A stretch of DNA of 64,000 nucleotides from Planctomycetota bacterium (GTDB lineage Bacteria; Planctomycetota; PLA2; JAEUHO01), in assembly GCA_965222115.1 (NCBI GenBank), contig CBDCTJ010000001.1, positions 480,001 through 544,000 on the forward strand. The letters are read 5' to 3'. Below the pieces are notes generated by a model that worked only from the letters and a program-made list of their open reading frames with translations, did no database searches and was not told the origin of the DNA. This document shows, piece after piece, positions 1 through 64,000 of the stretch (the first letter of the stretch is position 1; the number at the start of each line of letters is the position of its first letter). The position numbers were made by a program, and so were the translations under genes.

Positions 1-1
1 G

Positions 2-1285
2 AAGAGCGAACTTGGCGCTGGTGAACAGCAACTCACTGTCCGTTTGAAGCGCGGTGAACAAGTATCTGGAATCGTCATTGACGACTTAGGAGAGCCAATC
101 GAGGGAGTGCGAATTTGGTGCAGCCAAAGTCATCACACAGCCACATGGCCGCATCCTACGACGTATTTCGCGACGGACGTGAATGGAGGAATTGGCATCA
201 GCCGATCCAACGGAGAGTTCACGGTTGACGGTCTAGCTGCCGACTACGATTATGAGATCGCGTGGTCGAAGCACATGTGGACACGTTCCATGAGGCGCCC
301 CTATCCCGTAAGAGCGGGTGACGGGACGAGGGTTGTACTCAAGATGCGACCGATTGCGCGCGTGCTGTTTAATTTCGTCGACCGCCAAGACGGCCACGTA
401 GTGACGACGCAATCTATCGAAACAACATGTGGGCCGGGCATCGGTGTAGGCGGATGGCCGGTTCCTTATGAACACAGCGAACCCCCACTTAACCTCATGG
501 GCGAGGCAAGGGCGGCTGAACATTTCTATGTCAGAGATGGCACCAGTGACATTGATGACAACATGCAGGGCACGGTAACCGTCTTGGTAAAGGCCCTGGG
601 CTACAGGGAGCGCAAGAAGAACGTAACGTTTAAGTTGGGCCAACGCCAGACGATTCGGATTCCGCTTGACAGAAAGTCGAATGTGGAACTTGGAAACGTA
701 GCGTTCACAGTAACCCTTGGGAACCGACCGTATACAGGAAGATTGTCTACGTACTTCAGGGGCGCCTCAGGTTCAACCTCGTCAAGCTTCATGTTTCGAG
801 AAGGAAAGCAGATCAACAAAGTTCGCATTCCATCGGGTCGATATGAGGTCTCAGTCAAGCCCGTCGGGCTGATCGGCGCCAGCTTGGAGCGCGAAGACGT
901 CGGGGTCATCGACATCCAGACTGGCATGACCACGAATCAGTCGCTGAATATTCCATGCTGTTCAGCCACGCTTGATGTCCGAGACCGGGATGGCAAGCGA
1001 GTCTTGGGCTATGACGTTGGCGTTGCGATCAATGGTCGCGCAAAGGGGGGTGGCGAGATGTGGGATTTTCGCGCCCGAGCCTCTTCGGTCCCGGGGCTCA
1101 TTCGCAATGGACTCCCTGTACTGTACTTCCCAATGACGGGTGACGTTGTGCTTAGTGTCAACAAGTTCGGCGTGGGCAGTCACCTGGGCACGATTGCTCA
1201 CGATTCAAACACAATGCATGGAAACATGAAGGTGTTTCTAAACCAACCCGCCCGCGATACCCGACGTGCTGCGCGGCAGGAATAG
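2..1285 (+). CDS. 5'-truncated hypothetical protein with carboxypeptidase-regulatory-like (beta-sandwich) domains
   Basis: Frame is open from base 2; 'VSGIVIDDLGEPIEGVRI...GEFTVDGL' is typical of CarboxypepD_reg-like domains. Confidence 0.6.
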   Translation, partial: KSELGAGEQQLTVRLKRGEQVSGIVIDDLGEPIEGVRIWCSQSHHTATWPHPTTYFATDVNGGIGISRSNGEFTVDGLAADYDYEIAWSKHMWTRSMRRPYPVRAGDGTRVVLKMRPIARVLFNFVDRQDGHVVTTQSIETTCGPGIGVGGWPVPYEHSEPPLNLMGEARAAEHFYVRDGTSDIDDNMQGTVTVLVKALGYRERKKNVTFKLGQRQTIRIPLDRKSNVELGNVAFTVTLGNRPYTGRLSTYFRGASGSTSSSFMFREGKQINKVRIPSGRYEVSVKPVGLIGASLEREDVGVIDIQTGMTTNQSLNIPCCSATLDVRDRDGKRVLGYDVGVAINGRAKGGGEMWDFRARASSVPGLIRNGLPVLYFPMTGDVVLSVNKFGVGSHLGTIAHDSNTMHGNMKVFLNQPARDTRRAARQE

Positions 1286-1640
1286 CCCCCTATCTCGCCC
1301 GTCGTCAGACGGAATCTCGTTGAGTGCCACACCGCGCTCGATGGAGACTCGTGCAGCAAGAGTGCTCGCCTCACTTCGCCTGAATCACTCATGATGCGCC
1401 CCGTCCACACCAGGCGAAGAATCAGACAGGATAGTGCCTATGCACTCAGGAGAATCGAGCGGCGGGCGGGCGAATTCGCATCCAGACTGAGTGGTATCTA
1501 AAGCTCGGATTTTGACATGCGGCGAAGGACCACTATCGACCGGAGATCGGCAAGATGATTGCGGAGAAGCTACATTTACCGCCTACCTCGGGTGATTGGG
1601 GGACGAAACGACGCACATAAAGCAACCGATAGTCGCACGT

Positions 1641-1750
1641 CCCCGCCGCCCATACAGGGCGGGGCTTGAGATGGGTACGCAAACCCAGGGTTCCGCGCCG
1701 CTTCGCTCGCGCTACACCCTGGGCTACCATCCGTGGCCCCTGCGGGGCCG
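1641..1750. repeat. REP-like palindromic intergenic element, copy A
   Basis: Three hairpins: ccgccc-ataca-gggcgg, cccaggg...ccctggg and ggcccc-tgc-ggggcc; a related inverted copy lies at 41304-41407. Confidence 0.6.
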
Positions 1751-2121
1751 TTGACATCGTTTTGGAGCGCGACCGGCGAAGACATGGACTCTCATTGTGA
1801 GTTCCTTTTGCAAGATCCGTCACGAGTCGATCGAATTGAAACACGTCTTGCGGATCCACACGTTTCGTACTCCGTCGCATACGCCTCTCTCATCGCCCCG
1901 CAACCAAAACCATCCGAGCCAAACGAACGCGTTCACCCGTCGGTTGCGCTTGGTGCCCCTGGTGTCCTTGGTGAGAGCCCTCTTCTTCCAAGACGCGTTC
2001 CGCAACTAGCGTTTCAACACCTCGCCAACAGCCCCCCACCCCCGCATGCGCCCTCTGCGCCCCCGCGTCCTCCGCGGCTCTGCGTGAGGTCAAACGCGCA
2101 CAATCACGACCACCCCCGGTA

Positions 2122-3951
2122 TCAACCATCAAAAAGTGTGGATTTTGCCCTGACACCGTATGGCGCTTGATTCCGTTCACCGGTTTGAACCCGCCAAAGC
2201 GCTTCATAGAGACCGCCCATCGCAATTAGCTCTTCGTGCGTGCCGGTTTCTTTGAGCCTGCCGCGGTCGAGAACGTAGATGCGGTCGGCGTTGCGGACGG
2301 TGCTCAAGCGATGGGCGATGACGATGGTGGTGCGACCAACAGCGACGCGGTCAAGCGAACGTTGAATGGCGGCTTCGGTTTCGTTGTCTACCGATGAGGT
2401 AGCTTCGTCGAGGATCAAAATGGGCGGGTCTTTGAGAATAGCGCGTGCAATCGAAAGGCGCTGGCGTTGGCCGCCCGAGAGCTTCTGTCCGCGCTCGCCC
2501 ACAATCGTGTCGAAGCCTTGCGGAAGTTCGTTGATGAATGCGGTGGATTCGGAGAGGTCGGCCGCGCGTTTGAGTTCCTCTTCGGAGGCGTCGAGGCGAC
2601 CGTAGGCGATGTTCTCGCGAACGGTGCCATGGAAGAGAAACACGTCTTGACTCACAAGGCCCATGGCTGCGCGCAAATCGCTCTTGCGCAGCGTACGCAC
2701 ATCGATTCCGTCAAGCGTTACGCGGCCCGACGTCGGGTCATAGAAACGGAGCAGAAGTTTGACGAGCGTCGTTTTGCCCGAGCCGGTGGGCCCAACCACC
2801 GCGATGGTTGCGCCCGCGGGCATGTCCATCGTCAGATCGCTAAGAATCGATTGTCCTTCGTTATAGCGAAACGTGACGTCGTCGAGTCGTAGCGCGCCAT
2901 CAACGTCTGCCTTGTTCATTTCGGACTTGCCGGGTTCGACCGTGGTCCTGCGATCCAACAAGTCGAGTACGCGCTCCGTGGACGCCATCGATCGTTGATA
3001 GAGATCAAACGTCTCACCCAAACGGGTCATGGGCCAAAGAAGCCGCTGCGTCAAGAACGCCAAGGTGCTAAACGTGGCGAGCTCCATGTGGCCGTGGATC
3101 GCCTGCCATCCGCCGTAAATCAATGTGGCGCCGAAACCCACGAGAATCGCCATACGAATCAACGGCGTAAACGCGCTACTCAAGCGAATCGCGCGGCGAT
3201 TGACTTCACGATATTGATTGCTAGCGGCGCGCAGGCGTTCCAACTCGTGGGGCTCGCGCGCAAAGGCCTTGATTGTGGCAACGCCTCCCAAGTTGTTGGC
3301 CAGCAGTGAGTTCACGGCCCCCACTTCTTCGCGCACATTCGCGTAGTGCGGCGCGATCTTCTTCTGAAACCAGAGGCTTCCCCATAGCACGAACGGAATC
3401 GGCAACATGGCCAACCACGCCACGCCGGGCGCCATGATGAAGAACACTGCCGTGATCACGGTCGTCGCTGTTGCCAACTGAATGAGCTCGTTGGCGCCCA
3501 CGTCGAGAAAGCGCTCCAGTTGATTGACGTCGTCGTTGAGGATCGACATCAGTGTTCCCGTGCTCTCGTCCTCAAAGAACGCCATGTCGAGATGCTGTAC
3601 ATTCTCGTAGGCGTCGATGCGTAACTCGTGCTGTACCGTTTGCGCGAGATTGCGCCAGAGCACCTTGCTCCAGTACTCAAAGAGCGACTCAAGAATCCAG
3701 GTAACGGCTGTTAGTGCGGCCAATACAAGAAACAGTCCCGTGGGCGACGTCAGGCCCAAGAAACTCAGTACACTGTCTTCGCGCCGGACCACAACGTCGA
3801 TCGCAACGCCAATCAGAAACGGCGGCGCGAGATCAAAGATCTTATTGAGAACCGAACAGAGCGTGGCCAGACGGATGGTCTTGCGATGCGAGTCGGCATA
3901 ACGCGCCAGTCGAATCAGCGGCGCGGACGATGCTCCGCTGTCTTGCGACAT
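2122..3951 (-). CDS. ABC exporter, fused TMD-NBD (ABCB/MsbA-like)
   Basis: 6-TM N-terminal half; Walker A GPTGSGKT, signature LSGGQRQ, Walker B ILILDEATS, H-loop IAHRLST; start moved to the ATG at 3951 next to the upstream stop. Confidence 0.93.
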   Translation of the reverse strand: MSQDSGASSAPLIRLARYADSHRKTIRLATLCSVLNKIFDLAPPFLIGVAIDVVVRREDSVLSFLGLTSPTGLFLVLAALTAVTWILESLFEYWSKVLWRNLAQTVQHELRIDAYENVQHLDMAFFEDESTGTLMSILNDDVNQLERFLDVGANELIQLATATTVITAVFFIMAPGVAWLAMLPIPFVLWGSLWFQKKIAPHYANVREEVGAVNSLLANNLGGVATIKAFAREPHELERLRAASNQYREVNRRAIRLSSAFTPLIRMAILVGFGATLIYGGWQAIHGHMELATFSTLAFLTQRLLWPMTRLGETFDLYQRSMASTERVLDLLDRRTTVEPGKSEMNKADVDGALRLDDVTFRYNEGQSILSDLTMDMPAGATIAVVGPTGSGKTTLVKLLLRFYDPTSGRVTLDGIDVRTLRKSDLRAAMGLVSQDVFLFHGTVRENIAYGRLDASEEELKRAADLSESTAFINELPQGFDTIVGERGQKLSGGQRQRLSIARAILKDPPILILDEATSSVDNETEAAIQRSLDRVAVGRTTIVIAHRLSTVRNADRIYVLDRGRLKETGTHEELIAMGGLYEALWRVQTGERNQAPYGVRAKSTLFDG

Positions 3952-3953
3952 GC

Positions 3954-4310
3954 TCACTCGCCTTTTACGAACCACGCACGCTGAATGCGACCGTCCAAGA
4001 CTTCGTAGGTTGCTACGGCGTGAACCACTTTGCCCGCCTCCATGCCGGTCACGCGCTCCTCGTCGATGGCGATGGGGCCGCAGATCACGCGCGACGTGAG
4101 CTCCACATGCAGATTGGGACACTGTTCAAACAGCCGACCGTAGGCTTCCCGCAAGGCATCGATGCCATCAACAAACACTTCGCCGGTGCGCAATCGAATC
4201 AACTTGACGTCGTCGGCGTAACACGCCGCAAAGTCGTTGATGTCGCCGCGGTTGTAGGCGTCGAGTTGTTTGGCGGCCAGACGCCGGGCTTCGCTTTCGG
4301 TGGCTTTCAC
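3954..4310 (-). CDS. SnoaL-like / NTF2 family protein
   Basis: 'QLDAYNRGDINDFAACYADDV...IDEERVTG...YEVLDGRIQRAW'; GTGA overlap with the LysR stop. Confidence 0.85.
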   Translation of the reverse strand: MKATESEARRLAAKQLDAYNRGDINDFAACYADDVKLIRLRTGEVFVDGIDALREAYGRLFEQCPNLHVELTSRVICGPIAIDEERVTGMEAGKVVHAVATYEVLDGRIQRAWFVKGE

Positions 4311-5251
4311 GACGCCTCTCCCGCGCCCGCAACGAGCTCGTCCCGAAACATACGTCCGGCGGGACTCACCAACTCTTCGGCGCGGGTCACAACATAGAAT
4401 GGACGCGCAATTTGTATGTCATCCACGTCGATGATGGCGAAGACACCGTGCTGCACGTCCTCACGCACCGACAAATGCGAGACCCACGAGAGGCCGAGTC
4501 CCGCACGAACCGCCGCTTTGGCAGCTTCTGTGCTACCTACGGTGCAAGATACGCGGCGCGGGAACGGCTGGGCCTTCACGTTGACGGCACCCAAGACAGC
4601 GGCTCGCGTTCCCGATCCACTTTCGCGCATGATGATCGGAAATCGCGAGACGTCGTTCAGCGATACCGACCCACAGCCGGCGAGAGCGTGATTGGCGGGT
4701 GCGATGAGGACCACCCGATCGCCGGCGATCTTGGTATGGGGAAGTCCTGCGTCCGCATCGTCCGATCCGACAACGCCTATGTCCACGGCGCCCGCGGACA
4801 CTGCCGATCGAATCGAATCGCTGTCACCGGTTTCCACATGCAAACCAACCTCAGGATGCCGCTCGTGAAAGTCGGCAAGGTGAAGTGGCAGGAGATAGAT
4901 TGCCGGGATCGACGAGGCTCCCACCGTCAAACGCCCCGTTAGCAGCCCGTTCAGTTGTGCCACGGCCATACGCGCGTTCTGTTCCGCGCGCAGCACGTCG
5001 CGCGCGTGTTGAATCAATACGTCGCCGGCCGCGGTCACGCGCACACCCGTTCGGTCTCGATCCACAAGGCGACTACCGAGTCGGCGCTCGAGATCGGCCA
5101 TGTGGCCACTGACGGTGGATTGGCTGAGGCCGAGGTGGCGCGCGGCACGGGTAAAGGAGCCCTGCTCCACGAGCGCGACAAAAACTTCGAGTTGGCGCAT
5201 CGACAATGGGTCGTCGCCCTGCGGCATCAGTCGGGGATCGTCGGCGTGCAT
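4307..5251 (-). CDS. LysR-family regulator (CysL-like / selenium metabolism-associated type)
   Basis: HTH 'RQLEVFVALVEQGSFTRAARHLGLSQSTVSGHMADLE'; substrate domain 'RESGSGTR' and 'GSTEAAKAAVRAGLG'; start uncertain. Confidence 0.9.
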   Translation of the reverse strand: MHADDPRLMPQGDDPLSMRQLEVFVALVEQGSFTRAARHLGLSQSTVSGHMADLERRLGSRLVDRDRTGVRVTAAGDVLIQHARDVLRAEQNARMAVAQLNGLLTGRLTVGASSIPAIYLLPLHLADFHERHPEVGLHVETGDSDSIRSAVSAGAVDIGVVGSDDADAGLPHTKIAGDRVVLIAPANHALAGCGSVSLNDVSRFPIIMRESGSGTRAAVLGAVNVKAQPFPRRVSCTVGSTEAAKAAVRAGLGLSWVSHLSVREDVQHGVFAIIDVDDIQIARPFYVVTRAEELVSPAGRMFRDELVAGAGEAS

Positions 5252-5364
5252 CGTTGCTCTCTCGAAAGGGAAGGGGTGGCGCACCAGGAAACCCGACGGG
5301 CGTGCAACACATTGCGCATCTGGTGCGTCTGAGCTATACATCTCGCGGGCTAGCCGATGACAAG

Positions 5365-5381
5365 TATCGGCAAAACCGATA
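5365..5381. promoter_or_regulatory. Probable LysR recognition site (T-N11-A palindrome)
   Basis: tatcgg-caaaa-ccgata inverted repeat between the divergent lysR and ABC importer; an overlapping palindrome ccgat-N7-atcgg lies at 5354-5370. Confidence 0.6.
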
Positions 5382-5410
5382 AAAAGTCAACCCAGCTTTG
5401 AGGATTCTCG

Positions 5411-6343
5411 ATGCGACAGACCCCCATTCGTTCCCGGTTTACCGGCCTTGCACTCCTGGCTGCCATATTCGTCTTCGCTGCGGGTTGCGGCAACGACAAA
5501 GGCGATCAGGGGGACAACGCGAAGAACAAGGGCGACGCGCCCGTATTCAAATTCAGCGCCATTCCATCCGAGAAGGACGCCACCGGCTACAAGGCCAAGT
5601 TCAAGGTTGTGGCCGACTACCTCACCAAAACGTTGGGCGTGCCCTTTGAGTATCACCACGCAACCACCTATAGCGCATCCGTCCGCGCCTTCGAACAGGG
5701 CGAAATTTTGCTCGCGTGGTTTGGCGGTCTTACAGGCGTGCAGGCGCGCCACCGCGTGCCGGGAGCGCGCGCAATCGCGCAGGGTGTTGAGGACCCCAAC
5801 TACTTTTCCTATTTCATTGCTAACAAGAGCACAGGCCTTGAGCCCACGGATACGTTTCCCGAGGGTATGAAGGGCATGTCGTTCACCTTCGGTGACCAAA
5901 ACTCAACGTCAGGGCGCTTGATGCCCGAGTACTTCATTCGCAAGTTCACCGGCGGAGCACCGAAGGACTACTTCAAGACAATCGCGTTTAGTGGCGGACA
6001 CAACACAACCGCCACGCAAGTCGCGAGCGGTCAAGTCCAGTGCGGCGCAATGAGCTACAAAACGTATGACAAGATGGTCAAGGCGGGTGAGATTGACCCC
6101 GATGTGTGCCGCTTGATCTGGAAGACCCCTCCCTACGCCGACTACAACTTCACGGCACACCCCAAGATCGACGAAATCTACGGGGCTGGCTTTACCGAGC
6201 GCCTCCAGAAAGCACTTCTGGACATGAAGGGCGACGATTTGCTTGAAAAGCCCTTCGGCCGCAGTGGCATGATCAAGGCAAAGAACTCCGACTTTAAGGC
6301 CATTGTGGATCAAGCAAAGGCGCTGAAGTTCCTCGGGGACTAG
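5411..6343 (+). CDS. PhnD-like ABC substrate-binding lipoprotein, putative selenate-binding clade
   Basis: Lipobox FAAGC; 'LAWFGGLTGVQAR', 'FTFGDQNSTSGRLMP' and 'IWKTPPYADYNFT'. Confidence 0.85.
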   Translation: MRQTPIRSRFTGLALLAAIFVFAAGCGNDKGDQGDNAKNKGDAPVFKFSAIPSEKDATGYKAKFKVVADYLTKTLGVPFEYHHATTYSASVRAFEQGEILLAWFGGLTGVQARHRVPGARAIAQGVEDPNYFSYFIANKSTGLEPTDTFPEGMKGMSFTFGDQNSTSGRLMPEYFIRKFTGGAPKDYFKTIAFSGGHNTTATQVASGQVQCGAMSYKTYDKMVKAGEIDPDVCRLIWKTPPYADYNFTAHPKIDEIYGAGFTERLQKALLDMKGDDLLEKPFGRSGMIKAKNSDFKAIVDQAKALKFLGD

Positions 6344-6367
6344 CCTCTCGGGAGACCACGAAAAGCT

Positions 6368-7177
6368 GTGAGGGACTTCCTCAATCTTGACCAAGTGGAA
6401 GTCGCCTTTCCCGGCGACATTGCGCTTCAAGGCATCGATCTGAATGTGGGCGCCTCGGAGCAGGTCGCGGTGGTGGGTGCCAGCGGTGCGGGCAAGAGCA
6501 CGCTGCTTAGCTTGATTCACGGCACGGTGCGCCCCACGGCAGGACACATCACCGTGTTCGGCAAGGACCTCCATTCGTTGTCCGGGCGCGAGTTGCGTGC
6601 ACTGCGAGCGACCCTTGGATTCGTTCATCAAGGGCTGCACCTGATTCCGAATCTACGCGTGATTCAAAACGTATTGATTGGGCGCATCGGGCGCATGTCA
6701 ACGTTGAGTGCGCTGCGGTCCTTTGTTTGGCCGCACAAACGCGATGTGCATCGAGCGCACGAGATCCTTGAGCGCGTGGGAATCGCAGAAAAACTCTACG
6801 AGCGCACCGATCGCCTGTCGGGTGGGCAGCGGCAGCGTGTCGCGATTGCGCGCGCATTGTTTCAACAACCCAAGGCATTGATCGCCGACGAACCCGTATC
6901 AAGTGTGGATCCCGCGCGCGCGCGCGACACCGTGTCGTTGCTTACGACGCTTGCGAGAGAGGAGGGCATTCCACTCATTGTGAGCCTTCACAACCAAGCG
7001 TTGGCCAAGGCCTTCTTTCCACGCCTTGTCGGTCTGAAAGACGGTCGCGTCATGTTCGACCGATCCACCGATACAGTATCCGACGACGATTTTCAAACGC
7101 TCTACGCGATGGCAACCGAGAACGATGCTGTTGACGCGCATGGCAGAGAAACCAAGTACTCGGATCGCGTGACGTAA
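6368..7177 (+). CDS. PhnC-like ABC importer ATP-binding subunit
   Basis: GASGAGKS, LSGGQRQRVAIARAL, ADEPVSSVDP. Confidence 0.9.
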   Translation: MRDFLNLDQVEVAFPGDIALQGIDLNVGASEQVAVVGASGAGKSTLLSLIHGTVRPTAGHITVFGKDLHSLSGRELRALRATLGFVHQGLHLIPNLRVIQNVLIGRIGRMSTLSALRSFVWPHKRDVHRAHEILERVGIAEKLYERTDRLSGGQRQRVAIARALFQQPKALIADEPVSSVDPARARDTVSLLTTLAREEGIPLIVSLHNQALAKAFFPRLVGLKDGRVMFDRSTDTVSDDDFQTLYAMATENDAVDAHGRETKYSDRVT

Positions 7178-8064
7178 TGCAGGCATCGTCGCTGCCCCTC
7201 CCACGCAGGCCGCTTCCGATTTCTGCGCGCGGATTGGTGCTCGTGGGGCTCTTGCTAGCCGCTGTGTGGAGTTGGTGGACGCTTGGATTGAGCCCCAGCG
7301 ACTTCGTACCTCATGATGGTGGGCTGGAGATCACCAAGCGCTTCTTTGCGAGCGCCGTGTCGCCGGCCACAACGCACGAAGGTGTTGAGGTGATCGGACG
7401 ACCGGGCATCTTCGTAGAAGCGCTTGAGGCCATTGGCAAAACGATCCTCATCGCGGCTGCAGCGATGAGCATCGCAATACCGATGGGACTGTTATTTGGG
7501 TTGGCCGCGACCTCGGCATGGGTCAGTCCGACCGGTGTACGCCGCACGGGCCCGCTTGCCACCGTGATGCGCGCTTTGTTGCGTGTGATTTGGGCCGCCG
7601 CACGAGTTTGGATCGCATGCGTTCGCTCGATTCACGAGCTGTTCTGGGCCTTTCTCTTTATGGCCACCATCGGTCTCTCGGAGACGGCCGCCGTGCTGGC
7701 TCTTGCAATTCCTTACTCGGGCGTGCTCGGCAAAATCTACGCGGAAATGGTGGACGAAGCGCCCCGTGATGCAGCGGGGGCGCTCCGCGCTGCAGGCGCC
7801 AGTCATGTACAGACGTTCCTGTTCGGTCTCTTGCCGCAAGCACTGCCCGATATGATTGCCTATTCTGTGTATCGATTTGAGTGTGCGATCCGCTCTTCGG
7901 CCGTGCTGGGCTTCTTTGGTGTGGCCACGATTGGCTACTACATCCATCAGTCGTTTCAGAGCGGCTTCTATCGTGAGGTGTGGACCTATCTCTATCTCTT
8001 GATTGTGGTCATCGTGCTCTTTGATGCGTGGAGCGGCGCGGTGCGGAGGCGATTGACCTCATGA
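7177..8064 (+). CDS. PhnE/PtxC-like ABC permease 1
   Basis: 'RSIHELFWA', 'GVLGKIYAE', 'YRFECAIRSSAVLGFFG'; translationally coupled to the ATPase gene. Confidence 0.9.
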   Translation: MQASSLPLPRRPLPISARGLVLVGLLLAAVWSWWTLGLSPSDFVPHDGGLEITKRFFASAVSPATTHEGVEVIGRPGIFVEALEAIGKTILIAAAAMSIAIPMGLLFGLAATSAWVSPTGVRRTGPLATVMRALLRVIWAAARVWIACVRSIHELFWAFLFMATIGLSETAAVLALAIPYSGVLGKIYAEMVDEAPRDAAGALRAAGASHVQTFLFGLLPQALPDMIAYSVYRFECAIRSSAVLGFFGVATIGYYIHQSFQSGFYREVWTYLYLLIVVIVLFDAWSGAVRRRLTS

Positions 8065-8984
8065 CACGCTCCACCACGGAACTCGCGACCAACGAACACG
8101 CGATTGCAGAGCTGCGACGAACGCGACCCACATCGCGCCTTCTACGATGGAGTGTTGTAGGTATTGCGCTCCTCATGGTCGGTTCGTGGATTCCACTCGA
8201 CGTCTCGCTAGACGACCTATTTAGTGAACGACGTCAACAAGCCATTGCGCGCTTCTTTGAAGACATTCGGCCCGCGCCACTACGCGACACATCGTGGGAC
8301 TTCGGCGTGGCAAGCACGTGGTTTCATACCTGCATGAATGAGGGCGGTGGCTGGAAGGCCGCGGAAACCACGCTCGCCGTTTCCATATTGGCCATCGTGC
8401 TTGCCGCATTGATCGGTGCGTTGCTCGCGCTACCCGCCGCGCGCAATGTGATGGCCAAGCGACCCTTCGCAGCGGGCGGCACGGTCGGGATTACGTCGCC
8501 CATCGTCGCCTGCACGCGCTTCGTGTTGGTGTTGTTGCGTTGTTTACCCGAGTACCTGCTGGCGTTTTTGTTTATCGGCATGTTCGGTCTTTCGGCCGTG
8601 CCGGCGGTGCTCGCGCTCGCCATTCACAATGCGGGCATTTTGGGACGACTCAACGCTGAAGTCATCGAGAACCTGCCGTCGGCACCGCTGCGCTCGTTGC
8701 GCGCGGCAGGCGGTACACGTCGCGCCATCGCGGTTTCCGCCATCTATCCCCTGTCGTTGCCACGTGGCCTGCTCTACTTCTTTTACCGCTGGGAGACGTG
8801 CATTCGCGAATCGACCGTGCTCGGACTCCTCAGCATCGCCACCCTCGGCGCGTTGGTGGCCGACGCCGAGGCACGCATGCGCTTTGACCGTATGTTTCTA
8901 TTCGTAATGGTCGGTGCGGTGATGGTCGTCGTGGTGGACTTGCTATCTGCCGTTGTTCGTGCGTGGGTGCGGCAAGCACGCTGA
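8061..8984 (+). CDS. PhnE/PtxC-like ABC permease 2
   Basis: 'AIHNAGILGRLNAE' and 'YRWETCIRESTVLG'; ATGA overlap. Confidence 0.9.
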   Translation: MTRSTTELATNEHAIAELRRTRPTSRLLRWSVVGIALLMVGSWIPLDVSLDDLFSERRQQAIARFFEDIRPAPLRDTSWDFGVASTWFHTCMNEGGGWKAAETTLAVSILAIVLAALIGALLALPAARNVMAKRPFAAGGTVGITSPIVACTRFVLVLLRCLPEYLLAFLFIGMFGLSAVPAVLALAIHNAGILGRLNAEVIENLPSAPLRSLRAAGGTRRAIAVSAIYPLSLPRGLLYFFYRWETCIRESTVLGLLSIATLGALVADAEARMRFDRMFLFVMVGAVMVVVVDLLSAVVRAWVRQAR

Positions 8985-9092
8985 ATCGCCTTGACCCTCG
9001 CGAACGCGTGGCCGACATTCTCGCTCGCCGCGTAGCTTGTGTACTAAGCCATGTCGGTAGCGCGGGTGACGCTCTCGGCCCGGAGGTTGACC

Positions 9093-10064
9093 ATGACGAC
9101 GCACGCAACGTCTCAATCCACTGCCGCGCTCACGCGTGGCGACGTGGCCGCGGTCTATCGCATGCCCCTGTTGGAACTCGTGGCACGCGCGAGCGATGTG
9201 CACCGTCAACACTTTGATCCCAAGGATCTGCAGTGTTCGGCGCTGTTGAGCATCAAAACGGGCGCTTGTCCGGAAGACTGCGCGTATTGCCCACAGTCTG
9301 CTCATCACGGGACCGAACTCGAGCGCGAATCACTCTTGAGCGTGGACCAAGTTCGCGAAGCCGCCACGCGGGCCAAGAAAGCCGGCGCCGATCGATTTTG
9401 CATGGGCGCGGCGTGGCGCGATGTGCGCGATGGCGAGCCCTTCGAACGTGTGCTCGACATGGTGCGTGAGGTAAAGGGGCTCGGGCTCGAAACGTGTGCC
9501 ACGCTCGGCATGGTCACGCCCGAACAAGCTTCGCGACTGCGCGACGCGGGCCTGGATTACTACAATCACAACCTCGACACATCGCGCGAATACTACGACA
9601 ACATTATCTCCACGCGCACCTACGACGAACGGCTCGACACGCTGTCGGCGGTTCGCGACGCCGGCATGTCGGTTTGTTGCGGTGGCATCGTTGGACTCGG
9701 TGAGAGCGAAGACGATCGCATTGGATTGTTGCACGAACTCGCACGCCAGACGCCGCCTCCTGAAAGCGTACCCATCAATGCGCTGGTTGCGGTCAAGGGC
9801 ACGCCGCTCGAAAATCAACCGCCCATCGCGTGGGACGTTTTGGTTCGCACAGTCGCCGCGGCGCGCGTGCTCATGCCCACATCGATGGTGCGACTGAGTG
9901 CCGGTCGCATGAGTCTCACAGAGGAAGCGCAAGCACTGTGTTTTCTTGCCGGCGCCAACTCGATCTTCCTTGGTGATCAGCTACTGACCACGCCCAATCC
10001 CAAGCCCGACGCCGACCATGCGCTGCGCGAGAAACTCGGACTCGTCGCACGCGGCACGAAGTAA
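9093..10064 (+). CDS. bioB: Biotin synthase
   Basis: Radical SAM motif [39 protein letters not shown]; GGAGG RBS before the ATG at 9093. Confidence 0.97.
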
Positions 10065-10072
10065 CGCAATTT

Positions 10073-11926
10073 ATGACGCCCGACGATGCCTTATTCGCCG
10101 ATGCGCTGCATCAATGGGAAGCCTCGGGGCTCCGGCGCACGCTGGCCGAGATTGAAGGCGAAGACTTTTGCAGCAACGACTACTTGGGATTGGCGCACAA
10201 CCCCCACCTCGCGGAAGCCGCCATTCAGACCATTCGCGATTGGGGTACGGGCAGTCGCGCGGCGCGCTTGTTGGGTGGACAGCTTCCATTGCACCACGCG
10301 CTGGAAGCTGAGGCGGCCGCGTGGATGGGTGTCGACGCCGCGTTGTTGTTTCCAAGCGGATGGCAAGCCAACACCGGGTTGTTGTCGGCTTTGCCGGGAC
10401 CCAACGACGTCGTCCTAAGTGATCGCAACAATCACGCCTCGCTCATTGATGGCATGCGTTTGTCGCCTGCCGCGGTACGCATCTTTGCACACAACGATCC
10501 TACATCGCTGGAGCGCCAACTTGGCGACTTGAGTGGCTATGACCGTCGCTGGATCGTGGTGGAGTCTGTCTATTCCATGGACGGCTCATTTGCGCCGCTC
10601 GACGCTTACGCAGCACTCGCCAAAAAACATGATGCGTGGCTAATCGTGGACGAAGCACATGCGGCGGGTCTCTATGGCGACAAGGGACAAGGTCGTACTT
10701 CGTCCATGGACGACACGTCGCGCGTCGTTGCGCGCGTAATCACGGGCGGCAAAGCACTTGGCGTTGCGGGCGCATTGGTGGGTGGCTCACGTTCCCTGAT
10801 CGACTTGTTGATTCAACGCGCACGTTCGTTCGTGTTCACCACCGCCCCGATGCCCGCCATGGTTGGTGCGCTCCACGCATCGATTCGCGTAGTAACCGGT
10901 GCACATGAAGCCCGCGCGCACGTTCATCGCGCTGCGAGACGACTTCGAAGTGCATTGCCCGCGTCGTGGCTGGCAGCCGGCGAGAGTCCGATTGTTTTTC
11001 TCAGGTTGGGCGACCCGGAAACTGCGGTTGCGGCCGCAGCAAAGTTGCAAGACGACGGATTCTATGTGCGCGCCGTTCGCCCCCCCACCGTACGTCGCGG
11101 TGGTAGTGGACTTCGAATCGTGTGTCACGCCGATCACGACGATGAGACGATCGATCAACTCGCCTCGACCATTCGCCGCACGCTCGCCGGTCAAGACACC
11201 GCAACACCTAAGTTAGAGGCAGAGGTCGGCGCCAAGCGCCCGTCCATGATCGTTGTCGCGGGAACCGATACAGACGTCGGAAAGTCGGTCGTGAGCGCCG
11301 CGGCCATGTGCGCGTTGAAAAACGCACAACAACCTGCGATGTACTGGAAGGCGATCCAAACTGGAACGGCGTCGGACACGCAAGTCGTGACTGGACTTGC
11401 GCAGCTTGAAGCTCATCAATGGGCTAAACCCGCGCGCGAATTCGCCTTGCCTGCGTCGATGGATCAGGCAGCAAATGCTGAAGGTGCATTTGTCGGCGTT
11501 GCCGACCTCATGGACGCAAGTCGTCGAGTCAAATCCGAAGCACCCGCGGACGCAGTCATCGTTATCGAAACCGCTGGTGGCGTGCTGGTACCATTAAACG
11601 ATCACGAAGATCAGGGACAGTTTATTGATGAGTTGCGCGCACCGGTCGTGCTTGTCGCGCGAAGCGGACTCGGCACGCTCAACCACACGTTGCTCACCGT
11701 CGAGGCCCTGCGGAGACGCGGTGTACGTTTGGCGGCGCTGATACTTGTGGGTCCTAAGCACGAAGCCAATGTGCGCTCGCTCAGGCCACGTTTGGGCCCC
11801 ATTCCTCTGCTGTCGATGCCCCGCTTTGATCCCTTGACTCACGAATCCCTGAGCGCCTGGTGCCGGGACGCCTGTTTTCACGACATACTGATGCGTGCGC
11901 TAGGGCGACGCGAGGAACGCATGTGA
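10073..11926 (+). CDS. bioF: Fused 8-amino-7-oxononanoate synthase / dethiobiotin synthetase (BioF-BioD)
   Basis: N-terminal DFCSNDYLGL, NHASLIDG, DEAH, GKALG; C-terminal GTDTDVGKS, ETAGG, GLGTLNHT, all in one continuous ORF. Confidence 0.93.
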   Translation: MTPDDALFADALHQWEASGLRRTLAEIEGEDFCSNDYLGLAHNPHLAEAAIQTIRDWGTGSRAARLLGGQLPLHHALEAEAAAWMGVDAALLFPSGWQANTGLLSALPGPNDVVLSDRNNHASLIDGMRLSPAAVRIFAHNDPTSLERQLGDLSGYDRRWIVVESVYSMDGSFAPLDAYAALAKKHDAWLIVDEAHAAGLYGDKGQGRTSSMDDTSRVVARVITGGKALGVAGALVGGSRSLIDLLIQRARSFVFTTAPMPAMVGALHASIRVVTGAHEARAHVHRAARRLRSALPASWLAAGESPIVFLRLGDPETAVAAAAKLQDDGFYVRAVRPPTVRRGGSGLRIVCHADHDDETIDQLASTIRRTLAGQDTATPKLEAEVGAKRPSMIVVAGTDTDVGKSVVSAAAMCALKNAQQPAMYWKAIQTGTASDTQVVTGLAQLEAHQWAKPAREFALPASMDQAANAEGAFVGVADLMDASRRVKSEAPADAVIVIETAGGVLVPLNDHEDQGQFIDELRAPVVLVARSGLGTLNHTLLTVEALRRRGVRLAALILVGPKHEANVRSLRPRLGPIPLLSMPRFDPLTHESLSAWCRDACFHDILMRALGRREERM

Positions 11927-13191
11927 ACACCGATCCATCGTGGATGGGCATGGACGCGGCACACTGCTGGCATCCGTATACCCAACACGGCGTGGATCCC
12001 ACACCGCTCCCGGTCGTCGCCGCCAAAGAATCATGGCTCGAACTTGCCGACGGCACGCGCATGATCGATGCCATCTCGTCGTGGTGGTGTTGTCTACACG
12101 GACACGGACATCCCGTGTTGATTGAAGCACTTCGCAAGCAAGCCGAGACACTCGACCATGTTCTCTACGCAGGTTGTGCTCACGAGCCCGCTTCACGGCT
12201 CGCGCTTGAGCTTGTGAAGCGCGCGCCGCCCGGTCTCTCACGGGTGTTCTATAGCGACAACGGCAGTACGTCCGTAGAGGTGGCGCTGAAGGCTGCCTAC
12301 GCGACCGCGGTGCGCAACGGCGAAACCGATCGAACGACCTTTGTCGCACTACAGGGCGGATACCACGGCGACACCGTCGGTGCGATGTCGGTGGGCGATC
12401 CGGATCCCTTCTTCGCCAACTTCAAGGGCATGCTCTTTTCCGTTGTGCGCACGTCAACCGACCCCGACATGTTGACGGCCATCGTTGACGGTCTTGGAAA
12501 CAAGGTGGCGGGCATCATCGTGGAACCCGTCGTGCAGGGGGCGAATGGCATGACGGTCGTGCCCGACGAATTTTTGCAGACGGCACGTGCGCTGTGCGAT
12601 CGCAATGGCGCCCTGCTTATTGCCGACGAGGTGTTTACTGGCTTTGGCCGCACAGGGACCTTCTTCGCGTGTGAGCGCGCAGGCGTCAGTCCGGATGCGC
12701 TTTGCCTTTCCAAGGCGCTCACCAATGGCATGCTTCCGCTCGCCGCGACGCTCTTCCGCGAAACTACCTATCAGTCCTTTGTGAGTAGTGATCGCGAACA
12801 GATGTTTTTTCACGGCCACACGTTTACGGCCAACCCATTGGCGTGTGCCGTTGCGCTTGCTTCGCTTTCGCTCTTCGAAGAAAACGACACGTTGAAGCGT
12901 CTTGGCGCCATCGGAAGTCGTCTCGCTAAGCTCCTGGCTCCCTATCGCGACGACCCGCGCTTCGCGTTTCGACACATAGGCAACATCGTGGCCATTGAAA
13001 TTGTCGCCGAAGATGAAGGCTATCTCTCGGCCGTCGGTGAAACACTTCGCAGCGCATGCCGTGAACGTTCGAAGGACGTTCTGCTGCGTCCCATGGGAAA
13101 TGTGCTGTACGCCGTCCCCCCTGCGTCCACCACCACAGGCGAATGCGATCTGATTGCGGAGCGCATGACTGATGTGCTCTATTCCGTTTAG
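11923..13191 (+). CDS. bioA: Adenosylmethionine-8-amino-7-oxononanoate aminotransferase
   Basis: WHPYTQ, DAISSWW, YHGDTVGAMS, DEVFTGFGRTG, LSKALT; GTGA overlap. Confidence 0.96.
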   Translation: MNTDPSWMGMDAAHCWHPYTQHGVDPTPLPVVAAKESWLELADGTRMIDAISSWWCCLHGHGHPVLIEALRKQAETLDHVLYAGCAHEPASRLALELVKRAPPGLSRVFYSDNGSTSVEVALKAAYATAVRNGETDRTTFVALQGGYHGDTVGAMSVGDPDPFFANFKGMLFSVVRTSTDPDMLTAIVDGLGNKVAGIIVEPVVQGANGMTVVPDEFLQTARALCDRNGALLIADEVFTGFGRTGTFFACERAGVSPDALCLSKALTNGMLPLAATLFRETTYQSFVSSDREQMFFHGHTFTANPLACAVALASLSLFEENDTLKRLGAIGSRLAKLLAPYRDDPRFAFRHIGNIVAIEIVAEDEGYLSAVGETLRSACRERSKDVLLRPMGNVLYAVPPASTTTGECDLIAERMTDVLYSV

Positions 13192-13273
13192 TGGGAATCC
13201 TAACGTCGGTACTGGTCTCGTCGTACTCGACTATGGCCAGGAGGCGTGCCAACGCGTTCGCGCAACCGCCGCG

Positions 13274-14188
13274 CTACTCAGGAACGACCAAATCCAATTC
13301 TTTGACTTCGCCGACTCCCACCACGACGCCTTCGGCGACCACGACGCCATTTTCGGCATCGGGAAGTCGCACCCAGAAATCGTAAGTGCCCGGTTCAAGC
13401 GCGACGGCGTAGGCGCCCTTGGCCGGCTCGCCTTCTTCCGTGGGCTCGCCGACACTAATCGTCGCGATGATTGGCTCAACCGACTCCTCGTCGCCGGCGT
13501 CGCGGACAGCCACTTCGGCGCCTTCGATGCCCAGCGCGCCGCTGTCCATGACAATGCCCATGACCAATGACGTCTCGGCCAAATTGATCGCACGAATCAC
13601 CGGACGAAAGATGACGCCGCCTTCGCCTGCCTTAAGCTCATTGCACGTGGGCTCACCACCGAGGCCCGTCGTATGAAAACTCTTGGTCAAGTCAACGTCG
13701 AGCAACAGTTCACTTGTTTGACCCGACGCCACAAGTAGCGGTGGGTCAATCTTGACTTTGATGCCACTACTCTGCCCGCTCGGCACCTTGAATGGCTGCG
13801 CCGGTGACCCATCGTCAAACTCAAGTTCGGCGCCATCAATCACAAGACGAACTTCGTCGTAGGCGCCTGTCGGCACTTCGATTGCTCCGAGTTGATCCGA
13901 CAAGCCGGCACGCAACTTCAACAGATCAATGCGCGTGGGCTCGTCCCCGTCCATGAGCGATAGCTCGGTCCAGCCACCTTCTTCCCCACCGCGAATATTG
14001 ACGCCCACCAAATCCACCCATGCGGCCGACACACAACCTTCGGTTGCCGGAAACGGTGCATCGGTGATGGAGAGCACCATAGTTCCGGTATCGTGACCAC
14101 CACCCCCGCTGCCACACGCGACGACGCCAAGCGAAAGTAGGCCGGCAAGCGCTAGGGCGCAAAAACGGATGGGAACTGATCGAAACAT
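13274..14188 (-). CDS. DUF4382-like lipoprotein with a C-terminal carboxypeptidase-regulatory-like domain
   Basis: Lipobox VVAC; 'LSITDAP', 'KVPSGQSSGIK', 'LLLDVDLTKSF', 'FRPVIR'. Confidence 0.75.
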   Translation of the reverse strand: MFRSVPIRFCALALAGLLSLGVVACGSGGGGHDTGTMVLSITDAPFPATEGCVSAAWVDLVGVNIRGGEEGGWTELSLMDGDEPTRIDLLKLRAGLSDQLGAIEVPTGAYDEVRLVIDGAELEFDDGSPAQPFKVPSGQSSGIKVKIDPPLLVASGQTSELLLDVDLTKSFHTTGLGGEPTCNELKAGEGGVIFRPVIRAINLAETSLVMGIVMDSGALGIEGAEVAVRDAGDEESVEPIIATISVGEPTEEGEPAKGAYAVALEPGTYDFWVRLPDAENGVVVAEGVVVGVGEVKELDLVVPE

Positions 14189-14411
14189 GAGTGCACTCCT
14201 GAAATGGGACCACCTACACAATTATCGCCTCCTCGACAGTACGATCGAGCATCTGAAGCGAAATAATGCTGATTCGGGTAGGCGTGCAGGGCGTCCTCCC
14301 AGAGAATCTTGGATGACGACTCGACTCAGTCTCAAACGCGATCTGGGGACCCGAGCCGATGTATCAGCCCTTTCCCGTGCCCGTATCCTTGGCTTTGGAG
14401 CATTTGCGTTG

Positions 14412-17381
14412 ATGAGAATCCACCTCGTCGTCCTCGTTGTAGTAGCGGCTTCCGTTCTGTTGTCGGCGCGCAGGCACGCCCAAGCGGAGCAGTACGAATC
14501 GGGATTACCCCCCGCCGGATGCTGGACCATGGAGGGTGGATCACCGGCGCGCTCGGGCGCGTCGCGCCTTCCGGGCATTCGCGATGGCGTGCTCGAGGCA
14601 TGGTCTCAAACCATCGGTGAGGACGGAGCGTCCATCGACGAAGAACCGCGAGTCTGGGACTACCGAATCTATGTGAGTGTCCGTAGCCCGAAGCACATGT
14701 CGTTGCACGTATTGGGGCTGAGCAACGGAAAACCACTGGCCGACCCGGTTACCGTCGAATCCAACCTCAAACTCGAACCCTCCGTATGGAATGACATCGT
14801 ACTGATTCGCACGGGGAGCCGATCGCTTGGTGCGTTTCGCCTCGCGGAGGGAACACTTGAAGAAATTTGGTCCGTAGAAACGGACGGCGATGTGTTTTCG
14901 CCAATGCTCATTGACGGCGACGTGTTTGCCTTGGTGGGCACCGACATCGTTTGCTGGTCGGTGAGAGACGAAAAGCAACCGCGTTGGCGCGCAAAGGGCG
15001 ACTACCGAGGTCCCTTGGCGTGTAGAGGGTACACGGTGTTGGCAAAGGTCATTGATGACCAGGGAAATCTCTACGCCGTACCACTGTATCGAGATCATCC
15101 TCTTGAGCGCAAACGTCTATTCCTTCGAACACTTTCATCGGCGGACAGGGGCCAACTCGGCAACATGGGCACCTTGGCCATTCACGACAAGCAGGTATTC
15201 GCTCACTTCCCGGTTCCCTTTCGATCCAAAGAGGACAATTCGGCACGCCACGTCATGTGGCTACGCCGTCTAGACGAATTTGGGGAACTTCAGAAGCTTG
15301 GGTGGATCGATCACATGAAGTTGCCCGTAGAAGTCGGAACGTCTTGGATCACGAGAGATCGAGACAAGCGCAATCGAGTTCAACTCATATTTTGTGAACT
15401 CGCCGAAGGCAAGACGGATGTCTACACCTCGTTCTCACTTTCTCAGGGAAAATACCACCGCAGTTACGCCACGACCCCGCGCCCATGTACCGCGGTAGAA
15501 GGCTGCGTATATTCCGGCGAGCGCGCGTTTGACCCAGTGACGCACAAGATCCTCTGGAACACGGGGAAAGACGCGCGCTTTCGTCTCGTCCCGGGACACA
15601 ACACGCTGCTTTCAGTACGCGGCCTACGACAACTTGTAGCGCTGCGATCCAAAGGCACGGCAGGCGCGCCGCTGTTTGTGGGGCCATCTAGCGTCATTGG
15701 CACCAAAGACGCCACCGAACCGGTTCGAACCCGCGGTATCGTCTACTTTGATGACGACTCGTGGCACGAGGGCGACTACGAGATTTCGCTCAATGGCGCA
15801 ACGCTCACAACCGTCACAGAGAGAAAGAAGCGCGAGAAGCGAAAACCGTTTGACGTGGGTCGTGTGCTATTTGCGTTGGACGAAAATCACGCGCTTGTGT
15901 ATGTGGCCTCGCCCATGGAGATCGAGCGACTGCTGGGGCGCTATCACTTCTATCGTCACCAAAAGGCCTACGTGAAGTTTGCGCGTGACGCGTTCCGCAC
16001 GGGTGACCCCAAGCTCATGGGCAAGTTCCTACGCGGTGCCGAGAACCGAGGCGCGACGAGGAAGGAACTCAAGTTCCCGTACAAGCAGCAACAGGCCTTG
16101 ATCAAGCGTCCCCGCAAGATCTCTGCCAAGAAAGTCAAAGCGTTGAACGACGCCGAGGCCGCGCTTCGCAAACAGGACGCCGCGATCACAGACGCTGCGA
16201 TGGTGAGCACGATCGACGATCCGCGATGGCCCATCCGGAAGATGTATTTGCGACGTCTACTGAAGCGTGACAAACCGCCCGCCAAGGCAGTTGCCATGGT
16301 TCGCGAACGCGTTCCTGCGTTCCTCATGCCCAAGGGCGAGTTCAACGCGCTTGAATGGCTCGATTTGGTCGACCAGTTTCAGCACACCACGATTCAACAG
16401 CTCAAGCCGCCCGAGGGTGAGTCGAGCGACCTTACACGCGTGGAACGAGAGTTTGGCTCGGCCCGACTGACGTGGCGCAAGGATCTCGTGGCCTTGGAGG
16501 CCAACCAGTTGCTCATTATGTCGCCCTTGGCAAAACCGGAACGCATTGCGGGCTGTCTTTCATTGGGCACGCTGGTTTGCGATGCCCTGGAACAAGTTTT
16601 TGAAAGCGGCAAAGCCGTCCGCACCGACCCATGGCCGCTCATGTTGCGCCTCTATGAGAACAAAGACGAATACATGCACGCTTGGCTTCAACCCAACACG
16701 CCAAGTTCCTACAAGAAGCGCATGGAGGATTCGGCCGGACACTTCGATCCCAGCGCGGGTATCTCTCGAATCTACTTTCCTCCCGATCGACGCGGATGGG
16801 CGAGCGTCATGGACACCTACGCCCACGAGCTAACTCATCACTGGATCGCTGAACGTTGCCCGCTGTTTCGCGACCAAGATCGAGGGCGAGTATCGGGGGG
16901 CGCCGGATATTGGATCGTTGAGGGCATCGCGGAGTTCATTGAGAGCTTTCGTTGGGATCTGGAAAACAGATCGTGGGACCCCCGCAATCCCTATTCGTTC
17001 CCGCTGGATATCGTCGGCAGCATTGACCCGGAGCATTTGTACAACTGGGACACGTTCTTCGCGATCAGCTCCACGTCGTTTTGGAAACTCGACTCGGAGA
17101 AGACTCGCTGCCACGTGCCCATGCGCTGGCGCATGGGACGCGAGTATCCGTTGGACGACACGCTCTTGTTCTACTGCCAAGCCGGCGCCACCTGTCACTA
17201 CCTCTACCAGGCCTCACCCGAACTGCGCACCGCCATGCTCAACTACGTTCGGGATCACTACACCGGAAAGCACAAACCAGGAAAGCACGACATTGAGCGC
17301 GTGTTCGGCATGTCCGCCGCCGAGCTTGGAAAACGTGTCGTGGACTACGCGCGAAGCGCCCTCAAGCCCGGCGCGAAGTAG
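14412..17381 (+). CDS. Secreted protein with a PQQ-like beta-propeller and a C-terminal HExxH gluzincin-like domain
   Basis: Signal peptide; 'WTMEGGSPARSG' and Trp-docking repeats; 'AHELTHHW...WIVEGIAEF'. Confidence 0.65.
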   Translation: MRIHLVVLVVVAASVLLSARRHAQAEQYESGLPPAGCWTMEGGSPARSGASRLPGIRDGVLEAWSQTIGEDGASIDEEPRVWDYRIYVSVRSPKHMSLHVLGLSNGKPLADPVTVESNLKLEPSVWNDIVLIRTGSRSLGAFRLAEGTLEEIWSVETDGDVFSPMLIDGDVFALVGTDIVCWSVRDEKQPRWRAKGDYRGPLACRGYTVLAKVIDDQGNLYAVPLYRDHPLERKRLFLRTLSSADRGQLGNMGTLAIHDKQVFAHFPVPFRSKEDNSARHVMWLRRLDEFGELQKLGWIDHMKLPVEVGTSWITRDRDKRNRVQLIFCELAEGKTDVYTSFSLSQGKYHRSYATTPRPCTAVEGCVYSGERAFDPVTHKILWNTGKDARFRLVPGHNTLLSVRGLRQLVALRSKGTAGAPLFVGPSSVIGTKDATEPVRTRGIVYFDDDSWHEGDYEISLNGATLTTVTERKKREKRKPFDVGRVLFALDENHALVYVASPMEIERLLGRYHFYRHQKAYVKFARDAFRTGDPKLMGKFLRGAENRGATRKELKFPYKQQQALIKRPRKISAKKVKALNDAEAALRKQDAAITDAAMVSTIDDPRWPIRKMYLRRLLKRDKPPAKAVAMVRERVPAFLMPKGEFNALEWLDLVDQFQHTTIQQLKPPEGESSDLTRVEREFGSARLTWRKDLVALEANQLLIMSPLAKPERIAGCLSLGTLVCDALEQVFESGKAVRTDPWPLMLRLYENKDEYMHAWLQPNTPSSYKKRMEDSAGHFDPSAGISRIYFPPDRRGWASVMDTYAHELTHHWIAERCPLFRDQDRGRVSGGAGYWIVEGIAEFIESFRWDLENRSWDPRNPYSFPLDIVGSIDPEHLYNWDTFFAISSTSFWKLDSEKTRCHVPMRWRMGREYPLDDTLLFYCQAGATCHYLYQASPELRTAMLNYVRDHYTGKHKPGKHDIERVFGMSAAELGKRVVDYARSALKPGAK

Positions 17382-17486
17382 TCGAGACGCCTCAATGCGC
17401 CGCCATCGCGGCCAAATCCGCCGCCTGCGAGAACTCAACGCGATCGATTACGTTTGATAGACTACAGCTTGTTGCGAGGAGACCCC

Positions 17487-18245
17487 ATGTGCTGCTTTAG
17501 TCGTCCCGTACTGTCCGTAAATAGCACCAAGATCTTTGCGAGGGCGCTGGCCAAAGGCCGCCAGCTCTTGGCCTACTCCATGCATCTTCACGCCAAGGAA
17601 GCCGTGGCGATGATTCTGCCATTGCCGGTGCCGCCGAAGTCAAAGGGCGACGCCGTGCGGTTTATCAACTTGGAGAAGTACGCCGGCTTTTTCGATGATT
17701 TGGCCAAGGGGTTTCCCGTGCCCAAATCCGATGGCTGGGGCCCGGCGGAGGGCAAGTCCAAGGGTCGTCGCCGCGAACTCAAAGTTGTGGACGTCGGGAG
17801 CTTTGAAGCCAGTTTCGTTCCCTCGGTGAAAGACTTCGATCGACTCGACGAACGTTTTCGTTTGCCGACCGATGTATGGAAGGGGCTGCCGCTCTATCGC
17901 GACTACGGCTTTGCGGTCTTCAAGCTAAAACCCGGCAAGAAGAAGATTCACCCCATGGCGTTTGATTTCCCTAACCGCACGCCGGGCAAGCTCTTCTTCC
18001 CCACGGTCCACATTCATGACGGCAAAGTCCACGAGCGGGCGCGCTTCGATCACGGGCTCTACTGTCAGCAAAATGCCAACGGCACGCTCGATCTGCTCAA
18101 CTGGCAAGAGACCCCCGATGTCGCACAGACGTTTATGGCTATGAAGAAGACCGAGGGACTCATCGCGCCCAAAGAACACGTCTACCGAAAAATCATGCGC
18201 GGCAAGCTCAAGAATCAGGACACAGTCGTAGAACTTCGGCGCTGA
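17487..18245 (+). CDS. Hypothetical protein beginning MCCFS (DUF2330-like features)
   Basis: AGGAG RBS; coding-like codon bias; 'AMILPLP', 'HPMAFDFP', 'FFPTVHIHDG'. Confidence 0.65.
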   Translation: MCCFSRPVLSVNSTKIFARALAKGRQLLAYSMHLHAKEAVAMILPLPVPPKSKGDAVRFINLEKYAGFFDDLAKGFPVPKSDGWGPAEGKSKGRRRELKVVDVGSFEASFVPSVKDFDRLDERFRLPTDVWKGLPLYRDYGFAVFKLKPGKKKIHPMAFDFPNRTPGKLFFPTVHIHDGKVHERARFDHGLYCQQNANGTLDLLNWQETPDVAQTFMAMKKTEGLIAPKEHVYRKIMRGKLKNQDTVVELRR

Positions 18246-18321
18246 CGCCAATCCGAAAATTTCGTACGATGCGCGCCGCGCTCGATCTTCGCTCGTGAGG
18301 ATCGGGCCGGGGAGTTTCATC

Positions 18322-19572
18322 GTGCGTATCGCTGCAACTGTTCTCATCCTCGCATCGACGTGTATCTATCCCAGGACCTCATCGGCCAAAGAGTCGGCGG
18401 GCGATCTGATCCAGAAGGCTAATGCGCACATGGAGGCGGGCGAACTTGACGTTGCCTCAACAACACTCGGCAAAGCGGCTGCCTTGGCTCAAAAGAAGAA
18501 GGATTTGGAGTCCGAGGTCGAGGCGGCAGAGGCGTTTGAGAAATTGCTCCGCAAGCCACGCAGAGACGCGTTCCTCGGTACGGGGATCGACAAATCGAAC
18601 AGTTCGTCATCCGATGCGCACGCAAAGTCAAACTACTCATCTCTTCTACTCAAATTCATGAAAGAGCTCGATCCCAAGCGACTGGGTGCAATCTCATCGG
18701 CCCACACATTGGCGCGTGCGATTCTTGAGCAAGCCTCGGAGACGGGCGACAACACCGGGGTCACCGAAGCTGCGCCTGTACTTCAAAGGCACCTGACAAA
18801 CAAGCACGCTGGCAAGATGGGCGAAGCGATGGCGTTCTATGGACGCGGTATGATGGCACGGACGCAAAAGGACCACGCGGCATCTCATCTCGCGCTGCGC
18901 AGAGCGCTCGACCTGGCCGTAGAATCAGGCTGGACGAGATTATCGATATTGATCGGCACGGAGGCGGCGGCGGCGGCAATCGCCTCCGGTGACAGTGAGT
19001 CTGCAAAGAAGGCCCTTGCAGACGTTGTTCCGGTCATGAAGAATCAGCACTACCAACTAACGGTGTATTGGAAGCGTGTCATCAAGCATCGTCTTCGTGG
19101 CGTTTCCGATGACGTGATGGCACCTGCGAACGCGTTCTTTGACACAGACAAGCGAAAAGGAAGCATGGTCGGCGCCCAAGGAGGCAAAGGTGGCCGCGGC
19201 GGTGCTGGTGGTGGCGCAGATTCCAGAAGCGAATTCGGCAAGGCCTACAAAAGACTAAAAAAGAAGAAGCCATTTGTCTCCGTGACACGCACGAAAGATG
19301 GCATGAGGCTTTCCGAACACTTCGGACCCAAGCGCACTCACGAACAACCATTCAACTACATGATGAAACACTGGCACGAAGATGGTGTCGCGGTTTCGTT
19401 CTTTCACCAGTTCGTATGCCTTCGCATGATCGACATGACCGGACGCCGCGGCGGACCCGGGGGAAGCAATGAAGCGTCCCACGCGTGGGCGTTCTACCCG
19501 CTGGCAATAGGCGAGACCTGGGGTGTCATGAAAGACGGCACGATCACCATCAGATCCAAGAAGCGCAGATAG
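18322..19572 (+). CDS. Secreted helical (TPR-like) hypothetical protein
   Basis: Long ORF with a signal peptide, amphipathic helices and a Gly-rich linker. Confidence 0.6.
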   Translation: MRIAATVLILASTCIYPRTSSAKESAGDLIQKANAHMEAGELDVASTTLGKAAALAQKKKDLESEVEAAEAFEKLLRKPRRDAFLGTGIDKSNSSSSDAHAKSNYSSLLLKFMKELDPKRLGAISSAHTLARAILEQASETGDNTGVTEAAPVLQRHLTNKHAGKMGEAMAFYGRGMMARTQKDHAASHLALRRALDLAVESGWTRLSILIGTEAAAAAIASGDSESAKKALADVVPVMKNQHYQLTVYWKRVIKHRLRGVSDDVMAPANAFFDTDKRKGSMVGAQGGKGGRGGAGGGADSRSEFGKAYKRLKKKKPFVSVTRTKDGMRLSEHFGPKRTHEQPFNYMMKHWHEDGVAVSFFHQFVCLRMIDMTGRRGGPGGSNEASHAWAFYPLAIGETWGVMKDGTITIRSKKRR

Positions 19573-19808
19573 CGCAAGACAACCCAGTTGCCACCTGTGC
19601 GGGACGTTAGTCATTGGGCCCAGTGGCCTCCGGGACAGGCTGAACCACGCCTCCGTTCGGCCAATTGTCGTGACAAGCCCTAAAAATTGGGGTCTCGGGA
19701 CCCTCGGCCCAGAAGAATTGGCGAATTCTAGGGAAACCCACAGTCGGTAGGGAGCGTCCCATGTATGGGTCGGAAGGGCCTCCCGCTGGTGGCGGGATCG
19801 GCCTGACC

Positions 19809-19814
19809 TATACT
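19809..19814 (+). promoter_or_regulatory. Candidate -10 box TATACT
   Basis: Near-consensus hexamer about 175 nt upstream of the ATG at 19989; no clear -35 box. Confidence 0.35.
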
Positions 19815-19988
19815 CTTTGCTGGACCGCTAGGTCTGAGGGTTCGCATCGTCGCGCTGCCTCAGCCTGGGAGTTCAGCACGGAATTCTGCTTTCGGCTCGG
19901 CGAAACACACTGGCGAAGGCGCCAGAAGTACACTCGCCGCGATGCCCTGAAAATCAGTTTACGAGTTCGAATCGTCATGGAGTTACGA

Positions 19989-20747
19989 ATGCGCAAGACG
20001 CTCAGCCTTGGCTTGGCAGCGGTACTCGCCCTGCCCGCCCTCATGTTTGCCTTCGGCCCCACTGCAAATGCAGGCGGTGGCTGCTGAGGCTTCTCCCCCG
20101 CCGCCAACGCCGTGTTGCGTTGCAAGTGGAAGAACGCCGAGAAAGTGGCCCCCGATACCGACGTTAGCACCGGCGACACCGCCGAAGAGGCCGAAGCGAA
20201 GGCCGAGAAGAAGATGGCGCCCAAGCCCATCATGGTCTACGTCACAGACGGCGCAGACAACGCTGAGCACACCAAGATCGAGAAGGTCGTTCTCATGAAC
20301 GAAGAGATCTCGATTCTCATGAATAACTTTGACTGCCTAAAGGTCAGCCCCGAAGTGGCTAAGGACGACCCGCTCTTGAAAGAGCACGGTAAGGCCTGCC
20401 CTCGCTTCATTATCTTCAACCGCGACTACAGCAAGCCCAAGGTCTTCGAAGGCAAGTCCATGAAGACCAAGAAGGTCTTGACCGCGCTCAAGAAGGCTGC
20501 CAAGCACGCCTACAAGACCCCCATCGACAAGTACGTCAAAGAGATCCGCAAGCTCGTCAACGAGTACAACAAGATCAATGGCGCGATGAAGGTCATTGAA
20601 GGCAAGCGGAGCCGCGGCGACCTCAGCAAGAAGGACAAGAAGAAGCTTGCCGAGCTTGAGCAGGCTCAGAAAGACGCTGAAGCCAAGGAAAAGAAATTCC
20701 TCACCTATGAGCTTCGCGTGAAGGAGAAGGCCAAAGCCGAAGGCTAA
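19989..20747 (+). CDS. Candidate secreted selenoprotein (Cys32-Sec33, GCUG motif) with a thioredoxin-like fold
   Basis: GGAG RBS; signal peptide ending ANA; GGC-GGT-GGC-TGC-TGA-GGC with the TGA at 20085-20087 in frame with ORF 20112..20747; SECIS-like hairpin follows; terminator after the TAA. Confidence 0.8.
20088..20134 (+). promoter_or_regulatory. Bacterial SECIS-like hairpin
   Basis: Stem caacgc (20105-10) / gcgttg (20117-22); loop CGUGUU begins 23 nt after the UGA; possible lower stem. Confidence 0.6.
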
Positions 20748-20782
20748 ACGCCAACCACCTTCTAGCTACGCAACCAATCTAG

Positions 20783-20815
20783 ACGCGGCGAGCCTTCGGG
20801 CTCGCCGCGTTTTTT
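20783..20815 (+). terminator. Rho-independent terminator
   Basis: acgcggcgagcc-ttcg-ggctcgccgcgt followed by a T tract. Confidence 0.92.
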
Positions 20816-20950
20816 CGTGATCAAGAAGTGCGTTTACAAGCCTTCCAAGGGAAGCCCCGCAAACACCCTCCTAAGTGGAGAAGAGTCTTTGTAGGTGTGG
20901 GAGCCAGTGAGAGACTCGAGATGAGCCGTTGCATACGAGACACGAAATCC

Positions 20951-22297
20951 TCAACGCAGCGATTGCAATGCGTCTTCCCAAGCGACGGGATCTTCGCCAA
21001 TGCCGTTAAGGCGCGTCTGGGTCTGGAGCGCTTTGGCAAGCGTTGATCGAAGCCGCGACCCGGACTTAGAACGCTTCAAGGCTCGAAGTAGACCTGACAC
21101 ACTTCCGGCCACAACATACGCTTCAAAGTACGCCGCAATGGCCAACTCGTTGCCATTCGCATCTTCAAGAAGCTTGATGAATTGAGGTCCCGCATCCCAT
21201 TGGTGATCAGAGAGTGCCGCTACGGCCGCTGTGGACACGTGGGGACTCGAATCGGCAACCAACGTCAGCAACCGCTGTCGCCCGGGCTTGTCCTGCACTG
21301 GGGCGATGACGCCAATCGCGGCCACCCGCACACGTACCGGAGCCTTGCCATCAAAGGCTACGCTCGCTGCATGGGCAACGCCTTCGGGGCGCGAGCGCAA
21401 TGCCCAGAGCGCAGCACGGCGCACGTTACGCTCGGGATGGGTAACGTTTACCGGTTCACCGCTCAACAGTTCAAGCAACGCGGCGCTTGCGCTATCCCCC
21501 AAGAACTCATAAGCGCGAGTTACAATCGACGCACGCTCGAGTCCCGTGATTTGAGGTGAAGCTTCACCACGGATGGCTGCCAACACACGCGCCTTTCGCT
21601 CCTCCGCTCGCGTCGACTTCGGCATCCATCGCTTTCGCAAGGGAGTCTTGAATACGGATTTGGCAGCAAGCTTGGCGTCCACCGCCTCCCGCGACACGAC
21701 TTGAATCGCGCCGTCTGCGACTCGAACAACGGTGAGGGGTTGCGCGTGCCCATTCGAAACAACAACGAGTAGACCTGCTTTGACCTCGATGCGCCTGACT
21801 TGCCACGGCGTGGTGTACCCGACGGGCATGACGGCAGGCCGTGGAGGTTGCGGCAACACAATCGACACTTGCGGCCCATCTACGGGAACCCAATTGAGAA
21901 GCGTAACTAACTCGCCGCGCGGATAGCCCGGCGGGCCATAGTCCTGGGTAATCGCGGCAAAGCCCGAACCGTCTGACGCCGGAAGAAAGTCAATCGGATA
22001 CCCTCCGATACGCGCGCGTGCCACCACACGATCCCCGCGACGAATCGGGTTTATTCCTGGCACACCATGTCTACCCTGCCCAACATCTCGGAGTACCGAC
22101 AACGCCTTTGAATCTCGCGCACACGCCACCAATGCACACCGATCACTTAGTGCCTCTACGGTTACGTACCACCGCCCGGTTGCATCCACGCGTCGCTTAG
22201 CGCCTGGAAAAGCGGGGGTCGCGTTGGATAACGGCGCCAACCCGACCGCAAGGAGCAACAAGGCAAGGACCCGGAGTACGAAGGCCATAACCTTCAT
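20951..22297 (-). CDS. Secreted protein with C-terminal HEAT-like repeats
   Basis: Signal peptide; 'VRRAALWAL', 'VRVAAIGVI', 'VSTAAVAAL'; ends '...GEDPVAW'. Confidence 0.6.
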   Translation of the reverse strand: MKVMAFVLRVLALLLLAVGLAPLSNATPAFPGAKRRVDATGRWYVTVEALSDRCALVACARDSKALSVLRDVGQGRHGVPGINPIRRGDRVVARARIGGYPIDFLPASDGSGFAAITQDYGPPGYPRGELVTLLNWVPVDGPQVSIVLPQPPRPAVMPVGYTTPWQVRRIEVKAGLLVVVSNGHAQPLTVVRVADGAIQVVSREAVDAKLAAKSVFKTPLRKRWMPKSTRAEERKARVLAAIRGEASPQITGLERASIVTRAYEFLGDSASAALLELLSGEPVNVTHPERNVRRAALWALRSRPEGVAHAASVAFDGKAPVRVRVAAIGVIAPVQDKPGRQRLLTLVADSSPHVSTAAVAALSDHQWDAGPQFIKLLEDANGNELAIAAYFEAYVVAGSVSGLLRALKRSKSGSRLRSTLAKALQTQTRLNGIGEDPVAWEDALQSLR

Positions 22298-22425
22298 TGG
22301 ACTCGTCGCGTATCATGGCGTCGTCATACTGACTACGTGTCGATACGTGTTTCGCCTATCTGTACTGCTACACAATCGTCAGGGCAAAGTTGCCAGCCTC
22401 ATGGACTCGACCCTACCCAATTGGG

Positions 22426-22752
22426 TCACGGATCAATGGGATTCAGCACGTCACAAAGACTGCCATCGCCCTGTCGTGTAATATGTCCTATCAGATTACG
22501 ATCGATACCCGCGTATCGGATGCAATCAACTTCTTGATCTCTTAGCGTCGCGAGCATTTGTACAAGATCTTGAGGCGACTCGGGTTGCCTCGAGACAAAG
22601 CAGTGCTTGTCTCTATCGTACGCGAACATGCTTGGTGCGGTCACCATGGGCACGTCGCAACATATACAGCAGCCATACTCGACATAGAAGTCGCCCTTAG
22701 CGTTGCTTGGGTGCCGTTTACGTTGACCTTGGGAAGGCGTCTTGCCGCTCAT
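22426..22752 (-). CDS. Single-cluster ferredoxin-like protein
   Basis: 'GDFYVEYGCCICCDVP...APSMF...CFVSRQP...DCIRY'. Confidence 0.7.
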   Translation of the reverse strand: MSGKTPSQGQRKRHPSNAKGDFYVEYGCCICCDVPMVTAPSMFAYDRDKHCFVSRQPESPQDLVQMLATLRDQEVDCIRYAGIDRNLIGHITRQGDGSLCDVLNPIDP

Positions 22753-22914
22753 GATTTCATCTTAGTCTCATGGGCGCGGATGACATAAACCTTGGCATTC
22801 GAAGGGGATAGTTCCTGGTAACGCTCCGCGACCTTGCGAATGTTCGATCAGGTTGTCAATCGGAGCAAACTGCACGTAACGTCGAGTCGCGTGGCTCAGG
22901 GATCATCAAGACTC

Positions 22915-24726
22915 TCACTTGCTTGGAGCAGGAAATCGAATCTCCGCATCGTTCTCGCCGTTGACGACCACGACATCGTCCAGAGCGTCAGTCCATGGTT
23001 TCTTGCCATCGGGTGACCACTGAAAGCGGTAGGTGCCGGGCACGATAGGTGCGATGACGGGTGGCCAACGCTGAGGTGTCACTTGCTGAGACGCATGGCC
23101 CTTCCCCTTTCCCATGAAATAGCGCAGATACCCTTGAGGGCGCAACACATTACCCACTGAGACTCGAGCATGAAGAGAGGCTGCCTCTATGCGAATCGTG
23201 TGATCACTACCACCCACGACGACGTCTAAATCGCGGCCATTTATATTGTTCATGTGCCAGTGCTTCAGGATCATCGTTGTTCCGACGGGTTGTGGCACCC
23301 AGGCCGTCCATTCTCCGGTTTCCGGGTCAGCGGAAACGGCTGCAACGACGTATTCGGGTTGACGCTTCGTTCGCACCGTCAAGATTCGAACCATAGGAAT
23401 AAGGAGACCCGAGCCAACGAGCCGGCCGCCGAGCGAATTGAGTCGCTTCACACGAATGTCGCCGAGATCCGAGCTCTCATCGACATCAACGGTGGCGACT
23501 TGAATCTCCTTTTGGTGGATGAGCTCGCTGCCAACGTAGACCTCATATCTACCTTCGGGGAGACGCGCACGAAACCGCCCCTCGGTGTCGGTATTCAATC
23601 TCTTATCGAAGTGCTTACCGCGAAACCGAAACTGCGAAGTACGTATGGGCTCGCGACCGTTTGCGAGCATGCGGCCGCGACACGTCTTGGCGGCACGCAA
23701 TCCAATGACCCAGTCACTTTCGCTTGGTTCCAGCCGATTCCACGATCCAGAATGAGTATGGCGTAGAAAGGAGTCGCCCGACACATGGAGCGACGCTCGT
23801 TCATTGGAGCCTGGTGGTACCCAAACGGGTACGCCATCGCCATCTATCGTGGCCTGCGTGCGAATGTGTATGGCACCCACCCTCAGGGTAAGCGTGCCGA
23901 TTTCGCCGCCAAGGTCACTTCCCTCGGAAGACTCAAGATAGACACCGACCTCTCGCCAAGGTCCAACGAGTTGGATCGTTGCTCGGACGTGCGCACCGAC
24001 TTTGGGATGAATCGACGCCGCCCCTCTATAACTACCGTCTATAGACACGAACTCCACCAAGTGCGGCTCGGGTGACACAAGCCAAGACACCTCACCCGGA
24101 ACGTCTATCGTTTGCGGGCTCGATACAGGCCTTGCAAACCTCTTCAGCACCACGTTACCACGCTGAACTTCGACGCCTTGGGGACGGACGATACGCACCG
24201 TTATTCGGGGAGCTGCAAATCCAACGATTTCAACAGGGCCCTTCACCTCGCCAACACGCGCCTGGATCCATGTTGGCTTGGATACCAGCGTTTCGGATCT
24301 CCAACGCAACACGAATTGAACGTCACCCTCTCGCTCCATTTGAGCTCTGATTCGGAACGTTCCTTCCTGGGGCCCCCAAATCACATCGGCGACGCCGAGG
24401 AGCTTCCCGGCGACGGTTGTGGTGAGTCTTCCACCGCCCGACCCCTTGCCGTACACGTCAATCACCCGACCAAAGATTACAATCTCATTTGGCTTCGCAC
24501 GCAGCGACTCCCAGTCGAACACCTTCTTGGCGCGGTCGATCTCATTATTCGAATGAAGACCTGGACGCGCGCTTCGCAAGGGTGCGTTGACACCCTCAAC
24601 CTGCTCGGTCGTCTCCCTAGAAACGACGGCACCATCTCTACCGATGCCGTCGTGAGCATCCGACAGAAGTAAGTAGAGCGTCACGCTCAGCGCGAGCACT
24701 GCCAAGACGAGCGCAATCCGATTCAC
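22915..24726 (-). CDS. Membrane-anchored protein with carboxypeptidase-regulatory-like domains
   Basis: GGAGG RBS with GTG at 24726; N-terminal TM; 'GRVIDVYG', 'TDTEGRF...LPEGRY'. Confidence 0.6.
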   Translation of the reverse strand: MNRIALVLAVLALSVTLYLLLSDAHDGIGRDGAVVSRETTEQVEGVNAPLRSARPGLHSNNEIDRAKKVFDWESLRAKPNEIVIFGRVIDVYGKGSGGGRLTTTVAGKLLGVADVIWGPQEGTFRIRAQMEREGDVQFVLRWRSETLVSKPTWIQARVGEVKGPVEIVGFAAPRITVRIVRPQGVEVQRGNVVLKRFARPVSSPQTIDVPGEVSWLVSPEPHLVEFVSIDGSYRGAASIHPKVGAHVRATIQLVGPWREVGVYLESSEGSDLGGEIGTLTLRVGAIHIRTQATIDGDGVPVWVPPGSNERASLHVSGDSFLRHTHSGSWNRLEPSESDWVIGLRAAKTCRGRMLANGREPIRTSQFRFRGKHFDKRLNTDTEGRFRARLPEGRYEVYVGSELIHQKEIQVATVDVDESSDLGDIRVKRLNSLGGRLVGSGLLIPMVRILTVRTKRQPEYVVAAVSADPETGEWTAWVPQPVGTTMILKHWHMNNINGRDLDVVVGGSDHTIRIEAASLHARVSVGNVLRPQGYLRYFMGKGKGHASQQVTPQRWPPVIAPIVPGTYRFQWSPDGKKPWTDALDDVVVVNGENDAEIRFPAPSK

Positions 24727-24761
24727 TCGGGGACCTCCCGTCATTTGACGCCGTAGCGCGG

Positions 24762-26186
24762 TTGATTGCGCGTTATCCTGTGATCGTGAGAATACTCGTC
24801 GCCGCCCTATCGTCGTTGTTTCTGATGACTGCGCCAAGTGCGTACGCAAAGCGCGCCAAGCAAAAGACGCGCGCAACGCCGATCGCCATTAAGAGGGGCC
24901 TACCAAAGTCGACGGGCGTCGGTCAACTTGCAATCGCAACGAACCTTCCCACGGGCGACAAGCGCTGGAAGGCGGTGAAGCGATATGCCAAGTCTCGCAA
25001 GGCGGCTACCCTACGATTTAGGGAGCTTGACGTAACGTCCATTCGGCGTTCGCTCGCCAAGATTGGGCCTGAGTTTGTTGCGTTCGCTGTCGCACCAGAA
25101 ACGCTCGACGTGAACTTTCACTACAGCGTGCTGGAGCTGTGTCGCGACCTCGACGACGATCCCATGCCCGACTTTCACTTTGGCTATCTCGTCACGCAAG
25201 ACGCGTCCGATATGGAGGCGTGGCTAGCGCGCATAGAAGCTCGCCACCAGGCACCGCTTGATACGCCGAAAGCAAAGGTAGTGGCGCTACGCGGAAACGG
25301 GAGTCAACTGCGCAGCCTCGACATGTTGCTTCACTTTGGGCACGGTATGCCAACTCGCGTGCAGGGCGGGATGACAGGCGAGCAGGTCGGCGCGCTCAAG
25401 CTCGAACGCGCGCCGGTAGTTTGGTCAGGCGCGTGTTTCAACGCCGTCGTCTCCCGCAGCTTTCACAAGAGCGCATTCCATATGGTGTGGTCTCCGCCCG
25501 TATCAGTCGATCCAAAGAAGTGCATGGCGACGAATTGGATCCACGCGGGCGCCTTGGGATTCTTGGCGGCCTTGGAAGGCGATCGTGGCGAGATGGCTTC
25601 GGTGGAGTGGGAATACTTGCGTCGGGAGGCATGCTCGCTCGGCGAAGCGATAGGCCACCAGTATCGTCTTGCTACGACAAGCTTCTATGCCGACTTTACT
25701 AGGTTTCCCCGCCACGTGAACCGACACAAGAAGCGCATGAGTTTTTACGATGTCATGCTTCGCGGCGCGGTTTCACGCGTATTGTTCGGCGACCCGTCGC
25801 TGAAACCCATCACGTCGCCTCTGGACAAGCCCACCCAAACCGTTTCGCTTGAACAAGACACAAGTGCATCGACGTCCAGATCGACGATCAAGATCCGCGT
25901 CGATCGCAGAGCGCAGTCCGCCCATCAAAACTACTTGCCAAAGTCTGGCAAGGGCGTATTCGACGCCCGCATCACCGCGCGGGTTGCTCTGCCCGAGGAC
26001 TGGTCAAAGCCGCTTCCCGTCGATGCTGCGGTCACACTCGTTACGAATGGCAAGTCTGTTGAGATCACCCGCCATCAAATCCGACACGAAGTTTGGGGCG
26101 GCCGTCGATTCGTCAACCTTCAGATTGAATCTCCTCCTGGCTCGGTCAAGAAGGGCTCGGTGGCAACGTTTGTGTTCGAGGACTGA
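24762..26186 (+). CDS. Secreted gingipain-like (peptidase C25 / clan CD fold) protein
   Basis: Signal peptide; HFGHG, SGACFN and VLFGDPSL motifs in the expected order. Confidence 0.55.
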   Translation: MIARYPVIVRILVAALSSLFLMTAPSAYAKRAKQKTRATPIAIKRGLPKSTGVGQLAIATNLPTGDKRWKAVKRYAKSRKAATLRFRELDVTSIRRSLAKIGPEFVAFAVAPETLDVNFHYSVLELCRDLDDDPMPDFHFGYLVTQDASDMEAWLARIEARHQAPLDTPKAKVVALRGNGSQLRSLDMLLHFGHGMPTRVQGGMTGEQVGALKLERAPVVWSGACFNAVVSRSFHKSAFHMVWSPPVSVDPKKCMATNWIHAGALGFLAALEGDRGEMASVEWEYLRREACSLGEAIGHQYRLATTSFYADFTRFPRHVNRHKKRMSFYDVMLRGAVSRVLFGDPSLKPITSPLDKPTQTVSLEQDTSASTSRSTIKIRVDRRAQSAHQNYLPKSGKGVFDARITARVALPEDWSKPLPVDAAVTLVTNGKSVEITRHQIRHEVWGGRRFVNLQIESPPGSVKKGSVATFVFED

Positions 26187-26277
26187 AAGTGAGATTTCGC
26201 AGCAAAGAAAAACCCTCGACACCATCAAGCAAAGTGAATCGACTCAGTAGGCTTCGACAACGCAAGTTCTTGACACA

Positions 26278-28434
26278 GTGAAAGACTCCATCCGACGAAC
26301 GACCCTGCTATTTGCGATTCTGATTGCGGCAGCCGTAGCCGTATTCATTCTGCTACCTAACGACCAAGTAGACGATTCGACGAGCGGAGGCGTAGAACAT
26401 GCGGGCAACGTCGATACTTCATTGACCGAGGTGTCGCTACGAGGCACATCGAACGCCAAGCCACCACAATCACCATCAAGCGTCGAGTCGGACGGCGATG
26501 CCGCTAGATCGCTCGTACGATCACCGTGGACTTTGGAAATTACGGTCTTAGACCAGCACAATATACCAGTTACCAACAGGGTCGTGCCGCTGCAACTGCT
26601 TAGGGACGGTCAATCGCTGCACGGGTGGACAGCTACGACAGACGATGAAGGTGTGGCACGCTTTCCGAACGTAAATGCTATCGCTCATGCCGACGTGAAC
26701 ATGTACGGTTTTCGCCTTGTCGTTAGAATTCCCAGCACGTTGCCGGGAACCTTCGAACGCGACATTGGAGACGTTCGGTTGCTCCAACGTGAGTTTCAGG
26801 AAATGGCGCTCGTTCGATCGCTGAGACAGGTGACGGTTCGAAGGACTGTCCACGCAAGTGGTGATCGACAACGCTCACTCAAGGTCACAACACTCGAAGG
26901 CGTCGCACTGCCTGGCATCTACATTTCAGCCTTTCCGACTAAGCTGGACGTCATACATGTCCGAGACTTCGCTCGAACTGACAAACATGGGCGTGTGACG
27001 TATTCCATTCCCGATGATTGGCGCGGCACGGCACGATTGCTCATGGGCGGAGCGTTCAAATTCGAACAACGCGTAACGTTGAGCCGCGCAAATCAAGGCG
27101 CAATTTCGCTTGCGCCATCGATTAGCGGTCGGATTATTGATCGCGATGGTTATGGCGTAGCGGGAACTCGGTTGCGAATTCGACTCGCCAACGACCCCCT
27201 TGATTTCCGCAACACAATCAGCTTTTTTCCAGATTCTCTTGGAGGCACCGAGTTCTTTTGGCCTCTTTTCCTAGGCTCGGCTCCGCGTCCACTGGCGATC
27301 GCCTTGGAGGAGCGTTCCATTTATGCAGTATCAGACGATAACGGTTCCTTTGCATTCGCAGGACTAATGAAAGATGAACGTTACGAGATTCATGTGCTCG
27401 AGCCCGGGGGTGTGAATCGTCTAGCATCGGACGCTGTTCACGCGGGCGATACTCTAGGAATTTCTACAAATACCTCAAGAGTCACGGTGCGTATGTTCAA
27501 TCAGGAGACGGGCGAGGCGACGCGTGCGCCATGCTATGCAACACGCGTGTGGCGTGCGCCCACCCAAAAGATTGATCTTCGAGGGGTCGGCCGATCTGTC
27601 TGCCTCTCAACGGAACAGCGAGCGTGCGAAGCGACACTCCCAGTTGGAAGCATGTGGTTGATCGGCGCAAGCGTAAGAGGTTACAAACCAACGAGAATAC
27701 TGTTCACCGTGCCCGACGAAGAACGCGTGCGAGTAGACTTCGCGCTTACGCCTCGCGAGAAAGTGGCCCCTCTACGCGTTTACTGCCGCACGACAGATGG
27801 CGTAGCCATATCCAATCTGCCCTTAATGGTGACTCAACCGAACCGCGTCCCAGTCACATTTGACATCACGTGGGACGGCAACGTAGCACTCGTTCACTTT
27901 CTGGATCCGGAGGAAGCGCAATTTCGACTCGACATGAATCGACTTGAAGCGTGCACGGGCCGATTGCATAGATTCCTCATGCGCCCCTCTTGGCCCAGAT
28001 CATCGAAGGACGAGATCGCCAAGGGCGGCGTTCATCTAGATCTCGACATCGGCGGACGCGTGGAATGCCGAATCAAGTTTACGAACCTCACGTGGAATGT
28101 GGCAGATGCCCGTGTGCATATCAAGCAGCGCCCTGTTGACGAGGCCACCGGCAGTGCTACTGACCGCGCCTCAATTGATTCGTTTAGGCACGTGATTCCA
28201 CTCCAGATGATCCGACGAAATGCTCCGCAAGACACAAGCCATATTGAGTACGCCTTCGAGTCGAATGTGTTGGTTCCGGGCGTGTACGACTTAGAGATCC
28301 GGAATCTGCACGAAGATGCGGAGGGTCGTGAGACCACAGCGCCGCCCTCTCTGCATCCGAAGACGACCATCGAAGTCGTCAAAGGAAAGACCACGCCTGT
28401 CCACATGTCGATCGTGTTGCCCGAGCAACGGTAG
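26278..28434 (+). CDS. Membrane-anchored beta-sandwich repeat protein, paralog 1
   Basis: N-terminal TM; colinear similarity to 28527..30701. Confidence 0.7.
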   Translation: MKDSIRRTTLLFAILIAAAVAVFILLPNDQVDDSTSGGVEHAGNVDTSLTEVSLRGTSNAKPPQSPSSVESDGDAARSLVRSPWTLEITVLDQHNIPVTNRVVPLQLLRDGQSLHGWTATTDDEGVARFPNVNAIAHADVNMYGFRLVVRIPSTLPGTFERDIGDVRLLQREFQEMALVRSLRQVTVRRTVHASGDRQRSLKVTTLEGVALPGIYISAFPTKLDVIHVRDFARTDKHGRVTYSIPDDWRGTARLLMGGAFKFEQRVTLSRANQGAISLAPSISGRIIDRDGYGVAGTRLRIRLANDPLDFRNTISFFPDSLGGTEFFWPLFLGSAPRPLAIALEERSIYAVSDDNGSFAFAGLMKDERYEIHVLEPGGVNRLASDAVHAGDTLGISTNTSRVTVRMFNQETGEATRAPCYATRVWRAPTQKIDLRGVGRSVCLSTEQRACEATLPVGSMWLIGASVRGYKPTRILFTVPDEERVRVDFALTPREKVAPLRVYCRTTDGVAISNLPLMVTQPNRVPVTFDITWDGNVALVHFLDPEEAQFRLDMNRLEACTGRLHRFLMRPSWPRSSKDEIAKGGVHLDLDIGGRVECRIKFTNLTWNVADARVHIKQRPVDEATGSATDRASIDSFRHVIPLQMIRRNAPQDTSHIEYAFESNVLVPGVYDLEIRNLHEDAEGRETTAPPSLHPKTTIEVVKGKTTPVHMSIVLPEQR

Positions 28435-28526
28435 ACGTGCTGCTATCGGCACACCTAAACTACGCGGTGAGCATTTGCGTCTCCATCGACACGCTTGAGA
28501 CAATCGCAAGTTAGAATTCCGCTTCA

Positions 28527-30701
28527 ATGTCGAACTCAGGTCTACAAAGAACTCTGCTGGCCGGCGTGCTGGTATCAGCGGCAATCGCGGCGTACTTCTT
28601 GCTGTCAGATTTGCATGGTAACGAAGCCACGAGCAACTGCGCGCAGCCATCAGCGGCGGACGATTCGCAGGAGCGCTTTGCCTCGCTTCGAGGAACGCCC
28701 AACACGAAGAAGATCACGAATCCAACAAACGCTGAATCGAGCAGTGAACCTGACAAAGCCATTGCATGGCCGCCGTGGAAGCTCGAACTCCTTGTATGGC
28801 ACTCGCAGAGAGCACCGCACGTGGATACCGAGATCACCCTGCGGTTGCGAAAGGAAAAGCAGACTATTCAAGAGTGGAATGCTCGAACGGATGACCAGGG
28901 AATTGCTCGATTCAAGAATATTGACATCGGCAAGTATGTGGAAACTGGAGGACTCGGCTACGAATTCGTAGCGACGCTGCCAGGCACACTACCGAGTCAA
29001 TACGATCGGAAACTTTGGAATGTACCTGGACTCCGTGCACTGCTCCGCGACTTGGCCTACGCGAATCCCGAGTCGACGATCACCCTTCGAGAAAACGTCG
29101 CGACCTTCGGGCATGCACAGAGGTCTGTTCGAATCACTACGTCGCAGGGCGTTCCGCTTTCAGGCGTTTGTCTCAGCGCGTTTCAACCGGAACTTGACTA
29201 TCGAATGGGCCTCTCGCCGCCCAAAACAGATCCGAGCGGACGAGCACACTTCCGCGTACCAGACGATTGGAAAGGCGAACTTCGACTACTTATGGCGGAT
29301 TCGTTTGACTTGAACAAGCGGATGAATATTGCCCGTGTAGGCGAGCAAGCTATTGCGCTCAGCCCCTCACTTGTAGGACGAGTCGTCGATAGCCAAGGAC
29401 AAGGCGTTTCAGGCGTGCCAGTAGATATCAGACTCGTGAGCGCGCCAAATTATCCAAGTGACACGATCGCCTGGCCCAAAGTGCCGATGACGATTGACGG
29501 CGTCGATGTTTTCGCGGCCGAGAGCACTATTGAGCTCGTCAGATCATTTCATCCAGATCTGGTTCGATGGAGTGTGCGCACGATTCGCGCCATCTCAAAC
29601 GACGATGGCGAGATTGCATTTGTTGGGCTTAAGCCAAACGAACCGTATGAAGTCTTCGTGATCGAACCTGGAGGCGCGAATCGTCAGGTATCAAAATCCA
29701 TTCGAGCCGGAGAGTCCCTTCGTATTGAAGTGAACCGTTCCGATGTGACATGGAGGTTGATCGATGCAGTCACAGGTGCCGCCGTCCATTCTTCGTGTTG
29801 GGTGCAGCGGGTGTGGCGCGCGCCCGATCCGTTGCTACGGATTCGTGACGACGCGTCCGACATCGCCCGAATTGAAATGAATATGGGGCCCTATGAGGTC
29901 AAGCTCCCTATGGGCAGCGTGTGGGTCGTTCGCGCGCGCGCGAAGGGCTACTTGCCGAAGGATGTCCTGTTCACTGTGCCCGACAAGGTGCAGGCGACGG
30001 CTGCAATCGCGCTCACACCGCGCAATAAGACGAAGCCTGTGTGCGTTCGGTGCCAAACCGCCGATGGCGAAACGCTGCGAGACTTACCACTCACGGTCAC
30101 GCAAGAGGGTCGCGGACCCCAAGTGTTTGATATCCAATGGCATGGCGATGTTGCGCACGTTCAGTACCTTGAAGCCGAGGAAGCGCAATTCAGGGCAAAT
30201 CTAGGGAAGTATGAGCAGAGCGAAGCGGAACCGTACCGATACCTATTGCCGCCCAAGTGGCCAGTAACCTCAAAGGATGTCATTGCCAAAGGGCAGGTCG
30301 ATCTAAAGTTTCAAGTGGGCGGCCGAGCGATCATGCGCCTCAAGATTGCGGGAACAACGGAGGATGCACCGGACGCCAGCATTCACATCACACCGCAGCC
30401 ATCCACCGAGACGCACGCTGACGCGACGAGTTCGCTCACGCACACAGCAGCCGAACGCTCGATTCCTCTCGCCAGGCTCTATCAGATCTCAAAACAAGGT
30501 AGCGGCCCAGCCGAATACGCATTTGAGACGCCTCCGCTCGCGCCCGGTACCTACGACGTAACATTTCGGTACCCCGAGAGGAACGCCGCTGTCATAACTT
30601 CCAAGAGGCCCGTGCCCCTGTCGGAGCACACGACCGTCGAAATCGTCAAAGGGAAAGACACGCCGGTCCTCATGTCGATCACGTTACCCGAGCATCGGTA
30701 A
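28527..30701 (+). CDS. Membrane-anchored beta-sandwich repeat protein, paralog 2
   Basis: Shared motifs TDDxGxARF, PDDW, EPGGxNR, RVWRAP and VKGKxTPVxMSIxLPE. Confidence 0.7.
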   Translation: MSNSGLQRTLLAGVLVSAAIAAYFLLSDLHGNEATSNCAQPSAADDSQERFASLRGTPNTKKITNPTNAESSSEPDKAIAWPPWKLELLVWHSQRAPHVDTEITLRLRKEKQTIQEWNARTDDQGIARFKNIDIGKYVETGGLGYEFVATLPGTLPSQYDRKLWNVPGLRALLRDLAYANPESTITLRENVATFGHAQRSVRITTSQGVPLSGVCLSAFQPELDYRMGLSPPKTDPSGRAHFRVPDDWKGELRLLMADSFDLNKRMNIARVGEQAIALSPSLVGRVVDSQGQGVSGVPVDIRLVSAPNYPSDTIAWPKVPMTIDGVDVFAAESTIELVRSFHPDLVRWSVRTIRAISNDDGEIAFVGLKPNEPYEVFVIEPGGANRQVSKSIRAGESLRIEVNRSDVTWRLIDAVTGAAVHSSCWVQRVWRAPDPLLRIRDDASDIARIEMNMGPYEVKLPMGSVWVVRARAKGYLPKDVLFTVPDKVQATAAIALTPRNKTKPVCVRCQTADGETLRDLPLTVTQEGRGPQVFDIQWHGDVAHVQYLEAEEAQFRANLGKYEQSEAEPYRYLLPPKWPVTSKDVIAKGQVDLKFQVGGRAIMRLKIAGTTEDAPDASIHITPQPSTETHADATSSLTHTAAERSIPLARLYQISKQGSGPAEYAFETPPLAPGTYDVTFRYPERNAAVITSKRPVPLSEHTTVEIVKGKDTPVLMSITLPEHR

Positions 30702-30762
30702 ACGCGCTGCGACTGCACCATTCGTAGTCATGGGCTCAGCCATTGACGTACGGTGATGGTGC

Positions 30763-32568
30763 ATGTCGCTCCACGAGTTCATTGCCATCGCGACGTTGGT
30801 CGTTGCCGTCGTCCTGTTTATTTCCGAGGCCATTCCGCTTGCGCTGACGGCGCTCTTCATTCCAGTGGTGCTGGCTGTCACGGGCACACTGGAGAGTCCC
30901 GATCAAGCGCTGGCGGGATTTGGCAATCCGGCTGTTATTGCCTTAGCCGCGATCTTTGTGATGGGTGCAGGTCTCAAGGAGAGCGGCGTGGCCACGTTGA
31001 TGGCGCGCGGACTTGAGCATGTGGGCGGACGCAGCGAAGCGCGTCTCGTGATTGCCATCATGGTGTCGGTCGCCGTACTGTCGGCGCTCATGTCCAACGC
31101 GGCAACGGTCGCGGTCTTCTTGCCTGCGGTGGCCGCGTTGGCGCGCCGGGCCGATGTGCCCACGTCGCGTCTCATGATGCCACTCTCGTTTGCGGCCATC
31201 GTGGGCGGCATTCTCACGATCATCGGCACGACCCCAAACATCATTCTCGCCGAGGACATGCGCAGTCGTTCCGGAACGGCATTGGATGCGATGGTCTTTC
31301 TAAAGGTTGGCGCTCCGGTGGTGGCGGCGTCCATCGCCTACATGGTGCTTGTGGGTCGCAAGCTTCTGCCTGCCGTTTCGAGTGCGGAACGCTTGGGAGG
31401 TGTGTCGCTACCGGGAGACGTGGCCAACGCCTACGGCATCGCGGAGAACCTCTATCGCATGCGCGTCAGTGAACGCTCACCTTTGGTGGGTCAAAAACTG
31501 AAGGACGCAAACATGGGCGGTGTCTGGGATTTGAAACTTGTGTTGGTTTCCCGCGCCAAGGGATCGCGACGACGACCGATTCATCCACATCCGGACCTCG
31601 TGTTTCAAGCGGGGGACGAACTCTACGTCGAAGGCGAAACGAGGAGTGCGTGGCGACTTTCAGAAGACATGAAGGTGCAGTTCGGCATGACCGACGCGTC
31701 GGCCGTCGCTCAACTTTTTGAACAGGGCATCCTCTTGGCCGAAGCGGCGATTCCGCCACGTTCAGAAGTCATTGGCAAGACCCTTCGAGATCTTGAGTTT
31801 CGCAAAGTGTTCGACCTCTCGGCGCTGGCCATTTTGCGACGCGACAAGGTGATCTCATCTGACCTCGCCGACATTCCGCTTGAACTCGGTGACGGTTTCC
31901 TCGTATCGGGAAGCGCAGCCAAAGTACGCGCGCTTGCGAGAGATCACCGTTTCATCGTGCTCACGCAAGACACATCCGGCGAAGATGTCTCCCGTGCACC
32001 CTTAGCGATCGCGCTTCTGTTTGCCGCGTTGATCCCCCCACTCATCGGCTGGCTTCCGTTGGCCGTGAGCGGGCTCGCAAGTGTGCTGCTCATGTTTGCC
32101 ACGGGCTGCGTATCCAAGTCCGCGATCCGCGAGTCGATGGACTTTCGCATTCTCTTTCTTGTGGCCGGAACCATTCCACTGGGCATGGCGCTCGAGCAAC
32201 ACGGTGTTGCGGGGGAGACAGCCAACTGGATCCTCACCCTAGGCGGTCCATTCGGAACGGCAGGTGTGTTGAGCGCACTCTTCGTTATCAGCGCCGTTTT
32301 GAGTACCACCAGCAACAACGGAGCCGCGGCCGTGATTCTCTCACCGGTCGCATGGCAAGTTTCTCAATCTTCCGGACTGGCGTTGGAGAAGTCATTGCTT
32401 GCCGTGGCATTCGGTACGAGTTGCGCCTACATGCTTCCGTTTGCGCACCAATGCAATCTGATGGTGATGGGTCCGGGTGGTTATCGCACCAAGGACTTTG
32501 CCAAAGTTGGACTGGGTATGAGCATCGTGATGGCCGTTATGACCATCGTGATGTTGGTTCTCATCTGA
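30763..32568 (+). CDS. SLC13/CitMHS permease with two TrkA-C domains
   Basis: 'SALMSNAAT', 'TIIGTTPNII', 'HQCNLMVMGPGGY'; central TrkA-C repeats. Confidence 0.9.
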   Translation: MSLHEFIAIATLVVAVVLFISEAIPLALTALFIPVVLAVTGTLESPDQALAGFGNPAVIALAAIFVMGAGLKESGVATLMARGLEHVGGRSEARLVIAIMVSVAVLSALMSNAATVAVFLPAVAALARRADVPTSRLMMPLSFAAIVGGILTIIGTTPNIILAEDMRSRSGTALDAMVFLKVGAPVVAASIAYMVLVGRKLLPAVSSAERLGGVSLPGDVANAYGIAENLYRMRVSERSPLVGQKLKDANMGGVWDLKLVLVSRAKGSRRRPIHPHPDLVFQAGDELYVEGETRSAWRLSEDMKVQFGMTDASAVAQLFEQGILLAEAAIPPRSEVIGKTLRDLEFRKVFDLSALAILRRDKVISSDLADIPLELGDGFLVSGSAAKVRALARDHRFIVLTQDTSGEDVSRAPLAIALLFAALIPPLIGWLPLAVSGLASVLLMFATGCVSKSAIRESMDFRILFLVAGTIPLGMALEQHGVAGETANWILTLGGPFGTAGVLSALFVISAVLSTTSNNGAAAVILSPVAWQVSQSSGLALEKSLLAVAFGTSCAYMLPFAHQCNLMVMGPGGYRTKDFAKVGLGMSIVMAVMTIVMLVLI

Positions 32569-32789
32569 TCTACAATCTCTACGGCCTACGCCGCATCCGA
32601 ATCTGAACCTGAATCACTCGCCTAACCCTGCCACGTTCCTCCGCTGGACAAAATTGCGCGCACGCGCCAAGACGTGTAACGACTCCCGTCGATTCGCGAA
32701 TCCCCCGGCCCATGCAAGCCTCAGACGCCGTCTTGTAGAAGGACCGTTGCGAAGGGATCACCGGACCGCCATTTCACGCACGACTCGAA

Positions 32790-32828
32790 CCCTCACCCCC
32801 ACCCCCTCTCCCAAAGGGAGAGGGGAGC
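32790..32828. repeat. REP-like hairpin of the ccctcacccc...ctctccc...gggagaggg type
   Basis: Perfect stem cccctctccc-aaa-gggagagggg between convergent genes; may also act as a terminator. Confidence 0.65.
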
Positions 32829-32863
32829 TAAGAACGCAGATAACGGCACCGGCCGGAATCTTC

Positions 32864-34522
32864 TTACATCCTCTTATACTTCGGTCCGCTCCCACCCTCA
32901 CGCGGCGTCCACCTCGGCCCCAACACGTCCGTTGCCTTGCAATCGATGCAGTTAGGTGCATTCACGCGAAAACCCTCGGATGTTGTCTCGTACACGCCGG
33001 CGGGACACATACTCGAATAGAAGTCCTCGGCCATTGGCGAAGCGTGCTCCGCGACGATCAAATGAGACGGAATGTCGTCGCGGGTTTGATTGCCGGACTT
33101 ATAAACGGCGTCCACTTTGCTAAAGGTGCGCTCATTATCGGGGACAAACGGTTCTGCGCGGGCGAGCACTTTGGGCTCCGCTGCATCTTCTTCGACGTCG
33201 ATTCTGCTTCCAAAGAGCGCACCCTTGGTGGCGATCATGGCGCCTGATAATGCGCCGCCCTTCACGAAGCCCTTCTTGAACGCAAGACGCACATTGCGAG
33301 TCTCGTGCATGTCTTCCAGGATGTAGCTATCGCGAACGGCGGCGTCGTACGACCCAAGCGCTGCGCGTGAGGTGTCGCCCTTCTTGAGCGCGTCGAAGAT
33401 GGTGCGCGCCGCCAACATGCCGGAATGCATGGCGTAGTGAATGCCCTTGAGCGACGGTACATCAACAAATCCTGCCGCGTCGCCCACCACCAAGACGCCA
33501 TCGCCGTGGAGTCGTTCAGGGAGCGAGTGGAATCCGCCTTCGGGAATGGTCTTGGCGCCCCACTCCACCATTTCGCCGCCTTCTAGCAGTTTGTCGAGCA
33601 ACGGATGACGCTTGAGGCGCTGCAAGAGGTGATGCACATCGAGCGACTGCTCGTGATAGTCCATGCCCACAACAAGTCCCAAGGAAACGAGGTTGTCTTC
33701 CATGGGGTACACAAAGCTTCCGCCGAAGGCACTGCGCGGAAGTGGCCAGCCTAACGTGTGAATCATGCGATCCAACGGCTGCTTGGTTTCCCAGAGTTCT
33801 TTAATGCCCAAGGCGAAGATCTGCGGATTGGGGCTCTTGATGCGTTGTTGCTGCATCCATGCCTGCACAAGCGATCCGCGTGTGCCTTCGGAGAGCACCG
33901 TTACGCGCGCCGCTAGGTCGCCGGGCGGTTCGTAACCGGGCCCGGGCGTTCCATCGCGCTTCTCACCAACCGCAACCGTGCGCACACCCGCCACACGATC
34001 CTCGTCCATGAGCAGTGACGCGGCAGGAAAGCCGGTGAACACATTCACACCCAAGCCCTCGGCCTTTTCGCCAAGCCATCGCACGATCTCGCAGATCGAT
34101 GCAATGTAGTTGCCGTGGTTTTTCATCGTTGGCGGCACAGGCATGCGGATCGATTTATCTTCCGTGAGCATGTAGACGCGCTCTTTGCCTACCGGCCGGC
34201 GAAAGGGAAAGTCCTTGTCCGATAGCTCAGGGAATAGCTCGCGCATGGCGCGTGGGTTTACGACCGCGCCCGAGAGGTTGTGCTGACCGACTTCGGCGGC
34301 CTTCTCCAAAACGGCAATCTCGATCTCACCCAAGCCGCCGCCCGCGTCATTGTCCTTCTTGATCAGTCGCGCGAGCTCGATGGCGCCCGCCATGCCTGCA
34401 GGTCCGCCACCCACAAACAATACGTCCATAGGAACGGCGTCGTCACCGGGCGTCTCGCGCACAAGCAACTTATCCATGGGGAGCGGCGCTTGGTGGCGAA
34501 GAGGAATCAACTTAGGAGGCAT
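32864..34522 (-). CDS. Electron transfer flavoprotein-quinone oxidoreductase
   Basis: GGGPAG FAD motif, 'HNLSGAV', 'WGAKTIPEGG', 'LKGIHYAM'; C-terminal Fe-S region 'CPAGVY...NCIDCK'. Confidence 0.92.
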   Translation of the reverse strand: MPPKLIPLRHQAPLPMDKLLVRETPGDDAVPMDVLFVGGGPAGMAGAIELARLIKKDNDAGGGLGEIEIAVLEKAAEVGQHNLSGAVVNPRAMRELFPELSDKDFPFRRPVGKERVYMLTEDKSIRMPVPPTMKNHGNYIASICEIVRWLGEKAEGLGVNVFTGFPAASLLMDEDRVAGVRTVAVGEKRDGTPGPGYEPPGDLAARVTVLSEGTRGSLVQAWMQQQRIKSPNPQIFALGIKELWETKQPLDRMIHTLGWPLPRSAFGGSFVYPMEDNLVSLGLVVGMDYHEQSLDVHHLLQRLKRHPLLDKLLEGGEMVEWGAKTIPEGGFHSLPERLHGDGVLVVGDAAGFVDVPSLKGIHYAMHSGMLAARTIFDALKKGDTSRAALGSYDAAVRDSYILEDMHETRNVRLAFKKGFVKGGALSGAMIATKGALFGSRIDVEEDAAEPKVLARAEPFVPDNERTFSKVDAVYKSGNQTRDDIPSHLIVAEHASPMAEDFYSSMCPAGVYETTSEGFRVNAPNCIDCKATDVLGPRWTPREGGSGPKYKRM

Positions 34523-34566
34523 GAGCGAGTGTCCAACAAGTTGCAACGGGAAGTGAAAACGAATGA

Positions 34567-35874
34567 CTAGCTGACTGCGCGATCCGATACGCCTAGATAG
34601 TGCGAAAGCACGCGAATCATGGGCGCCACGTCACCGGATCCGGCCATCTCACGACACGAATGCATCGACAACATGGGGTTGCCAACGTCCACGGTTCGAA
34701 TGCCGAGCGACGCACTTGCGATGGGTCCAATCGTGGAACCACAACCCATATCATTACGCGACACGAAGTGCTGATAGGACACGCCGGCATCGGTGCAAAG
34801 GCTCGCAAAGTAGCCTCCAGTTCCTGAATCGCTGGCGTACGACTGACCTTGGTTCCATTTGATGACGGGTCCCGCGCCTAGACGCGGCATGTGGGCGGGA
34901 TCGTGTCGATCTTCATAATTTGGATGCACGGCGTGGGCCATGTCACACGACACGAGCGTGCTCATCGCCATGCAACGACGGAGATCTTCGCGACCGCCGG
35001 TCAAGCGCGAGAACACATCGCGCAGGAACGATCCGGCGGCGCCGTCGGCCGTGCGACTGCCCACTTCTTCGTGATCCCAAAGTGCGACAATGCGCGTAAA
35101 TGGCGCCGGCGCGTCGCTTCCGGCGAGCAAGGCCGAAAGCGCGGCATGGCAGGAACCCAGATTATCGAGTCGCGGCGCATTGATGAATACGTCGTCAACA
35201 CCCGCAAGCGACGACGGCTGCGTATCGTAAAGCATTAGATCGTGGGCCAAAATCTGCGAAGGGCGTACGGGAAGTTCTTCGTAACTCTCCACAATGGCGT
35301 CCAACACCATGGATTCCAATGTGGGCGCAGATTGCAATCCGACCAACGGGCGAAGATGGCGCTGCGGATTGAGTTTCAATCCGTCGCTTCGAATCTCGCG
35401 CTGAAGATGGATGGCGAGGTTGGGAACGCGAAAGAGCGGCTTTTCAAGATCCACTAACGCCTCAAAGCGCGCGCCTTCGTCCGTGCGCACCGTGACGCGA
35501 CCGGCAAGCGATAGGTCGCGATCCAACCACGTGTGCAGCAACACACCGCCGTAGGGCTCAATGCCCAACACAGAACAACCGCCGCGCACGCCGTCGGGAT
35601 TGGGGCGTATGCGCAAGTTGGGTGAGTCGGTGTGGGCTCCAATGACATTGCACCCGGCCTCAACGATGGGCTCTTCGCCAACATGAAAGGCGATGATCGA
35701 GCCCTCATTGCGAATGACATAGGCCTGCGTGCCGGGCTGGATGTCCCACGGATCCTGCTCCACGATGCGGACGTAGCCCGCGGCATCCAAGCGCCGGGCC
35801 ACCTCTTCCACCGCGTGATACGGCGTGGGCGAGGCATCAATGAAACGAAGCAGATCGCGTGCGGATTCGAGCAT
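34567..35874 (-). CDS. M18 family (aspartyl) aminopeptidase
   Basis: SPTPYHAV, AHTDSP, RLDNL, DHEEVGS, DMAHAVHPNY, GSTIGP, MHSCRE. Confidence 0.95.
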   Translation of the reverse strand: MLESARDLLRFIDASPTPYHAVEEVARRLDAAGYVRIVEQDPWDIQPGTQAYVIRNEGSIIAFHVGEEPIVEAGCNVIGAHTDSPNLRIRPNPDGVRGGCSVLGIEPYGGVLLHTWLDRDLSLAGRVTVRTDEGARFEALVDLEKPLFRVPNLAIHLQREIRSDGLKLNPQRHLRPLVGLQSAPTLESMVLDAIVESYEELPVRPSQILAHDLMLYDTQPSSLAGVDDVFINAPRLDNLGSCHAALSALLAGSDAPAPFTRIVALWDHEEVGSRTADGAAGSFLRDVFSRLTGGREDLRRCMAMSTLVSCDMAHAVHPNYEDRHDPAHMPRLGAGPVIKWNQGQSYASDSGTGGYFASLCTDAGVSYQHFVSRNDMGCGSTIGPIASASLGIRTVDVGNPMLSMHSCREMAGSGDVAPMIRVLSHYLGVSDRAVS

Positions 35875-35948
35875 GAGGCGCAAGATAGCTCAAAACACGT
35901 TCGCGCCATGGGCATATCGCGGCGCGCCAACAGAGATCGGCCACGTGG

Positions 35949-37166
35949 CTACAGCGCGGTGCGGCAGCGAGGGCACTCCGTGACGCGTGAGGCAAGTTCC
36001 GGCGGAACCTTGAGGATCGCTGAGCAGCCGGGGCACTCACGCTTGGTGTACTTCGACGCGGTAAGAAACGCATCGGAGGCGGCGCGACGACGCTTCACGG
36101 TGGTGTCGAGCTTAGGTTCATCGGCGGGCGGTGCACCAACCAGCGGCGCCACGGTGGACGATTCCGCCAAGGAACGCGCGCCCATCACACTCTTTCCGGT
36201 CATCTTGCGATAGGCCGACTCGTAGGCGCGGTAGCTCACGTCGCCCGATAGACCACGAAGAATGGCTATGCGCTTCTCGATGGGCGGATGCGTCGCAAAA
36301 CTTGAGTTGGCTTGCGCCTTTTCGCCGGCCTTGAGCGGTCGCACGATGTACATCGGCGCCGTCACCTTGCTCTCGTCGGCCAACGCAAGACGCTCGCGGC
36401 CGCCGTAAGCGATCTTCTCAAGTGCCGATGCCAGCCCCTCGGGGTAGCGCGTAAACAATGCGCCCGATGCATCGGCCAAGTACTCCCGCTTGCGAGAAAG
36501 CGCGAAGTAAATCAACTGCGCGAGTAGAGGTGCAAGAATCAACAGCACAAGCGAAATGATCAGTATCACAATTTGTGCTGCGCCGTCCTCCTTGTTGCTG
36601 CTACGCGATCGGCGCCCCCCGCCATGCCACAACACGCGCATGGCAATCTCGGCGATCATGACGATGACACCCATCATGATTCCGGCGGTAGTAATGAGCG
36701 CCACGTCGCGATTCTTAATGTGGCCAAGTTCATGGGCCACGACGCCTTGAAGCTCGGCACGATTCAGTGTGCGTAACAGGCCTGTCGTGACGGCAACCGA
36801 CGCCTTGTCGGGCGACTGACCCGTTGCAAACGCGTTGGGCGACGGATCGTCAACAATGTAGATATCGGGACGCTTGGGTAGTTGCGCCGCGATGGTCATC
36901 TCATCGACAACATTAACGAGCATGGGGTGGTCCTTGCGCTCGATCTTTCGCGCGCGCGCCATGCCCAGCATGATGTTGTCACCCGATGTTTTGGTCGTGA
37001 CCCAAAGGATGAGCCAAAGCACAACGGCGATGACGGCACCGGGGACGAGTCCGCCCTCCCCCAACAGCATGCCGCCGCCCGCGGCGCCCATGGCCACCAG
37101 CAGCGCGCCCATACCGCCAACCACAAAGCGGCTACGGATTTGGTTGGAACGGATTTGTTCCCACAC
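35949..37166 (-). CDS. htpX: HtpX-type M48 protease with a C-terminal zinc ribbon
   Basis: PNAFATG, AHELGH, SRKREYLAD, THPP; C-terminal CPGC...CPRC. Confidence 0.88.
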   Translation of the reverse strand: MWEQIRSNQIRSRFVVGGMGALLVAMGAAGGGMLLGEGGLVPGAVIAVVLWLILWVTTKTSGDNIMLGMARARKIERKDHPMLVNVVDEMTIAAQLPKRPDIYIVDDPSPNAFATGQSPDKASVAVTTGLLRTLNRAELQGVVAHELGHIKNRDVALITTAGIMMGVIVMIAEIAMRVLWHGGGRRSRSSNKEDGAAQIVILIISLVLLILAPLLAQLIYFALSRKREYLADASGALFTRYPEGLASALEKIAYGGRERLALADESKVTAPMYIVRPLKAGEKAQANSSFATHPPIEKRIAILRGLSGDVSYRAYESAYRKMTGKSVMGARSLAESSTVAPLVGAPPADEPKLDTTVKRRRAASDAFLTASKYTKRECPGCSAILKVPPELASRVTECPRCRTAL

Positions 37167-37200
37167 GGGCGGCTACCTCGCTTCGACGCGCAAGATTCGA

Positions 37201-37229
37201 CACGCTCGACTTCGGTGGTGTCGAGCGTG
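37201..37229. other. Intergenic hairpin between lemA and htpX
   Basis: Perfect 10-bp stem cacgctcgac-N9-gtcgagcgtg. Confidence 0.5.
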
Positions 37230-37257
37230 GTTCAACGAAAGGAAATGCGACGCTGCG

Positions 37258-37836
37258 TTAGAAGCTCACCTTGGGGGCTTCGCGCTCAGCCTGGTCTTCC
37301 AGCTCAAACATCTCGGCCTTCTCAAAGCTTCCGCTAATCATATTTGCGGGAAACGTCTCACGGCGGTTGTTGTACATGGTGGCCGTGTCGTTATAGGCCT
37401 GGCGTGCAAACCCAATGCGATTCTCAGTATGCGTCAACTCTTCTTGAAGTTGCATGAACTGCTCATTGGCTTTCAGGTCGGGGTATTTTTCCGAGAGACC
37501 AAAGAACCCTGTCATGGCGGCGCCAAGCGCGGTTTCTGCACGCGCCACGGCGCCGGGTCCCTGGGTGCGAGCGCCCACAGCCATGTTTCGAGCTTGAATG
37601 ACCTTTTCTAACGTTTCGGCTTCGTGCTTCATGTAGCCCTTGGCGGTCTCAACCATGTTGGGAATCAAGTCGTGGCGGCGCTTCAACTGAACATCGATCT
37701 GCGACCACGCGTTCTTGACAAGGTTGCGCGCGCGCACCAACCCGTTGTAGGTACCGATAAGCCACATGACCGCCAACGCGGCCACACCGATGGCAATCCA
37801 TATCGGTGTCGAAATCTGTGCAAGCTCGTGCATCAC
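37258..37836 (-). CDS. lemA: LemA family protein
   Basis: 'NAWSQIDVQLKRRHDLIPN', 'YPDLKAN', 'ARQAYND'. Confidence 0.95.
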   Translation of the reverse strand: MMHELAQISTPIWIAIGVAALAVMWLIGTYNGLVRARNLVKNAWSQIDVQLKRRHDLIPNMVETAKGYMKHEAETLEKVIQARNMAVGARTQGPGAVARAETALGAAMTGFFGLSEKYPDLKANEQFMQLQEELTHTENRIGFARQAYNDTATMYNNRRETFPANMISGSFEKAEMFELEDQAEREAPKVSF

Positions 37837-37884
37837 CAGTCACTCCTCTTGCGAGCCGTCCCTACGGGTGCTCGCGGGCTCACG

Positions 37885-38370
37885 CTAGGCGTGGGCCTCT
37901 GACTCTTCGTCAACGGGTTCGACCACCGGACCCGTTGATGAAAATGAACCTAGAAACTCTCGGACTTGAAGAAGCGATTTGTCGCGCTCCCCAAGATGAC
38001 TCAACATGATTTGTTCGAGTTCGCCATGATCGAACCACGTGCCGTGATCCGCTGGGCAGCGATCAAGAATGACGCCCTTATCCGAGGCAGGATCTCGGAC
38101 GTGCTTCATCTTTCGTGAACATCGCGGGCATCGACGGGTGGGGACGCGCGCCCCCCATCGCCGGAAGAATCCTCGCGGCAACTCCTCCAGTCGCAAATCG
38201 AGATCGCGTAACATCTGCGGCGCGCCCACAACGTCAAACAACTGGCGCAGTTCGTCTTCGTCAAACCAGATGCCACAGCGCTCCACGCAGAGGTCGAGTT
38301 CAATATTCTTGAACTCCACAATGATCTGCGGTGTCTTGCATACCGGGCACAACATGAGACGGAAGTTCAC
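37885..38370 (-). CDS. Double zf-TFIIB zinc-ribbon protein
   Basis: CPVC...C..CGIWFDEDEL and CPRC...CPADHGTWFDHGEL. Confidence 0.85.
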   Translation of the reverse strand: MNFRLMLCPVCKTPQIIVEFKNIELDLCVERCGIWFDEDELRQLFDVVGAPQMLRDLDLRLEELPRGFFRRWGARVPTRRCPRCSRKMKHVRDPASDKGVILDRCPADHGTWFDHGELEQIMLSHLGERDKSLLQVREFLGSFSSTGPVVEPVDEESEAHA

Positions 38371-38423
38371 CTAACGACGGCGGAAACGGTCGCGCTTCGG
38401 CGCGGCGCACAGCATACCGAATC

Positions 38424-39641
38424 TCACGCCGATGAGGCGCCTCGGGGCAAAATCCAGAGCCCTAAGACGAAGAAAATGGCCACGGCGGCCACCGCGGGAC
38501 GCTGACTGCCCGCCCAGGCCGAGAGTCCACCAAAAAGCAGTGGTCCGGCCACGGATCCGCTGCGTCCGCACAGCGCGTACAGACCGAAATACTCTGCCTC
38601 CCGACCCTGCGGTGTGAGTCGCGCCATCTCCGCCCGCGATGTGGCTTGGATGGCACCGAGGCCCAGGCCGGCCAGCGCCGAAACCACAAAGAATGCCGGC
38701 TTGTTGGTTGCGAAAAACGCACCCACAACCACGCCCAACCACCAAATCAGTAGTACGCGCAACACGGGACGGGGACCGAATTGATCGGCAGGTCTCGCCG
38801 CAAGGTGGGCGCCAACCAATGCAGTGACCTGAACGAGTGCCCAGAGGATGACATTCTCCGTCATCGAAAAGCCAAGCGTGTGTGCGGCGTATACCGCCGC
38901 AAAGTGAACGGCGGTTGTGACGCCGTCCATGTAGCAAAAGTACGCGCATAAGAACCGACGCAGATCCGGTACACGCCACACGTGGCGAATGGTTGACAGC
39001 GTTGCGCGCATGCCTTGCATCCCCGCACGTATGGCTACGCCCGACGTTGGTTCGTCGGCCGGCATGTGTCGAAGCATGGGAATTGCGGCGAGCGCCCATT
39101 GCAGCGCCAACGCGATCCAGATCCAGGTGAGCAGTCCATTCGAAGCGAGCGGCGCGGCGATCCCGAGTGCAACCAACGACCCGACATAGCCTACGGAAAA
39201 GCCACGCGCCGACAGGCGACCCAAGCGATCTCGCGTGGTGAGCTCGGGCAAGTATGCGTTGTAAAAAACGGCGGCGGCTTCATAGGCGTAGTTGGCGAGA
39301 AGCGCGATCACGAAGCCGAAGATCGCCATGCCCGGCTTCACGAACGAAAACAGGAGCACGCAGCCAATCGCAATCGCAGTGAAGATCAGCCACAGTCGTT
39401 TCCGACGGCCCGATGCATCGGCAATGCCGCCCAAGAATGGCGCGGTGATAGCGACAAGCGTCATCGAAACGGCGATGAGCACACCCAACCACGCACTTCC
39501 CTCCGTACCCCCCACCACATGCCTGGTGAAATAGGTCGCGAAGATCGACGGAAAGAGCACGGCGTAGGCGGAGTTGCCAAAGTCGTAGGAACACCACGCC
39601 TTGGCTTGGGCGCTCCAGCGCGGTGTCGCGGCGTCCTTCAT
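38424..39641 (-). CDS. MFS transporter, UMF1/ATG22-like
   Basis: 'WCSYDFGNSAY', 'FYNAYLPEL', 'YMDGV', 'EYFGLY'. Confidence 0.9.
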   Translation of the reverse strand: MKDAATPRWSAQAKAWCSYDFGNSAYAVLFPSIFATYFTRHVVGGTEGSAWLGVLIAVSMTLVAITAPFLGGIADASGRRKRLWLIFTAIAIGCVLLFSFVKPGMAIFGFVIALLANYAYEAAAVFYNAYLPELTTRDRLGRLSARGFSVGYVGSLVALGIAAPLASNGLLTWIWIALALQWALAAIPMLRHMPADEPTSGVAIRAGMQGMRATLSTIRHVWRVPDLRRFLCAYFCYMDGVTTAVHFAAVYAAHTLGFSMTENVILWALVQVTALVGAHLAARPADQFGPRPVLRVLLIWWLGVVVGAFFATNKPAFFVVSALAGLGLGAIQATSRAEMARLTPQGREAEYFGLYALCGRSGSVAGPLLFGGLSAWAGSQRPAVAAVAIFFVLGLWILPRGASSA

Positions 39642-39852
39642 GGACCAACCCACGTGCCCGCCGAATCCAAGGAACATGCGAAATCGCCCCTCAAGGCAGT
39701 GATGCCTGGATGGGGCAGGTGCACCTGAACGCAGTACGATTGGGGGTCTGGCATGCCGATTAGGATCATTCAAGCCTGCGCTGACCGAGGAGTCGGAAGG
39801 CGACAGTGCCCATGCAAACTACCAACGCGACCCTCGAGGAGATGCATTCGCC

Positions 39853-40908
39853 ATGACGAATTCGATTTGCAGCCGCGGCGGCAACTATCGCGACGAATTG
39901 ATGGCCACGGCAAAGGCAATGGTAGCACCGGGCAAAGGCATTCTCGCTGCCGACGAAAGCACACCCACCATCAAGAAGCGCTTTGACAGCATTGGCGTGG
40001 AGTCCACCGAGACGAACCGCCGCGACTATCGCCAACTGCTGTTTACCACCGACGGTGCCGCCGACAACATCAGTGGCGTCATCCTCTTTGACGAGACGCT
40101 TCGCCAATCTGCAGCCGACGGCACGCCCTTCGTCAGGTTGCTGGGCAGCAAGGGCATGATCCCCGGCATCAAAGTCGACAAAGGCGCCAAGCCGCTCGCG
40201 GGATGCCCCGGTGAAAAGGTCACCGAAGGACTCGACGGCCTCCTCGATCGCTGCAAGGAGTACTACGAGATTGGCGCTCGCTTTTCCAAGTGGCGCGCGG
40301 TGATCACCATCGGCGACGAGATTCCTTCGCTCGCTTGCTTTGAAGCCAATGCCCACGCGCTGGCGCGTTACGCTGCGATCTCCCAAGCCGCAGGACTTGT
40401 GCCCATCGTTGAGCCGGAAGTGTTGATGGATGGATCCCACACCATCGAACGCTGCGAAGAGGTCACGTCCAAAGTTCTCGGACTCGTATTCCGCGAACTC
40501 GATGCGCAAAACGTATTGCTCGAAGGCATCGTGCTTAAGCCCAATATGGTGATTTCTGGCACCGACTGCAAGACTCAGGCCTCCGTAGACGACGTCGCCG
40601 CCGCCACCGTCCGCTGTCTCAAGCGGTACGTCCCGGGCGCCGTACCCGGCATTGCATTTCTTTCGGGTGGTCAAACCGAAGAACAAGCAAGCGCCCACCT
40701 CAGTGCCATGAATCGCATCCCCGGCCTTCCGTGGGAACTCAGCTTCTCCTATGGACGCGCGCTCCAAGCCGCGGCCCTCAAAGCGTGGGGTGGCAAAGCC
40801 GAGAATGTTGGCAGCGCACAGAGTGCATTCCGCCATCGCGCGCGGTGCAATGGCAAAGCACGCGACGGGAGCTACACCCCCGACATGGAGAAGGAAGCGG
40901 TTGCGTAG
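39853..40908 (+). CDS. Fructose-bisphosphate aldolase class I (eukaryote-like glycolytic family)
   Basis: GKGILAADES, PGIKVDKG, KWRAV, VPIVEPEV, Schiff-base LKPNMV, SFSYGRALQ. Confidence 0.96.
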   Translation: MTNSICSRGGNYRDELMATAKAMVAPGKGILAADESTPTIKKRFDSIGVESTETNRRDYRQLLFTTDGAADNISGVILFDETLRQSAADGTPFVRLLGSKGMIPGIKVDKGAKPLAGCPGEKVTEGLDGLLDRCKEYYEIGARFSKWRAVITIGDEIPSLACFEANAHALARYAAISQAAGLVPIVEPEVLMDGSHTIERCEEVTSKVLGLVFRELDAQNVLLEGIVLKPNMVISGTDCKTQASVDDVAAATVRCLKRYVPGAVPGIAFLSGGQTEEQASAHLSAMNRIPGLPWELSFSYGRALQAAALKAWGGKAENVGSAQSAFRHRARCNGKARDGSYTPDMEKEAVA

Positions 40909-41303
40909 GCGTTGAAGGCGACGAGGACATGCTTCGGGTCTAAAGCGGCTCATCTCACGCAGAGGCGCTACGTTGCGGAGGCGCCCTTCGATGCGCACGG
41001 CGCGAATCTTTGATTCGCTAGTGCTTACTCAGGATCTCTGATCCAGGAGCCTTCGGCACTGGATCATCGACAGGAACTCATTAGTGCAGGTGAATTGCGG
41101 GTTTCGGGGGCGCGGCTGGAAGAAAAAGCTCACACGAAGAACGCTAAGAATCGAAGCGCAAGCGTGGCAGCACGTGACTTGGCGAATGCGTGTGGAAACT
41201 GGTTTGGAGCGCCAATGGAGAAGAGAAGAAGACTCTCACCAAGATCGCCAAGCGCAGCCGTTGATGTGAAACTCATGTCTATGTGACCTGTCGATGCGGA
41301 TAT

Positions 41304-41407
41304 GGCCCCAACGGGGACAAAGTTGATAGCCCAGGATGAAACTTAGCGGGGCGACGTGAAATCCTGGGTCCAGCATCAACAACAAGATTGGCGCCCTGCA
41401 GGGGCGC
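41304..41407. repeat. REP-like palindromic intergenic element, copy B (inverted relative to A)
   Basis: ggccccaacgggg, atagcccagg...cctgggt and gcgccctgcaggggcgc. Confidence 0.6.
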
Positions 41408-41618
41408 AAGCCGCGAGAGCTAACGATAGAAAAGAAAACGAATCTATATGATGCGAAGACACCTCAAGACGCGTGTCGGAGATTCCGAGGGTCGAAGACC
41501 CGATGGAATCGCAGACCCTGAGTAAGCAAGGTGTGGATCAACGATCCACACCGCGCGCATCGAAGGGCCGAACCACAACTAACGCATGTCGAATTGATGC
41601 AACGGGCTACACCAGAGA

Positions 41619-43121
41619 CTATTCCGTTCCTTGCCGACCCACCGCCAGGATCAAATGCGCGTGCGCGATGTGGAGGTCGCGCAATGCGCGAGCGGCATCG
41701 AGTCGAAAGCGAAGCAAGCGGCGTAGCGCATCGAATACGTCGAGGGGAGATGCACCGCCGGTCGCATAGGATGCGGAAGCGTCTTCGTAGACCTGCTGAG
41801 CTTGCTTGAGCTGCACGTCGTGATAGAGATCGCGCAGGCGGCTCGCCGTTTGGAAGTTACTGTGGGCCTGCTGCACGCGGAACTGAGTCTCATCGCGAAC
41901 GGCCGCTAGCGCGTTTTTTGCTGCGCTGAGAGAATCGCGCATCTCGCGCAGGTAAGCGTCTTTGGTGCCAAACCAGGGATCGGGTTTGATCTTTGGACGC
42001 ACGTCAAACGGCTGCTTGGCTCTTTCGCTCCCTCCCGTGGCGTGCGAGACGCCCGCCATCTCGCTAAGTCCGATGGAGAAGGCCGGATAGGTGCCCAATT
42101 CGCCGAGGGCGATCATTGTCTCCATGCGCGCAAGACGAGCATGGGCCTCGCGGATCTTCGGCTGCGTCACCAGCGACGCGCGGATATAGATGGACGCGTT
42201 CGATTCAATCTGGGGCACCGATGACGGCGTCGGTTCACCAAGCGTGCTCTCAAGCGGAACGTGCATGTGTCTCTTGAGATCAGCCGCCAAGATGCGTCCA
42301 TCGCGCTCCAAGGTCTCTACGCGATTATCGAAGTTGGCGATCTCAACCTGGGCCTGCAAGACGGCGCCCTTCTTGCCGATTCCAGACTCGAATCTGCTCC
42401 GCGCCACCGCCTCCAACTGTTTCGTGTACGCCGCCATATGTCTGAGAATCTGGATGGCCTGCCCAACGTAGATCAGTTTCGCAAAGCCGATTCGCGCCTC
42501 GGTGAGCACACGATGCGTAGTCCCTACGTACCGGGCACGCGCCTCCTCCATCGAGTGTCCCACGAGCGCTGCCTTGAGCTCCAACGTACCGGGGAACGGA
42601 AAGTGCTGATCGAGGCGATCACCGGATAGCGGCATACCGATCTTGGTCATGGAGCTTCGCTGAAAACTCGCGTACTGACCGATGATCGCGTCGAGATAGC
42701 TGACCTGCGCATAGCGATTTTTCGTGGCTTCGAGTTTCTCTCGCGCCGCCGCGATAGCGGGATTGCGCATCCATGCCGCCGTGAGCATCACGTTTTCGTC
42801 AATCGGATTTGACAACGACGCCGGGAACGAAGGCTCTTGCGCTACCTGTTGCATCGCCGAATCGGCGGGAGCACCAACGAATGTCGCAAAGGCCCAATCA
42901 CTGTGGTTCTCAAGCCGTTCATTCCACAACGCAAGCGCGCGCTCCACAACATGAGGACCATTTGGTGTCTCCTCAATGCTCGACGCAGGCAGCGTGGCGC
43001 TACCGTTATCCACAAAATGATCAACGGCGAGAGGACGCGGAACTAGGCGGCGCGCGTGGCACGAGGCGACTACGCATGTCGAGAGCGCCAGCAAGACAAA
43101 CGTTGGCACGCGGTACATCAT
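41619..43121 (-). CDS. TolC-family outer membrane efflux lipoprotein 2
   Basis: Lipobox VASC; 'QHFPFPG', 'RNPAIAAAR', OEP-type helices; ATGA overlap. Confidence 0.85.
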   Translation of the reverse strand: MMYRVPTFVLLALSTCVVASCHARRLVPRPLAVDHFVDNGSATLPASSIEETPNGPHVVERALALWNERLENHSDWAFATFVGAPADSAMQQVAQEPSFPASLSNPIDENVMLTAAWMRNPAIAAAREKLEATKNRYAQVSYLDAIIGQYASFQRSSMTKIGMPLSGDRLDQHFPFPGTLELKAALVGHSMEEARARYVGTTHRVLTEARIGFAKLIYVGQAIQILRHMAAYTKQLEAVARSRFESGIGKKGAVLQAQVEIANFDNRVETLERDGRILAADLKRHMHVPLESTLGEPTPSSVPQIESNASIYIRASLVTQPKIREAHARLARMETMIALGELGTYPAFSIGLSEMAGVSHATGGSERAKQPFDVRPKIKPDPWFGTKDAYLREMRDSLSAAKNALAAVRDETQFRVQQAHSNFQTASRLRDLYHDVQLKQAQQVYEDASASYATGGASPLDVFDALRRLLRFRLDAARALRDLHIAHAHLILAVGRQGTE

Positions 43122-44560
43122 CGTGTGTTCTCCCCACTTCGCCAGGGATTGAGGCTGATTCCAACAAGCTGTTCCAACCGAGCCACCATCTGCTCGTGGT
43201 CCACCAACGCACGTTGTTCGGCGAGCTGGAAGTTCAGCCACACCATGCGCGCTTCCAACAGCCGCCCAAACAGATCGCGACCTGCCTCTTGTCGCGCTTC
43301 GGCAATGTTGAGCGCCTTCTTTGCCTGGGGGATCAAGGATTCCCGATACAGACGCACGAGACGCTCCGCGTTTTGAAGTCGAACGAACACCTTGCTGATG
43401 CGCGCGTGAACGCTGTCGGTCTCAGCACGAATGGCGTGCTCCGCTGCGTGCCGGAGATAATGGGCCTCCTCTCGCTTGGCCCGATTTTTGGGACCCCAGA
43501 GCGGGACGGTAAATCCGAGACCAATCCCAACTGCGTCGTCACCTTCGCCGGGCGGCGAGCCGATCGCATTCCCGACAAACGAATATTGAATCCCAAGCGA
43601 AAAGTCGGGCACCGCAGCCAGTCGCGCCAATCGTTCTGCGTGCCTAGCACTATGCAGCTTATGGGTCGCAGCTTGAATTTCTTGCCGCCGATCGTGAGCA
43701 AGGTCGTAGAGCTGCTTCCGCTTCATGTGCAGTCGTCGAAACGGGAGCCGGCCTGTGACGAGAACGGATGCGCTGGGATCCTGGGACAAAATCGTATTGA
43801 TCTTAGTCTCTTCGTTTGCCCGGAGTTCTTCCAACGTCACCTTGTCATAGGCTAACTGTGCCAGAGAGGACTGGGCCTTCAGCGTGTCGAACAGGGAAAG
43901 TGTATCCGGCTCACCTACGCCCGTTGCCCCATACATCGTCGATGCCCGGGTCGCAATGTGAGTAGCAAGCTGCTGATTCTGCTCGACAATTTCAATGGCG
44001 CGACGCAGATAGACGAGCTCCGCGTAACTTACCTTGAGCTCAGCAACGACATCGCGAAGGGCAATGTGGTATTCAAGTTCTTTGACCCGTGCCTGCTCCG
44101 TCGCCATCGCGCCTTTGAGTTTGAGCTTGGCCGGGTAGGGGATGACCTGCCGAAACTGAACGGAACGTTGAAGCGGACCCACACGCGTTTGAATCGGCTC
44201 GATCATTTCCGTGTAGGTGAACATAGGATCAGGAAGCGAACTCACATGTATCGGCCGCGCGCGCGCAGCAAGCCACTTCATCCGCGCTCCCGCCAACCGC
44301 GGATTTCGCCGCGCTGCCGTATGGATCATGCGCGTCAACTCGGAATGATGTGTAGTAACCACCGTCGCGCCTCGTGCGCGATTCGCCGTCGTTGCAATAT
44401 GCGGAGTGCTATCCGCTGGAGCTGAGAAGTGAATGGACGGCAACCACACTTGATTCGTATGAATGCTGCGCTGGCAGCCGTTCGCAAACAACAGAACAAC
44501 TGGCAGCACGGTGGCCCAACGGAGGCATCGACAGATCACGGATGAGTCTCCATAATTCAC
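43118..44560 (-). CDS. TolC-family outer membrane efflux lipoprotein 1 (CusC-like)
   Basis: Lipobox ANGC; 'SLPDPM', 'QVIPYPAKL', 'VPDFSLG', 'TVPLW'. Confidence 0.88.
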   Translation of the reverse strand: MNYGDSSVICRCLRWATVLPVVLLFANGCQRSIHTNQVWLPSIHFSAPADSTPHIATTANRARGATVVTTHHSELTRMIHTAARRNPRLAGARMKWLAARARPIHVSSLPDPMFTYTEMIEPIQTRVGPLQRSVQFRQVIPYPAKLKLKGAMATEQARVKELEYHIALRDVVAELKVSYAELVYLRRAIEIVEQNQQLATHIATRASTMYGATGVGEPDTLSLFDTLKAQSSLAQLAYDKVTLEELRANEETKINTILSQDPSASVLVTGRLPFRRLHMKRKQLYDLAHDRRQEIQAATHKLHSARHAERLARLAAVPDFSLGIQYSFVGNAIGSPPGEGDDAVGIGLGFTVPLWGPKNRAKREEAHYLRHAAEHAIRAETDSVHARISKVFVRLQNAERLVRLYRESLIPQAKKALNIAEARQEAGRDLFGRLLEARMVWLNFQLAEQRALVDHEQMVARLEQLVGISLNPWRSGENTR

Positions 44561-44590
44561 TACTTCGGCGCTTTGCAGCCTGCCCTCGTG

Positions 44591-45361
44591 TCAATTACCT
44601 GAAGCGAGGTATCCGAAGGTCCAGGGCTCACGACGCATGGCCGTTAAGAAGCGCTCAGGATCTTTGCGGAACTTGGCAACGCACGGCGGGCAACAGAATC
44701 CGATACGCTGGCCTCGATAGGTGACGAATCCACCGCTTTTCGTGACGAGCTTGCCCATGACGGGGCACCGTCCATTGACCGTTCCAGCACTTGCGCGCGC
44801 CGTTCGCAACTGCAGCGCAGTAGGGCCGGGACGGTCGTAGGCATACGCCAGAGGATCCTTCTGCATAAGGCGCATGTATCGAGCAGGATTGGCCTCAAAT
44901 TTTGCTTTGCACGGCGGGCAACAGAATTGAATTCGCTGACCCTTGTGAGTGGACGAGCCACCGCCTTGCACGACGGTTTTCCCCATGACGGGACACCGAC
45001 CATTGGCTGCGCCCGCCTGTCGCTTCGCCTTGCGCATCGCCACGACGGATGGAAATCGCGAGATGTACCAGTACTTGGGTGGATTGAGGCGCATGAGATC
45101 CATGTATCGAGCGGGCTCCGCTTGAAATTTGGCGGCACAACCCTTGCAACAAAACGCGACGCGCTCGCCCCCGTAGGTCATCGCACCACCTTCGGTCGTC
45201 ACCAGCCGACTCCTAATCGGACACAACCCATTGACCGAACCCGCCCGTTGCGCCGCGCCTTGAAGTTGCTGTTTCGTGGGTGCAGGATCTTTCGCGTGGG
45301 CCACGGCGCCAGACCAACACATCGCGCAGGCAAGTGCTGAGACATAGAGAAACGTTTTCAT
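44591..45361 (-). CDS. Secreted protein with three tandem YHS/TRASH metal-binding repeats
   Basis: Three copies of NGxCP(I/V)...G.R(I/V).FCCxxC.AKF...P; signal peptide. Confidence 0.82.
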   Translation of the reverse strand: MKTFLYVSALACAMCWSGAVAHAKDPAPTKQQLQGAAQRAGSVNGLCPIRSRLVTTEGGAMTYGGERVAFCCKGCAAKFQAEPARYMDLMRLNPPKYWYISRFPSVVAMRKAKRQAGAANGRCPVMGKTVVQGGGSSTHKGQRIQFCCPPCKAKFEANPARYMRLMQKDPLAYAYDRPGPTALQLRTARASAGTVNGRCPVMGKLVTKSGGFVTYRGQRIGFCCPPCVAKFRKDPERFLTAMRREPWTFGYLASGN

Positions 45362-45363
45362 GG

Positions 45364-48300
45364 TTACGTCCTTTCCATGAGTGGATCAAGTGACTGTCCG
45401 GAATTGGGCGGCAACGCGCTGTCGCCAGAAATTCGTGTGCGCCGAATGCGACGCTCTTCCAGTGCGCAATAGGCCATGGGAACGACGAACCACGTAATGG
45501 CTGCAACGATCATGCCGCCGATGGACGGCACGGCCATGGGCCGCATGACATCGCTACCGCGTCCCTCGGTTAGAAAAATCGGAATCAGAGCGAGAATCGT
45601 CGTCACGCTGGTCATGAGCGCCGGACGGATGCGCTTCTGCCCCGCTTCGAGGACGGCTGCACGCACACCTTCAACGGTCGTGGGCTTTCGCTTGGCGATG
45701 ACCTGTTGAATGTAGGTCCCAATCACAATGCCGTCGTCGGCAGCAATGCCAAAGACGGCGATAAATCCAACCCACACCGCTACCGTGAGATAGGCACCGT
45801 AGTAATCCAGCAAAATAAACCCACCCGATAGCGCGACCGGTATGCCCAAAAACACAATGAGTGAAGGACCGAAACGCCCGAAATGCAGGAAGTGCAAGAG
45901 CAGATTGAGTAGCAAGCAAAGGGGAACCAAAATGGAGAGCCGCTTGGCCGCGCGCACCTGATTTTGATAGCGTCCTCGCCAGTCCCAATACACGCCCTTG
46001 GGCAGCGTAAGTTCCCCACGATCGATCATCGCGCGCAGCGTGGCGTCGGCCTCTTCCACCAGTCCAACCTCGTCACGCCCCTCCGCATTGAACATGACGT
46101 ATCCGACGAGCAGTCCGCCCTCACCACGAATCATGCCCGGCCCGGGTGCCACCGCGAAATCGACGACGTCGGACAGCGGTATGTATGCGCCATCAGCGAT
46201 GGGAACGGGCGTACGGCGAATGGCCTCCATGTCTCCGCGCCAGGCGCGCGCGTACCGCACACGAACGGGATACCGTGCACGACCCTCCACACTCTTTGTT
46301 TGTGGCATGCCTCCAAGCGCGACTTCAATCACGCGTTGCACGTCTTCCACGCGCAGCCCATAACGCGACAGCCGTCTTCGATTGGGGCGAATCTCCAGAT
46401 AGGGCTTGCCCATCAACCGAAGTGCGGTCACGTCGGCGGCACCAGGAACGTTTTTAAGTGCCTGTTCAAACCGCAGGGTTGCTTCTTCAATGGCTTCCGA
46501 CGTAGGCCCAAAGATGCGCTGACCGATGGAAGCCTTGATTCCGGATTGCAACATGACAATGCGGGTTTCAATGGGCTGCAGCCAAGACGGAGCCACACCG
46601 GGAATGTCAGTCTTCTGACGAAGTTCCGCGATGAGCTTCTCGCGTGTCATTCCTGGCCGCCAAAGATGCCGCGGTTTCAAGACGAGAATCGTCTCGACCA
46701 TGCCCACAGGGGCGGGATCCAACGCCGTCTCTGCGCGACCCGCCTTGCCGACCACGCGAACGATCTCGGGCACTTCCATCATGCCGCGGTTTTGCGCCAT
46801 CATGACGTCAATGGATTGATTGAGTGAACCGTGCGGCAAAATGCTCGGCATGAAAAGCAGGCCCCCTTCATCCAAGGGCGGCATGAACTCCTTTCCCACG
46901 CCGGGAAATCGTTCGTAGAGAGCGGCGAGCGGCCGAACGCGTTCGGCCTCCACACCAATTTGATTCAAGGTCCACGCCACGGGAGCAAGCACACGTTTGG
47001 CCCCCAGCCACACCATGGATCCCCACAGCACAAGCAAAATCGGTGCGATGGCGAAGAGGATTTTGTTGCGCAAGATCCAACGCAAGACAGGCGTGTAGAC
47101 GGCAACGACACCACGCGCAACCGCATTGTCTTCAAGCGGCGTCAGCGGTTCGCAGAAGGCCTTAAACGCGAGACCGCCAAACAGTAGCGCCGCGATAAGT
47201 CCCAAAACAGTTGGTTGCACACGCAACACCGAATTCATGAGCGAGCCCGGCGCGGCCATCGCGGCATCGGACCAAAAGTAGATGCAGGCCCCCGCCACCC
47301 CGCCGATAAGTCCAGCAATGAACGCCGCCGGCGAACGGCGCAGTCGACCGGGCTTTAGCACGTAGTGGGCCAGGACAGGCACCAAGGTCATCGACACGAG
47401 CAACGCAGACGCCAAAGCGAACGACTTGGTCCACGCGAGCGGACGAAACAACTTCCCCTCTTGATCCGTAAGCAGAAACACAGGCAAGAAACTCACCACA
47501 GTGGTCGTAATGGCAGTAAACACGGCGCCTGCAACTTCGCAAGAGGCGTTGTGGATGGCCTTACGGCGACTTATCTGTGGGGGTCGCTCAGTAAGATGGC
47601 GGTGGATGTTCTCCGTCATCACAATGCCCATATCCACCATGGTGCCGATGGCGATGGCGATGCCCGCCAAGCTCATGATGTTGGCGTCCACACCAAACAC
47701 GCGCATGGCCACAAAGGAAATCAACACAGCGGTTGGCAGCGTGATTGCCACCAAAACGCTTGATCGAATGTGAAGCAGAAACAACAGGATGACGATGATG
47801 GTGATGAGTGATTCAAACTGCAGCGTTTCAATCAACGTTGCCTGCGTTTCTTCCACGAGCAAGGTGCGGTCGTAGAAAGGGCGCACCACAGCGCCGGCAG
47901 GCAAGCTTGGACGAAGCCGTTCCAAGGCTTCTTTGATGCGTTCAATAACGTGTAGCGGATTGGCGCCGTAGCGCATCGTCACCACGCCCCCGACCAACTC
48001 GCCATGTTCGTCAGCCAACGCGCCGCGACGAAAGGCCGGCCCAAGCGTCACCGTGGCGACATCGCGGATGCGAATGGGAACGTGCTCGCGTTCCAGTATC
48101 ACGGCCTCTTCCAAGTCTGTGAGGTTCTTGATGAAGCCCACACCGCGGATGACGTTTTCGACACCGGCGTGTTCAACCACTTTGGCTCCGACGTCGAGGT
48201 TGGCACGCTTCACTGCGTGGGCCACATGCTGAAGACTCACACGGTGCGCTCGCAAACGAAGCGGATCGACGTCGATCTGATATTCCTGGACGAATCCGCC

Positions 48301-48927
48301 CACCGACGCCACTTCGGCAACACCCTCCACCGTTTGCAACGCGTAACGCACGGTCCAGTCCTGAATCGACCTGAGCGCGGCGAGGTCGTGTGACCCATCA
48401 GGACTTTCAATGGTGTACCAAAACACCTGACCAAGACTGGTGGCATCGGGGCCAAGTGCCGAACGTGCATCGGCGGGCAACTCGCGTTGCGCGACGTTGA
48501 GTCGTTCCAAGACGCGACTGCGCGCCCAGTAGATATCGGTGCCATCTTCAAACACCACATAGATCTGACTAAAGCCAAATCCCGAAATGGACCGCACGTC
48601 GAATACCTGAGGAATGCCTTGCAGAGCTACTGCAAGTGGATAGGTCACTTGGTCTTCCACGTCTTTGGGACTGCGACCGTGCCACGGTGTGTAAACGACG
48701 ACTTGGTTTTCACTGATGTCGGGAATGGCATCCACCGGCACGTCGTCATAGGCATAGAAGCCATAGACCGCCAACCCGGTGATCAAGAGTGCCACCAGCA
48801 TGCGATTGGTGAGCAGCCCGCGGAAGAACCCGCCGAAGTGACCCCCGCCACGCAAATCGCTACCGGATGGATCGTCCGGGTCGGGCGCGGGCGGATTCAA
48901 CCAAGAACGAAACGCAAAACGACCCAT
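45364..48927 (-). CDS. cusA: CusA/CzcA heavy-metal efflux RND permease, Cu(I)/Ag(I) type
   Basis: DAIPDISENQV, GPDATSLG, GIAIAIGTMVD; Met triad context LLFMPS / APVGMVET / IVMLQSG; RPALMTS. Confidence 0.93.
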   Translation of the reverse strand: MGRFAFRSWLNPPAPDPDDPSGSDLRGGGHFGGFFRGLLTNRMLVALLITGLAVYGFYAYDDVPVDAIPDISENQVVVYTPWHGRSPKDVEDQVTYPLAVALQGIPQVFDVRSISGFGFSQIYVVFEDGTDIYWARSRVLERLNVAQRELPADARSALGPDATSLGQVFWYTIESPDGSHDLAALRSIQDWTVRYALQTVEGVAEVASVGGFVQEYQIDVDPLRLRAHRVSLQHVAHAVKRANLDVGAKVVEHAGVENVIRGVGFIKNLTDLEEAVILEREHVPIRIRDVATVTLGPAFRRGALADEHGELVGGVVTMRYGANPLHVIERIKEALERLRPSLPAGAVVRPFYDRTLLVEETQATLIETLQFESLITIIVILLFLLHIRSSVLVAITLPTAVLISFVAMRVFGVDANIMSLAGIAIAIGTMVDMGIVMTENIHRHLTERPPQISRRKAIHNASCEVAGAVFTAITTTVVSFLPVFLLTDQEGKLFRPLAWTKSFALASALLVSMTLVPVLAHYVLKPGRLRRSPAAFIAGLIGGVAGACIYFWSDAAMAAPGSLMNSVLRVQPTVLGLIAALLFGGLAFKAFCEPLTPLEDNAVARGVVAVYTPVLRWILRNKILFAIAPILLVLWGSMVWLGAKRVLAPVAWTLNQIGVEAERVRPLAALYERFPGVGKEFMPPLDEGGLLFMPSILPHGSLNQSIDVMMAQNRGMMEVPEIVRVVGKAGRAETALDPAPVGMVETILVLKPRHLWRPGMTREKLIAELRQKTDIPGVAPSWLQPIETRIVMLQSGIKASIGQRIFGPTSEAIEEATLRFEQALKNVPGAADVTALRLMGKPYLEIRPNRRRLSRYGLRVEDVQRVIEVALGGMPQTKSVEGRARYPVRVRYARAWRGDMEAIRRTPVPIADGAYIPLSDVVDFAVAPGPGMIRGEGGLLVGYVMFNAEGRDEVGLVEEADATLRAMIDRGELTLPKGVYWDWRGRYQNQVRAAKRLSILVPLCLLLNLLLHFLHFGRFGPSLIVFLGIPVALSGGFILLDYYGAYLTVAVWVGFIAVFGIAADDGIVIGTYIQQVIAKRKPTTVEGVRAAVLEAGQKRIRPALMTSVTTILALIPIFLTEGRGSDVMRPMAVPSIGGMIVAAITWFVVPMAYCALEERRIRRTRISGDSALPPNSGQSLDPLMERT

Positions 48928-48929
48928 CG

Positions 48930-50291
48930 CTAGCCTCCGTGACCCGCATGGGGATCGGCCGGAGCCGCGGCGGCTTCAGGCAACATGAAACTCGGTTTCC
49001 CGGTGAGCTGTAGCTGGCTATCGATCAGAAACTGGCCACGCGTAACGACCTCTTCGTCTTCCTCAAGCCCGTCTAGTACCACGAGAGAATCGCGAATACG
49101 AAAGCCCGTCTTGATCTCTCGCGGTTCGTAGATGGCGGGCCAGCGGTTCTCCCCATTTTCCAACGGCCCCGCTTCCTGCGTCATGACGTAGACGATCTTT
49201 CGATCGCCGCCATCCAACACCGCACTGCGTGGAACAGTGAGGACATGGCCGGGTGGCTGCTTCGCTTTCGGATCGAGAACCTGTCCCCCTCTCGAAAGCG
49301 ACACAAGTACGCTCGCGTCCACGTAGGCACCGGGTTTTAGCCGACCCGTTGGATTGGGAAGATCCACTCGCACGCGAACCACGCGCCGCTTGGTGTCAAG
49401 CAGCGGATCAACAAACGAGATCGTTCCGCGAAACACTTCGCCAGGAAGGCTCGGCACGGCGACCTCGACCCGTTGCCCAACGAAAACGGCGCCTGCATCC
49501 TCTTCGAAAACATCCAACATGGCCCACACCGTTGAGAGATCAACAACGGAGAAGAGATTGCTCCCGGTCTTCACATAGTCGCCCACGCTGACGGATTTTC
49601 CGAAAACCGTGCCCGCAACGTGGGCAACAAGATCAACGTGATCCCGCGCTTTCCCGTCGCGTTCCACAGCCGCAATGAACGACTCCGGCACGCCAAGCAA
49701 CTCGAGCCGGCGCTTGGACGCTTTGTAGATGGATGCCGCGCCTTCAAGGAGGGAGTCGCTCGCCTTGTCGATTTCATCCAGCGCGTGCTTGGCCGAAAGA
49801 AGTTCTTCCTGCGCGGCAACGAGTTCGGGAGCATAGATAGACGCCACACGCTGCCCCTTGACTACCGTATCGCCTGTAAAGTCAACAAAGAGACGCTCAA
49901 GGCGGCCGCCCACCCCCGCCGTCACCTGCGACTCCAATCGTTCATCGCGACGAATATGACCCAACGCCCGCAGGCGGTGGACTCCTTCGGTACGCACGAC
50001 AACCGCAGTACGAACGCCTGCCATGAAACGCTCGCGATGTCCGAGACGTACCTGACGGCCTTCGTCTACGACGGGCTCCATATCCATGCCACACACGGGG
50101 CACGTGCCGGGTGCGTCCTTCATGGTGCAAAACATGGGACAGGCGTACTTTCGACCGTCACCAAGGCTCGCGTCTACCTGATTGGGTGCGTCGCGAAACA
50201 ACCAAGAATGAGGCGTTGCCGCTACGGCAAGGGCGCCCACGCACAAGCCCACCACGAGCCCTATCCAACTACGGTTCACAGGCGCGGACAC
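48930..50291 (-). CDS. cusB: CusB-like membrane fusion protein with a heavy-metal-binding domain
   Basis: 'YACPMFC...CPVCGMDM', 'IYAPELVAAQEE', 'DLSTVW', 'GQFLIDS'. Confidence 0.9.
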   Translation of the reverse strand: MSAPVNRSWIGLVVGLCVGALAVAATPHSWLFRDAPNQVDASLGDGRKYACPMFCTMKDAPGTCPVCGMDMEPVVDEGRQVRLGHRERFMAGVRTAVVVRTEGVHRLRALGHIRRDERLESQVTAGVGGRLERLFVDFTGDTVVKGQRVASIYAPELVAAQEELLSAKHALDEIDKASDSLLEGAASIYKASKRRLELLGVPESFIAAVERDGKARDHVDLVAHVAGTVFGKSVSVGDYVKTGSNLFSVVDLSTVWAMLDVFEEDAGAVFVGQRVEVAVPSLPGEVFRGTISFVDPLLDTKRRVVRVRVDLPNPTGRLKPGAYVDASVLVSLSRGGQVLDPKAKQPPGHVLTVPRSAVLDGGDRKIVYVMTQEAGPLENGENRWPAIYEPREIKTGFRIRDSLVVLDGLEEDEEVVTRGQFLIDSQLQLTGKPSFMLPEAAAAPADPHAGHGG

Positions 50292-50293
50292 GA

Positions 50294-50749
50294 CTAGTCA
50301 CCCTTCGCATTGGCCAACTCGGCATCGACCCTCTTCAAGTACTTCTCAGGATTCTTCAAGAACAGCGTGTCGCAACCGGGACAACAGAATCCAATTCGAC
50401 GGTCCTTGTAGTCCACGAACACGGCGGGATCGACGGCGTTGCCCATGACCGGACACACGGCGTTCTCAGGCGCACCGCCGGACGCGGAAGCTGCCGATGG
50501 ATCATGGGTCGGCGATTCGTCAGGTGCGGGCGCAGGTGCAGGCGCGGGCGCAGGCGATGATGCCGGAGTCGATTCACCGCCTAACGATGAACCGGACGAA
50601 GGCTGAGGGCCTGGGTGTGCGTGGGCGGCACGCTCAGGCGTCGGCGTGCTCGGCAACTTCTTTTCGTGATCCAACTGAGCGGCCCGAATGAGAAACACCA
50701 CCAGTGCACCCACAATGAGACCCATAAGAAAGAGAGTCGATGTCTTCAC
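50294..50749 (-). CDS. Membrane-anchored YHS domain protein
   Basis: N-terminal TM, Pro/Ala linker, 'NAVCPVMG...IGFCCPGC...PEKY'; GAGG RBS. Confidence 0.85.
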   Translation of the reverse strand: MKTSTLFLMGLIVGALVVFLIRAAQLDHEKKLPSTPTPERAAHAHPGPQPSSGSSLGGESTPASSPAPAPAPAPAPDESPTHDPSAASASGGAPENAVCPVMGNAVDPAVFVDYKDRRIGFCCPGCDTLFLKNPEKYLKRVDAELANAKGD

Positions 50750-51006
50750 AATAGTTCCTCACCTTCGAATTCCAATCGACGTCGTTTGGCCAAACGGATA
50801 TGCGCAAGCACGCCGCGCGGTTAGCGCGGATTGGCTAGGAAGTGCGCCAGCACGTAGTCCACGTGCGGCGGTATGTCGCGCCGTTCGATCTGAAGTCCCG
50901 AGCCTCATGGAATCGAAGGCATCAAAACGGGCTATTCAGGTGCGGGGCGAGCGATGGATGCAGCGGAGTTGGGCTGCGGCGCTAGTCCAGCTCGTCCATG
51001 AGCGTG

Positions 51007-51468
51007 CTAAATCAGAAAGACAGTCAATCCCGGTGGTGCAATTCGCCAGGGTGGAAAAGCATCGCTCGTAACACGTCTGCGATTGGCTGACAGCTCAACG
51101 TTGCCAATCAGCGGCGAGGCTGTCGATAGAAAGGCGAGATCAAGATGCGCTAGACGCGCATCGCCGAACGAAACACACTCCGTCGCGTCGAACAGACTCG
51201 TTCGGGTACCTGGGCAGATCGTAGTGCTTGGCTCGTTCCCCGACGGGGAATCCTGGTTAACCGTTCAACAAGGCGCCTTCACGGCCCCGGCGGACCCGTT
51301 CGCAAGCGACGGCGTAGCAGCACCATGCGCCCAGTGTCCACAAGAACGAACGCAGTGTCCACAAGAACGAACATTCTCGGGCCCACACTGGCAGGGGCGG
51401 TACAGATCACCATGCGCGACATTGAGCATCGCAAGCGATAACAGGAGGCTGGAAATTGCGCGGATCAT
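51007..51468 (-). CDS. Cys/His-rich DUF2946/CruR-like leader protein with an in-frame Cys-TGA (candidate Sec68, or a nonsense mutation)
   Basis: Frame continues 85 sense codons past the TGA at 51265-51267 to ...FPPWRIAPPGLTVFLI-TAG; hydrophobic N-terminus; CQC, CGHC; hairpin follows the TGA. Confidence 0.6.
51236..51250 (-). promoter_or_regulatory. Bacterial SECIS-like hairpin
   Basis: UUCCCC-GUC-GGGGAA; loop begins 20 nt downstream of the UGA. Confidence 0.5.
51332..51372. repeat. 21-bp tandem duplication
   Basis: cagtgtccacaagaacgaac occurs twice with period 21; encodes VRSCGHC-VRSCGHW on the minus strand. Confidence 0.9.
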
Positions 51469-51575
51469 GAACCTACACACTATAGGCGAAGCGATGGGGA
51501 ACGCCAATCGGACGAACGACATCACGCCTTTGTGCCGTGGTTTCCCGAAGTTTTCGAAATATCGCCGTGAGCGAA

Positions 51576-52904
51576 CTAAAAGTCAACCACCACTGACACC
51601 CCAATGATGTCCACTGAGTTCTCCGTATGGCCGACGAGGCGACCTGCGGCAGGCGTGGTGCGATCGACGTCGCCGTCGTCGATGAAGAGATGGGCGTAGC
51701 TGGCGTTAATCTGAATATTGCGGGTGAGTTGATAGCCCACGCCGGCTGCGACCCAAAGGCGATCGTTACCGGGAATGCGAGGCGTGCGAGTTTCGTCGGG
51801 AATCGGCGACTCATCGTAGGCTACGCCAAAACGAAACGTCCAGCAGCGATTGGGCTGGTAAATCAACCCCGCGGAGTAGCGCATGGTGTCGTCCCAGTCG
51901 AGCGCAAGGGAGCTCACGGGCTCCGTGGGGTTCTCGAATTCGATATCGGCCGAGTCGAAACTACTCCAGCCGGTCCACGTAACGTCAGCCAAGAACGACC
52001 ACTTACGGTTGAGCTTGCGGAAGTAGCTCAGGGAAAGCGTGTCGGGCATCGTGATGTCTACGCTGGCATCGGTATCCACGAAACGCGCTCCGCCGATCGC
52101 ATTGGCGATTGCGTCCATGCCTGAAAAATCGGCTTCACCCTCAAGTTCATGCTCGATCTTTGAGCGGTAATGCAAACCGATGCGCGTGCAGCAATCCGGG
52201 TGAACCATGAGACCCACGTTCCACCCAAAGGACCAGTCGTCACCGGTCACGTCAACAAAGCCGTCGTTTTGTTGGGGTGTGAAACCAAGAGCGCCCCCCA
52301 GTTGTGTGGCGTCAATCAGTCCCCCGTCGATGGCGTTTTCAAGTGTGGCCTCCGCGTACTGCACATTGAAGCCAGCCCCGAAGGACCAGTGGCGATTGAG
52401 CTTCACCGCGAAGGCGGGGTTGATATTGATTGTGGTGAGTTCAGAGTTCGTCGCGTGATAACGGCCGATCCAATCCTCGCCCCAGTCACTGCGAAGTCCG
52501 AAAGGGGCGTTCACGCTGATTCCCAGACGAAATCGATCCCCCATCGGCACGACACCAAAGAGACTGGCTACAGGTACGGTCACGCCACCATCGCCGCCGT
52601 CGCCACCCAACAGCGGCGTACCAAGACTACTGATGGACCCCTCATCCTTGAACTTCCCTGAAGGAAAGATGACATGGCCCGAGCCAACCCATTGCCGTCG
52701 TTTCAGCACGGTCATACCCGCGGGGTTCCACCACACCGTACTGGCGTCTTGCGCGGCAGCCGCTTGACCGGCTTGCGCATTGCCAAGACCCGATCCCGTT
52801 TCGACAATGGCAACACCACTGGCAAAGGCCGTGGACCCATAGAGCAGCGCGAGCACAAACGCGAATAGCGATAGCGCTACGCCACCGCGAGTCGAGTGGT
52901 TCAT
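51576..52904 (-). CDS. FadL/OmpP1 outer membrane transporter
   Basis: 'DASTVWWNPAGM', 'APFGL', 'ININP', 'WTGWSSF', 'RTPRIP'; terminal Phe. Confidence 0.93.
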   Translation of the reverse strand: MNHSTRGGVALSLFAFVLALLYGSTAFASGVAIVETGSGLGNAQAGQAAAAQDASTVWWNPAGMTVLKRRQWVGSGHVIFPSGKFKDEGSISSLGTPLLGGDGGDGGVTVPVASLFGVVPMGDRFRLGISVNAPFGLRSDWGEDWIGRYHATNSELTTININPAFAVKLNRHWSFGAGFNVQYAEATLENAIDGGLIDATQLGGALGFTPQQNDGFVDVTGDDWSFGWNVGLMVHPDCCTRIGLHYRSKIEHELEGEADFSGMDAIANAIGGARFVDTDASVDITMPDTLSLSYFRKLNRKWSFLADVTWTGWSSFDSADIEFENPTEPVSSLALDWDDTMRYSAGLIYQPNRCWTFRFGVAYDESPIPDETRTPRIPGNDRLWVAAGVGYQLTRNIQINASYAHLFIDDGDVDRTTPAAGRLVGHTENSVDIIGVSVVVDF

Positions 52905-53976
52905 GATTGCCCCTCCCAGGCAGAAAAATGAACGCGCCAAGTGCATCTCCCACCATGCACTCGGGCGTTCGCGGCAATCGCACGTAGGATCCACGACGCG
53001 ACCGCCACTCGTAGGAATCGGAGACTTTCGACTGTTTACTCAAGCCGGACCGCCCCGACGCGCGCTTCAACTTGCAATTCTGGCCGGAATCGCACTTCCC
53101 GTACTCGTGTTGTTAGCGCCGATCCCCAAGAGTTCACGCTTCGTCGGCGCATTCACGAACGCCGGTCATCTGGTACTCGGGGCGCTGGTGACGTGGGCGT
53201 TCTACACGTTGTTTCGGCGGCGTCGCGTACGCCGACTTCCGGCGGCAATCGGGGCGTGGCTGCTTGGCTTTCTATTGCTTGGCGTCATGGAAGCGATTCA
53301 GGGGCTCGTCGGCCGCGGGCCGTCGTGGCATGACGTTGCGGCGAACGGACTGGGTTGCGCATTGACGCTCGTTTGGTTGCTGGGCATGAGGGGCAATGGC
53401 GCGCGCGCCAAAATGTGGACCGGATGCATGGCCGGCATGATTTTGCTCGCGGGACTTGCGCGGCCGATTCTTCACGGGATCGATGCATTGCGACAACAAC
53501 ATTCGTTTCCCCTGTTGGCATCCTTTGAGGATCCGCTTGAACTTTCGCGCTGGCGAACGACAGAGAATTGCGTCATTGCCCGCGATACACGGCATGTCAC
53601 GCGCGGCGCAAACGCCTTGCGCGTCGATCTCAGACCGGGTCCGTGGCCCGGAATCACATTCGCGTCACCGCCAAGAGACTTTCGGCGTGAGACATACAAT
53701 GCGCTTGTCTTTGACATTTTCGTGGACGGCAGCAAACCGCTATCATTGACCCTCAAAGCTGCCGACCTTGCGCACAACGAGTCTTACGAAGACGCGTTTC
53801 ACCGCACGAGCACACTCAATCCGGGAGCAAACACAGTTCGCATCACACTCGAAGACATGCGACGTGGCCCGAAGGCTCGCACGTTGAATCTAACGCGAAT
53901 GATGTCGATCCAGATGTTCGTCGAGTCACTCAATGAGCCACGCACGTTCTTTATGGATCATGTGCGGTTGGAGTAG
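52903..53976 (+). CDS. VanZ-like membrane protein with a C-terminal carbohydrate-binding-like domain
   Basis: 'NAGHL...EAIQGLVGRGPSWHDVAANGLG'; beta-rich C-terminus 'FFMDHVRLE'; start uncertain. Confidence 0.7.
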   Translation: MIAPPRQKNERAKCISHHALGRSRQSHVGSTTRPPLVGIGDFRLFTQAGPPRRALQLAILAGIALPVLVLLAPIPKSSRFVGAFTNAGHLVLGALVTWAFYTLFRRRRVRRLPAAIGAWLLGFLLLGVMEAIQGLVGRGPSWHDVAANGLGCALTLVWLLGMRGNGARAKMWTGCMAGMILLAGLARPILHGIDALRQQHSFPLLASFEDPLELSRWRTTENCVIARDTRHVTRGANALRVDLRPGPWPGITFASPPRDFRRETYNALVFDIFVDGSKPLSLTLKAADLAHNESYEDAFHRTSTLNPGANTVRITLEDMRRGPKARTLNLTRMMSIQMFVESLNEPRTFFMDHVRLE

Positions 53977-54097
53977 GCGCGGCCCAATGACTCTATGCAC
54001 GCGCAACCGCTGATCCTTCGGAGCCCCAAATGGCTGCGCCTCACTGGTGCAAAAAATTGAAGTCTTGATGCCTATAAGGTGATGCTATGATGTGTAG

Positions 54098-54364
54098 ATG
54101 CGGACAACCCTTACCCTCGACGACGCGCTGTACCTCGATCTCAAGCGGGCTGCAGAGGCCTCTGATGCAAGCTTCAAAGACACCGTCAACAAGGCTCTGC
54201 GAGCTGGCTTGGCAGCAATGGGCAATCCACCGAAGCGGAAGAAGCGCTTCCGATCCCCCACGTTTGATCTAGGTCCCCCACTTGTAAACCTCGACAAAGC
54301 GCTCTCGCTGGCCGGGAAACTCGAGAACGAGGAAGTTATTCGAAAAATGCGCACAAGAAAGTGA
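54098..54364 (+). CDS. vapB: VapB-type antitoxin (ribbon-helix-helix)
   Basis: 'MRTTLTLDD...SFKDTVNKALRAGL'. Confidence 0.85.
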   Translation: MRTTLTLDDALYLDLKRAAEASDASFKDTVNKALRAGLAAMGNPPKRKKRFRSPTFDLGPPLVNLDKALSLAGKLENEEVIRKMRTRK

Positions 54365-54486
54365 CGCGGAAAGAGATGCGTTTCATCAAGCGCCGCAATG
54401 ACAGTCAGCGCTGCGACTCCTGCCAACGCAACTACTTCAATCAACCATAGATGCGCTTGCCCATGTCGAGCGTCGAGGTGTAGCCC

Positions 54487-54915
54487 TTGATCATTGTAGA
54501 TGTCAACATACTTCTCTACGCAGTGAATACGCGCGCGAACAAGCACAAGGCGGCGGTGCAATGGTGGGAGGATTCACTCGCTCAGATCACGCCCGTCGGA
54601 GTTCCTTGGATGGTCGTGGTTGGCTTTCTTCGACTGGTCACACACCCCAGCATCATGACCCGTCCTCTCTCCGTAACCGACGCAATCGCAACGATGTCCT
54701 CGTGGCTTGAGCAGCCCCCTGTCCGCACGGTTGTGCCAACGGAAAGGCATTGGCCTATCCTGAGTCACTTGCTGACGGATCTTGGTACGGGAGGAAACAT
54801 CACAAACGACGCACATCTAGCTGCGATGGCGATCGAACACGGCGCAACAGTTTGCTCATGTGATAGTGATTTTATTCGGTTTAAAGGAGTGCGCTGGATC
54901 GACCCGCTCGCATAA
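54487..54915 (+). CDS. vapC: VapC PIN-domain toxin
   Basis: 'IIVDVNILLYA', 'FLRLVT', 'DAHLAAMAIEHG', 'DSDF'. Confidence 0.93.
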   Translation: MIIVDVNILLYAVNTRANKHKAAVQWWEDSLAQITPVGVPWMVVVGFLRLVTHPSIMTRPLSVTDAIATMSSWLEQPPVRTVVPTERHWPILSHLLTDLGTGGNITNDAHLAAMAIEHGATVCSCDSDFIRFKGVRWIDPLA

Positions 54916-54927
54916 CCCGCGCGTTCC

Positions 54928-55527
54928 TCAGAATAACCACCGCAAGGACCCATACACAGCGCCACCCATTAATGCGTAGCCAACGATGTTATCGAAGAGG
55001 GACGTCCAGAAGTAGCGGCGAGGAAAGCCCATCCAGATGACTTGGGCGCCGAAACCCGCGAAGGTAATGAAGGCACCAAGCGCCGCAGAAAAGATCACCG
55101 TGTCAAGACAACCACTGACACCAAACATGCCTGCCGCAAGCACAATGAGCAATGCCAACACCACGCCTTCCAAGACGTTGTTAAGAAAACCATAGAGAAA
55201 CGTCTTGCCATTCATGCACCCGCCGTCGGGTACGCCGAGCAGCATCGCATTGGGACCGCTCTTCATGCGGGCTTGATAGTCGGGATCCCCCATGCCTTTC
55301 GCGTAGTTCTTGTAGTGGGGCAAGACATAGAACGTGCGTCGTAGCTTGTTCTCACGCAATGCCGCCTCGAGAGGCGCCGGATCGGAAACGGCGTCGAAAT
55401 CGCCGTGGTGGTGCGGCATCGCCATCCATGCGATGGCATTCCAAATGAATCGCACGAGGCCAGCAAGGGCGCCAACAATGAGAACCTCTTTCCAGGGAAT
55501 CACAATCGCTGCAAGTGCTACAGACAT
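54928..55527 (-). CDS. Hypothetical membrane protein (about 4 TM)
   Basis: Hydrophobic segments; 'WMAMPHH'; GAGG RBS. Confidence 0.7.
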   Translation of the reverse strand: MSVALAAIVIPWKEVLIVGALAGLVRFIWNAIAWMAMPHHHGDFDAVSDPAPLEAALRENKLRRTFYVLPHYKNYAKGMGDPDYQARMKSGPNAMLLGVPDGGCMNGKTFLYGFLNNVLEGVVLALLIVLAAGMFGVSGCLDTVIFSAALGAFITFAGFGAQVIWMGFPRRYFWTSLFDNIVGYALMGGAVYGSLRWLF

Positions 55528-55563
55528 GCCACCTCTTTCGTTGAAGTCTCGTTTTGGTTTCGG

Positions 55564-56032
55564 TTACTGCGGCCTCGACTCGCCGTAACGTTTCATGTCG
55601 CTGGCGGGCAAAGGCACGGAAACATCCATTGACTGCATGGCGGACGTCTCATTTCGCACCGTAAACTTCACTTCGAGTCCACGGACGTGTGACGAACCCT
55701 CACCGCATTCAGCGAAAACGTAATAGCGACCGGGCACCATCGTCAATGTCGTTTTTTGACCGGTGAAGGGGCGTCGTGCCCACGTGGGCTCGCGCCCCTG
55801 ACTCCGCTCCGCAAGTCGCTCCTGCATCCGAACGAACCGAAAGCGGTAGTCATCCAGGGTTTCCGGCATCGCCACCGTGCGGCCATCGCCCACGTCCGAC
55901 ACAAGGCGAAATCGAACCGCAACCGACCCATACGCTCCCAATCCGTAGCCAATGGGCGCCACCAATCGAACCGTATGCACCCAATACGAGCGAGGCGACG
56001 AGCGAAAGGCACCCTAAACGAATCGAATTCAT
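55564..56032 (-). pseudogene. Frameshifted secreted/membrane hypothetical (one extra base; pseudogene or sequence error)
   Basis: ATG at 56032 overlaps the DinB stop (ATGA); span is 469 nt = 3n+1; removing one base at 55954-55956 joins MNSIRLG...LGAYGSIGGA to IGYGLGAYGSVAVRF. Confidence 0.6.
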
Positions 56033-56541
56033 AAATCGTGTGACTCTCGCCGCATACGCGCGAGTCGGCGCGCCACGGCAATTTGAGCGGCGTGCCACAC
56101 ATCATGACGCGTGACCATGTGAAGAAACGACGCGACCGTCATGTCACGCGGCAACGCGATCTCAAGATCATCATCCGAAACCTCGGCAATGGCGGCTCGG
56201 AGGTCTTCATGGGCTTCGCGTAGCGCCGTTTGTGTCGCATCAAAGTCAGGCATCGCCTTCCACGGGCGCGGTTCGGGCATGGATGACGTGTGACGCGCAC
56301 GCACAACGTCGGCATAGTGCCGCTTGCAATGGGTCAGATGCGCAACATGCCAAGACACGCTGCCGGGAAGTGGCCAGCCCTCTTCCCGCTCAACATCGTG
56401 GTAGCAGGCATGTTGCCACGTCGCTTCTTCGGTCGTAACGCCCTTAAGTGAGGATTGCACGGACTCCCATGCGTGATCCCATGCGTCATCGAAACCATGC
56501 ACGATGGCCCCGACCGGCGATGATGTGTCATGTGTGGGCAT
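56029..56541 (-). CDS. DinB family protein
   Basis: 'SVSWHVAHL' and 'RHDVWHAAQI' His triad. Confidence 0.85.
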   Translation of the reverse strand: MPTHDTSSPVGAIVHGFDDAWDHAWESVQSSLKGVTTEEATWQHACYHDVEREEGWPLPGSVSWHVAHLTHCKRHYADVVRARHTSSMPEPRPWKAMPDFDATQTALREAHEDLRAAIAEVSDDDLEIALPRDMTVASFLHMVTRHDVWHAAQIAVARRLARMRRESHDL

Positions 56542-56677
56542 GGCGCGAAGGCCTCCGGTACGTGCGAGCGATCCGCAGGCGAGCCATCGTACGCGCGGAC
56601 CGCCGTTCGTCTTTGCTTGGTCACGCGTTGAGAGATTTCCGATTCGCCACGAGTGGTCCGCACGTAGTCTTTTGGGC

Positions 56678-57523
56678 GTGAAATCCACTTCGGCCACCAA
56701 GAAACGGCGTCTACTGCTTTGGGGCGCGCTCGGCATTGCCCTCGCTGCAGCCGTCACGCTGCTTGTCATGGCCAAGGGCAAAGAAGAAGACAGTGCCAAG
56801 CACTACTACGTTCGTATCCTCAATGAACGAGGACAGCCGGTGCCAACCGCGCGGTGCAGCGTACACAAAGACACGAAAACATGGGAGTGGGACCGCAAGA
56901 GCAGCGTGCTGTTGCTGCCAACGGGGCAAAAGCACTCGGTCATCGTGCATGCGCGCGGGTATCGCATTCGCAGGGTCGCGGGCATCGATCGTGACGGGAG
57001 CATTGAACTCGAACGCGGCATTCCCGTGGCATTCGACATCGAGGGCAATGCGGAGCTTCCCGCAGGGGAACGCGTGGTGCTGCTGCAGATACGTCCCGTG
57101 TTTCAAAGAGATCCCAACGAGAACCCCGCAGTACGCGCCGCGTTTGATGACCTCGTAAAGTTGCTCGACGTGCGCTCACCCGATCTCGGAAAACACCTTG
57201 AACTTCCGCGAGAGGGCTGGGGCTATCCGGTCACAATCGACGCGGCCAAGAAGGGCGTTTTGTTTCCAGATCCCGGCGAGTACACGGTTCACTGGGGTCT
57301 CTTGGATAAGAGCGCCGGCACGTGGTTTACGCTCGACGACGAAGCACAGGTTTCCTTCGAAGTTGCCGAGACTGTCGATCCGCAGAGAGTCATCCTCACG
57401 ATTGATAAAGAAGCCATGCAGGCAACACGTCGCGGCCTGCGACGACGGATCGAAGAAATCGAGCAACGCGAAGCCGACGATGCACAACGACGGGCCGATG
57501 GCGCCCTGCCCAGTGCCGAATAG
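56678..57523 (+). CDS. Membrane-anchored hypothetical protein
   Basis: N-terminal TM followed by a beta-rich domain; start uncertain. Confidence 0.6.
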   Translation: MKSTSATKKRRLLLWGALGIALAAAVTLLVMAKGKEEDSAKHYYVRILNERGQPVPTARCSVHKDTKTWEWDRKSSVLLLPTGQKHSVIVHARGYRIRRVAGIDRDGSIELERGIPVAFDIEGNAELPAGERVVLLQIRPVFQRDPNENPAVRAAFDDLVKLLDVRSPDLGKHLELPREGWGYPVTIDAAKKGVLFPDPGEYTVHWGLLDKSAGTWFTLDDEAQVSFEVAETVDPQRVILTIDKEAMQATRRGLRRRIEEIEQREADDAQRRADGALPSAE

Positions 57524-57625
57524 CTCCAGCGCACCAGCATCGATTCACAAGCGGGATCCCGACCTACACGTTGCATGACTCGCGGGTGCGATCCGCGCCC
57601 CCTCGGGCCGCGATACGATAAACGT

Positions 57626-58315
57626 ATGAACTCCAACCATCGCATGTGGCTGTTCGGTATGGCCATTGCCGTCTTGATGAGTACCGGGTGCAGCCAATCC
57701 GTCGAACACGGATCAAGTACCGCGCTGCCAACCGCCCATCCAGAACCTGCGGACACTCCTACGGTGCTGCATGCAGTCCCAAGCTCAAACCGAAACCAAG
57801 CGAAGGAGACGCCCGTGTCGAACAAGGAGTTGCCCAAGAGTGAAGCGGCGTGGCGTGAGCGACTCTCGCCCGAGGCGTATCGTGTACTTCGGCAAAAAGG
57901 CACGGAGCGACCGTTTACGGGCAAGTACCTCAAGACGAAGACCGCGGGCACCTATTGTTGCGCGGGGTGCGGCACGCCCATCTTTCGTTCCGATGCGAAG
58001 TTTGACAGCGGCTGTGGATGGCCAAGCTTCTTTGAGCCGCTGGATGGCGCAAAGTTGACGGAAGTACGCGACACGTCGCATGGCATGGTGCGCACTGAAA
58101 TCGTTTGCAAGACCTGCAAGGGTCACTTGGGACACGTGTTTAATGACGGCCCGAAGCCAACGGGCTTGCGCTATTGCATCAACTCGGTATGCCTATCGCT
58201 CTATCCAGACGCGGAACCCTCGAAGACGACCGTCACGAGCAAAGAGGACGACACATCAACGCCGCCGAGCGCCGCCACGCGCACGCCAAACAGCGATCCA
58301 AACACGTCGCGCTAA
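57626..58315 (+). CDS. msrB: Peptide methionine-(R)-sulfoxide reductase with a lipoprotein-like N-terminal extension
   Basis: [35 protein letters not shown]; two Zn CxxC motifs; lipobox MSTGC. Confidence 0.95.
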
Positions 58316-58360
58316 ACACGCATAACGCCAGGGGACGACGTGTGGGCAAGGAGGACCCGT

Positions 58361-59020
58361 ATGAATCCAAGAAGCCGTTCGCATTCGATCGACAGGATCC
58401 TACTCCCCATCACTGTGTGTCTCTTGTGCACGTTGCTTGTCTCAAGTGCGGTGTGCTCCGCCAAGGAGGCGCCCGCCAACGCTTTGGTCAACGTACCGTT
58501 GGATGCCATTCAAATAGACGACGGTGATTCGATCCACATTCGCTGGAAGGACGGCGTCGAAACGGTACGATTACTGAGTATTGATGCACCGGAAGTTCAA
58601 CACCTTGAACACAACATTCCACGCGATCAGCCCTACGGTCGCCAAGCGCGCGCCTTTCTGAAGGGCTGCCTCGCCATGTCCGATCGCGCCGAACTGTTGC
58701 GCGCAAAACGCAAAGACCCCTACGGTCGCACGCTGGGCTATTTGTTGCTCAATGGCAAGAACTATAGCGAACTCGTCTTGCGCGCATCGCTGGCCATTGA
58801 CACGTCATCGCGCTACCCGAGTGAAGGTTTCATCCAACACGAAACGGCGTGCAAGCGCGCCGGCCTCGCCGCCGAGCCCGTTCCATTCGAAGATCCAAGC
58901 CGATTTCGTCGTCGCATGCGCAAACTCAGCGACGCCATGAAAGCCGCGGGGACCTATCCCAAGATCGAAAGAGACCGGAAGAACGATTCGGGCAACGCAA
59001 GTCGCCCGAAGTCGAAGTAG
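58361..59020 (+). CDS. Thermonuclease (SNase) family secreted protein
   Basis: 'DGDSI', 'VRLLSIDAPE', 'DPYGRTLGY'. Confidence 0.9.
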   Translation: MNPRSRSHSIDRILLPITVCLLCTLLVSSAVCSAKEAPANALVNVPLDAIQIDDGDSIHIRWKDGVETVRLLSIDAPEVQHLEHNIPRDQPYGRQARAFLKGCLAMSDRAELLRAKRKDPYGRTLGYLLLNGKNYSELVLRASLAIDTSSRYPSEGFIQHETACKRAGLAAEPVPFEDPSRFRRRMRKLSDAMKAAGTYPKIERDRKNDSGNASRPKSK

Positions 59021-59063
59021 CACGCGTTGAGATAGAAAAAAGCGCCGCGACGGGGTTCCGCGT

Positions 59064-61085
59064 TCAGAATCCCAAATGGATGGTGACTTCGCTGCCGGGC
59101 GAAACGGCAGTTCCAGCCGGCGGCTCCTGCTTGATTACGCGCGTCTTGAACTTACCCACCTGAATGCGAATACCCTTTTCCTTCACACGCAATCCTGCGG
59201 CTTGTAACAAGTCTTTGGCACGGGATGCCGACTTGCCGCCCACGTTTGGCACCGCGACTTGCGCGGGTTGAATGCCGCCTGTGGTACCCATTGACACGCG
59301 GTAGGCGACGCGAACGGTGGCACCGCGGTGGACGATGGAACCCTTGGGTCGGTCTTGCGCCGTCACAACTGCCTGGACGCCACGCCCAAGGGGCGGGCCA
59401 GTAAGCGCCGCACGCAGCCCGCGCGCCTGCAACAACGCCCGCGCATCGCGCAGCGTGCGCCCCACCAGTTCAGGTACGCGTACGCGTGCCCCTGGGGGAT
59501 TCGGATCAATCGTGCCCCGTCCCTTGCGTACGAGACGGAACGCCACCGTGCTTCCCTTAGCAACGATGGTGCCCGCTTGCGGCGATTGTTCCACTACCAT
59601 ACGCCGTCCTCGACGATCCACGTCGCGGGTATCGCCAAACGACATGTTGAGGCCTTGTTCTTCACAGAACGCACGGGCTACGCGGAAGGGCTTGTTGACG
59701 AAGTCTTGCATCTGCACACGCGCTGGAATGACGAGCGTCAGTGCGCGGCCCGCTCGCATTCGTCTGCCTGCTGCCGGATGCTGCTCCACCACACGATCCA
59801 ACGGTCGATCCGGGTGTTCGCGCTGCACGAGTCGCGGCATGAGCCCCGCACGCAATGCACGAGCTCTCGCGACAGCGATCGACTGGTCTTCACACGACGG
59901 CGCGCGCACGGCGAGGTGAGAGTGGCCATGATGTGATGTCTTACGCGCCAACCCCAGGATCACAAGCCCGCCAGGGCGCAGGGGCGTACCGGGCTCGGGG
60001 AATTGTGCGAGTGCTGTCCCGGGCTCTAGCGGCGACGGCATCCACCGCGGCATCACACGCGCACCAAAGAGGCGGAGCAACGACATGGCGTTGTCTCGGC
60101 TTAGACCTCGCACATCCGGCACTGCCACCGCACGACTGCGCAATCGATCCCTCGGACGGCAGATGGTTACAGTGACAGCACTGGTTGGTGAGACCTTGGT
60201 CCCTGCGGCAACCGATTGCGCCACGACGCAATACGGATCGACCTCGGCAATGCGATCGTTCCAACGCGGCGAAATGCCACACGACCAAAGCAGTTGTTGT
60301 GCTTTGTCAAATTCAAGGCCCGTGAGGTCGGGCATGCGAACGGTGCCCACCGGCGCAGCGTGCTTGCCCGCAACTTGCAACGCGATCGTTGCGCCAGGCA
60401 GTACCTCGGCACCCGAACGCGGATTTTGTGCCGTTACCGTTCCCGGTCGCACGTTGGCATTGAGATCAACGTGTTGGACATCGACGACCAACCCGTAGGC
60501 TTCGGCGATATCGCGCGCCGCTCGAACGCGTCGTCCAATCAATCGGGGCACGATGGTTGGTGGTTGGCACACTTCCAACCGGATATCCCCACGATAGGGA
60601 TGTTTCTTTCCTGCACGGGGCCGTTGACGAAGCACCGTGCCCGCCGCATCGCGGGGACCCGTTGTCTGTACGACTTGCACGACATACACATCGCGAAGTG
60701 CTTCGACGGCTTCGGATTCCTCCATGCCCCGCACATCGGGAACAACCGTTTGCACGAAGGGGCGAATGGCTACTTGAATCGCAACGGTGGCGCCCACATC
60801 AACGTGTGTCCCGGGCTGAGGATCTTGTGCCATGACGGTGTTCGGACGTGCACCAATCCGCGTGGAGATGTCAACAGTGAGCCCCATCTGCTCAAGCAAC
60901 GTGATGGCCTCGCGCCGCGTACGACCAACCACGGACGGCATCTCCATGGTTGATATCACGCCCCCGTGACGCGGTGACCCGCCGCGAGGATTGGCCCATG
61001 CAACGCTGTTCTCGATCAACAACAAGGCAGCGATGCCGATACAGAGGCTTAGGCCAACGTGACCAGGACGAAGAAAACGCAACAT
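59064..61085 (-). CDS. Secreted protein made of about nine PASTA domains
   Basis: Nine repeats of (V/M)P.(V/L).G...A...L...G...V..Q.P..G; signal peptide; no catalytic domain. Confidence 0.88.
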   Translation of the reverse strand: MLRFLRPGHVGLSLCIGIAALLLIENSVAWANPRGGSPRHGGVISTMEMPSVVGRTRREAITLLEQMGLTVDISTRIGARPNTVMAQDPQPGTHVDVGATVAIQVAIRPFVQTVVPDVRGMEESEAVEALRDVYVVQVVQTTGPRDAAGTVLRQRPRAGKKHPYRGDIRLEVCQPPTIVPRLIGRRVRAARDIAEAYGLVVDVQHVDLNANVRPGTVTAQNPRSGAEVLPGATIALQVAGKHAAPVGTVRMPDLTGLEFDKAQQLLWSCGISPRWNDRIAEVDPYCVVAQSVAAGTKVSPTSAVTVTICRPRDRLRSRAVAVPDVRGLSRDNAMSLLRLFGARVMPRWMPSPLEPGTALAQFPEPGTPLRPGGLVILGLARKTSHHGHSHLAVRAPSCEDQSIAVARARALRAGLMPRLVQREHPDRPLDRVVEQHPAAGRRMRAGRALTLVIPARVQMQDFVNKPFRVARAFCEEQGLNMSFGDTRDVDRRGRRMVVEQSPQAGTIVAKGSTVAFRLVRKGRGTIDPNPPGARVRVPELVGRTLRDARALLQARGLRAALTGPPLGRGVQAVVTAQDRPKGSIVHRGATVRVAYRVSMGTTGGIQPAQVAVPNVGGKSASRAKDLLQAAGLRVKEKGIRIQVGKFKTRVIKQEPPAGTAVSPGSEVTIHLGF

Positions 61086-61259
61086 AGTAGTGCTCCGTGC
61101 GGGCGAGGGGTATCGCGCTGAAATCGAGGCGCTCAGCCAGCGTAGCGTCTTATCATCGTGTCGAGTAGCCACGCGCACGCGCTGGTCGAATTCTCGCGCT
61201 GGTCAAACGGGCGCCCGTTCGATTCGGACGATGATGGACCGCGTCGCCTGGAGGTTGCA

Positions 61260-61805
61260 TTGAAGGCAGATCCGGCACCGTCGCCCGCACCCGTATTTTC
61301 AGAGACCCAACGATTCCGCCAATGGTGGCTGTGGGCACCGCTACTTGTACTGCTAGCCATCGCCAGCTACCTATTCGTCAAGCAAATCATCTTTGGCGAT
61401 CCCCAGGGCAAGACGCCCGCGCCCAACTGGGTGATCTGGACCATGCTGATCACGTCGGTATTTGGTCTCCTTGCCTTGGCGGTGCCCAAGCTCGTCGTAA
61501 ACGTGCAGTCCGACGGCATCTCCGTCACGTTTGCCCCCCTGCGACAGCGCCTATTCAAATGGGACGAGATCCATCGTTACGAAGCCGTGACCTACCGACC
61601 GCTGCGCGAATACGGGGGCTGGGGCTATCGAATTGCAGGTCGCGGCAACCGCGCGCTGTCCGTATCCGGAAATCAGGGTGTGCGTTTGCACGGGAGACAA
61701 GACAATGCACCGGATGGCCGCCCCTGGCAGTTGCTCATTGGTTCGCAGCGATCGAGTGAACTATTTGCGGCCATTCGCCAGTTTCACTCCACGGCGGCCT
61801 CGTAG
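61260..61805 (+). CDS. DUF6141-like 2-TM protein with a bacterial PH-like domain
   Basis: 'FSETQRFRQWWLW', 'YRPLREYGGWGYR', 'LLIGSQR'; start uncertain. Confidence 0.75.
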   Translation: MKADPAPSPAPVFSETQRFRQWWLWAPLLVLLAIASYLFVKQIIFGDPQGKTPAPNWVIWTMLITSVFGLLALAVPKLVVNVQSDGISVTFAPLRQRLFKWDEIHRYEAVTYRPLREYGGWGYRIAGRGNRALSVSGNQGVRLHGRQDNAPDGRPWQLLIGSQRSSELFAAIRQFHSTAAS

Positions 61806-61830
61806 GGTACACGCCTAAAGTTGGTGATAC

Positions 61831-63615
61831 GTGGTACCGCATGGACATATAGCGAACTTGAGTGAAAGATATGTAACGGGGGATTTTGTCATGAATTCGA
61901 ACGAAATGGGCGCATGGATTAGAATCTGGATCCTTGACCTTCCCCATCGCATCCATACGCTAAATCGCATGCAGGCACATCGATATCGCGGTTGGATTAG
62001 GCAACTGAGCACTTGTCGGACGAGTGATGGGCGGGCGAGCAATTGGCGAATTGGGACGCAGCTCCTTTGCACCGCGATGCTCGTATCGATGTTTGTGTCC
62101 CATGCATATGCGGACGTACCCGACACGCCTCATCGGCCGGCGCCCGGTGCTGTACCACCTATCGTAGAGGATCTCGGTAGTCCCCCCGCAGGTTCAGACG
62201 GATTCTCCGGTACGCCATATCTCCCCCCTGGGTCTCATTCACAGCCGCCGGCCAAGCCGTTGCCAACCAACCCCGTGGCGTCACGAACATTTCCAGCACC
62301 ATCAGCGCCCACGGCGGCACCGCCAGTCACCCGGACGCACCATCGACAGCAAGACTTGGATCGTGAAATCGCCGGTCATCTTCAGCACGGGCTGATTGAT
62401 GTAGTTGATCACGTTTCCAAGATGAGCGTCACGCTGATCAGTCGTTCACGGGGCGTGGGAACGTCGGCGCGGCAACCGATTACCGGTGCGGGCTCCGGCG
62501 TTGTCGTTCGCTATCACGGGGTCCATATTCTTACCAATGCGCACGTCGTCGATGGCGATGACACCATGACGGCCATCATGTACGACGGTCGCGAGTATCG
62601 ACTTTCGGTGCGCGCCACCGACAAAAACCTTGACGTCGCGTTGCTGCGATTTGCCGATGGCGATCCCAACTTCCCCTGGGCGGCCAACTTGTCGGAATAC
62701 CCCAGCATGAGGACGGCCGAAGGCGCATGGGTCATTGCAACCGGCAATCCATTCCTCCTCTCCGAAGAGGGCAAAGCCGCCGCGAGCATCGGTGTAGTCA
62801 GCGGTTTTCGGCGCAACGCCAAGCCACCCCACGGTCGGCTGATTCAACACGACGCGGAAATCAACCCTGGCAGTTCGGGCGGTCCCTTGTGGAACGCCAA
62901 AGGGAAGCTGGTCGGACTCAATGGCGCTATTCTCACACGCGCGCGCGTGATCGGCTCGGGGGGACCATCGTTCACCGGCGCATCGGTAGCCATTCCCGTG
63001 GAGGAGATTCGAACCTTTATCGAACGCGTGACCGGCAATGCGCCCATTCGCACCCGTCCTGTTGTTCATCGTCGCAGGATGATTGCCAACAAAACGCTAC
63101 TGGGTAGCGGCGTGCCCATGGCATCGGGGGCCAATCTCGCGCGTCCTGGCACGCTACCCGCACCCCGCGTGACGACCGTGCCGCGCGCTCAGGGCGACAT
63201 CGGTTCGCCGCCCTACTTGGCGCAACCCCATCAACGAATGCCACACGGTGATGCATCCACCGCGCAACAACCATTGGGCGCTCCGATCCCAGCACAGCCC
63301 TATCGCGGCATTCCCGTTCAGGATGACACGCGGCCCATTGGTCTGAATATGGAAGACTATCTAAATGCCGACGGCGCGCATGATGGCGTCGTGGTCAGGC
63401 ATATTCACGGCAATAGCGTGTTTCGAATGCACCCCTCCTACTTCGAACTGTCTCCCGAGGACGTCATTGTGAGCGTCACCGTCACAGGACAGTCGCACGC
63501 CATTCACTCGATCGCACAGTTGATCCAAGTATTGGACTTGCACGGTCCAACCATGATTGAAGCGATTCAAATTCGCCGCTACGGCGCGCTGCAGTACTTG
63601 ATGCCGAGACAGTAA
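61831..63615 (+). CDS. S1C/HtrA-like serine protease with Pro-rich linkers and a degenerate PDZ domain
   Basis: GSGVV, LTNAHVV, DVALL, INPGSSGGPL; true start is probably further downstream (about 61969-62077). Confidence 0.88.
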   Translation: MVPHGHIANLSERYVTGDFVMNSNEMGAWIRIWILDLPHRIHTLNRMQAHRYRGWIRQLSTCRTSDGRASNWRIGTQLLCTAMLVSMFVSHAYADVPDTPHRPAPGAVPPIVEDLGSPPAGSDGFSGTPYLPPGSHSQPPAKPLPTNPVASRTFPAPSAPTAAPPVTRTHHRQQDLDREIAGHLQHGLIDVVDHVSKMSVTLISRSRGVGTSARQPITGAGSGVVVRYHGVHILTNAHVVDGDDTMTAIMYDGREYRLSVRATDKNLDVALLRFADGDPNFPWAANLSEYPSMRTAEGAWVIATGNPFLLSEEGKAAASIGVVSGFRRNAKPPHGRLIQHDAEINPGSSGGPLWNAKGKLVGLNGAILTRARVIGSGGPSFTGASVAIPVEEIRTFIERVTGNAPIRTRPVVHRRRMIANKTLLGSGVPMASGANLARPGTLPAPRVTTVPRAQGDIGSPPYLAQPHQRMPHGDASTAQQPLGAPIPAQPYRGIPVQDDTRPIGLNMEDYLNADGAHDGVVVRHIHGNSVFRMHPSYFELSPEDVIVSVTVTGQSHAIHSIAQLIQVLDLHGPTMIEAIQIRRYGALQYLMPRQ

Positions 63616-63701
63616 GGTCTTGAAAGGCCATAACGTCTTGAAAAGCAACAAGGTCTTGAGAGGCGATAAGGTCTGAAAAACGATAAGGTCTTAAGAACAC
63701 G
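63613..63701. repeat. Five degenerate ~18-bp tandem direct repeats
   Basis: taaggtcttgaaaggcca / taacgtcttgaaaagcaa / caaggtcttgagaggcga / taaggtctgaaaaacga / taaggtcttaagaacacg. Confidence 0.85.
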
Positions 63702-63766
63702 AGAGTTTTGAGATCACGGCTCGTTCGCGTGTAGCTTGGGTCCTACGAATTGTAGGAGGTACGCGC

Positions 63767-64000
63767 ATGCATCTTCGCCACGTGGCCGCCGTCGGTCGCC
63801 TCGTTGTCATCCTGGCCGTGTTTTCTGCAATAGCCGGTGCTCCGGGAACGCGTGCCGAGGCCAAGGGCACAACCACCCAAAAGCACGACCCATTGAGCAG
63901 CTTGCAACGCGAGTTCAAGCGGGCCATCAAGCGCGTCAAAGCCGCTACAGTCATCTGCACGCCCATGGGCGCCCGATCAAAGAAACACGGTTTCAGCTCC
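63767..64000 (+). CDS. 3'-truncated secreted protein, possibly a second S1C protease
   Basis: AGGAGG RBS; signal peptide; 'LQREFKRAIKRVKAATV...GFSS' resembles the entry to an S1C domain; open to the window end. Confidence 0.55.
   Translation, partial: MHLRHVAAVGRLVVILAVFSAIAGAPGTRAEAKGTTTQKHDPLSSLQREFKRAIKRVKAATVICTPMGARSKKHGFSS

Follow-up and report, generated by a model that had tools for sequence, protein, structure and literature searches.

Results

Organization of the Locus

On the forward strand of the window, i.e., the whole stretch of 64,000 nucleotides of planctomycete DNA that was analyzed, the open reading frame at positions 19989–20747 yields a 252-aa protein when its internal TGA is read through. 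This protein consists, in this order, of a 28-aa signal peptide, the segment GGGC-U-G, a thioredoxin fold devoid of CxxC and a helical hairpin. The features of the locus are as follows:

19979–19982, + strand: Shine-Dalgarno-like GGAG, 6 nt upstream of the start codon (read from the sequence)
19989–20072, + strand: start codon ATG and 28-codon signal peptide with MRK, hydrophobic core and ...PTANA (translation)
20073–20084, + strand: Gly-Gly-Gly-Cys, the predicted mature start; Cys32, Sec's vicinal partner, is found in every sequence of alignment A2
20085–20087, + strand: in-frame TGA, codon 33, very probably read as selenocysteine (conserved TGA, Sec machinery, unchanged contigs)
20088–20138, + strand: SECIS-like stem-loop with apical hairpin 20105–20122 and loop CGUGUU at 20111–20116 (folds, control windows, covariation)
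20097–20135, + strand: arm helix (residues 37–43) and first strand of the thioredoxin fold (47–49), L43 and W47 being invariant (AlphaFold2; A2)
20136–20225, + strand: acidic low-confidence linker, residues 50–79 (pLDDT 49–79; poorly conserved in A2)
20226–20516, + strand: core of the thioredoxin fold, residues 80–176, with TDGADNAEH at the canonical site and no CxxC (AlphaFold2, structure searches)
20523–20699, + strand: Lys/Glu-rich helical hairpin, helices 179–208 and 214–237 (AlphaFold2 model)
20745–20747, + strand: stop codon TAA (sequence)
20781–20815, + strand: intrinsic terminator with GC-rich 14-bp stem, UUCG loop and U-run (folding)

Re-reading of the sequence reproduced the start described in the initial annotation, namely an ATG at 19989 with a ribosome-binding site, the 28-aa signal peptide (MRKTLSLGLAAVLALPALMFAFGPTANA) and then GGGC-TGA; a second possible in-frame ATG is present at 19977. 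The residues behind the TGA begin GFSPAANAVLRCKWK, and the TGA again proved to be in frame with the downstream 211-aa ORF (20112–20747, listed from GTG), for which inspection of the sequence revealed neither a ribosome-binding site nor a signal peptide of its own. The codon bias claimed for both sides of the TGA was seen as a GC3 of 0.72 before and 0.82 after it, compared to 0.60 in the intergenic DNA preceding the gene, and the single terminator noted behind the gene as a structure of −29.1 kcal/mol (z −5.9) that none of 200 shuffles matched. This terminator is absent from the list of the consensus terminator scan, though folding shows it, and the promoter scan detected no promoter-like site. 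The stretch including the TGA was unchanged in the contigs of four public runs, which derive from two samples of one study, possibly the source itself; the runs contributed contigs only, with no RNA run among them.

Conservation of the TGA and Spread of the Family

In a sample of 58 family genes, 26 of which belong to other families of the phylum, an in-frame TGA was located 0–4 residues past the signal peptide in 56, one gene carrying Trp (TGG) at the site and one a Cys cluster instead. Trp at this position, which had been named beforehand as speaking against selenocysteine, thus does occur, but in a single gene. Within the order, the read-through protein matched 39 of 40 genomes, nearly all of them across one TGA, and all 30 loci fetched displayed the succession of signal peptide, GCUG or GUCG, and RSxASMAVL..W. 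Alignment A2, which comprises 25 sequences, has C32, U33, G34, L43, W47, F114 and Y175 as invariant positions; apart from Sec and its partner Cys, it contains no conserved residue capable of redox chemistry, and no His- or Met-rich motifs were found beside the arm. The conservation of sequence on both sides of a conserved TGA, which the initial annotation had named as support for its claim, was observed at each of these levels. All 56 Sec-type relatives show the n-h-c layout of a signal peptide, with an AxA-like site 0–4 residues ahead of the first Cys/Sec in 47 of them. The fact that the whole arrangement is conserved in related genomes indicates that it is more than a product of chance.

Of the 401 Planctomycetota genomes sampled, 85 contain the family, with 1–5 paralogues each; it comprises 560 clusters (50% identity, E ≤ 0.001). 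A search with a six-sequence alignment retrieved seven related loci, all titled 'MAG: Planctomycetota bacterium', and the corresponding search with the single protein found no locus.

The Gly-Cys-Sec-Gly motif proposed for the window gene is present there, but it is just one of several forms that the family takes: the 56 Sec forms divide into C-U (25), U-C (19), U-x3-5-C (8), U alone (2), U-G-U (1) and U-U (1). Since no Cys lies within 8 residues of Sec in two of them, a selenenylsulfide cannot be universal. Some homologues have Cys at or beside the Sec position, a possibility that had also been raised for the site, in the form of CC, CCC or CxxC arms (GCGCCGRS, AGCCCGRS, GCACCSRS, CSSC, CEHC and CKGC); the Cys homologues aligned at the Sec position are P0020, P0021, P0033, P0041, P0056, P0060, P0069, P0072 and P0151, and also L037. 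Sec forms greatly outnumber Cys forms in the sample (56/58). In bacterial selenoprotein families the reverse is usual, with Cys forms in excess over Sec forms.

The SECIS-Like Hairpin and the Sec Machinery

A hairpin with a G-containing loop directly past the UGA had been recognized in the window gene, and such a hairpin, with G in its loop, was found in all 56 genes. In the window gene the apical hairpin consists of CAACGC (20105–20110), the loop CGUGUU (20111–20116), which starts 23 nt past the UGA, and GCGUUG (20117–20122), and it tops the longer stem-loop 20088–20138, whose folding energy of −20.4 kcal/mol (z −2.0) is only modestly distinctive, being equaled by 9 of 200 shuffles. When the best hairpin within 57 nt 3' of the UGA was compared with that of control windows taken from the same genes, the median was −9.4 kcal/mol as compared to −4.65 kcal/mol; 195 of 1777 control windows were equally good, and 31 of the 56 genes had no such window at all. 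Compensatory changes sit at the two outer stem pairs: over 29 hairpins, pair 6–18 is GC in 11, CG in 9, and AU, UA, GU and UG in one each, and pair 5–19 is CG in 13 and GC in 7. The resulting covariation score of 0.290 was reached in none of 500 shuffles (0.116), and slid controls gave at most 0.131. The Rfam scan of 19900–20300 returned no family at E ≤ 10.

Sec genes were looked for in the own genome as the initial annotation had suggested, and selA (416 bits), the wing domain of SelB (53.9 bits) and tRNA-Sec were found. The selD match, at 150.6 bits, is above the cut-off but is broken up where contig C1 ends, with five TGA and one TAA inside, and for this reason a complete Sec pathway could not be read from this assembly. 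In relatives, 18 of 19 with a selD match read through one TGA in selD itself. Cross-tabulation by hand over the 401 Planctomycetota genomes showed selA in 83 of 85 family-positive genomes versus 221 of the 316 others. Genome-wide reassignment of TGA was ruled out, as TGA is an ordinary stop for 414 of 1514 long frames in the own genome.

The Protein in Public Databases

Database entries begin downstream of Sec in 13 of 14 homologues, the 14th being the only one that carries a source's name, 'hypothetical protein'. All Sec-form entries examined are cut at the TGA; they consequently lack both signal peptide and reactive residue and give the proteins the appearance of inert cytoplasmic ones; standard annotation misses the protein, as had been predicted. 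Homologues that start downstream of the TGA had been considered as evidence against the claim, and such starts are indeed what the entries show, but they are an artefact of gene calling.

Predicted Fold and Gene Neighborhood

The AlphaFold2 model (pLDDT 85, pTM 0.77) and structure searches with it agree with the initial annotation in predicting a thioredoxin-like fold without CxxC. The model has the beta-alpha-beta-alpha-beta-beta-alpha topology of the thioredoxin superfamily, and VIA-align placed residues 44–176 at Z 10.4–10.6 to thioredoxins and DsbD-gamma, with Z 10.6, rmsd 2.7 and 107 residues for DsbD-gamma 2fwf and Z of about 10 for thioredoxins. The top 50 of Foldseek were mostly thioredoxin-fold entries at E 1.9e-3 or weaker, with nothing at E ≤ 0.001. 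At the sequence level, no Pfam thioredoxin model passed its cut-off (Thioredoxin_7: E 0.18, 12.4 bits versus a cut-off of 27 bits), none of 25 members matched a Pfam thioredoxin or selenoprotein model at E ≤ 0.01, and a PDB sequence search with the profile gave AGR2/AGR3 weakly (E 0.08–0.17) and nothing better. The segment after strand 81–85 is TDGADNAEH, and none of the 25 A2 sequences has Cys in that column; a few distant members carry CDGKCGGAC at the canonical active-site segment. One genus group of A2 lacks the cis-Pro of the thioredoxin groove, with RYF for PRF.

Of the five neighboring genes in the window, none gave a significant Pfam family, weak matches to HEAT and CarboxypepD_reg being the most that was obtained, and none of them has relatives adjoining the family gene in other loci. 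Among 149 ORFs of 20 loci no recurring partner, redox proteins included, was detected, and synteny within one genus is confined to GNAT, an ABC permease and a CitMHS transporter. A YbjQ_1 gene ('putative heavy-metal-binding') lies near the family gene in one locus.

Discussion

Judged from the sequence evidence, it is very probable that the gene encodes a true selenoprotein, and together with its relatives it forms a large selenoprotein family of Planctomycetota that has apparently not been described before. We propose that SelB and tRNA-Sec would decode the UGA at 20085–20087 as selenocysteine, guided by the adjoining stem-loop, and that signal peptidase I would remove the 28-residue signal peptide on export at the predicted cleavage site, leaving a mature periplasmic protein that starts with GGG-C-U-G. 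The vicinal Cys-Sec would then stand at the extreme N-terminus, joined via a short helix to the CxxC-less thioredoxin domain, which is followed by the charged helical hairpin. The selenolate of the arm would be the reactive center and attack an oxidized substrate, be it a disulfide, a peroxide or a sulfenate; the neighboring Cys may resolve the adduct as a selenenylsulfide, similar to the GCUG end of mammalian thioredoxin reductase, and the thioredoxin-like body would serve for docking, not chemistry. The idea of docking is weakened by the absence of the cis-Pro in one genus group. We give this redox mechanism, with its presumed substrate and reductant, an even chance of being correct. The proposal of the initial annotation that redox or metal activity may have moved from the fold to the arm is strengthened by the fact that Cys homologues carry CxxC, CC or CCC on the same arm. 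The most likely role of the protein is that of a tethered selenol/thiol redox center in the periplasm, with binding of soft metals as the main rival.

In mammalian thioredoxin reductase, a Gly-Cys-Sec-Gly redox center on a flexible C-terminal arm cycles as a selenenylsulfide. The planctomycete protein shares with it a flexible terminal arm bearing a Gly-flanked vicinal Cys-Sec pair, for which selenenylsulfide cycling would be expected, but the motif is located at the mature N-terminus instead of the penultimate C-terminal position, the protein is exported, the SECIS lies within the coding region and the motif is variable. The Pfam scan of the window protein and of family members found no Pyr_redox or other flavin/NADPH domain. 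Like DsbD-gamma (2fwf, 1vrs_D) and the exported cytochrome c biogenesis-related domain 3f9u, the protein is predicted to be exported and superimposes on them with Z 10.2–10.6 and rmsd 2.6–2.9 over 103–112 residues, whereas it lacks the canonical CxxC, shares only 12–15% identity and has the additional N-terminal Sec arm and C-terminal helical hairpin. The combination of thioredoxin fold and selenocysteine is known from Trx UxxC, Trx7/PDZ CxxU (NF041199) and VPGUxxT (NF041383); in these, Sec takes the place of one CxxC Cys where the active-site helix begins, whereas here that site is empty and the arm carries Sec some 50 residues further upstream. YbbN/CnoX-type proteins (3qdn, 3qou; Z 9.2 for 3qdn_A) likewise combine a degenerate thioredoxin domain with helices behind it; in contrast, they are cytoplasmic, have TPR helices instead of a two-helix hairpin and contain no Sec, and no sequence similarity to them was found.

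The 2026 catalogue of 119 prokaryotic selenoprotein families (PMC13188914) contains, in its Table 1, nothing like the planctomycete family, as far as the accessible part of the source goes. The vicinal Cys-Sec motif is shared with its entries SaoL, SaoC, HgcA, MbdU, KCU-star and CopZ-family form 2, but folds and contexts differ, and none is listed there with Sec following a signal peptide (PMC13188914). Models of these CU-motif families (NCBIfam, Pfam) had no match in the 25 members scanned; against NCBIfam release 20.0 the window protein matched no family at E ≤ 0.01, and two of the 25 members gave one unrelated weak match each. In the accessible text, the terms 'Planctomycet', 'signal peptide', 'secreted' and 'periplasm' do not occur in PMC13188914, nor 'Planctomycet' and 'signal peptide' in PMC12013277 and PMC13326102. 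The portion available of PMC4807772 deals with FdhA, FmdB and Sec genes, and its supplementary table S9 could in principle list a member; other literature on selenoproteins of Planctomycetota yielded nothing relevant by title or abstract.

Taken further, the family may represent a new architectural class, which could be termed 'tethered selenol': Sec, the sole conserved reactive group, would be located outside any folded active site and be carried, at the extreme N-terminus of the mature exported protein, by a Gly-rich tether that is either short or long, in a Sec-dominant and selenium-gated family that has expanded across a good part of Planctomycetota and includes the double-Sec forms U-U and U-G-U. 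The gating would follow from the UGA coming first, which makes synthesis of the whole protein dependent on selenium supply. We put this class forward tentatively, as a possibility of somewhat less than even chance; if true, it implies a selenium-dependent periplasmic layer of redox chemistry or metal handling that is wholly missed by current annotation. Such a position of Sec, N-terminal in the mature exported protein and away from the thioredoxin active site, would be new and a mirror image of the GCUG arm of thioredoxin reductase, and the family suggests that chemistry dependent on selenium takes place in the planctomycete periplasm. Moreover, signal peptide, Sec and SECIS form a compact natural cassette that could help to produce exported selenoproteins.

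Alternatively, the Cys-Sec or Sec on its Gly-rich tether might bind soft metals or metalloids (Cu(I), Hg(II), Ag, As), and the exported selenoprotein would then be a periplasmic chaperone or scavenger and not a redox catalyst. We regard this as rather unlikely, though it has several observations on its side: in many paralogues a long Gly-rich tether is tipped by U or U-C (UCGGGGGG..., UGGGGGG...), the partner Cys is missing in the two of 56 Sec forms mentioned above, Cys homologues possess the clusters CGCC, CCC and QCGGCCKSGGC, and the YbjQ_1 gene lies nearby at one locus. Furthermore, SaoL, HgcA, MbdU and CopZ-family forms are named as metal-binding or organometallic in the accessible part of the catalogue (PMC13188914). 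However, the 149 ORFs of the 20 loci include no recurrent metal transporter, efflux pump or regulator, the arm is not accompanied by His- or Met-rich motifs, and the CxxC arms of Cys homologues suit redox chemistry equally well.

That the UGA acts mainly as a selenium-dependent gate appears improbable. According to this explanation, the exported protein would be produced when Sec-tRNA is available, whereas translation without it would stop after 32 residues and might restart at an AUG or GUG within the hairpin or shortly behind it, from which a cytoplasmic form lacking the leader would result. The Sec codon comes so early that failed decoding costs a signal peptide only, the hairpin loop of most relatives holds an AUG (the Met of ASMAVL) about 20 nt past the UGA, gene callers choose such starts, and 50 of 149 database representatives begin directly after the Sec position. 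Yet the AUG in the loop of relatives is accounted for by the hairpin sequence itself (CCAGUAUGG), the window gene has no AUG there but only the GUG at 20112 with no Shine-Dalgarno sequence ahead of it, and the conserved signal peptide and Sec-adjacent Cys point to the full-length product as the selected one.

Very improbable, too, is that the gene encodes no selenoprotein and the TGA either truly terminates a small ORF that precedes an independent 211-aa gene or is a site of near-cognate read-through as Trp or Cys. The downstream starts in public annotation, the TGG of one relative and the fragmentary selD in the own assembly would fit such an explanation; against it stand the lack of a ribosome-binding site and signal peptide at the 211-aa ORF, conservation that extends over the TGA (56 of 58 genes), covariation of the hairpin stem, selA in nearly all family-positive genomes and the fact that the selD matches of 18 of 19 relatives with such a match themselves read through one TGA. 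Acylation of the Cys/Sec after the signal peptide (signal peptidase II), which would provide an N-terminal membrane anchor, is scarcely credible and was rejected on the lipobox pattern test: a relaxed lipobox-like pattern (PROSITE) fits 24 of 56 sequences, but the classic lipobox [LVI][ASTVI][GAS]C fits none of the 56, Asp or Glu is frequent at −3 or −4 (AEAG-U, ADAG-U), and anything from 0 to 4 residues separates the AxA-like site from the first Cys/Sec.

Gene layout and decoding of the in-frame TGA

The product of the window's gene at 19989-20747 (+) is very probably a selenoprotein. The initial annotation had described a ribosome-binding site and ATG, a signal peptide, GGGC-TGA in frame with a 211-aa ORF, a hairpin and a terminator, and our reading agrees with it:

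19979-19982, +: Shine-Dalgarno-like GGAG upstream of ATG 19989, by sequence reading
from ATG 19989, +: signal peptide of 28 codons and typical layout (MRK, hydrophobic core, PTANA)
after the signal peptide, +: GGGC, then TGA (20085-20087), then GFSPAANAVLRCKWK
20105-20122, +: hairpin CAACGC-CGUGUU-GCGUUG, apex of a longer stem-loop (20088-20138)
20781-20815, +: strong terminator after the TAA stop (-29.1 kcal/mol, z -5.9 by folding)

A simple ORF listing opens the 211-aa ORF at GTG 20112, in the same frame as the TGA; if TGA is translated as selenocysteine (Sec, U), the protein is 252 residues long. Upstream of the TGA GC3 amounts to 0.72 and downstream to 0.82, as compared to 0.60 in the spacer before the gene. 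The gene appears to be monocistronic: it has a ribosome-binding site and a terminator to itself, and the consensus scanner missed the latter. The stretch, its TGA included, was identical in contigs from four public runs, which belong to two samples of one study and may be where the assembly came from.

In this genome TGA serves as a normal stop codon and ends 414 of 1514 frames of at least 400 codons. Of the Sec machinery anticipated for the genome, selA (416 bits), the SelB wing domain and one tRNA-Sec were all found. The only selD match (G000:C1:654443-655201, locus L033, outside the window) passes the cut-off with 150.6 bits but is interrupted by five TGA and one TAA. It is located at the extreme end of contig C1; either the assembly is faulty here or the gene has decayed. 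In 18 of 19 relatives with a selD match the gene is unbroken apart from one read-through TGA, which makes selD itself a selenoprotein gene. Furthermore, selA was present in 83 of 85 family-positive genomes as compared to 221 of 316 other genomes, in a cross-table made by hand in which related genomes are not independent; the two family-positive genomes without selA are 90-92% complete and comprise 340 and 410 contigs.

Conservation of the TGA in the family

The TGA is conserved among homologues. In an order-level six-frame search, a family match was found in 39 of 40 genomes, representing 24 of 24 genera, and almost all strong matches span exactly one TGA. In all 30 fetched loci of the order a signal peptide is encoded in frame 5' of the TGA. 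The context of the TGA in these loci is G-C-U-G in the window's taxonomic family or G-U-C-G in the second family of the order (f2), followed by RSxASMAVLxIxW, and the columns M1, C32, U33, G34, L43, W47, F114 and Y175 are invariant in an alignment of 25 sequences. In the phylum, a profile search recovered the family in 85 of 401 genomes; many weaker matches showed no stop, as they began after the Sec position. When 20 regions with such matches were fetched, a TGA stood right after the signal peptide in 24 of 26 family genes. Overall, 56 of 58 family genes carry the TGA, which bears out the conserved TGA or Cys expected at codon 33, and we regard the possibility that no Sec is inserted at all as minor.

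The arm takes the form C-U in 25 of these 56 genes, U-C in 19, U-x(3-5)-C in eight and U-G-U and U-U in one each, the remaining two having no Cys within 8 residues of U. Both non-TGA genes belong to the same genome and have QCGGCCKSGGC and GWCGGG (TGG) at the site. The double-Sec genes are L048 (G031:C7), with a tandem TGA TGA (VYG-U-U-RGSSAS), and L030 (G023:C122), with TGA-GGC-TGA (ATAG-U-G-U-GRSSAS). The window's own genome holds two further tandem paralogues of the U-C type on the minus strand (C1:455029-455778 and 455947-456744), some 25 kb ahead of the window's start; their arms read AAEAG-U-CNGRSSASLAAL and, with a Gly-rich tether, AAEAG-U-CPGGGGGGRS.

SECIS-like hairpin

The hairpin with a G-containing loop noticed 3' of the UGA proved to be a family feature. 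The best perfect hairpin within 57 nt past the UGA had a median of -9.4 kcal/mol versus a mean of -4.65 kcal/mol for control windows elsewhere in the same family genes; 195 of 1777 control windows equalled the post-UGA hairpin, and 31 of 56 genes had no such window. All 56 loops contain G, frequently as GU, GGU or GGUC. Outer pairs covary in 29 of the 54 genes with a retrieved locus, selected for the core CCAGUNUGG and hence with three inner pairs fixed: pair 6-18 is GC in 11, CG in nine, AU, UA, GU and UG in one each and other in one, and pair 5-19 is CG in 13, GC in seven and other in five. The covariation score was 0.290 as compared to 0.116 for shuffles (0 of 500 reached 0.290) and at most 0.131 for slid partners. 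The longer stem-loop of the window's gene folds at -20.4 kcal/mol (z -2.0; equalled by 9 of 200 shuffles), and its hairpin region matched no Rfam family. In the group of nearest relatives the hairpin is shifted downstream by some 8 nt, with a different sequence (CGGUGAG-GGUC-CUCACCG).

Database homologues and Cys forms

When 1.84 billion representatives were searched exhaustively with a profile, 560 clusters were recovered at E <= 0.001, the number falling to 315 at 1e-10 and to 68 at 1e-30. Among the 149 best representatives, the window's own excluded, 50 start just past the Sec position, and the frequent start chosen by gene callers for such cut homologues is the AUG of ASMAVL in the hairpin loop. 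In most relatives this AUG, which yields truncated MAVL... proteins, sits within the SECIS loop, e.g., at L013:1591-1613 (CCAGUAUGG). Full-length entries have Cys on the arm, either in CC, CCC or CxxC arms (GCGCCGRS, AGCCCGRS, GCACCSRS, CSSC, CEHC, CKGC) or as a single Cys, and members of a more remote branch have signal peptides but lack both Cys and Sec. The family domain also occurs within larger proteins (representatives P0099 and P0126). A 1598-aa protein joins it to a protein kinase, Glucodextran_B and two FGE-sulfatase domains, and a 785-aa protein to HEAT repeats.

Fold and export

The body has a thioredoxin-like fold without CxxC, as the initial annotation had supposed. AlphaFold2 on the 25-sequence alignment gave a mean pLDDT of 85 and a pTM of 0.77, with low confidence for the signal peptide and residues 50-79 and with these confident elements:

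37-43: short helix
47-49: strand
81-174: core of beta-alpha-beta-alpha-beta-beta-alpha topology
179-208 and 214-237: two long helices

Foldseek against the PDB returned mostly thioredoxin-fold entries, the top one being ERp19 (E 1.9e-3), and none at E <= 0.001. VIA-align matched DsbD-gamma (2fwf; Z 10.6, rmsd 2.7, 107 residues), an exported cytochrome c biogenesis-related domain (3f9u; Z 10.4-10.5) and many thioredoxins (Z about 10) over model residues 44-176, both in a second look dependent on Foldseek and in a search independent of it. At the canonical CxxC position, which follows strand 81-85, the protein has TDGADNAEH; none of the 25 sequences in the alignment has Cys there, and Sec and its neighbouring Cys are the only conserved redox-capable residues. 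Representatives P0070, P0080 and P0088 have a Cys-rich insert (CDGKCGGAC-like) at this site, which the window's protein lacks. No significant Pfam or NCBIfam thioredoxin or selenoprotein model matched the window's protein or the 25 members scanned, NCBIfam giving merely two unrelated weak matches, one per member.

A classic lipobox was found in none of the 56 Sec-type sequences, which argues against the minor alternative of lipoprotein anchoring, and 47 of 56 have an AxA-like site 0-4 residues ahead of the first Cys/Sec; cleavage by signal peptidase I is therefore expected. Judging from the sequences, the mature protein would start one to four residues before Sec.

Proposed function

We propose that a selenolate would sit at the N-terminal tip of the exported protein, and that in most members it could close a selenenylsulfide with a partner Cys that is either adjacent (C-U or U-C) or within a few residues. 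The GCUG end of thioredoxin reductase closes a bond of this type. The CxxC arms of the Cys homologues are compatible with a dithiol/disulfide couple. Given this pair and these arms, we favour, at about even chances, a redox function in the periplasm: the arm would carry the chemistry and the thioredoxin-like body would bind a partner or substrate. The main rival, which we consider unlikely, is that the arm binds a soft metal or metalloid; it draws on the long Gly-rich tethers, the members without a partner Cys, the Cys clusters in homologues and the metal-related names that other CU-motif selenoproteins bear in the 2026 catalogue (PMC13188914). A selenium gate with re-initiation is a minor alternative to the redox role.

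Relation to known selenoproteins

We rate the family as new and its decoding as standard. The review PMC13188914 (May 2026) catalogues 119 families or subfamilies of prokaryotic selenoproteins together with domain identifiers from Pfam, NCBIfam or elsewhere; its Table 1 has no thioredoxin-like entry whose Sec follows a signal peptide, and the terms Planctomycet, signal peptide, secreted and periplasm are absent from its text. NCBIfam release 20.0 (June 2026), which holds curated selenoprotein models, gave no selenoprotein-family match for the 25 members scanned. Planctomycetes go unmentioned in the deep-Sep and BSepDB papers as judged by term searches, and the searched literature on selenoproteins of Planctomycetes/Planctomycetota has nothing on the family, which subscription papers or supplement S9 of PMC4807772 could hold. 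New are the Sec at the expected mature N-terminus, outside the active site of the fold, the predominance of Sec forms over Cys forms in the genes sampled, and the double-Sec arms U-U and U-G-U.

Gene context

The neighbours in the window have no informative domains and no counterparts beside family genes in relatives, and no universal partner was found among 149 ORFs around 20 diverse family genes. Upstream, three consecutive ORFs of 1070, 263 and 425 aa (14169-19572, +) match no Pfam family at E <= 0.001; downstream, the neighbour at 20951-22297 (-) has a weak HEAT_2 match. Lipoyl synthase together with 2-oxoacid dehydrogenase E1 (alpha/beta) or dihydrolipoamide dehydrogenase (Lpd) adjoins the family gene at L064, L066 and L067. 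These loci represent three genera of another taxonomic family (f24), with a U-GGGR-C type family gene and neighbours on the same strand; such a setting is unexpected for an exported protein and may be no more than inherited synteny. A DsrE-like ORF lies near the family gene in one genome and a LysR regulator in two f2 genomes; in one genome a di-haem cytochrome c peroxidase is found at a distance of 2 kb. At locus L070 (G071:C6:656900-666600), two tandem family genes are immediately followed by selA (PF03841, E 1.7e-125) on their own strand, with a YbjQ_1 'putative heavy-metal-binding' gene nearby.

Follow-up and report, generated by a model that had tools for sequence, protein, structure and literature searches.

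The 67-codon minus-strand open reading frame that precedes a set of metal efflux genes in the DNA analysed here (64,000 nucleotides from a Planctomycetota bacterium, hereafter the window) is probably the first part of a 153-codon gene in which the UGA at codon 68 is read as selenocysteine. Judged from sequence comparison, the probability of this reading is roughly 0.7, and the protein probably represents a new selenoprotein family. The whole gene occupies positions 51007..51468 of the minus strand, with 153 codons including UGA codon 68, plus a TAG stop, and homologs cover residues 1-153.

Coding sequence on both sides of the TGA

The frame begins at the minus-strand ATG at 51468-51466 (MIRAISS...AVKAPC) and reaches the TGA at 51267-51265, past which the same frame runs as TVNQDSPSGNEPSTTICPG...DAFPPWRIAPPGLTVFLI until the TAG at 51009-51007. 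The continuation is open for 85 codons and the total is 153 with the TGA counted, so that the 153-codon frame through the TGA described in the first-pass annotation is indeed present. A sigma-70-like promoter match (TTGGCG-17-TATAGT, 51479..51507, minus strand; a consensus match only, at 9 of 12 positions) ends 10 nt 5' of the ATG. Two antisense ORFs on the plus strand, 51083-51607 and 50688-51071, are without credible Pfam matches and were treated as spurious.

Read by eye, residues 1-20 (51409..51468) resemble a signal peptide: residue 3 is basic, a hydrophobic helix is present and the segment closes with A-H-G. This N-terminus is alignable in every family member. Just past the presumed cleavage site lies a CxC-x7-CGxC motif (residues 26-39, 51352..51393), in which C26 and C28 are invariant and C36 nearly so in an alignment of 19 sequences. 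A tandem duplication with a 21-bp period (51332..51372, 20 of 21 bases identical) falls in frame in the same region (VRSCGHC / VRSCGHW), adding one Cys and one His; the 21-bp insertion has no counterpart in the relatives and is specific to the window's copy. The annotated ORF ends with an invariant Cys at codon 67 (51268..51270), which is followed by the proposed selenocysteine codon (UGA, 51265..51267), aligned to the second Cys of a CC pair of the family. Beyond it, an ICPG motif (residues 84-87, 51208..51219) and the C-terminal motif PWRIAPPGLTVFLI (residues 140-153, 51010..51051) are both conserved in the family alignment. In an AF2 model built from the 19-sequence alignment (mean pLDDT 55, pTM 0.30) the sole confident part is a helix at residues 2-19 (block pLDDT 93/85), and the mature part appears disordered in this model.

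Profiles of the two halves of the gene were made from 11 relatives, with the window left out, and were run against 1710 six-frame segments. The C-terminal-half profile matched 51264-51010 with E = 8.7e-12 (42 bits), the runner-up among the 1710 segments having an E-value of 0.36, and the N-terminal-half profile matched 51582-51268 with E = 1.7e-16 (runner-up 0.033). By this profile similarity, the C-terminal half of the family and the 85-codon continuation are homologous, far beyond chance, and the region past the TGA is conserved as coding sequence. Codon usage gave a weaker signal: the post-TGA frame has the top codon score of the six frames and exceeds the 99th percentile of out-of-frame chunks, but its value of 0.02 per codon lies slightly below the 5th percentile of genuine 85-codon chunks (0.035), and the part preceding the TGA scores -0.12. 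These low scores are compatible with the odd, Cys-rich composition, and also with some relaxed constraint. The C-terminal half of the window's copy is the most divergent of the family, with ICPGTRTS against the consensus ICPGPREP and PPGL against PEGL.

A rare family with cysteine or a stop at one site

When the read-through protein was searched with HMMER against 1.84 billion representatives (E <= 1e-3), nine matches were obtained, six of them full-length proteins of 138-152 aa with end-to-end alignments spanning the TGA position. The top match (P0003, a repetitive protein of 1362 aa) aligned only to residues 49-106, in nine stretches, and was dropped as low-complexity. Altogether, three profile searches yielded 13 full-length Cys forms, seven truncated forms and one C-terminal fragment. 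The family is rare, its members are about 140-150 aa long, and it has no Pfam or NCBIfam match. Neither the read-through protein nor the 67-aa ORF nor any of five relatives was assigned to an NCBIfam family at E <= 0.1, with selenoprotein models included in the search (e.g. SaoC NF040734, MbdU NF045648, KCU-star NF033934 and the YHS-type NF041384). A language-model atlas queried with one relative (P0009) returned no named cluster, the unnamed ones being most frequent in Planctomycetota and Acidobacteriota.

The members share one order of elements: the signal-like N-terminus, CxC-x7-CGxC, a nearly invariant CC pair, a spacer, ICPG and PWRxxPEGLxVFLx. The spacer before ICPG is poorly conserved and predicted to be disordered. 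The distance from the C-terminal-motif Trp to the C-terminus is exactly 12 residues in 14 of 14 full-length members, the window's protein included, and that from the ICPG Cys to this Trp is 52-56 residues in the same 14 (56 in the window).

Of the 13 full-length relatives, 12 have Cys in the TGA column and P0011 has Val; the preceding Cys does not vary among the 21 aligned sequences. The seven truncated relatives (P0007, P0010 and P0018-P0022; 53-57 aa), known here from protein sequence alone, all end in the Cys67 column with ...[AP]PC, as the window's ORF does with ...KAPC. The relatives are not all Cys forms, as 7 of the 20 that cover the site end at it. Identity of the N-terminal parts among the truncated relatives and the window is only 45-91%, and the stop at the shared site is thus common to diverged lineages. 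A pattern of Cys or stop at one site is, at the level of sequence, what a Sec/Cys family usually shows. The seven 53-57-aa 'proteins' of public collections are probably gene-caller artefacts, and the C-terminal-only ORF (P0025, 57 aa, ...PPWRVAPEGLTVFLI) is the expected gene-caller output 3' of an internal stop. It is most likely, from these alignments, that one branch of the family, with the window's copy among it, carries C-U in place of C-C. The CC-to-CU variant suggested by the first-pass annotation is thereby supported by the Cys in 12 of 13 relatives, the invariant preceding Cys, the seven of seven truncations at this site and the coding character of the downstream frame.

The downstream hairpin and alternative explanations of the UGA

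A perfect hairpin, TTCCCC-GTC-GGGGAA, occupies 51250-51236 on the minus strand, with a stem of 6 bp, a 3-nt loop and 20 nt from the TGA to the loop, as had been reported in the initial annotation. It forms the upper part (51250-51245 paired with 51241-51236, loop GUC at 51244-51242) of a SECIS-like stem-loop at 51230..51262, in which a lower stem of 4 bp pairs 51262-51259 with 51233-51230. This element would act as a SECIS element for SelB. The bacterial SECIS model requires a loop of 3-9 nt, a stem of 4-16 bp, a spacing of 16-37 nt and an MFE <= -7.5, and wants a G among the first two loop bases (PMC13188914). With the lower stem added (-9.6 kcal/mol) the hairpin agrees with the model, a G being the first loop base, as seen in this one sequence, whereas the upper stem alone (-7.3 kcal/mol) slightly misses the -7.5 limit. 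However, under the same positional rules an equally stable hairpin accompanies 115 of the 1948 TGA triplets of the window (5.9%), and the fold of the 76-nt context has z = +0.67, with 153 of 200 shuffles folding as well or better. The hairpin thus fits the bacterial SECIS model weakly, and taken alone it is not beyond chance.

The selenocysteine machinery was sought within the window: no tRNA was found by ARAGORN in the 64 kb, Rfam at gathering thresholds gave 0 matches over the whole window, and no SelA, SelB or SelD domain was present among the 50 window ORFs scanned. A recoded genome that uses TGA as a sense codon was rejected, as TGA terminates 9 of 23 reference ORFs. Also in favour of selenocysteine, a second in-frame C-UGA candidate occurs at 20085-20087 of the window, flanked by a signal peptide on one side and a coding region with a good score on the other, and its hairpin has z = -2.28.

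One competing explanation holds that a Cys-form gene simply underwent a nonsense change (TGY to TGA), or that the short product is itself functional; the 85 codons would then be an undecayed remnant and the hairpin incidental. TGC or TGT becomes TGA by a single-base change, hairpins of this kind arise at a background rate of 5.9%, and the post-TGA half, the family's most divergent, has the low codon score of 0.02; the fresh 21-bp duplication indicates that the window's gene is changing, the 50 ORFs and the tRNA scan of the window contain no Sec machinery, and for the 53-57-aa relatives a genuine short form is in principle conceivable. Nevertheless, seven more proteins, 45-91% identical in this part, stop at the identical residue, for which independent hits are implausible, whereas after a long-kept inherited stop decay of the downstream frame would be expected. 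Yet this frame is open over all 85 codons, matches the family with E = 8.7e-12 and retains the exact 12-residue distance from Trp to the stop, and a nonsense origin is consequently considered unlikely.

Low-level UGA read-through by a near-cognate tRNA, inserting Trp or Cys and not selenocysteine, would also account for conservation of the frame on both sides of the UGA, and a mixture of 67- and 153-residue products could then serve as a regulatory device. Leaky read-through of UGA is known in bacteria, and it would agree with Sec machinery not being seen within the window. Yet the UGA replaces a conserved metal-ligand Cys of a CC pair, the classic Sec/Cys pattern, a SECIS-compatible hairpin stands at the correct distance, and CU motifs recur in metal-linked selenoproteins (Table 1 in PMC13188914), all of which make this explanation improbable. 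Still more remote is the idea that the hairpin is a transcription terminator or attenuator that ends a 67-codon leader transcript, in which case the downstream similarity would be irrelevant. A GC-rich 6-bp hairpin that lies at an operon's head, 14 nt past a stop codon, would suit such a role. However, no U-tract follows it and it went unreported in a terminator scan of 50500-51800, for which reasons it was rejected as an intrinsic terminator; moreover, homology clearly marks the downstream frame as coding sequence.

Operon context and possible roles of the protein

By domain content of the neighbouring genes, the gene with the in-frame TGA opens an RND efflux operon of the Cu(I)/Ag(I) type, all on the same strand, in agreement with the position ahead of the copper efflux genes that was first annotated. 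It is separated by an intergenic region of 257 nt (50750..51006), in which no promoter-like minus-strand site was found, from a YHS-like gene (50294..50749, minus strand, 151 aa; YHS E = 2.9e-5, under the Pfam cut-off), whose product combines a hydrophobic N-terminus and a Pro/Ala/His-rich linker with a C-terminal part that is YHS-like. In the predicted MFE fold, 50919-50909 pairs with 50773-50762, covering the 5' part of the Shine-Dalgarno sequence. This pairing is the one computational pointer to copper-dependent control in cis; the fold of 50735-51030 is not significant (z = -0.95). The gap also contains a palindrome at 50772-50789. The remaining operon (41619..50291, minus strand) extends from a CusB-like adaptor to two outer-membrane-factor genes, and comprises the adaptor itself (50291-48930; HlyD_D23 5e-65, plus HMBD and the CusB hairpin domain), a CusA-like RND pump (48927-45364; ACR_tran 1e-205), a triple YHS/TRASH protein (45361-44591; YHS 1e-22) and the two outer-membrane-factor genes (44560-43118 and 43241-41619; OEP 1e-35 and 2.5e-15).

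A profile scan of genome contigs with a 7-sequence alignment recovered a single locus (L001), on a Planctomycetota contig. Its family member is a Cys form (TGC TGC), the codon aligned to the TGA being TGC, and the next gene encodes a protein 50% identical (E = 3e-35) to the 151-aa YHS-like protein of the window. Genes for a multicopper oxidase and an OEP protein adjoin, and the intergenic gap is 155 nt. The pairing of the family gene with a YHS-like gene is, as judged from these two loci, conserved. When the 151-aa YHS-like neighbour was used in a scan of genome contigs, 596 pattern stretches were returned and no relative was confirmed among them.

In several respects the protein resembles CutF, CruR and CzcI of the DUF2946 family (PF11162), as these are described in two reports (PMC9426467, PMC9973294): it is of similar type, with ~145 residues, predicted export and a Cys motif in the mature part, its C-terminal motif is strongly conserved and keeps a constant distance to the stop, and it is encoded by the first gene of a copper-homeostasis or RND-efflux operon. 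DUF2946 leaders also have a conserved distance from their Cys motif to their C-terminal motif (PMC9426467), a property analogous to the ICPG-Trp spacing. The first gene is also followed by a long intergenic region in both cases, of 162 bp for cruR (PMC9426467, PMC9973294) against 257 nt in the window and 155 nt in the related locus. However, the assignment to the DUF2946/CruR type made in the first-pass annotation was not supported, as none of 12 members matched PF11162 even at E <= 10. In DUF2946 proteins the C-terminal motif is RAPP or rich in proline and sits some three residues from the end (PMC9426467), whereas the C-terminal motif here is PWRxxPEGLxVFLx, with its Trp 12 residues from the end, and is not a RAPP or proline run. 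Similarly, the CXXC-45-RAPP arrangement (PMC9426467) contrasts with 52-56 residues, and not about 45, between the ICPG Cys and the Trp. The single CxxC or CxxxC of DUF2946 differs from the several Cys clusters of the present family, which also has a putative Sec-form branch; none was found reported for DUF2946 in the literature searched. The only link to DUF2946 is a weak language-model lead, in which the relative P0009 scored 0.93 to a cluster with 23% DUF2946 members. Of the original interpretation, the CC-to-CU change and the operon position are thus supported, and the family assignment is not.

The placement of a proposed Sec directly after a Cys is shared with the CU-motif selenoproteins SaoC, MbdU, SaoL, HgcA, CopZ-like form 2 and KCU-star (PMC13188914), as are a tie to heavy-metal handling, the proposal of Sec as a metal ligand and the existence of Cys-form homologs (PMC13188914). 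In contrast to those proteins, the window protein has a signal-like peptide, a long, predicted-disordered chain and a C-terminal ruler motif, and its gene heads an RND copper-efflux operon. The arrest peptides SecM, VemP and MifM similarly have, as discussed in PMC9973294, a conserved C-terminal segment of an exported chain at a fixed distance from the ORF end, upstream of a regulated gene; here, however, the signal would be a metal and not export activity, arrest is hypothetical, and there is no known sequence relation.

As for function, an exported chain rich in thiolate and selenolate groups would bind copper, and Sec would serve as a softer ligand of greater nucleophilicity, a role also proposed for other CU-motif selenoproteins linked to metals. 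The protein may act in cis in a manner similar to CutF and CruR, the nascent exported chain sensing periplasmic copper and altering downstream expression. This role, although tentative, is favoured because the C-terminal motif is kept at a fixed distance from the stop and the ICPG-Trp spacing is preserved over a non-conserved linker. Alternatively, it could be a free periplasmic copper-binding protein, a possibility to which we give similarly guarded credence. It is rather doubtful, though conceivable, that the two proposals combine in a Sec-containing, copper-sensing nascent-chain regulator, with efflux expression dependent on selenium and copper. For such a regulator, recoding of UGA-68 by SelB and Sec-tRNA would be needed to reach the PWR...VFL ruler motif, the exported CxC, CU and ICPG ligands would report periplasmic copper to the ribosome, and expression of the YHS-CusBA efflux genes would hinge on selenium supply and copper. 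If true, this would be the first Sec-containing regulatory leader peptide and the first case of Sec recoding as an operon checkpoint.

On the practical side, such genes are split or truncated by gene callers. If confirmed, the family would lie outside the 119 prokaryotic selenoprotein families of the 2026 inventory (PMC13188914) as well as outside Pfam and NCBIfam, and selenocysteine would then occur in a copper-linked, exported protein encoded at the head of an RND efflux operon. Confirmation would also mean that the first-cistron metal-sensor logic of CutF, CruR and CzcI occurs in an unrelated family of Planctomycetota-like bacteria, and would offer a direct way of testing whether copper resistance responds to selenium status.

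Frame and operon of the family gene

On the minus strand, the frame of the family gene starts with ATG at 51468 (MIRAISS...AVKAPC), reaches an in-frame TGA at 51267-51265 and continues for 85 further codons to a TAG at 51009-51007. The features described in the first-pass annotation, namely the frame, its TGA, the hairpin behind it and the downstream efflux genes, are all present. The genes that follow on the same strand, the majority of them overlapping or abutting, encode a YHS-like protein of 151 aa (50749-50294), a CusB-like adaptor with a heavy-metal-binding domain, a CusA-like RND pump of notable length (1187 aa), and then, within 41619-45361, a triple YHS/TRASH protein of 256 aa followed by two outer-membrane factors in a row. 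The listed ORFs of the latter two genes share 124 nt, and one of their starts is therefore probably further downstream. A scan placed a sigma-70-like promoter match (minus strand) that ends 10 nt 5' of the family-gene ATG. The upstream neighbor is a FadL-type porin gene (51576-52994), and a terminator-like hairpin with a T-run at 51578-51609 (-), which overlaps its last codons, sets it apart from the promoter-like site. Given the abutting genes, the upstream terminator-like hairpin and the promoter match, the family gene appears to open the efflux operon as its first cistron. Among the window ORFs scanned, no metal-sensing transcription factor adjoins the operon.

The family gene also contains an in-frame tandem duplication at 51332-51372 (-) with a 21-bp period (20/21 bases identical, VRSCGHC / VRSCGHW). 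As this duplication, like a longer insertion, is absent from all relatives in the alignment, it looks like the product of recent slippage.

Family members and coding sequence beyond the TGA

The read-through protein, its TGA rendered as Cys, was searched against 1.84 billion representative proteins and gave nine matches at E <= 1e-3, six of which (138-152 aa) aligned from query residue 1-6 to 152-153, that is, across the TGA, while two were 53-aa proteins that corresponded to the N-terminal part only. A repetitive protein of 1362 aa (P0003), which matched only residues 49-106 in nine stretches, was dropped as low-complexity. Three profile searches of a 5.8-billion-protein collection widened the set to 13 full-length proteins (137-153 aa), seven truncated ones (53-57 aa) and one 57-aa C-terminal fragment; the family appears to be rare, since all its members lie on just a few short contigs. 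Profiles were made from 11 full-length relatives, with the window excluded, and compared with all 1710 stop-to-stop segments of the six window frames. The C-terminal profile matched 51264-51010 at E = 8.7e-12 (42 bits; next segment E = 0.36) and the N-terminal profile matched 51582-51268 at E = 1.7e-16, so that, judged by homology, the post-TGA frame is coding. Codon statistics are weaker evidence for this than the profiles: the post-TGA frame scored 0.02 per codon, which is the best of six frames, higher than 99% of out-of-frame chunks and just below the 5th percentile of real genes (0.035), and the Cys-rich pre-TGA part scored -0.12.

In the alignment, the members share a signal-like hydrophobic N-terminus, the motif LLRPCxCG-x6-CGxC, a CC pair, a variable acidic/proline-rich linker, ICPGPREP, a variable stretch and PWRxxPEGLxVFLx at the C-terminal end. 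Exactly 12 residues separate the PWR Trp from the C-terminus in 14/14 full-length members, and in the same 14 the ICPG Cys lies 52-56 residues from that Trp across non-conserved sequence, unlike the spacing from CC to Trp, which varies from 69 to 86 residues. The window copy has eight Cys in addition to the proposed selenocysteine (Sec). AF2 modeling with a 19-sequence alignment (mean pLDDT 55) was confident for the N-terminal helix only, and the mature protein is probably disordered when no metal is bound.

The context of the gene is kept in the one genomic relative compared. This Planctomycetota MAG contig (L001) carries a Cys form, P0016, whose CC pair is encoded by TGC TGC, and 155 nt after it a counterpart of the YHS-like gene of the window (50% identity, E = 3e-35), while genes for a multicopper oxidase and an OEP lie on the opposite strand; these genes occupy L001 3112-6014 (-) and 8001-9013 (+). 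The family proteins of the two loci are only 27% identical, and the pairing with a YHS-like gene and the copper context have thus been maintained between well-diverged copies. A CCUCCUG...CAGGAGG hairpin lies within ~30 nt past the family-gene stop in this contig.

Proposed selenocysteine at the TGA codon

All 21 aligned sequences keep the Cys that precedes the TGA, and at the TGA column itself 12 of the 13 full-length relatives have Cys, the remaining one (P0011) having Val. All seven truncated proteins end in the invariant-Cys column with ...[AP]PC, comparable to ...KAPC of the window copy. Before the TGA, the truncated forms and the window copy show 45-91% mutual identity and, with 60% identity or less between groups, split into at least five lineages. 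Diverged lineages that share a stop at one codon, beside relatives with Cys, would be the textbook pattern for a Sec/Cys family, the truncated forms here being known as protein sequences; the window copy contributes an intact homologous frame downstream of the TGA. A C-terminal-only ORF (P0025), which starts shortly past the ICPG region and ends ...PPWRVAPEGLTVFLI, may be the expected gene-caller output behind an internal stop, or may owe its origin to a contig edge.

The CC-to-CU change proposed in the first-pass annotation is thus well supported by comparative evidence, that is, by the Cys/stop pattern and the homologous downstream frame, and we estimate a probability of about 0.7 that TGA codon 68 is read as Sec. 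CU motifs recur in metal-linked selenoproteins, for which Sec has been proposed as a metal ligand (PMC13188914). The main rival, a nonsense change or a short form without Sec, appears unlikely in view of this pattern. Elsewhere in the window TGA serves as a normal stop codon, terminating 9 of the 23 reference ORFs. No tRNA was detected in the 64-kb window by ARAGORN, Rfam gave no match there at gathering thresholds, and SelA, SelB and SelD domains were absent among the 50 window ORFs scanned.

The hairpin TTCCCC-GTC-GGGGAA at 51250-51236 (-) has a 6-bp stem, the loop GUC and 20 nt from TGA to loop, with an energy of -7.3 kcal/mol by itself and -9.6 when a 4-bp lower stem is counted in. A 2026 review describes a bacterial SECIS model with an apical loop of 3-9 nt, an upper stem of 4-16 bp, G in the first two loop positions, a UGA-to-loop spacing of 16-37 nt and an MFE <= -7.5 kcal/mol (PMC13188914), which the hairpin fits when its lower stem is included. 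This fit, seen in one DNA sequence, is weak evidence for Sec: an equally good hairpin follows 115 of the 1948 TGA triplets in the window (5.9%), and the surrounding 76 nt show no unusual folding stability (z = +0.67).

A scan of the window for in-frame TGAs flanked on both sides by coding-like sequence gave a second candidate selenoprotein gene at 19977-20747 (+), with an in-frame C-UGA at 20085-20087. It comprises a signal peptide, MELRMRKTLSLGLAAVLALPALMFAFGPTANAGGGC (start 19977 or 19989, ...NAGGGC-U-GFSP...), the TGA, GFSPAAN... and then a 211-aa ORF (20112-20747), which the Atlas assigns to unnamed Planctomycetota clusters that give weak thioredoxin-like leads. The hairpin after this TGA has -20.4 kcal/mol and z = -2.28 (7/200 shuffles as good). 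The candidate site is an indirect pointer to a Sec trait of the organism.

Leader-like features and possible function

No family member matched a Pfam model at E <= 0.01, none of 12 matched DUF2946 at E <= 10, and seven scanned proteins had no NCBIfam match at E <= 0.1, NCBI selenoprotein models included. Judged by names and HMM identifiers, none of the 119 selenoprotein families and subfamilies in Table 1 of PMC13188914 corresponds to it. In the main text of openly accessible papers, nothing relevant emerged among the matches listed for selenocysteine with DUF2946, CutF, CruR or CzcI ('cutf' matches being incidental) or for selenoproteins with copper and Planctomycetes, both judged by title and abstract, and selenoproteins with RND, copper efflux and UGA gave no match.

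Known leaders offer a comparison. CruR (DUF2946) has a CXXC motif, 45 residues and RAPP three residues before its end, and its nascent chain senses copper to control Rho-dependent termination in a 162-bp intergenic region (PMC9426467). CutF carries a Sec signal peptide and a CxxxC motif, its C-terminus is rich in proline, and its copper-dependent stalling in export melts a stem-loop over the ribosome-binding site of the next gene (PMC9973294; 2025 preprint); CzcI sits upstream of czcCBA (PMC9973294). The family resembles DUF2946 leaders in architecture and operon position. Its C-terminal motif, placed a constant number of residues before the stop, and the ruler from there to a Cys motif are analogous to theirs, but both the motifs and the distance differ from CXXC-45-RAPP, and an HMM match is lacking; the sole link comes from a language model, which gave a weak lead (score 0.93) to a cluster with 23% DUF2946-carrying members. 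The earlier DUF2946/CruR label therefore holds as an analogy and fails as membership.

In the minus-strand RNA, the MFE fold of the 257-nt intergenic region before the YHS-like gene pairs 50919-50909, in mid-region, with 50773-50762 (11-bp complementarity, one bulge), covering the 5' part of the Shine-Dalgarno of that gene. This pairing could be an anti-SD element like the cutF-cutO stem-loop; the whole fold is not significant (z = -0.95). A near-perfect 18-bp palindrome at 50772-50789 (overlapping 12-nt arms, 92% complementary) adjoins a TTTGGCCAAA palindrome ~25-40 nt upstream of the YHS-like start. The 18-bp palindrome could serve a dimeric regulator as operator, or fold into a hairpin in the RNA.

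Because of the motif spacings and the lack, among the ORFs scanned, of an adjoining metal-sensing transcription factor, a cis-acting sensor of the CutF/CruR kind is a tentative possibility by analogy, roughly level with a copper-binding protein free in the periplasm; a regulatory role, and with it any coupling of selenium to copper, would be hypothetical. By the look of its N-terminus, the family protein would be exported. Since it is rich in Cys, has this export-like N-terminus and belongs with a Cu(I)/Ag(I)-type efflux system, it is most naturally read as a copper binder: the exported protein would bind copper through thiolates and a selenolate, and the fixed Trp-to-end and ICPG-Trp spacings point beyond a simple binding protein.
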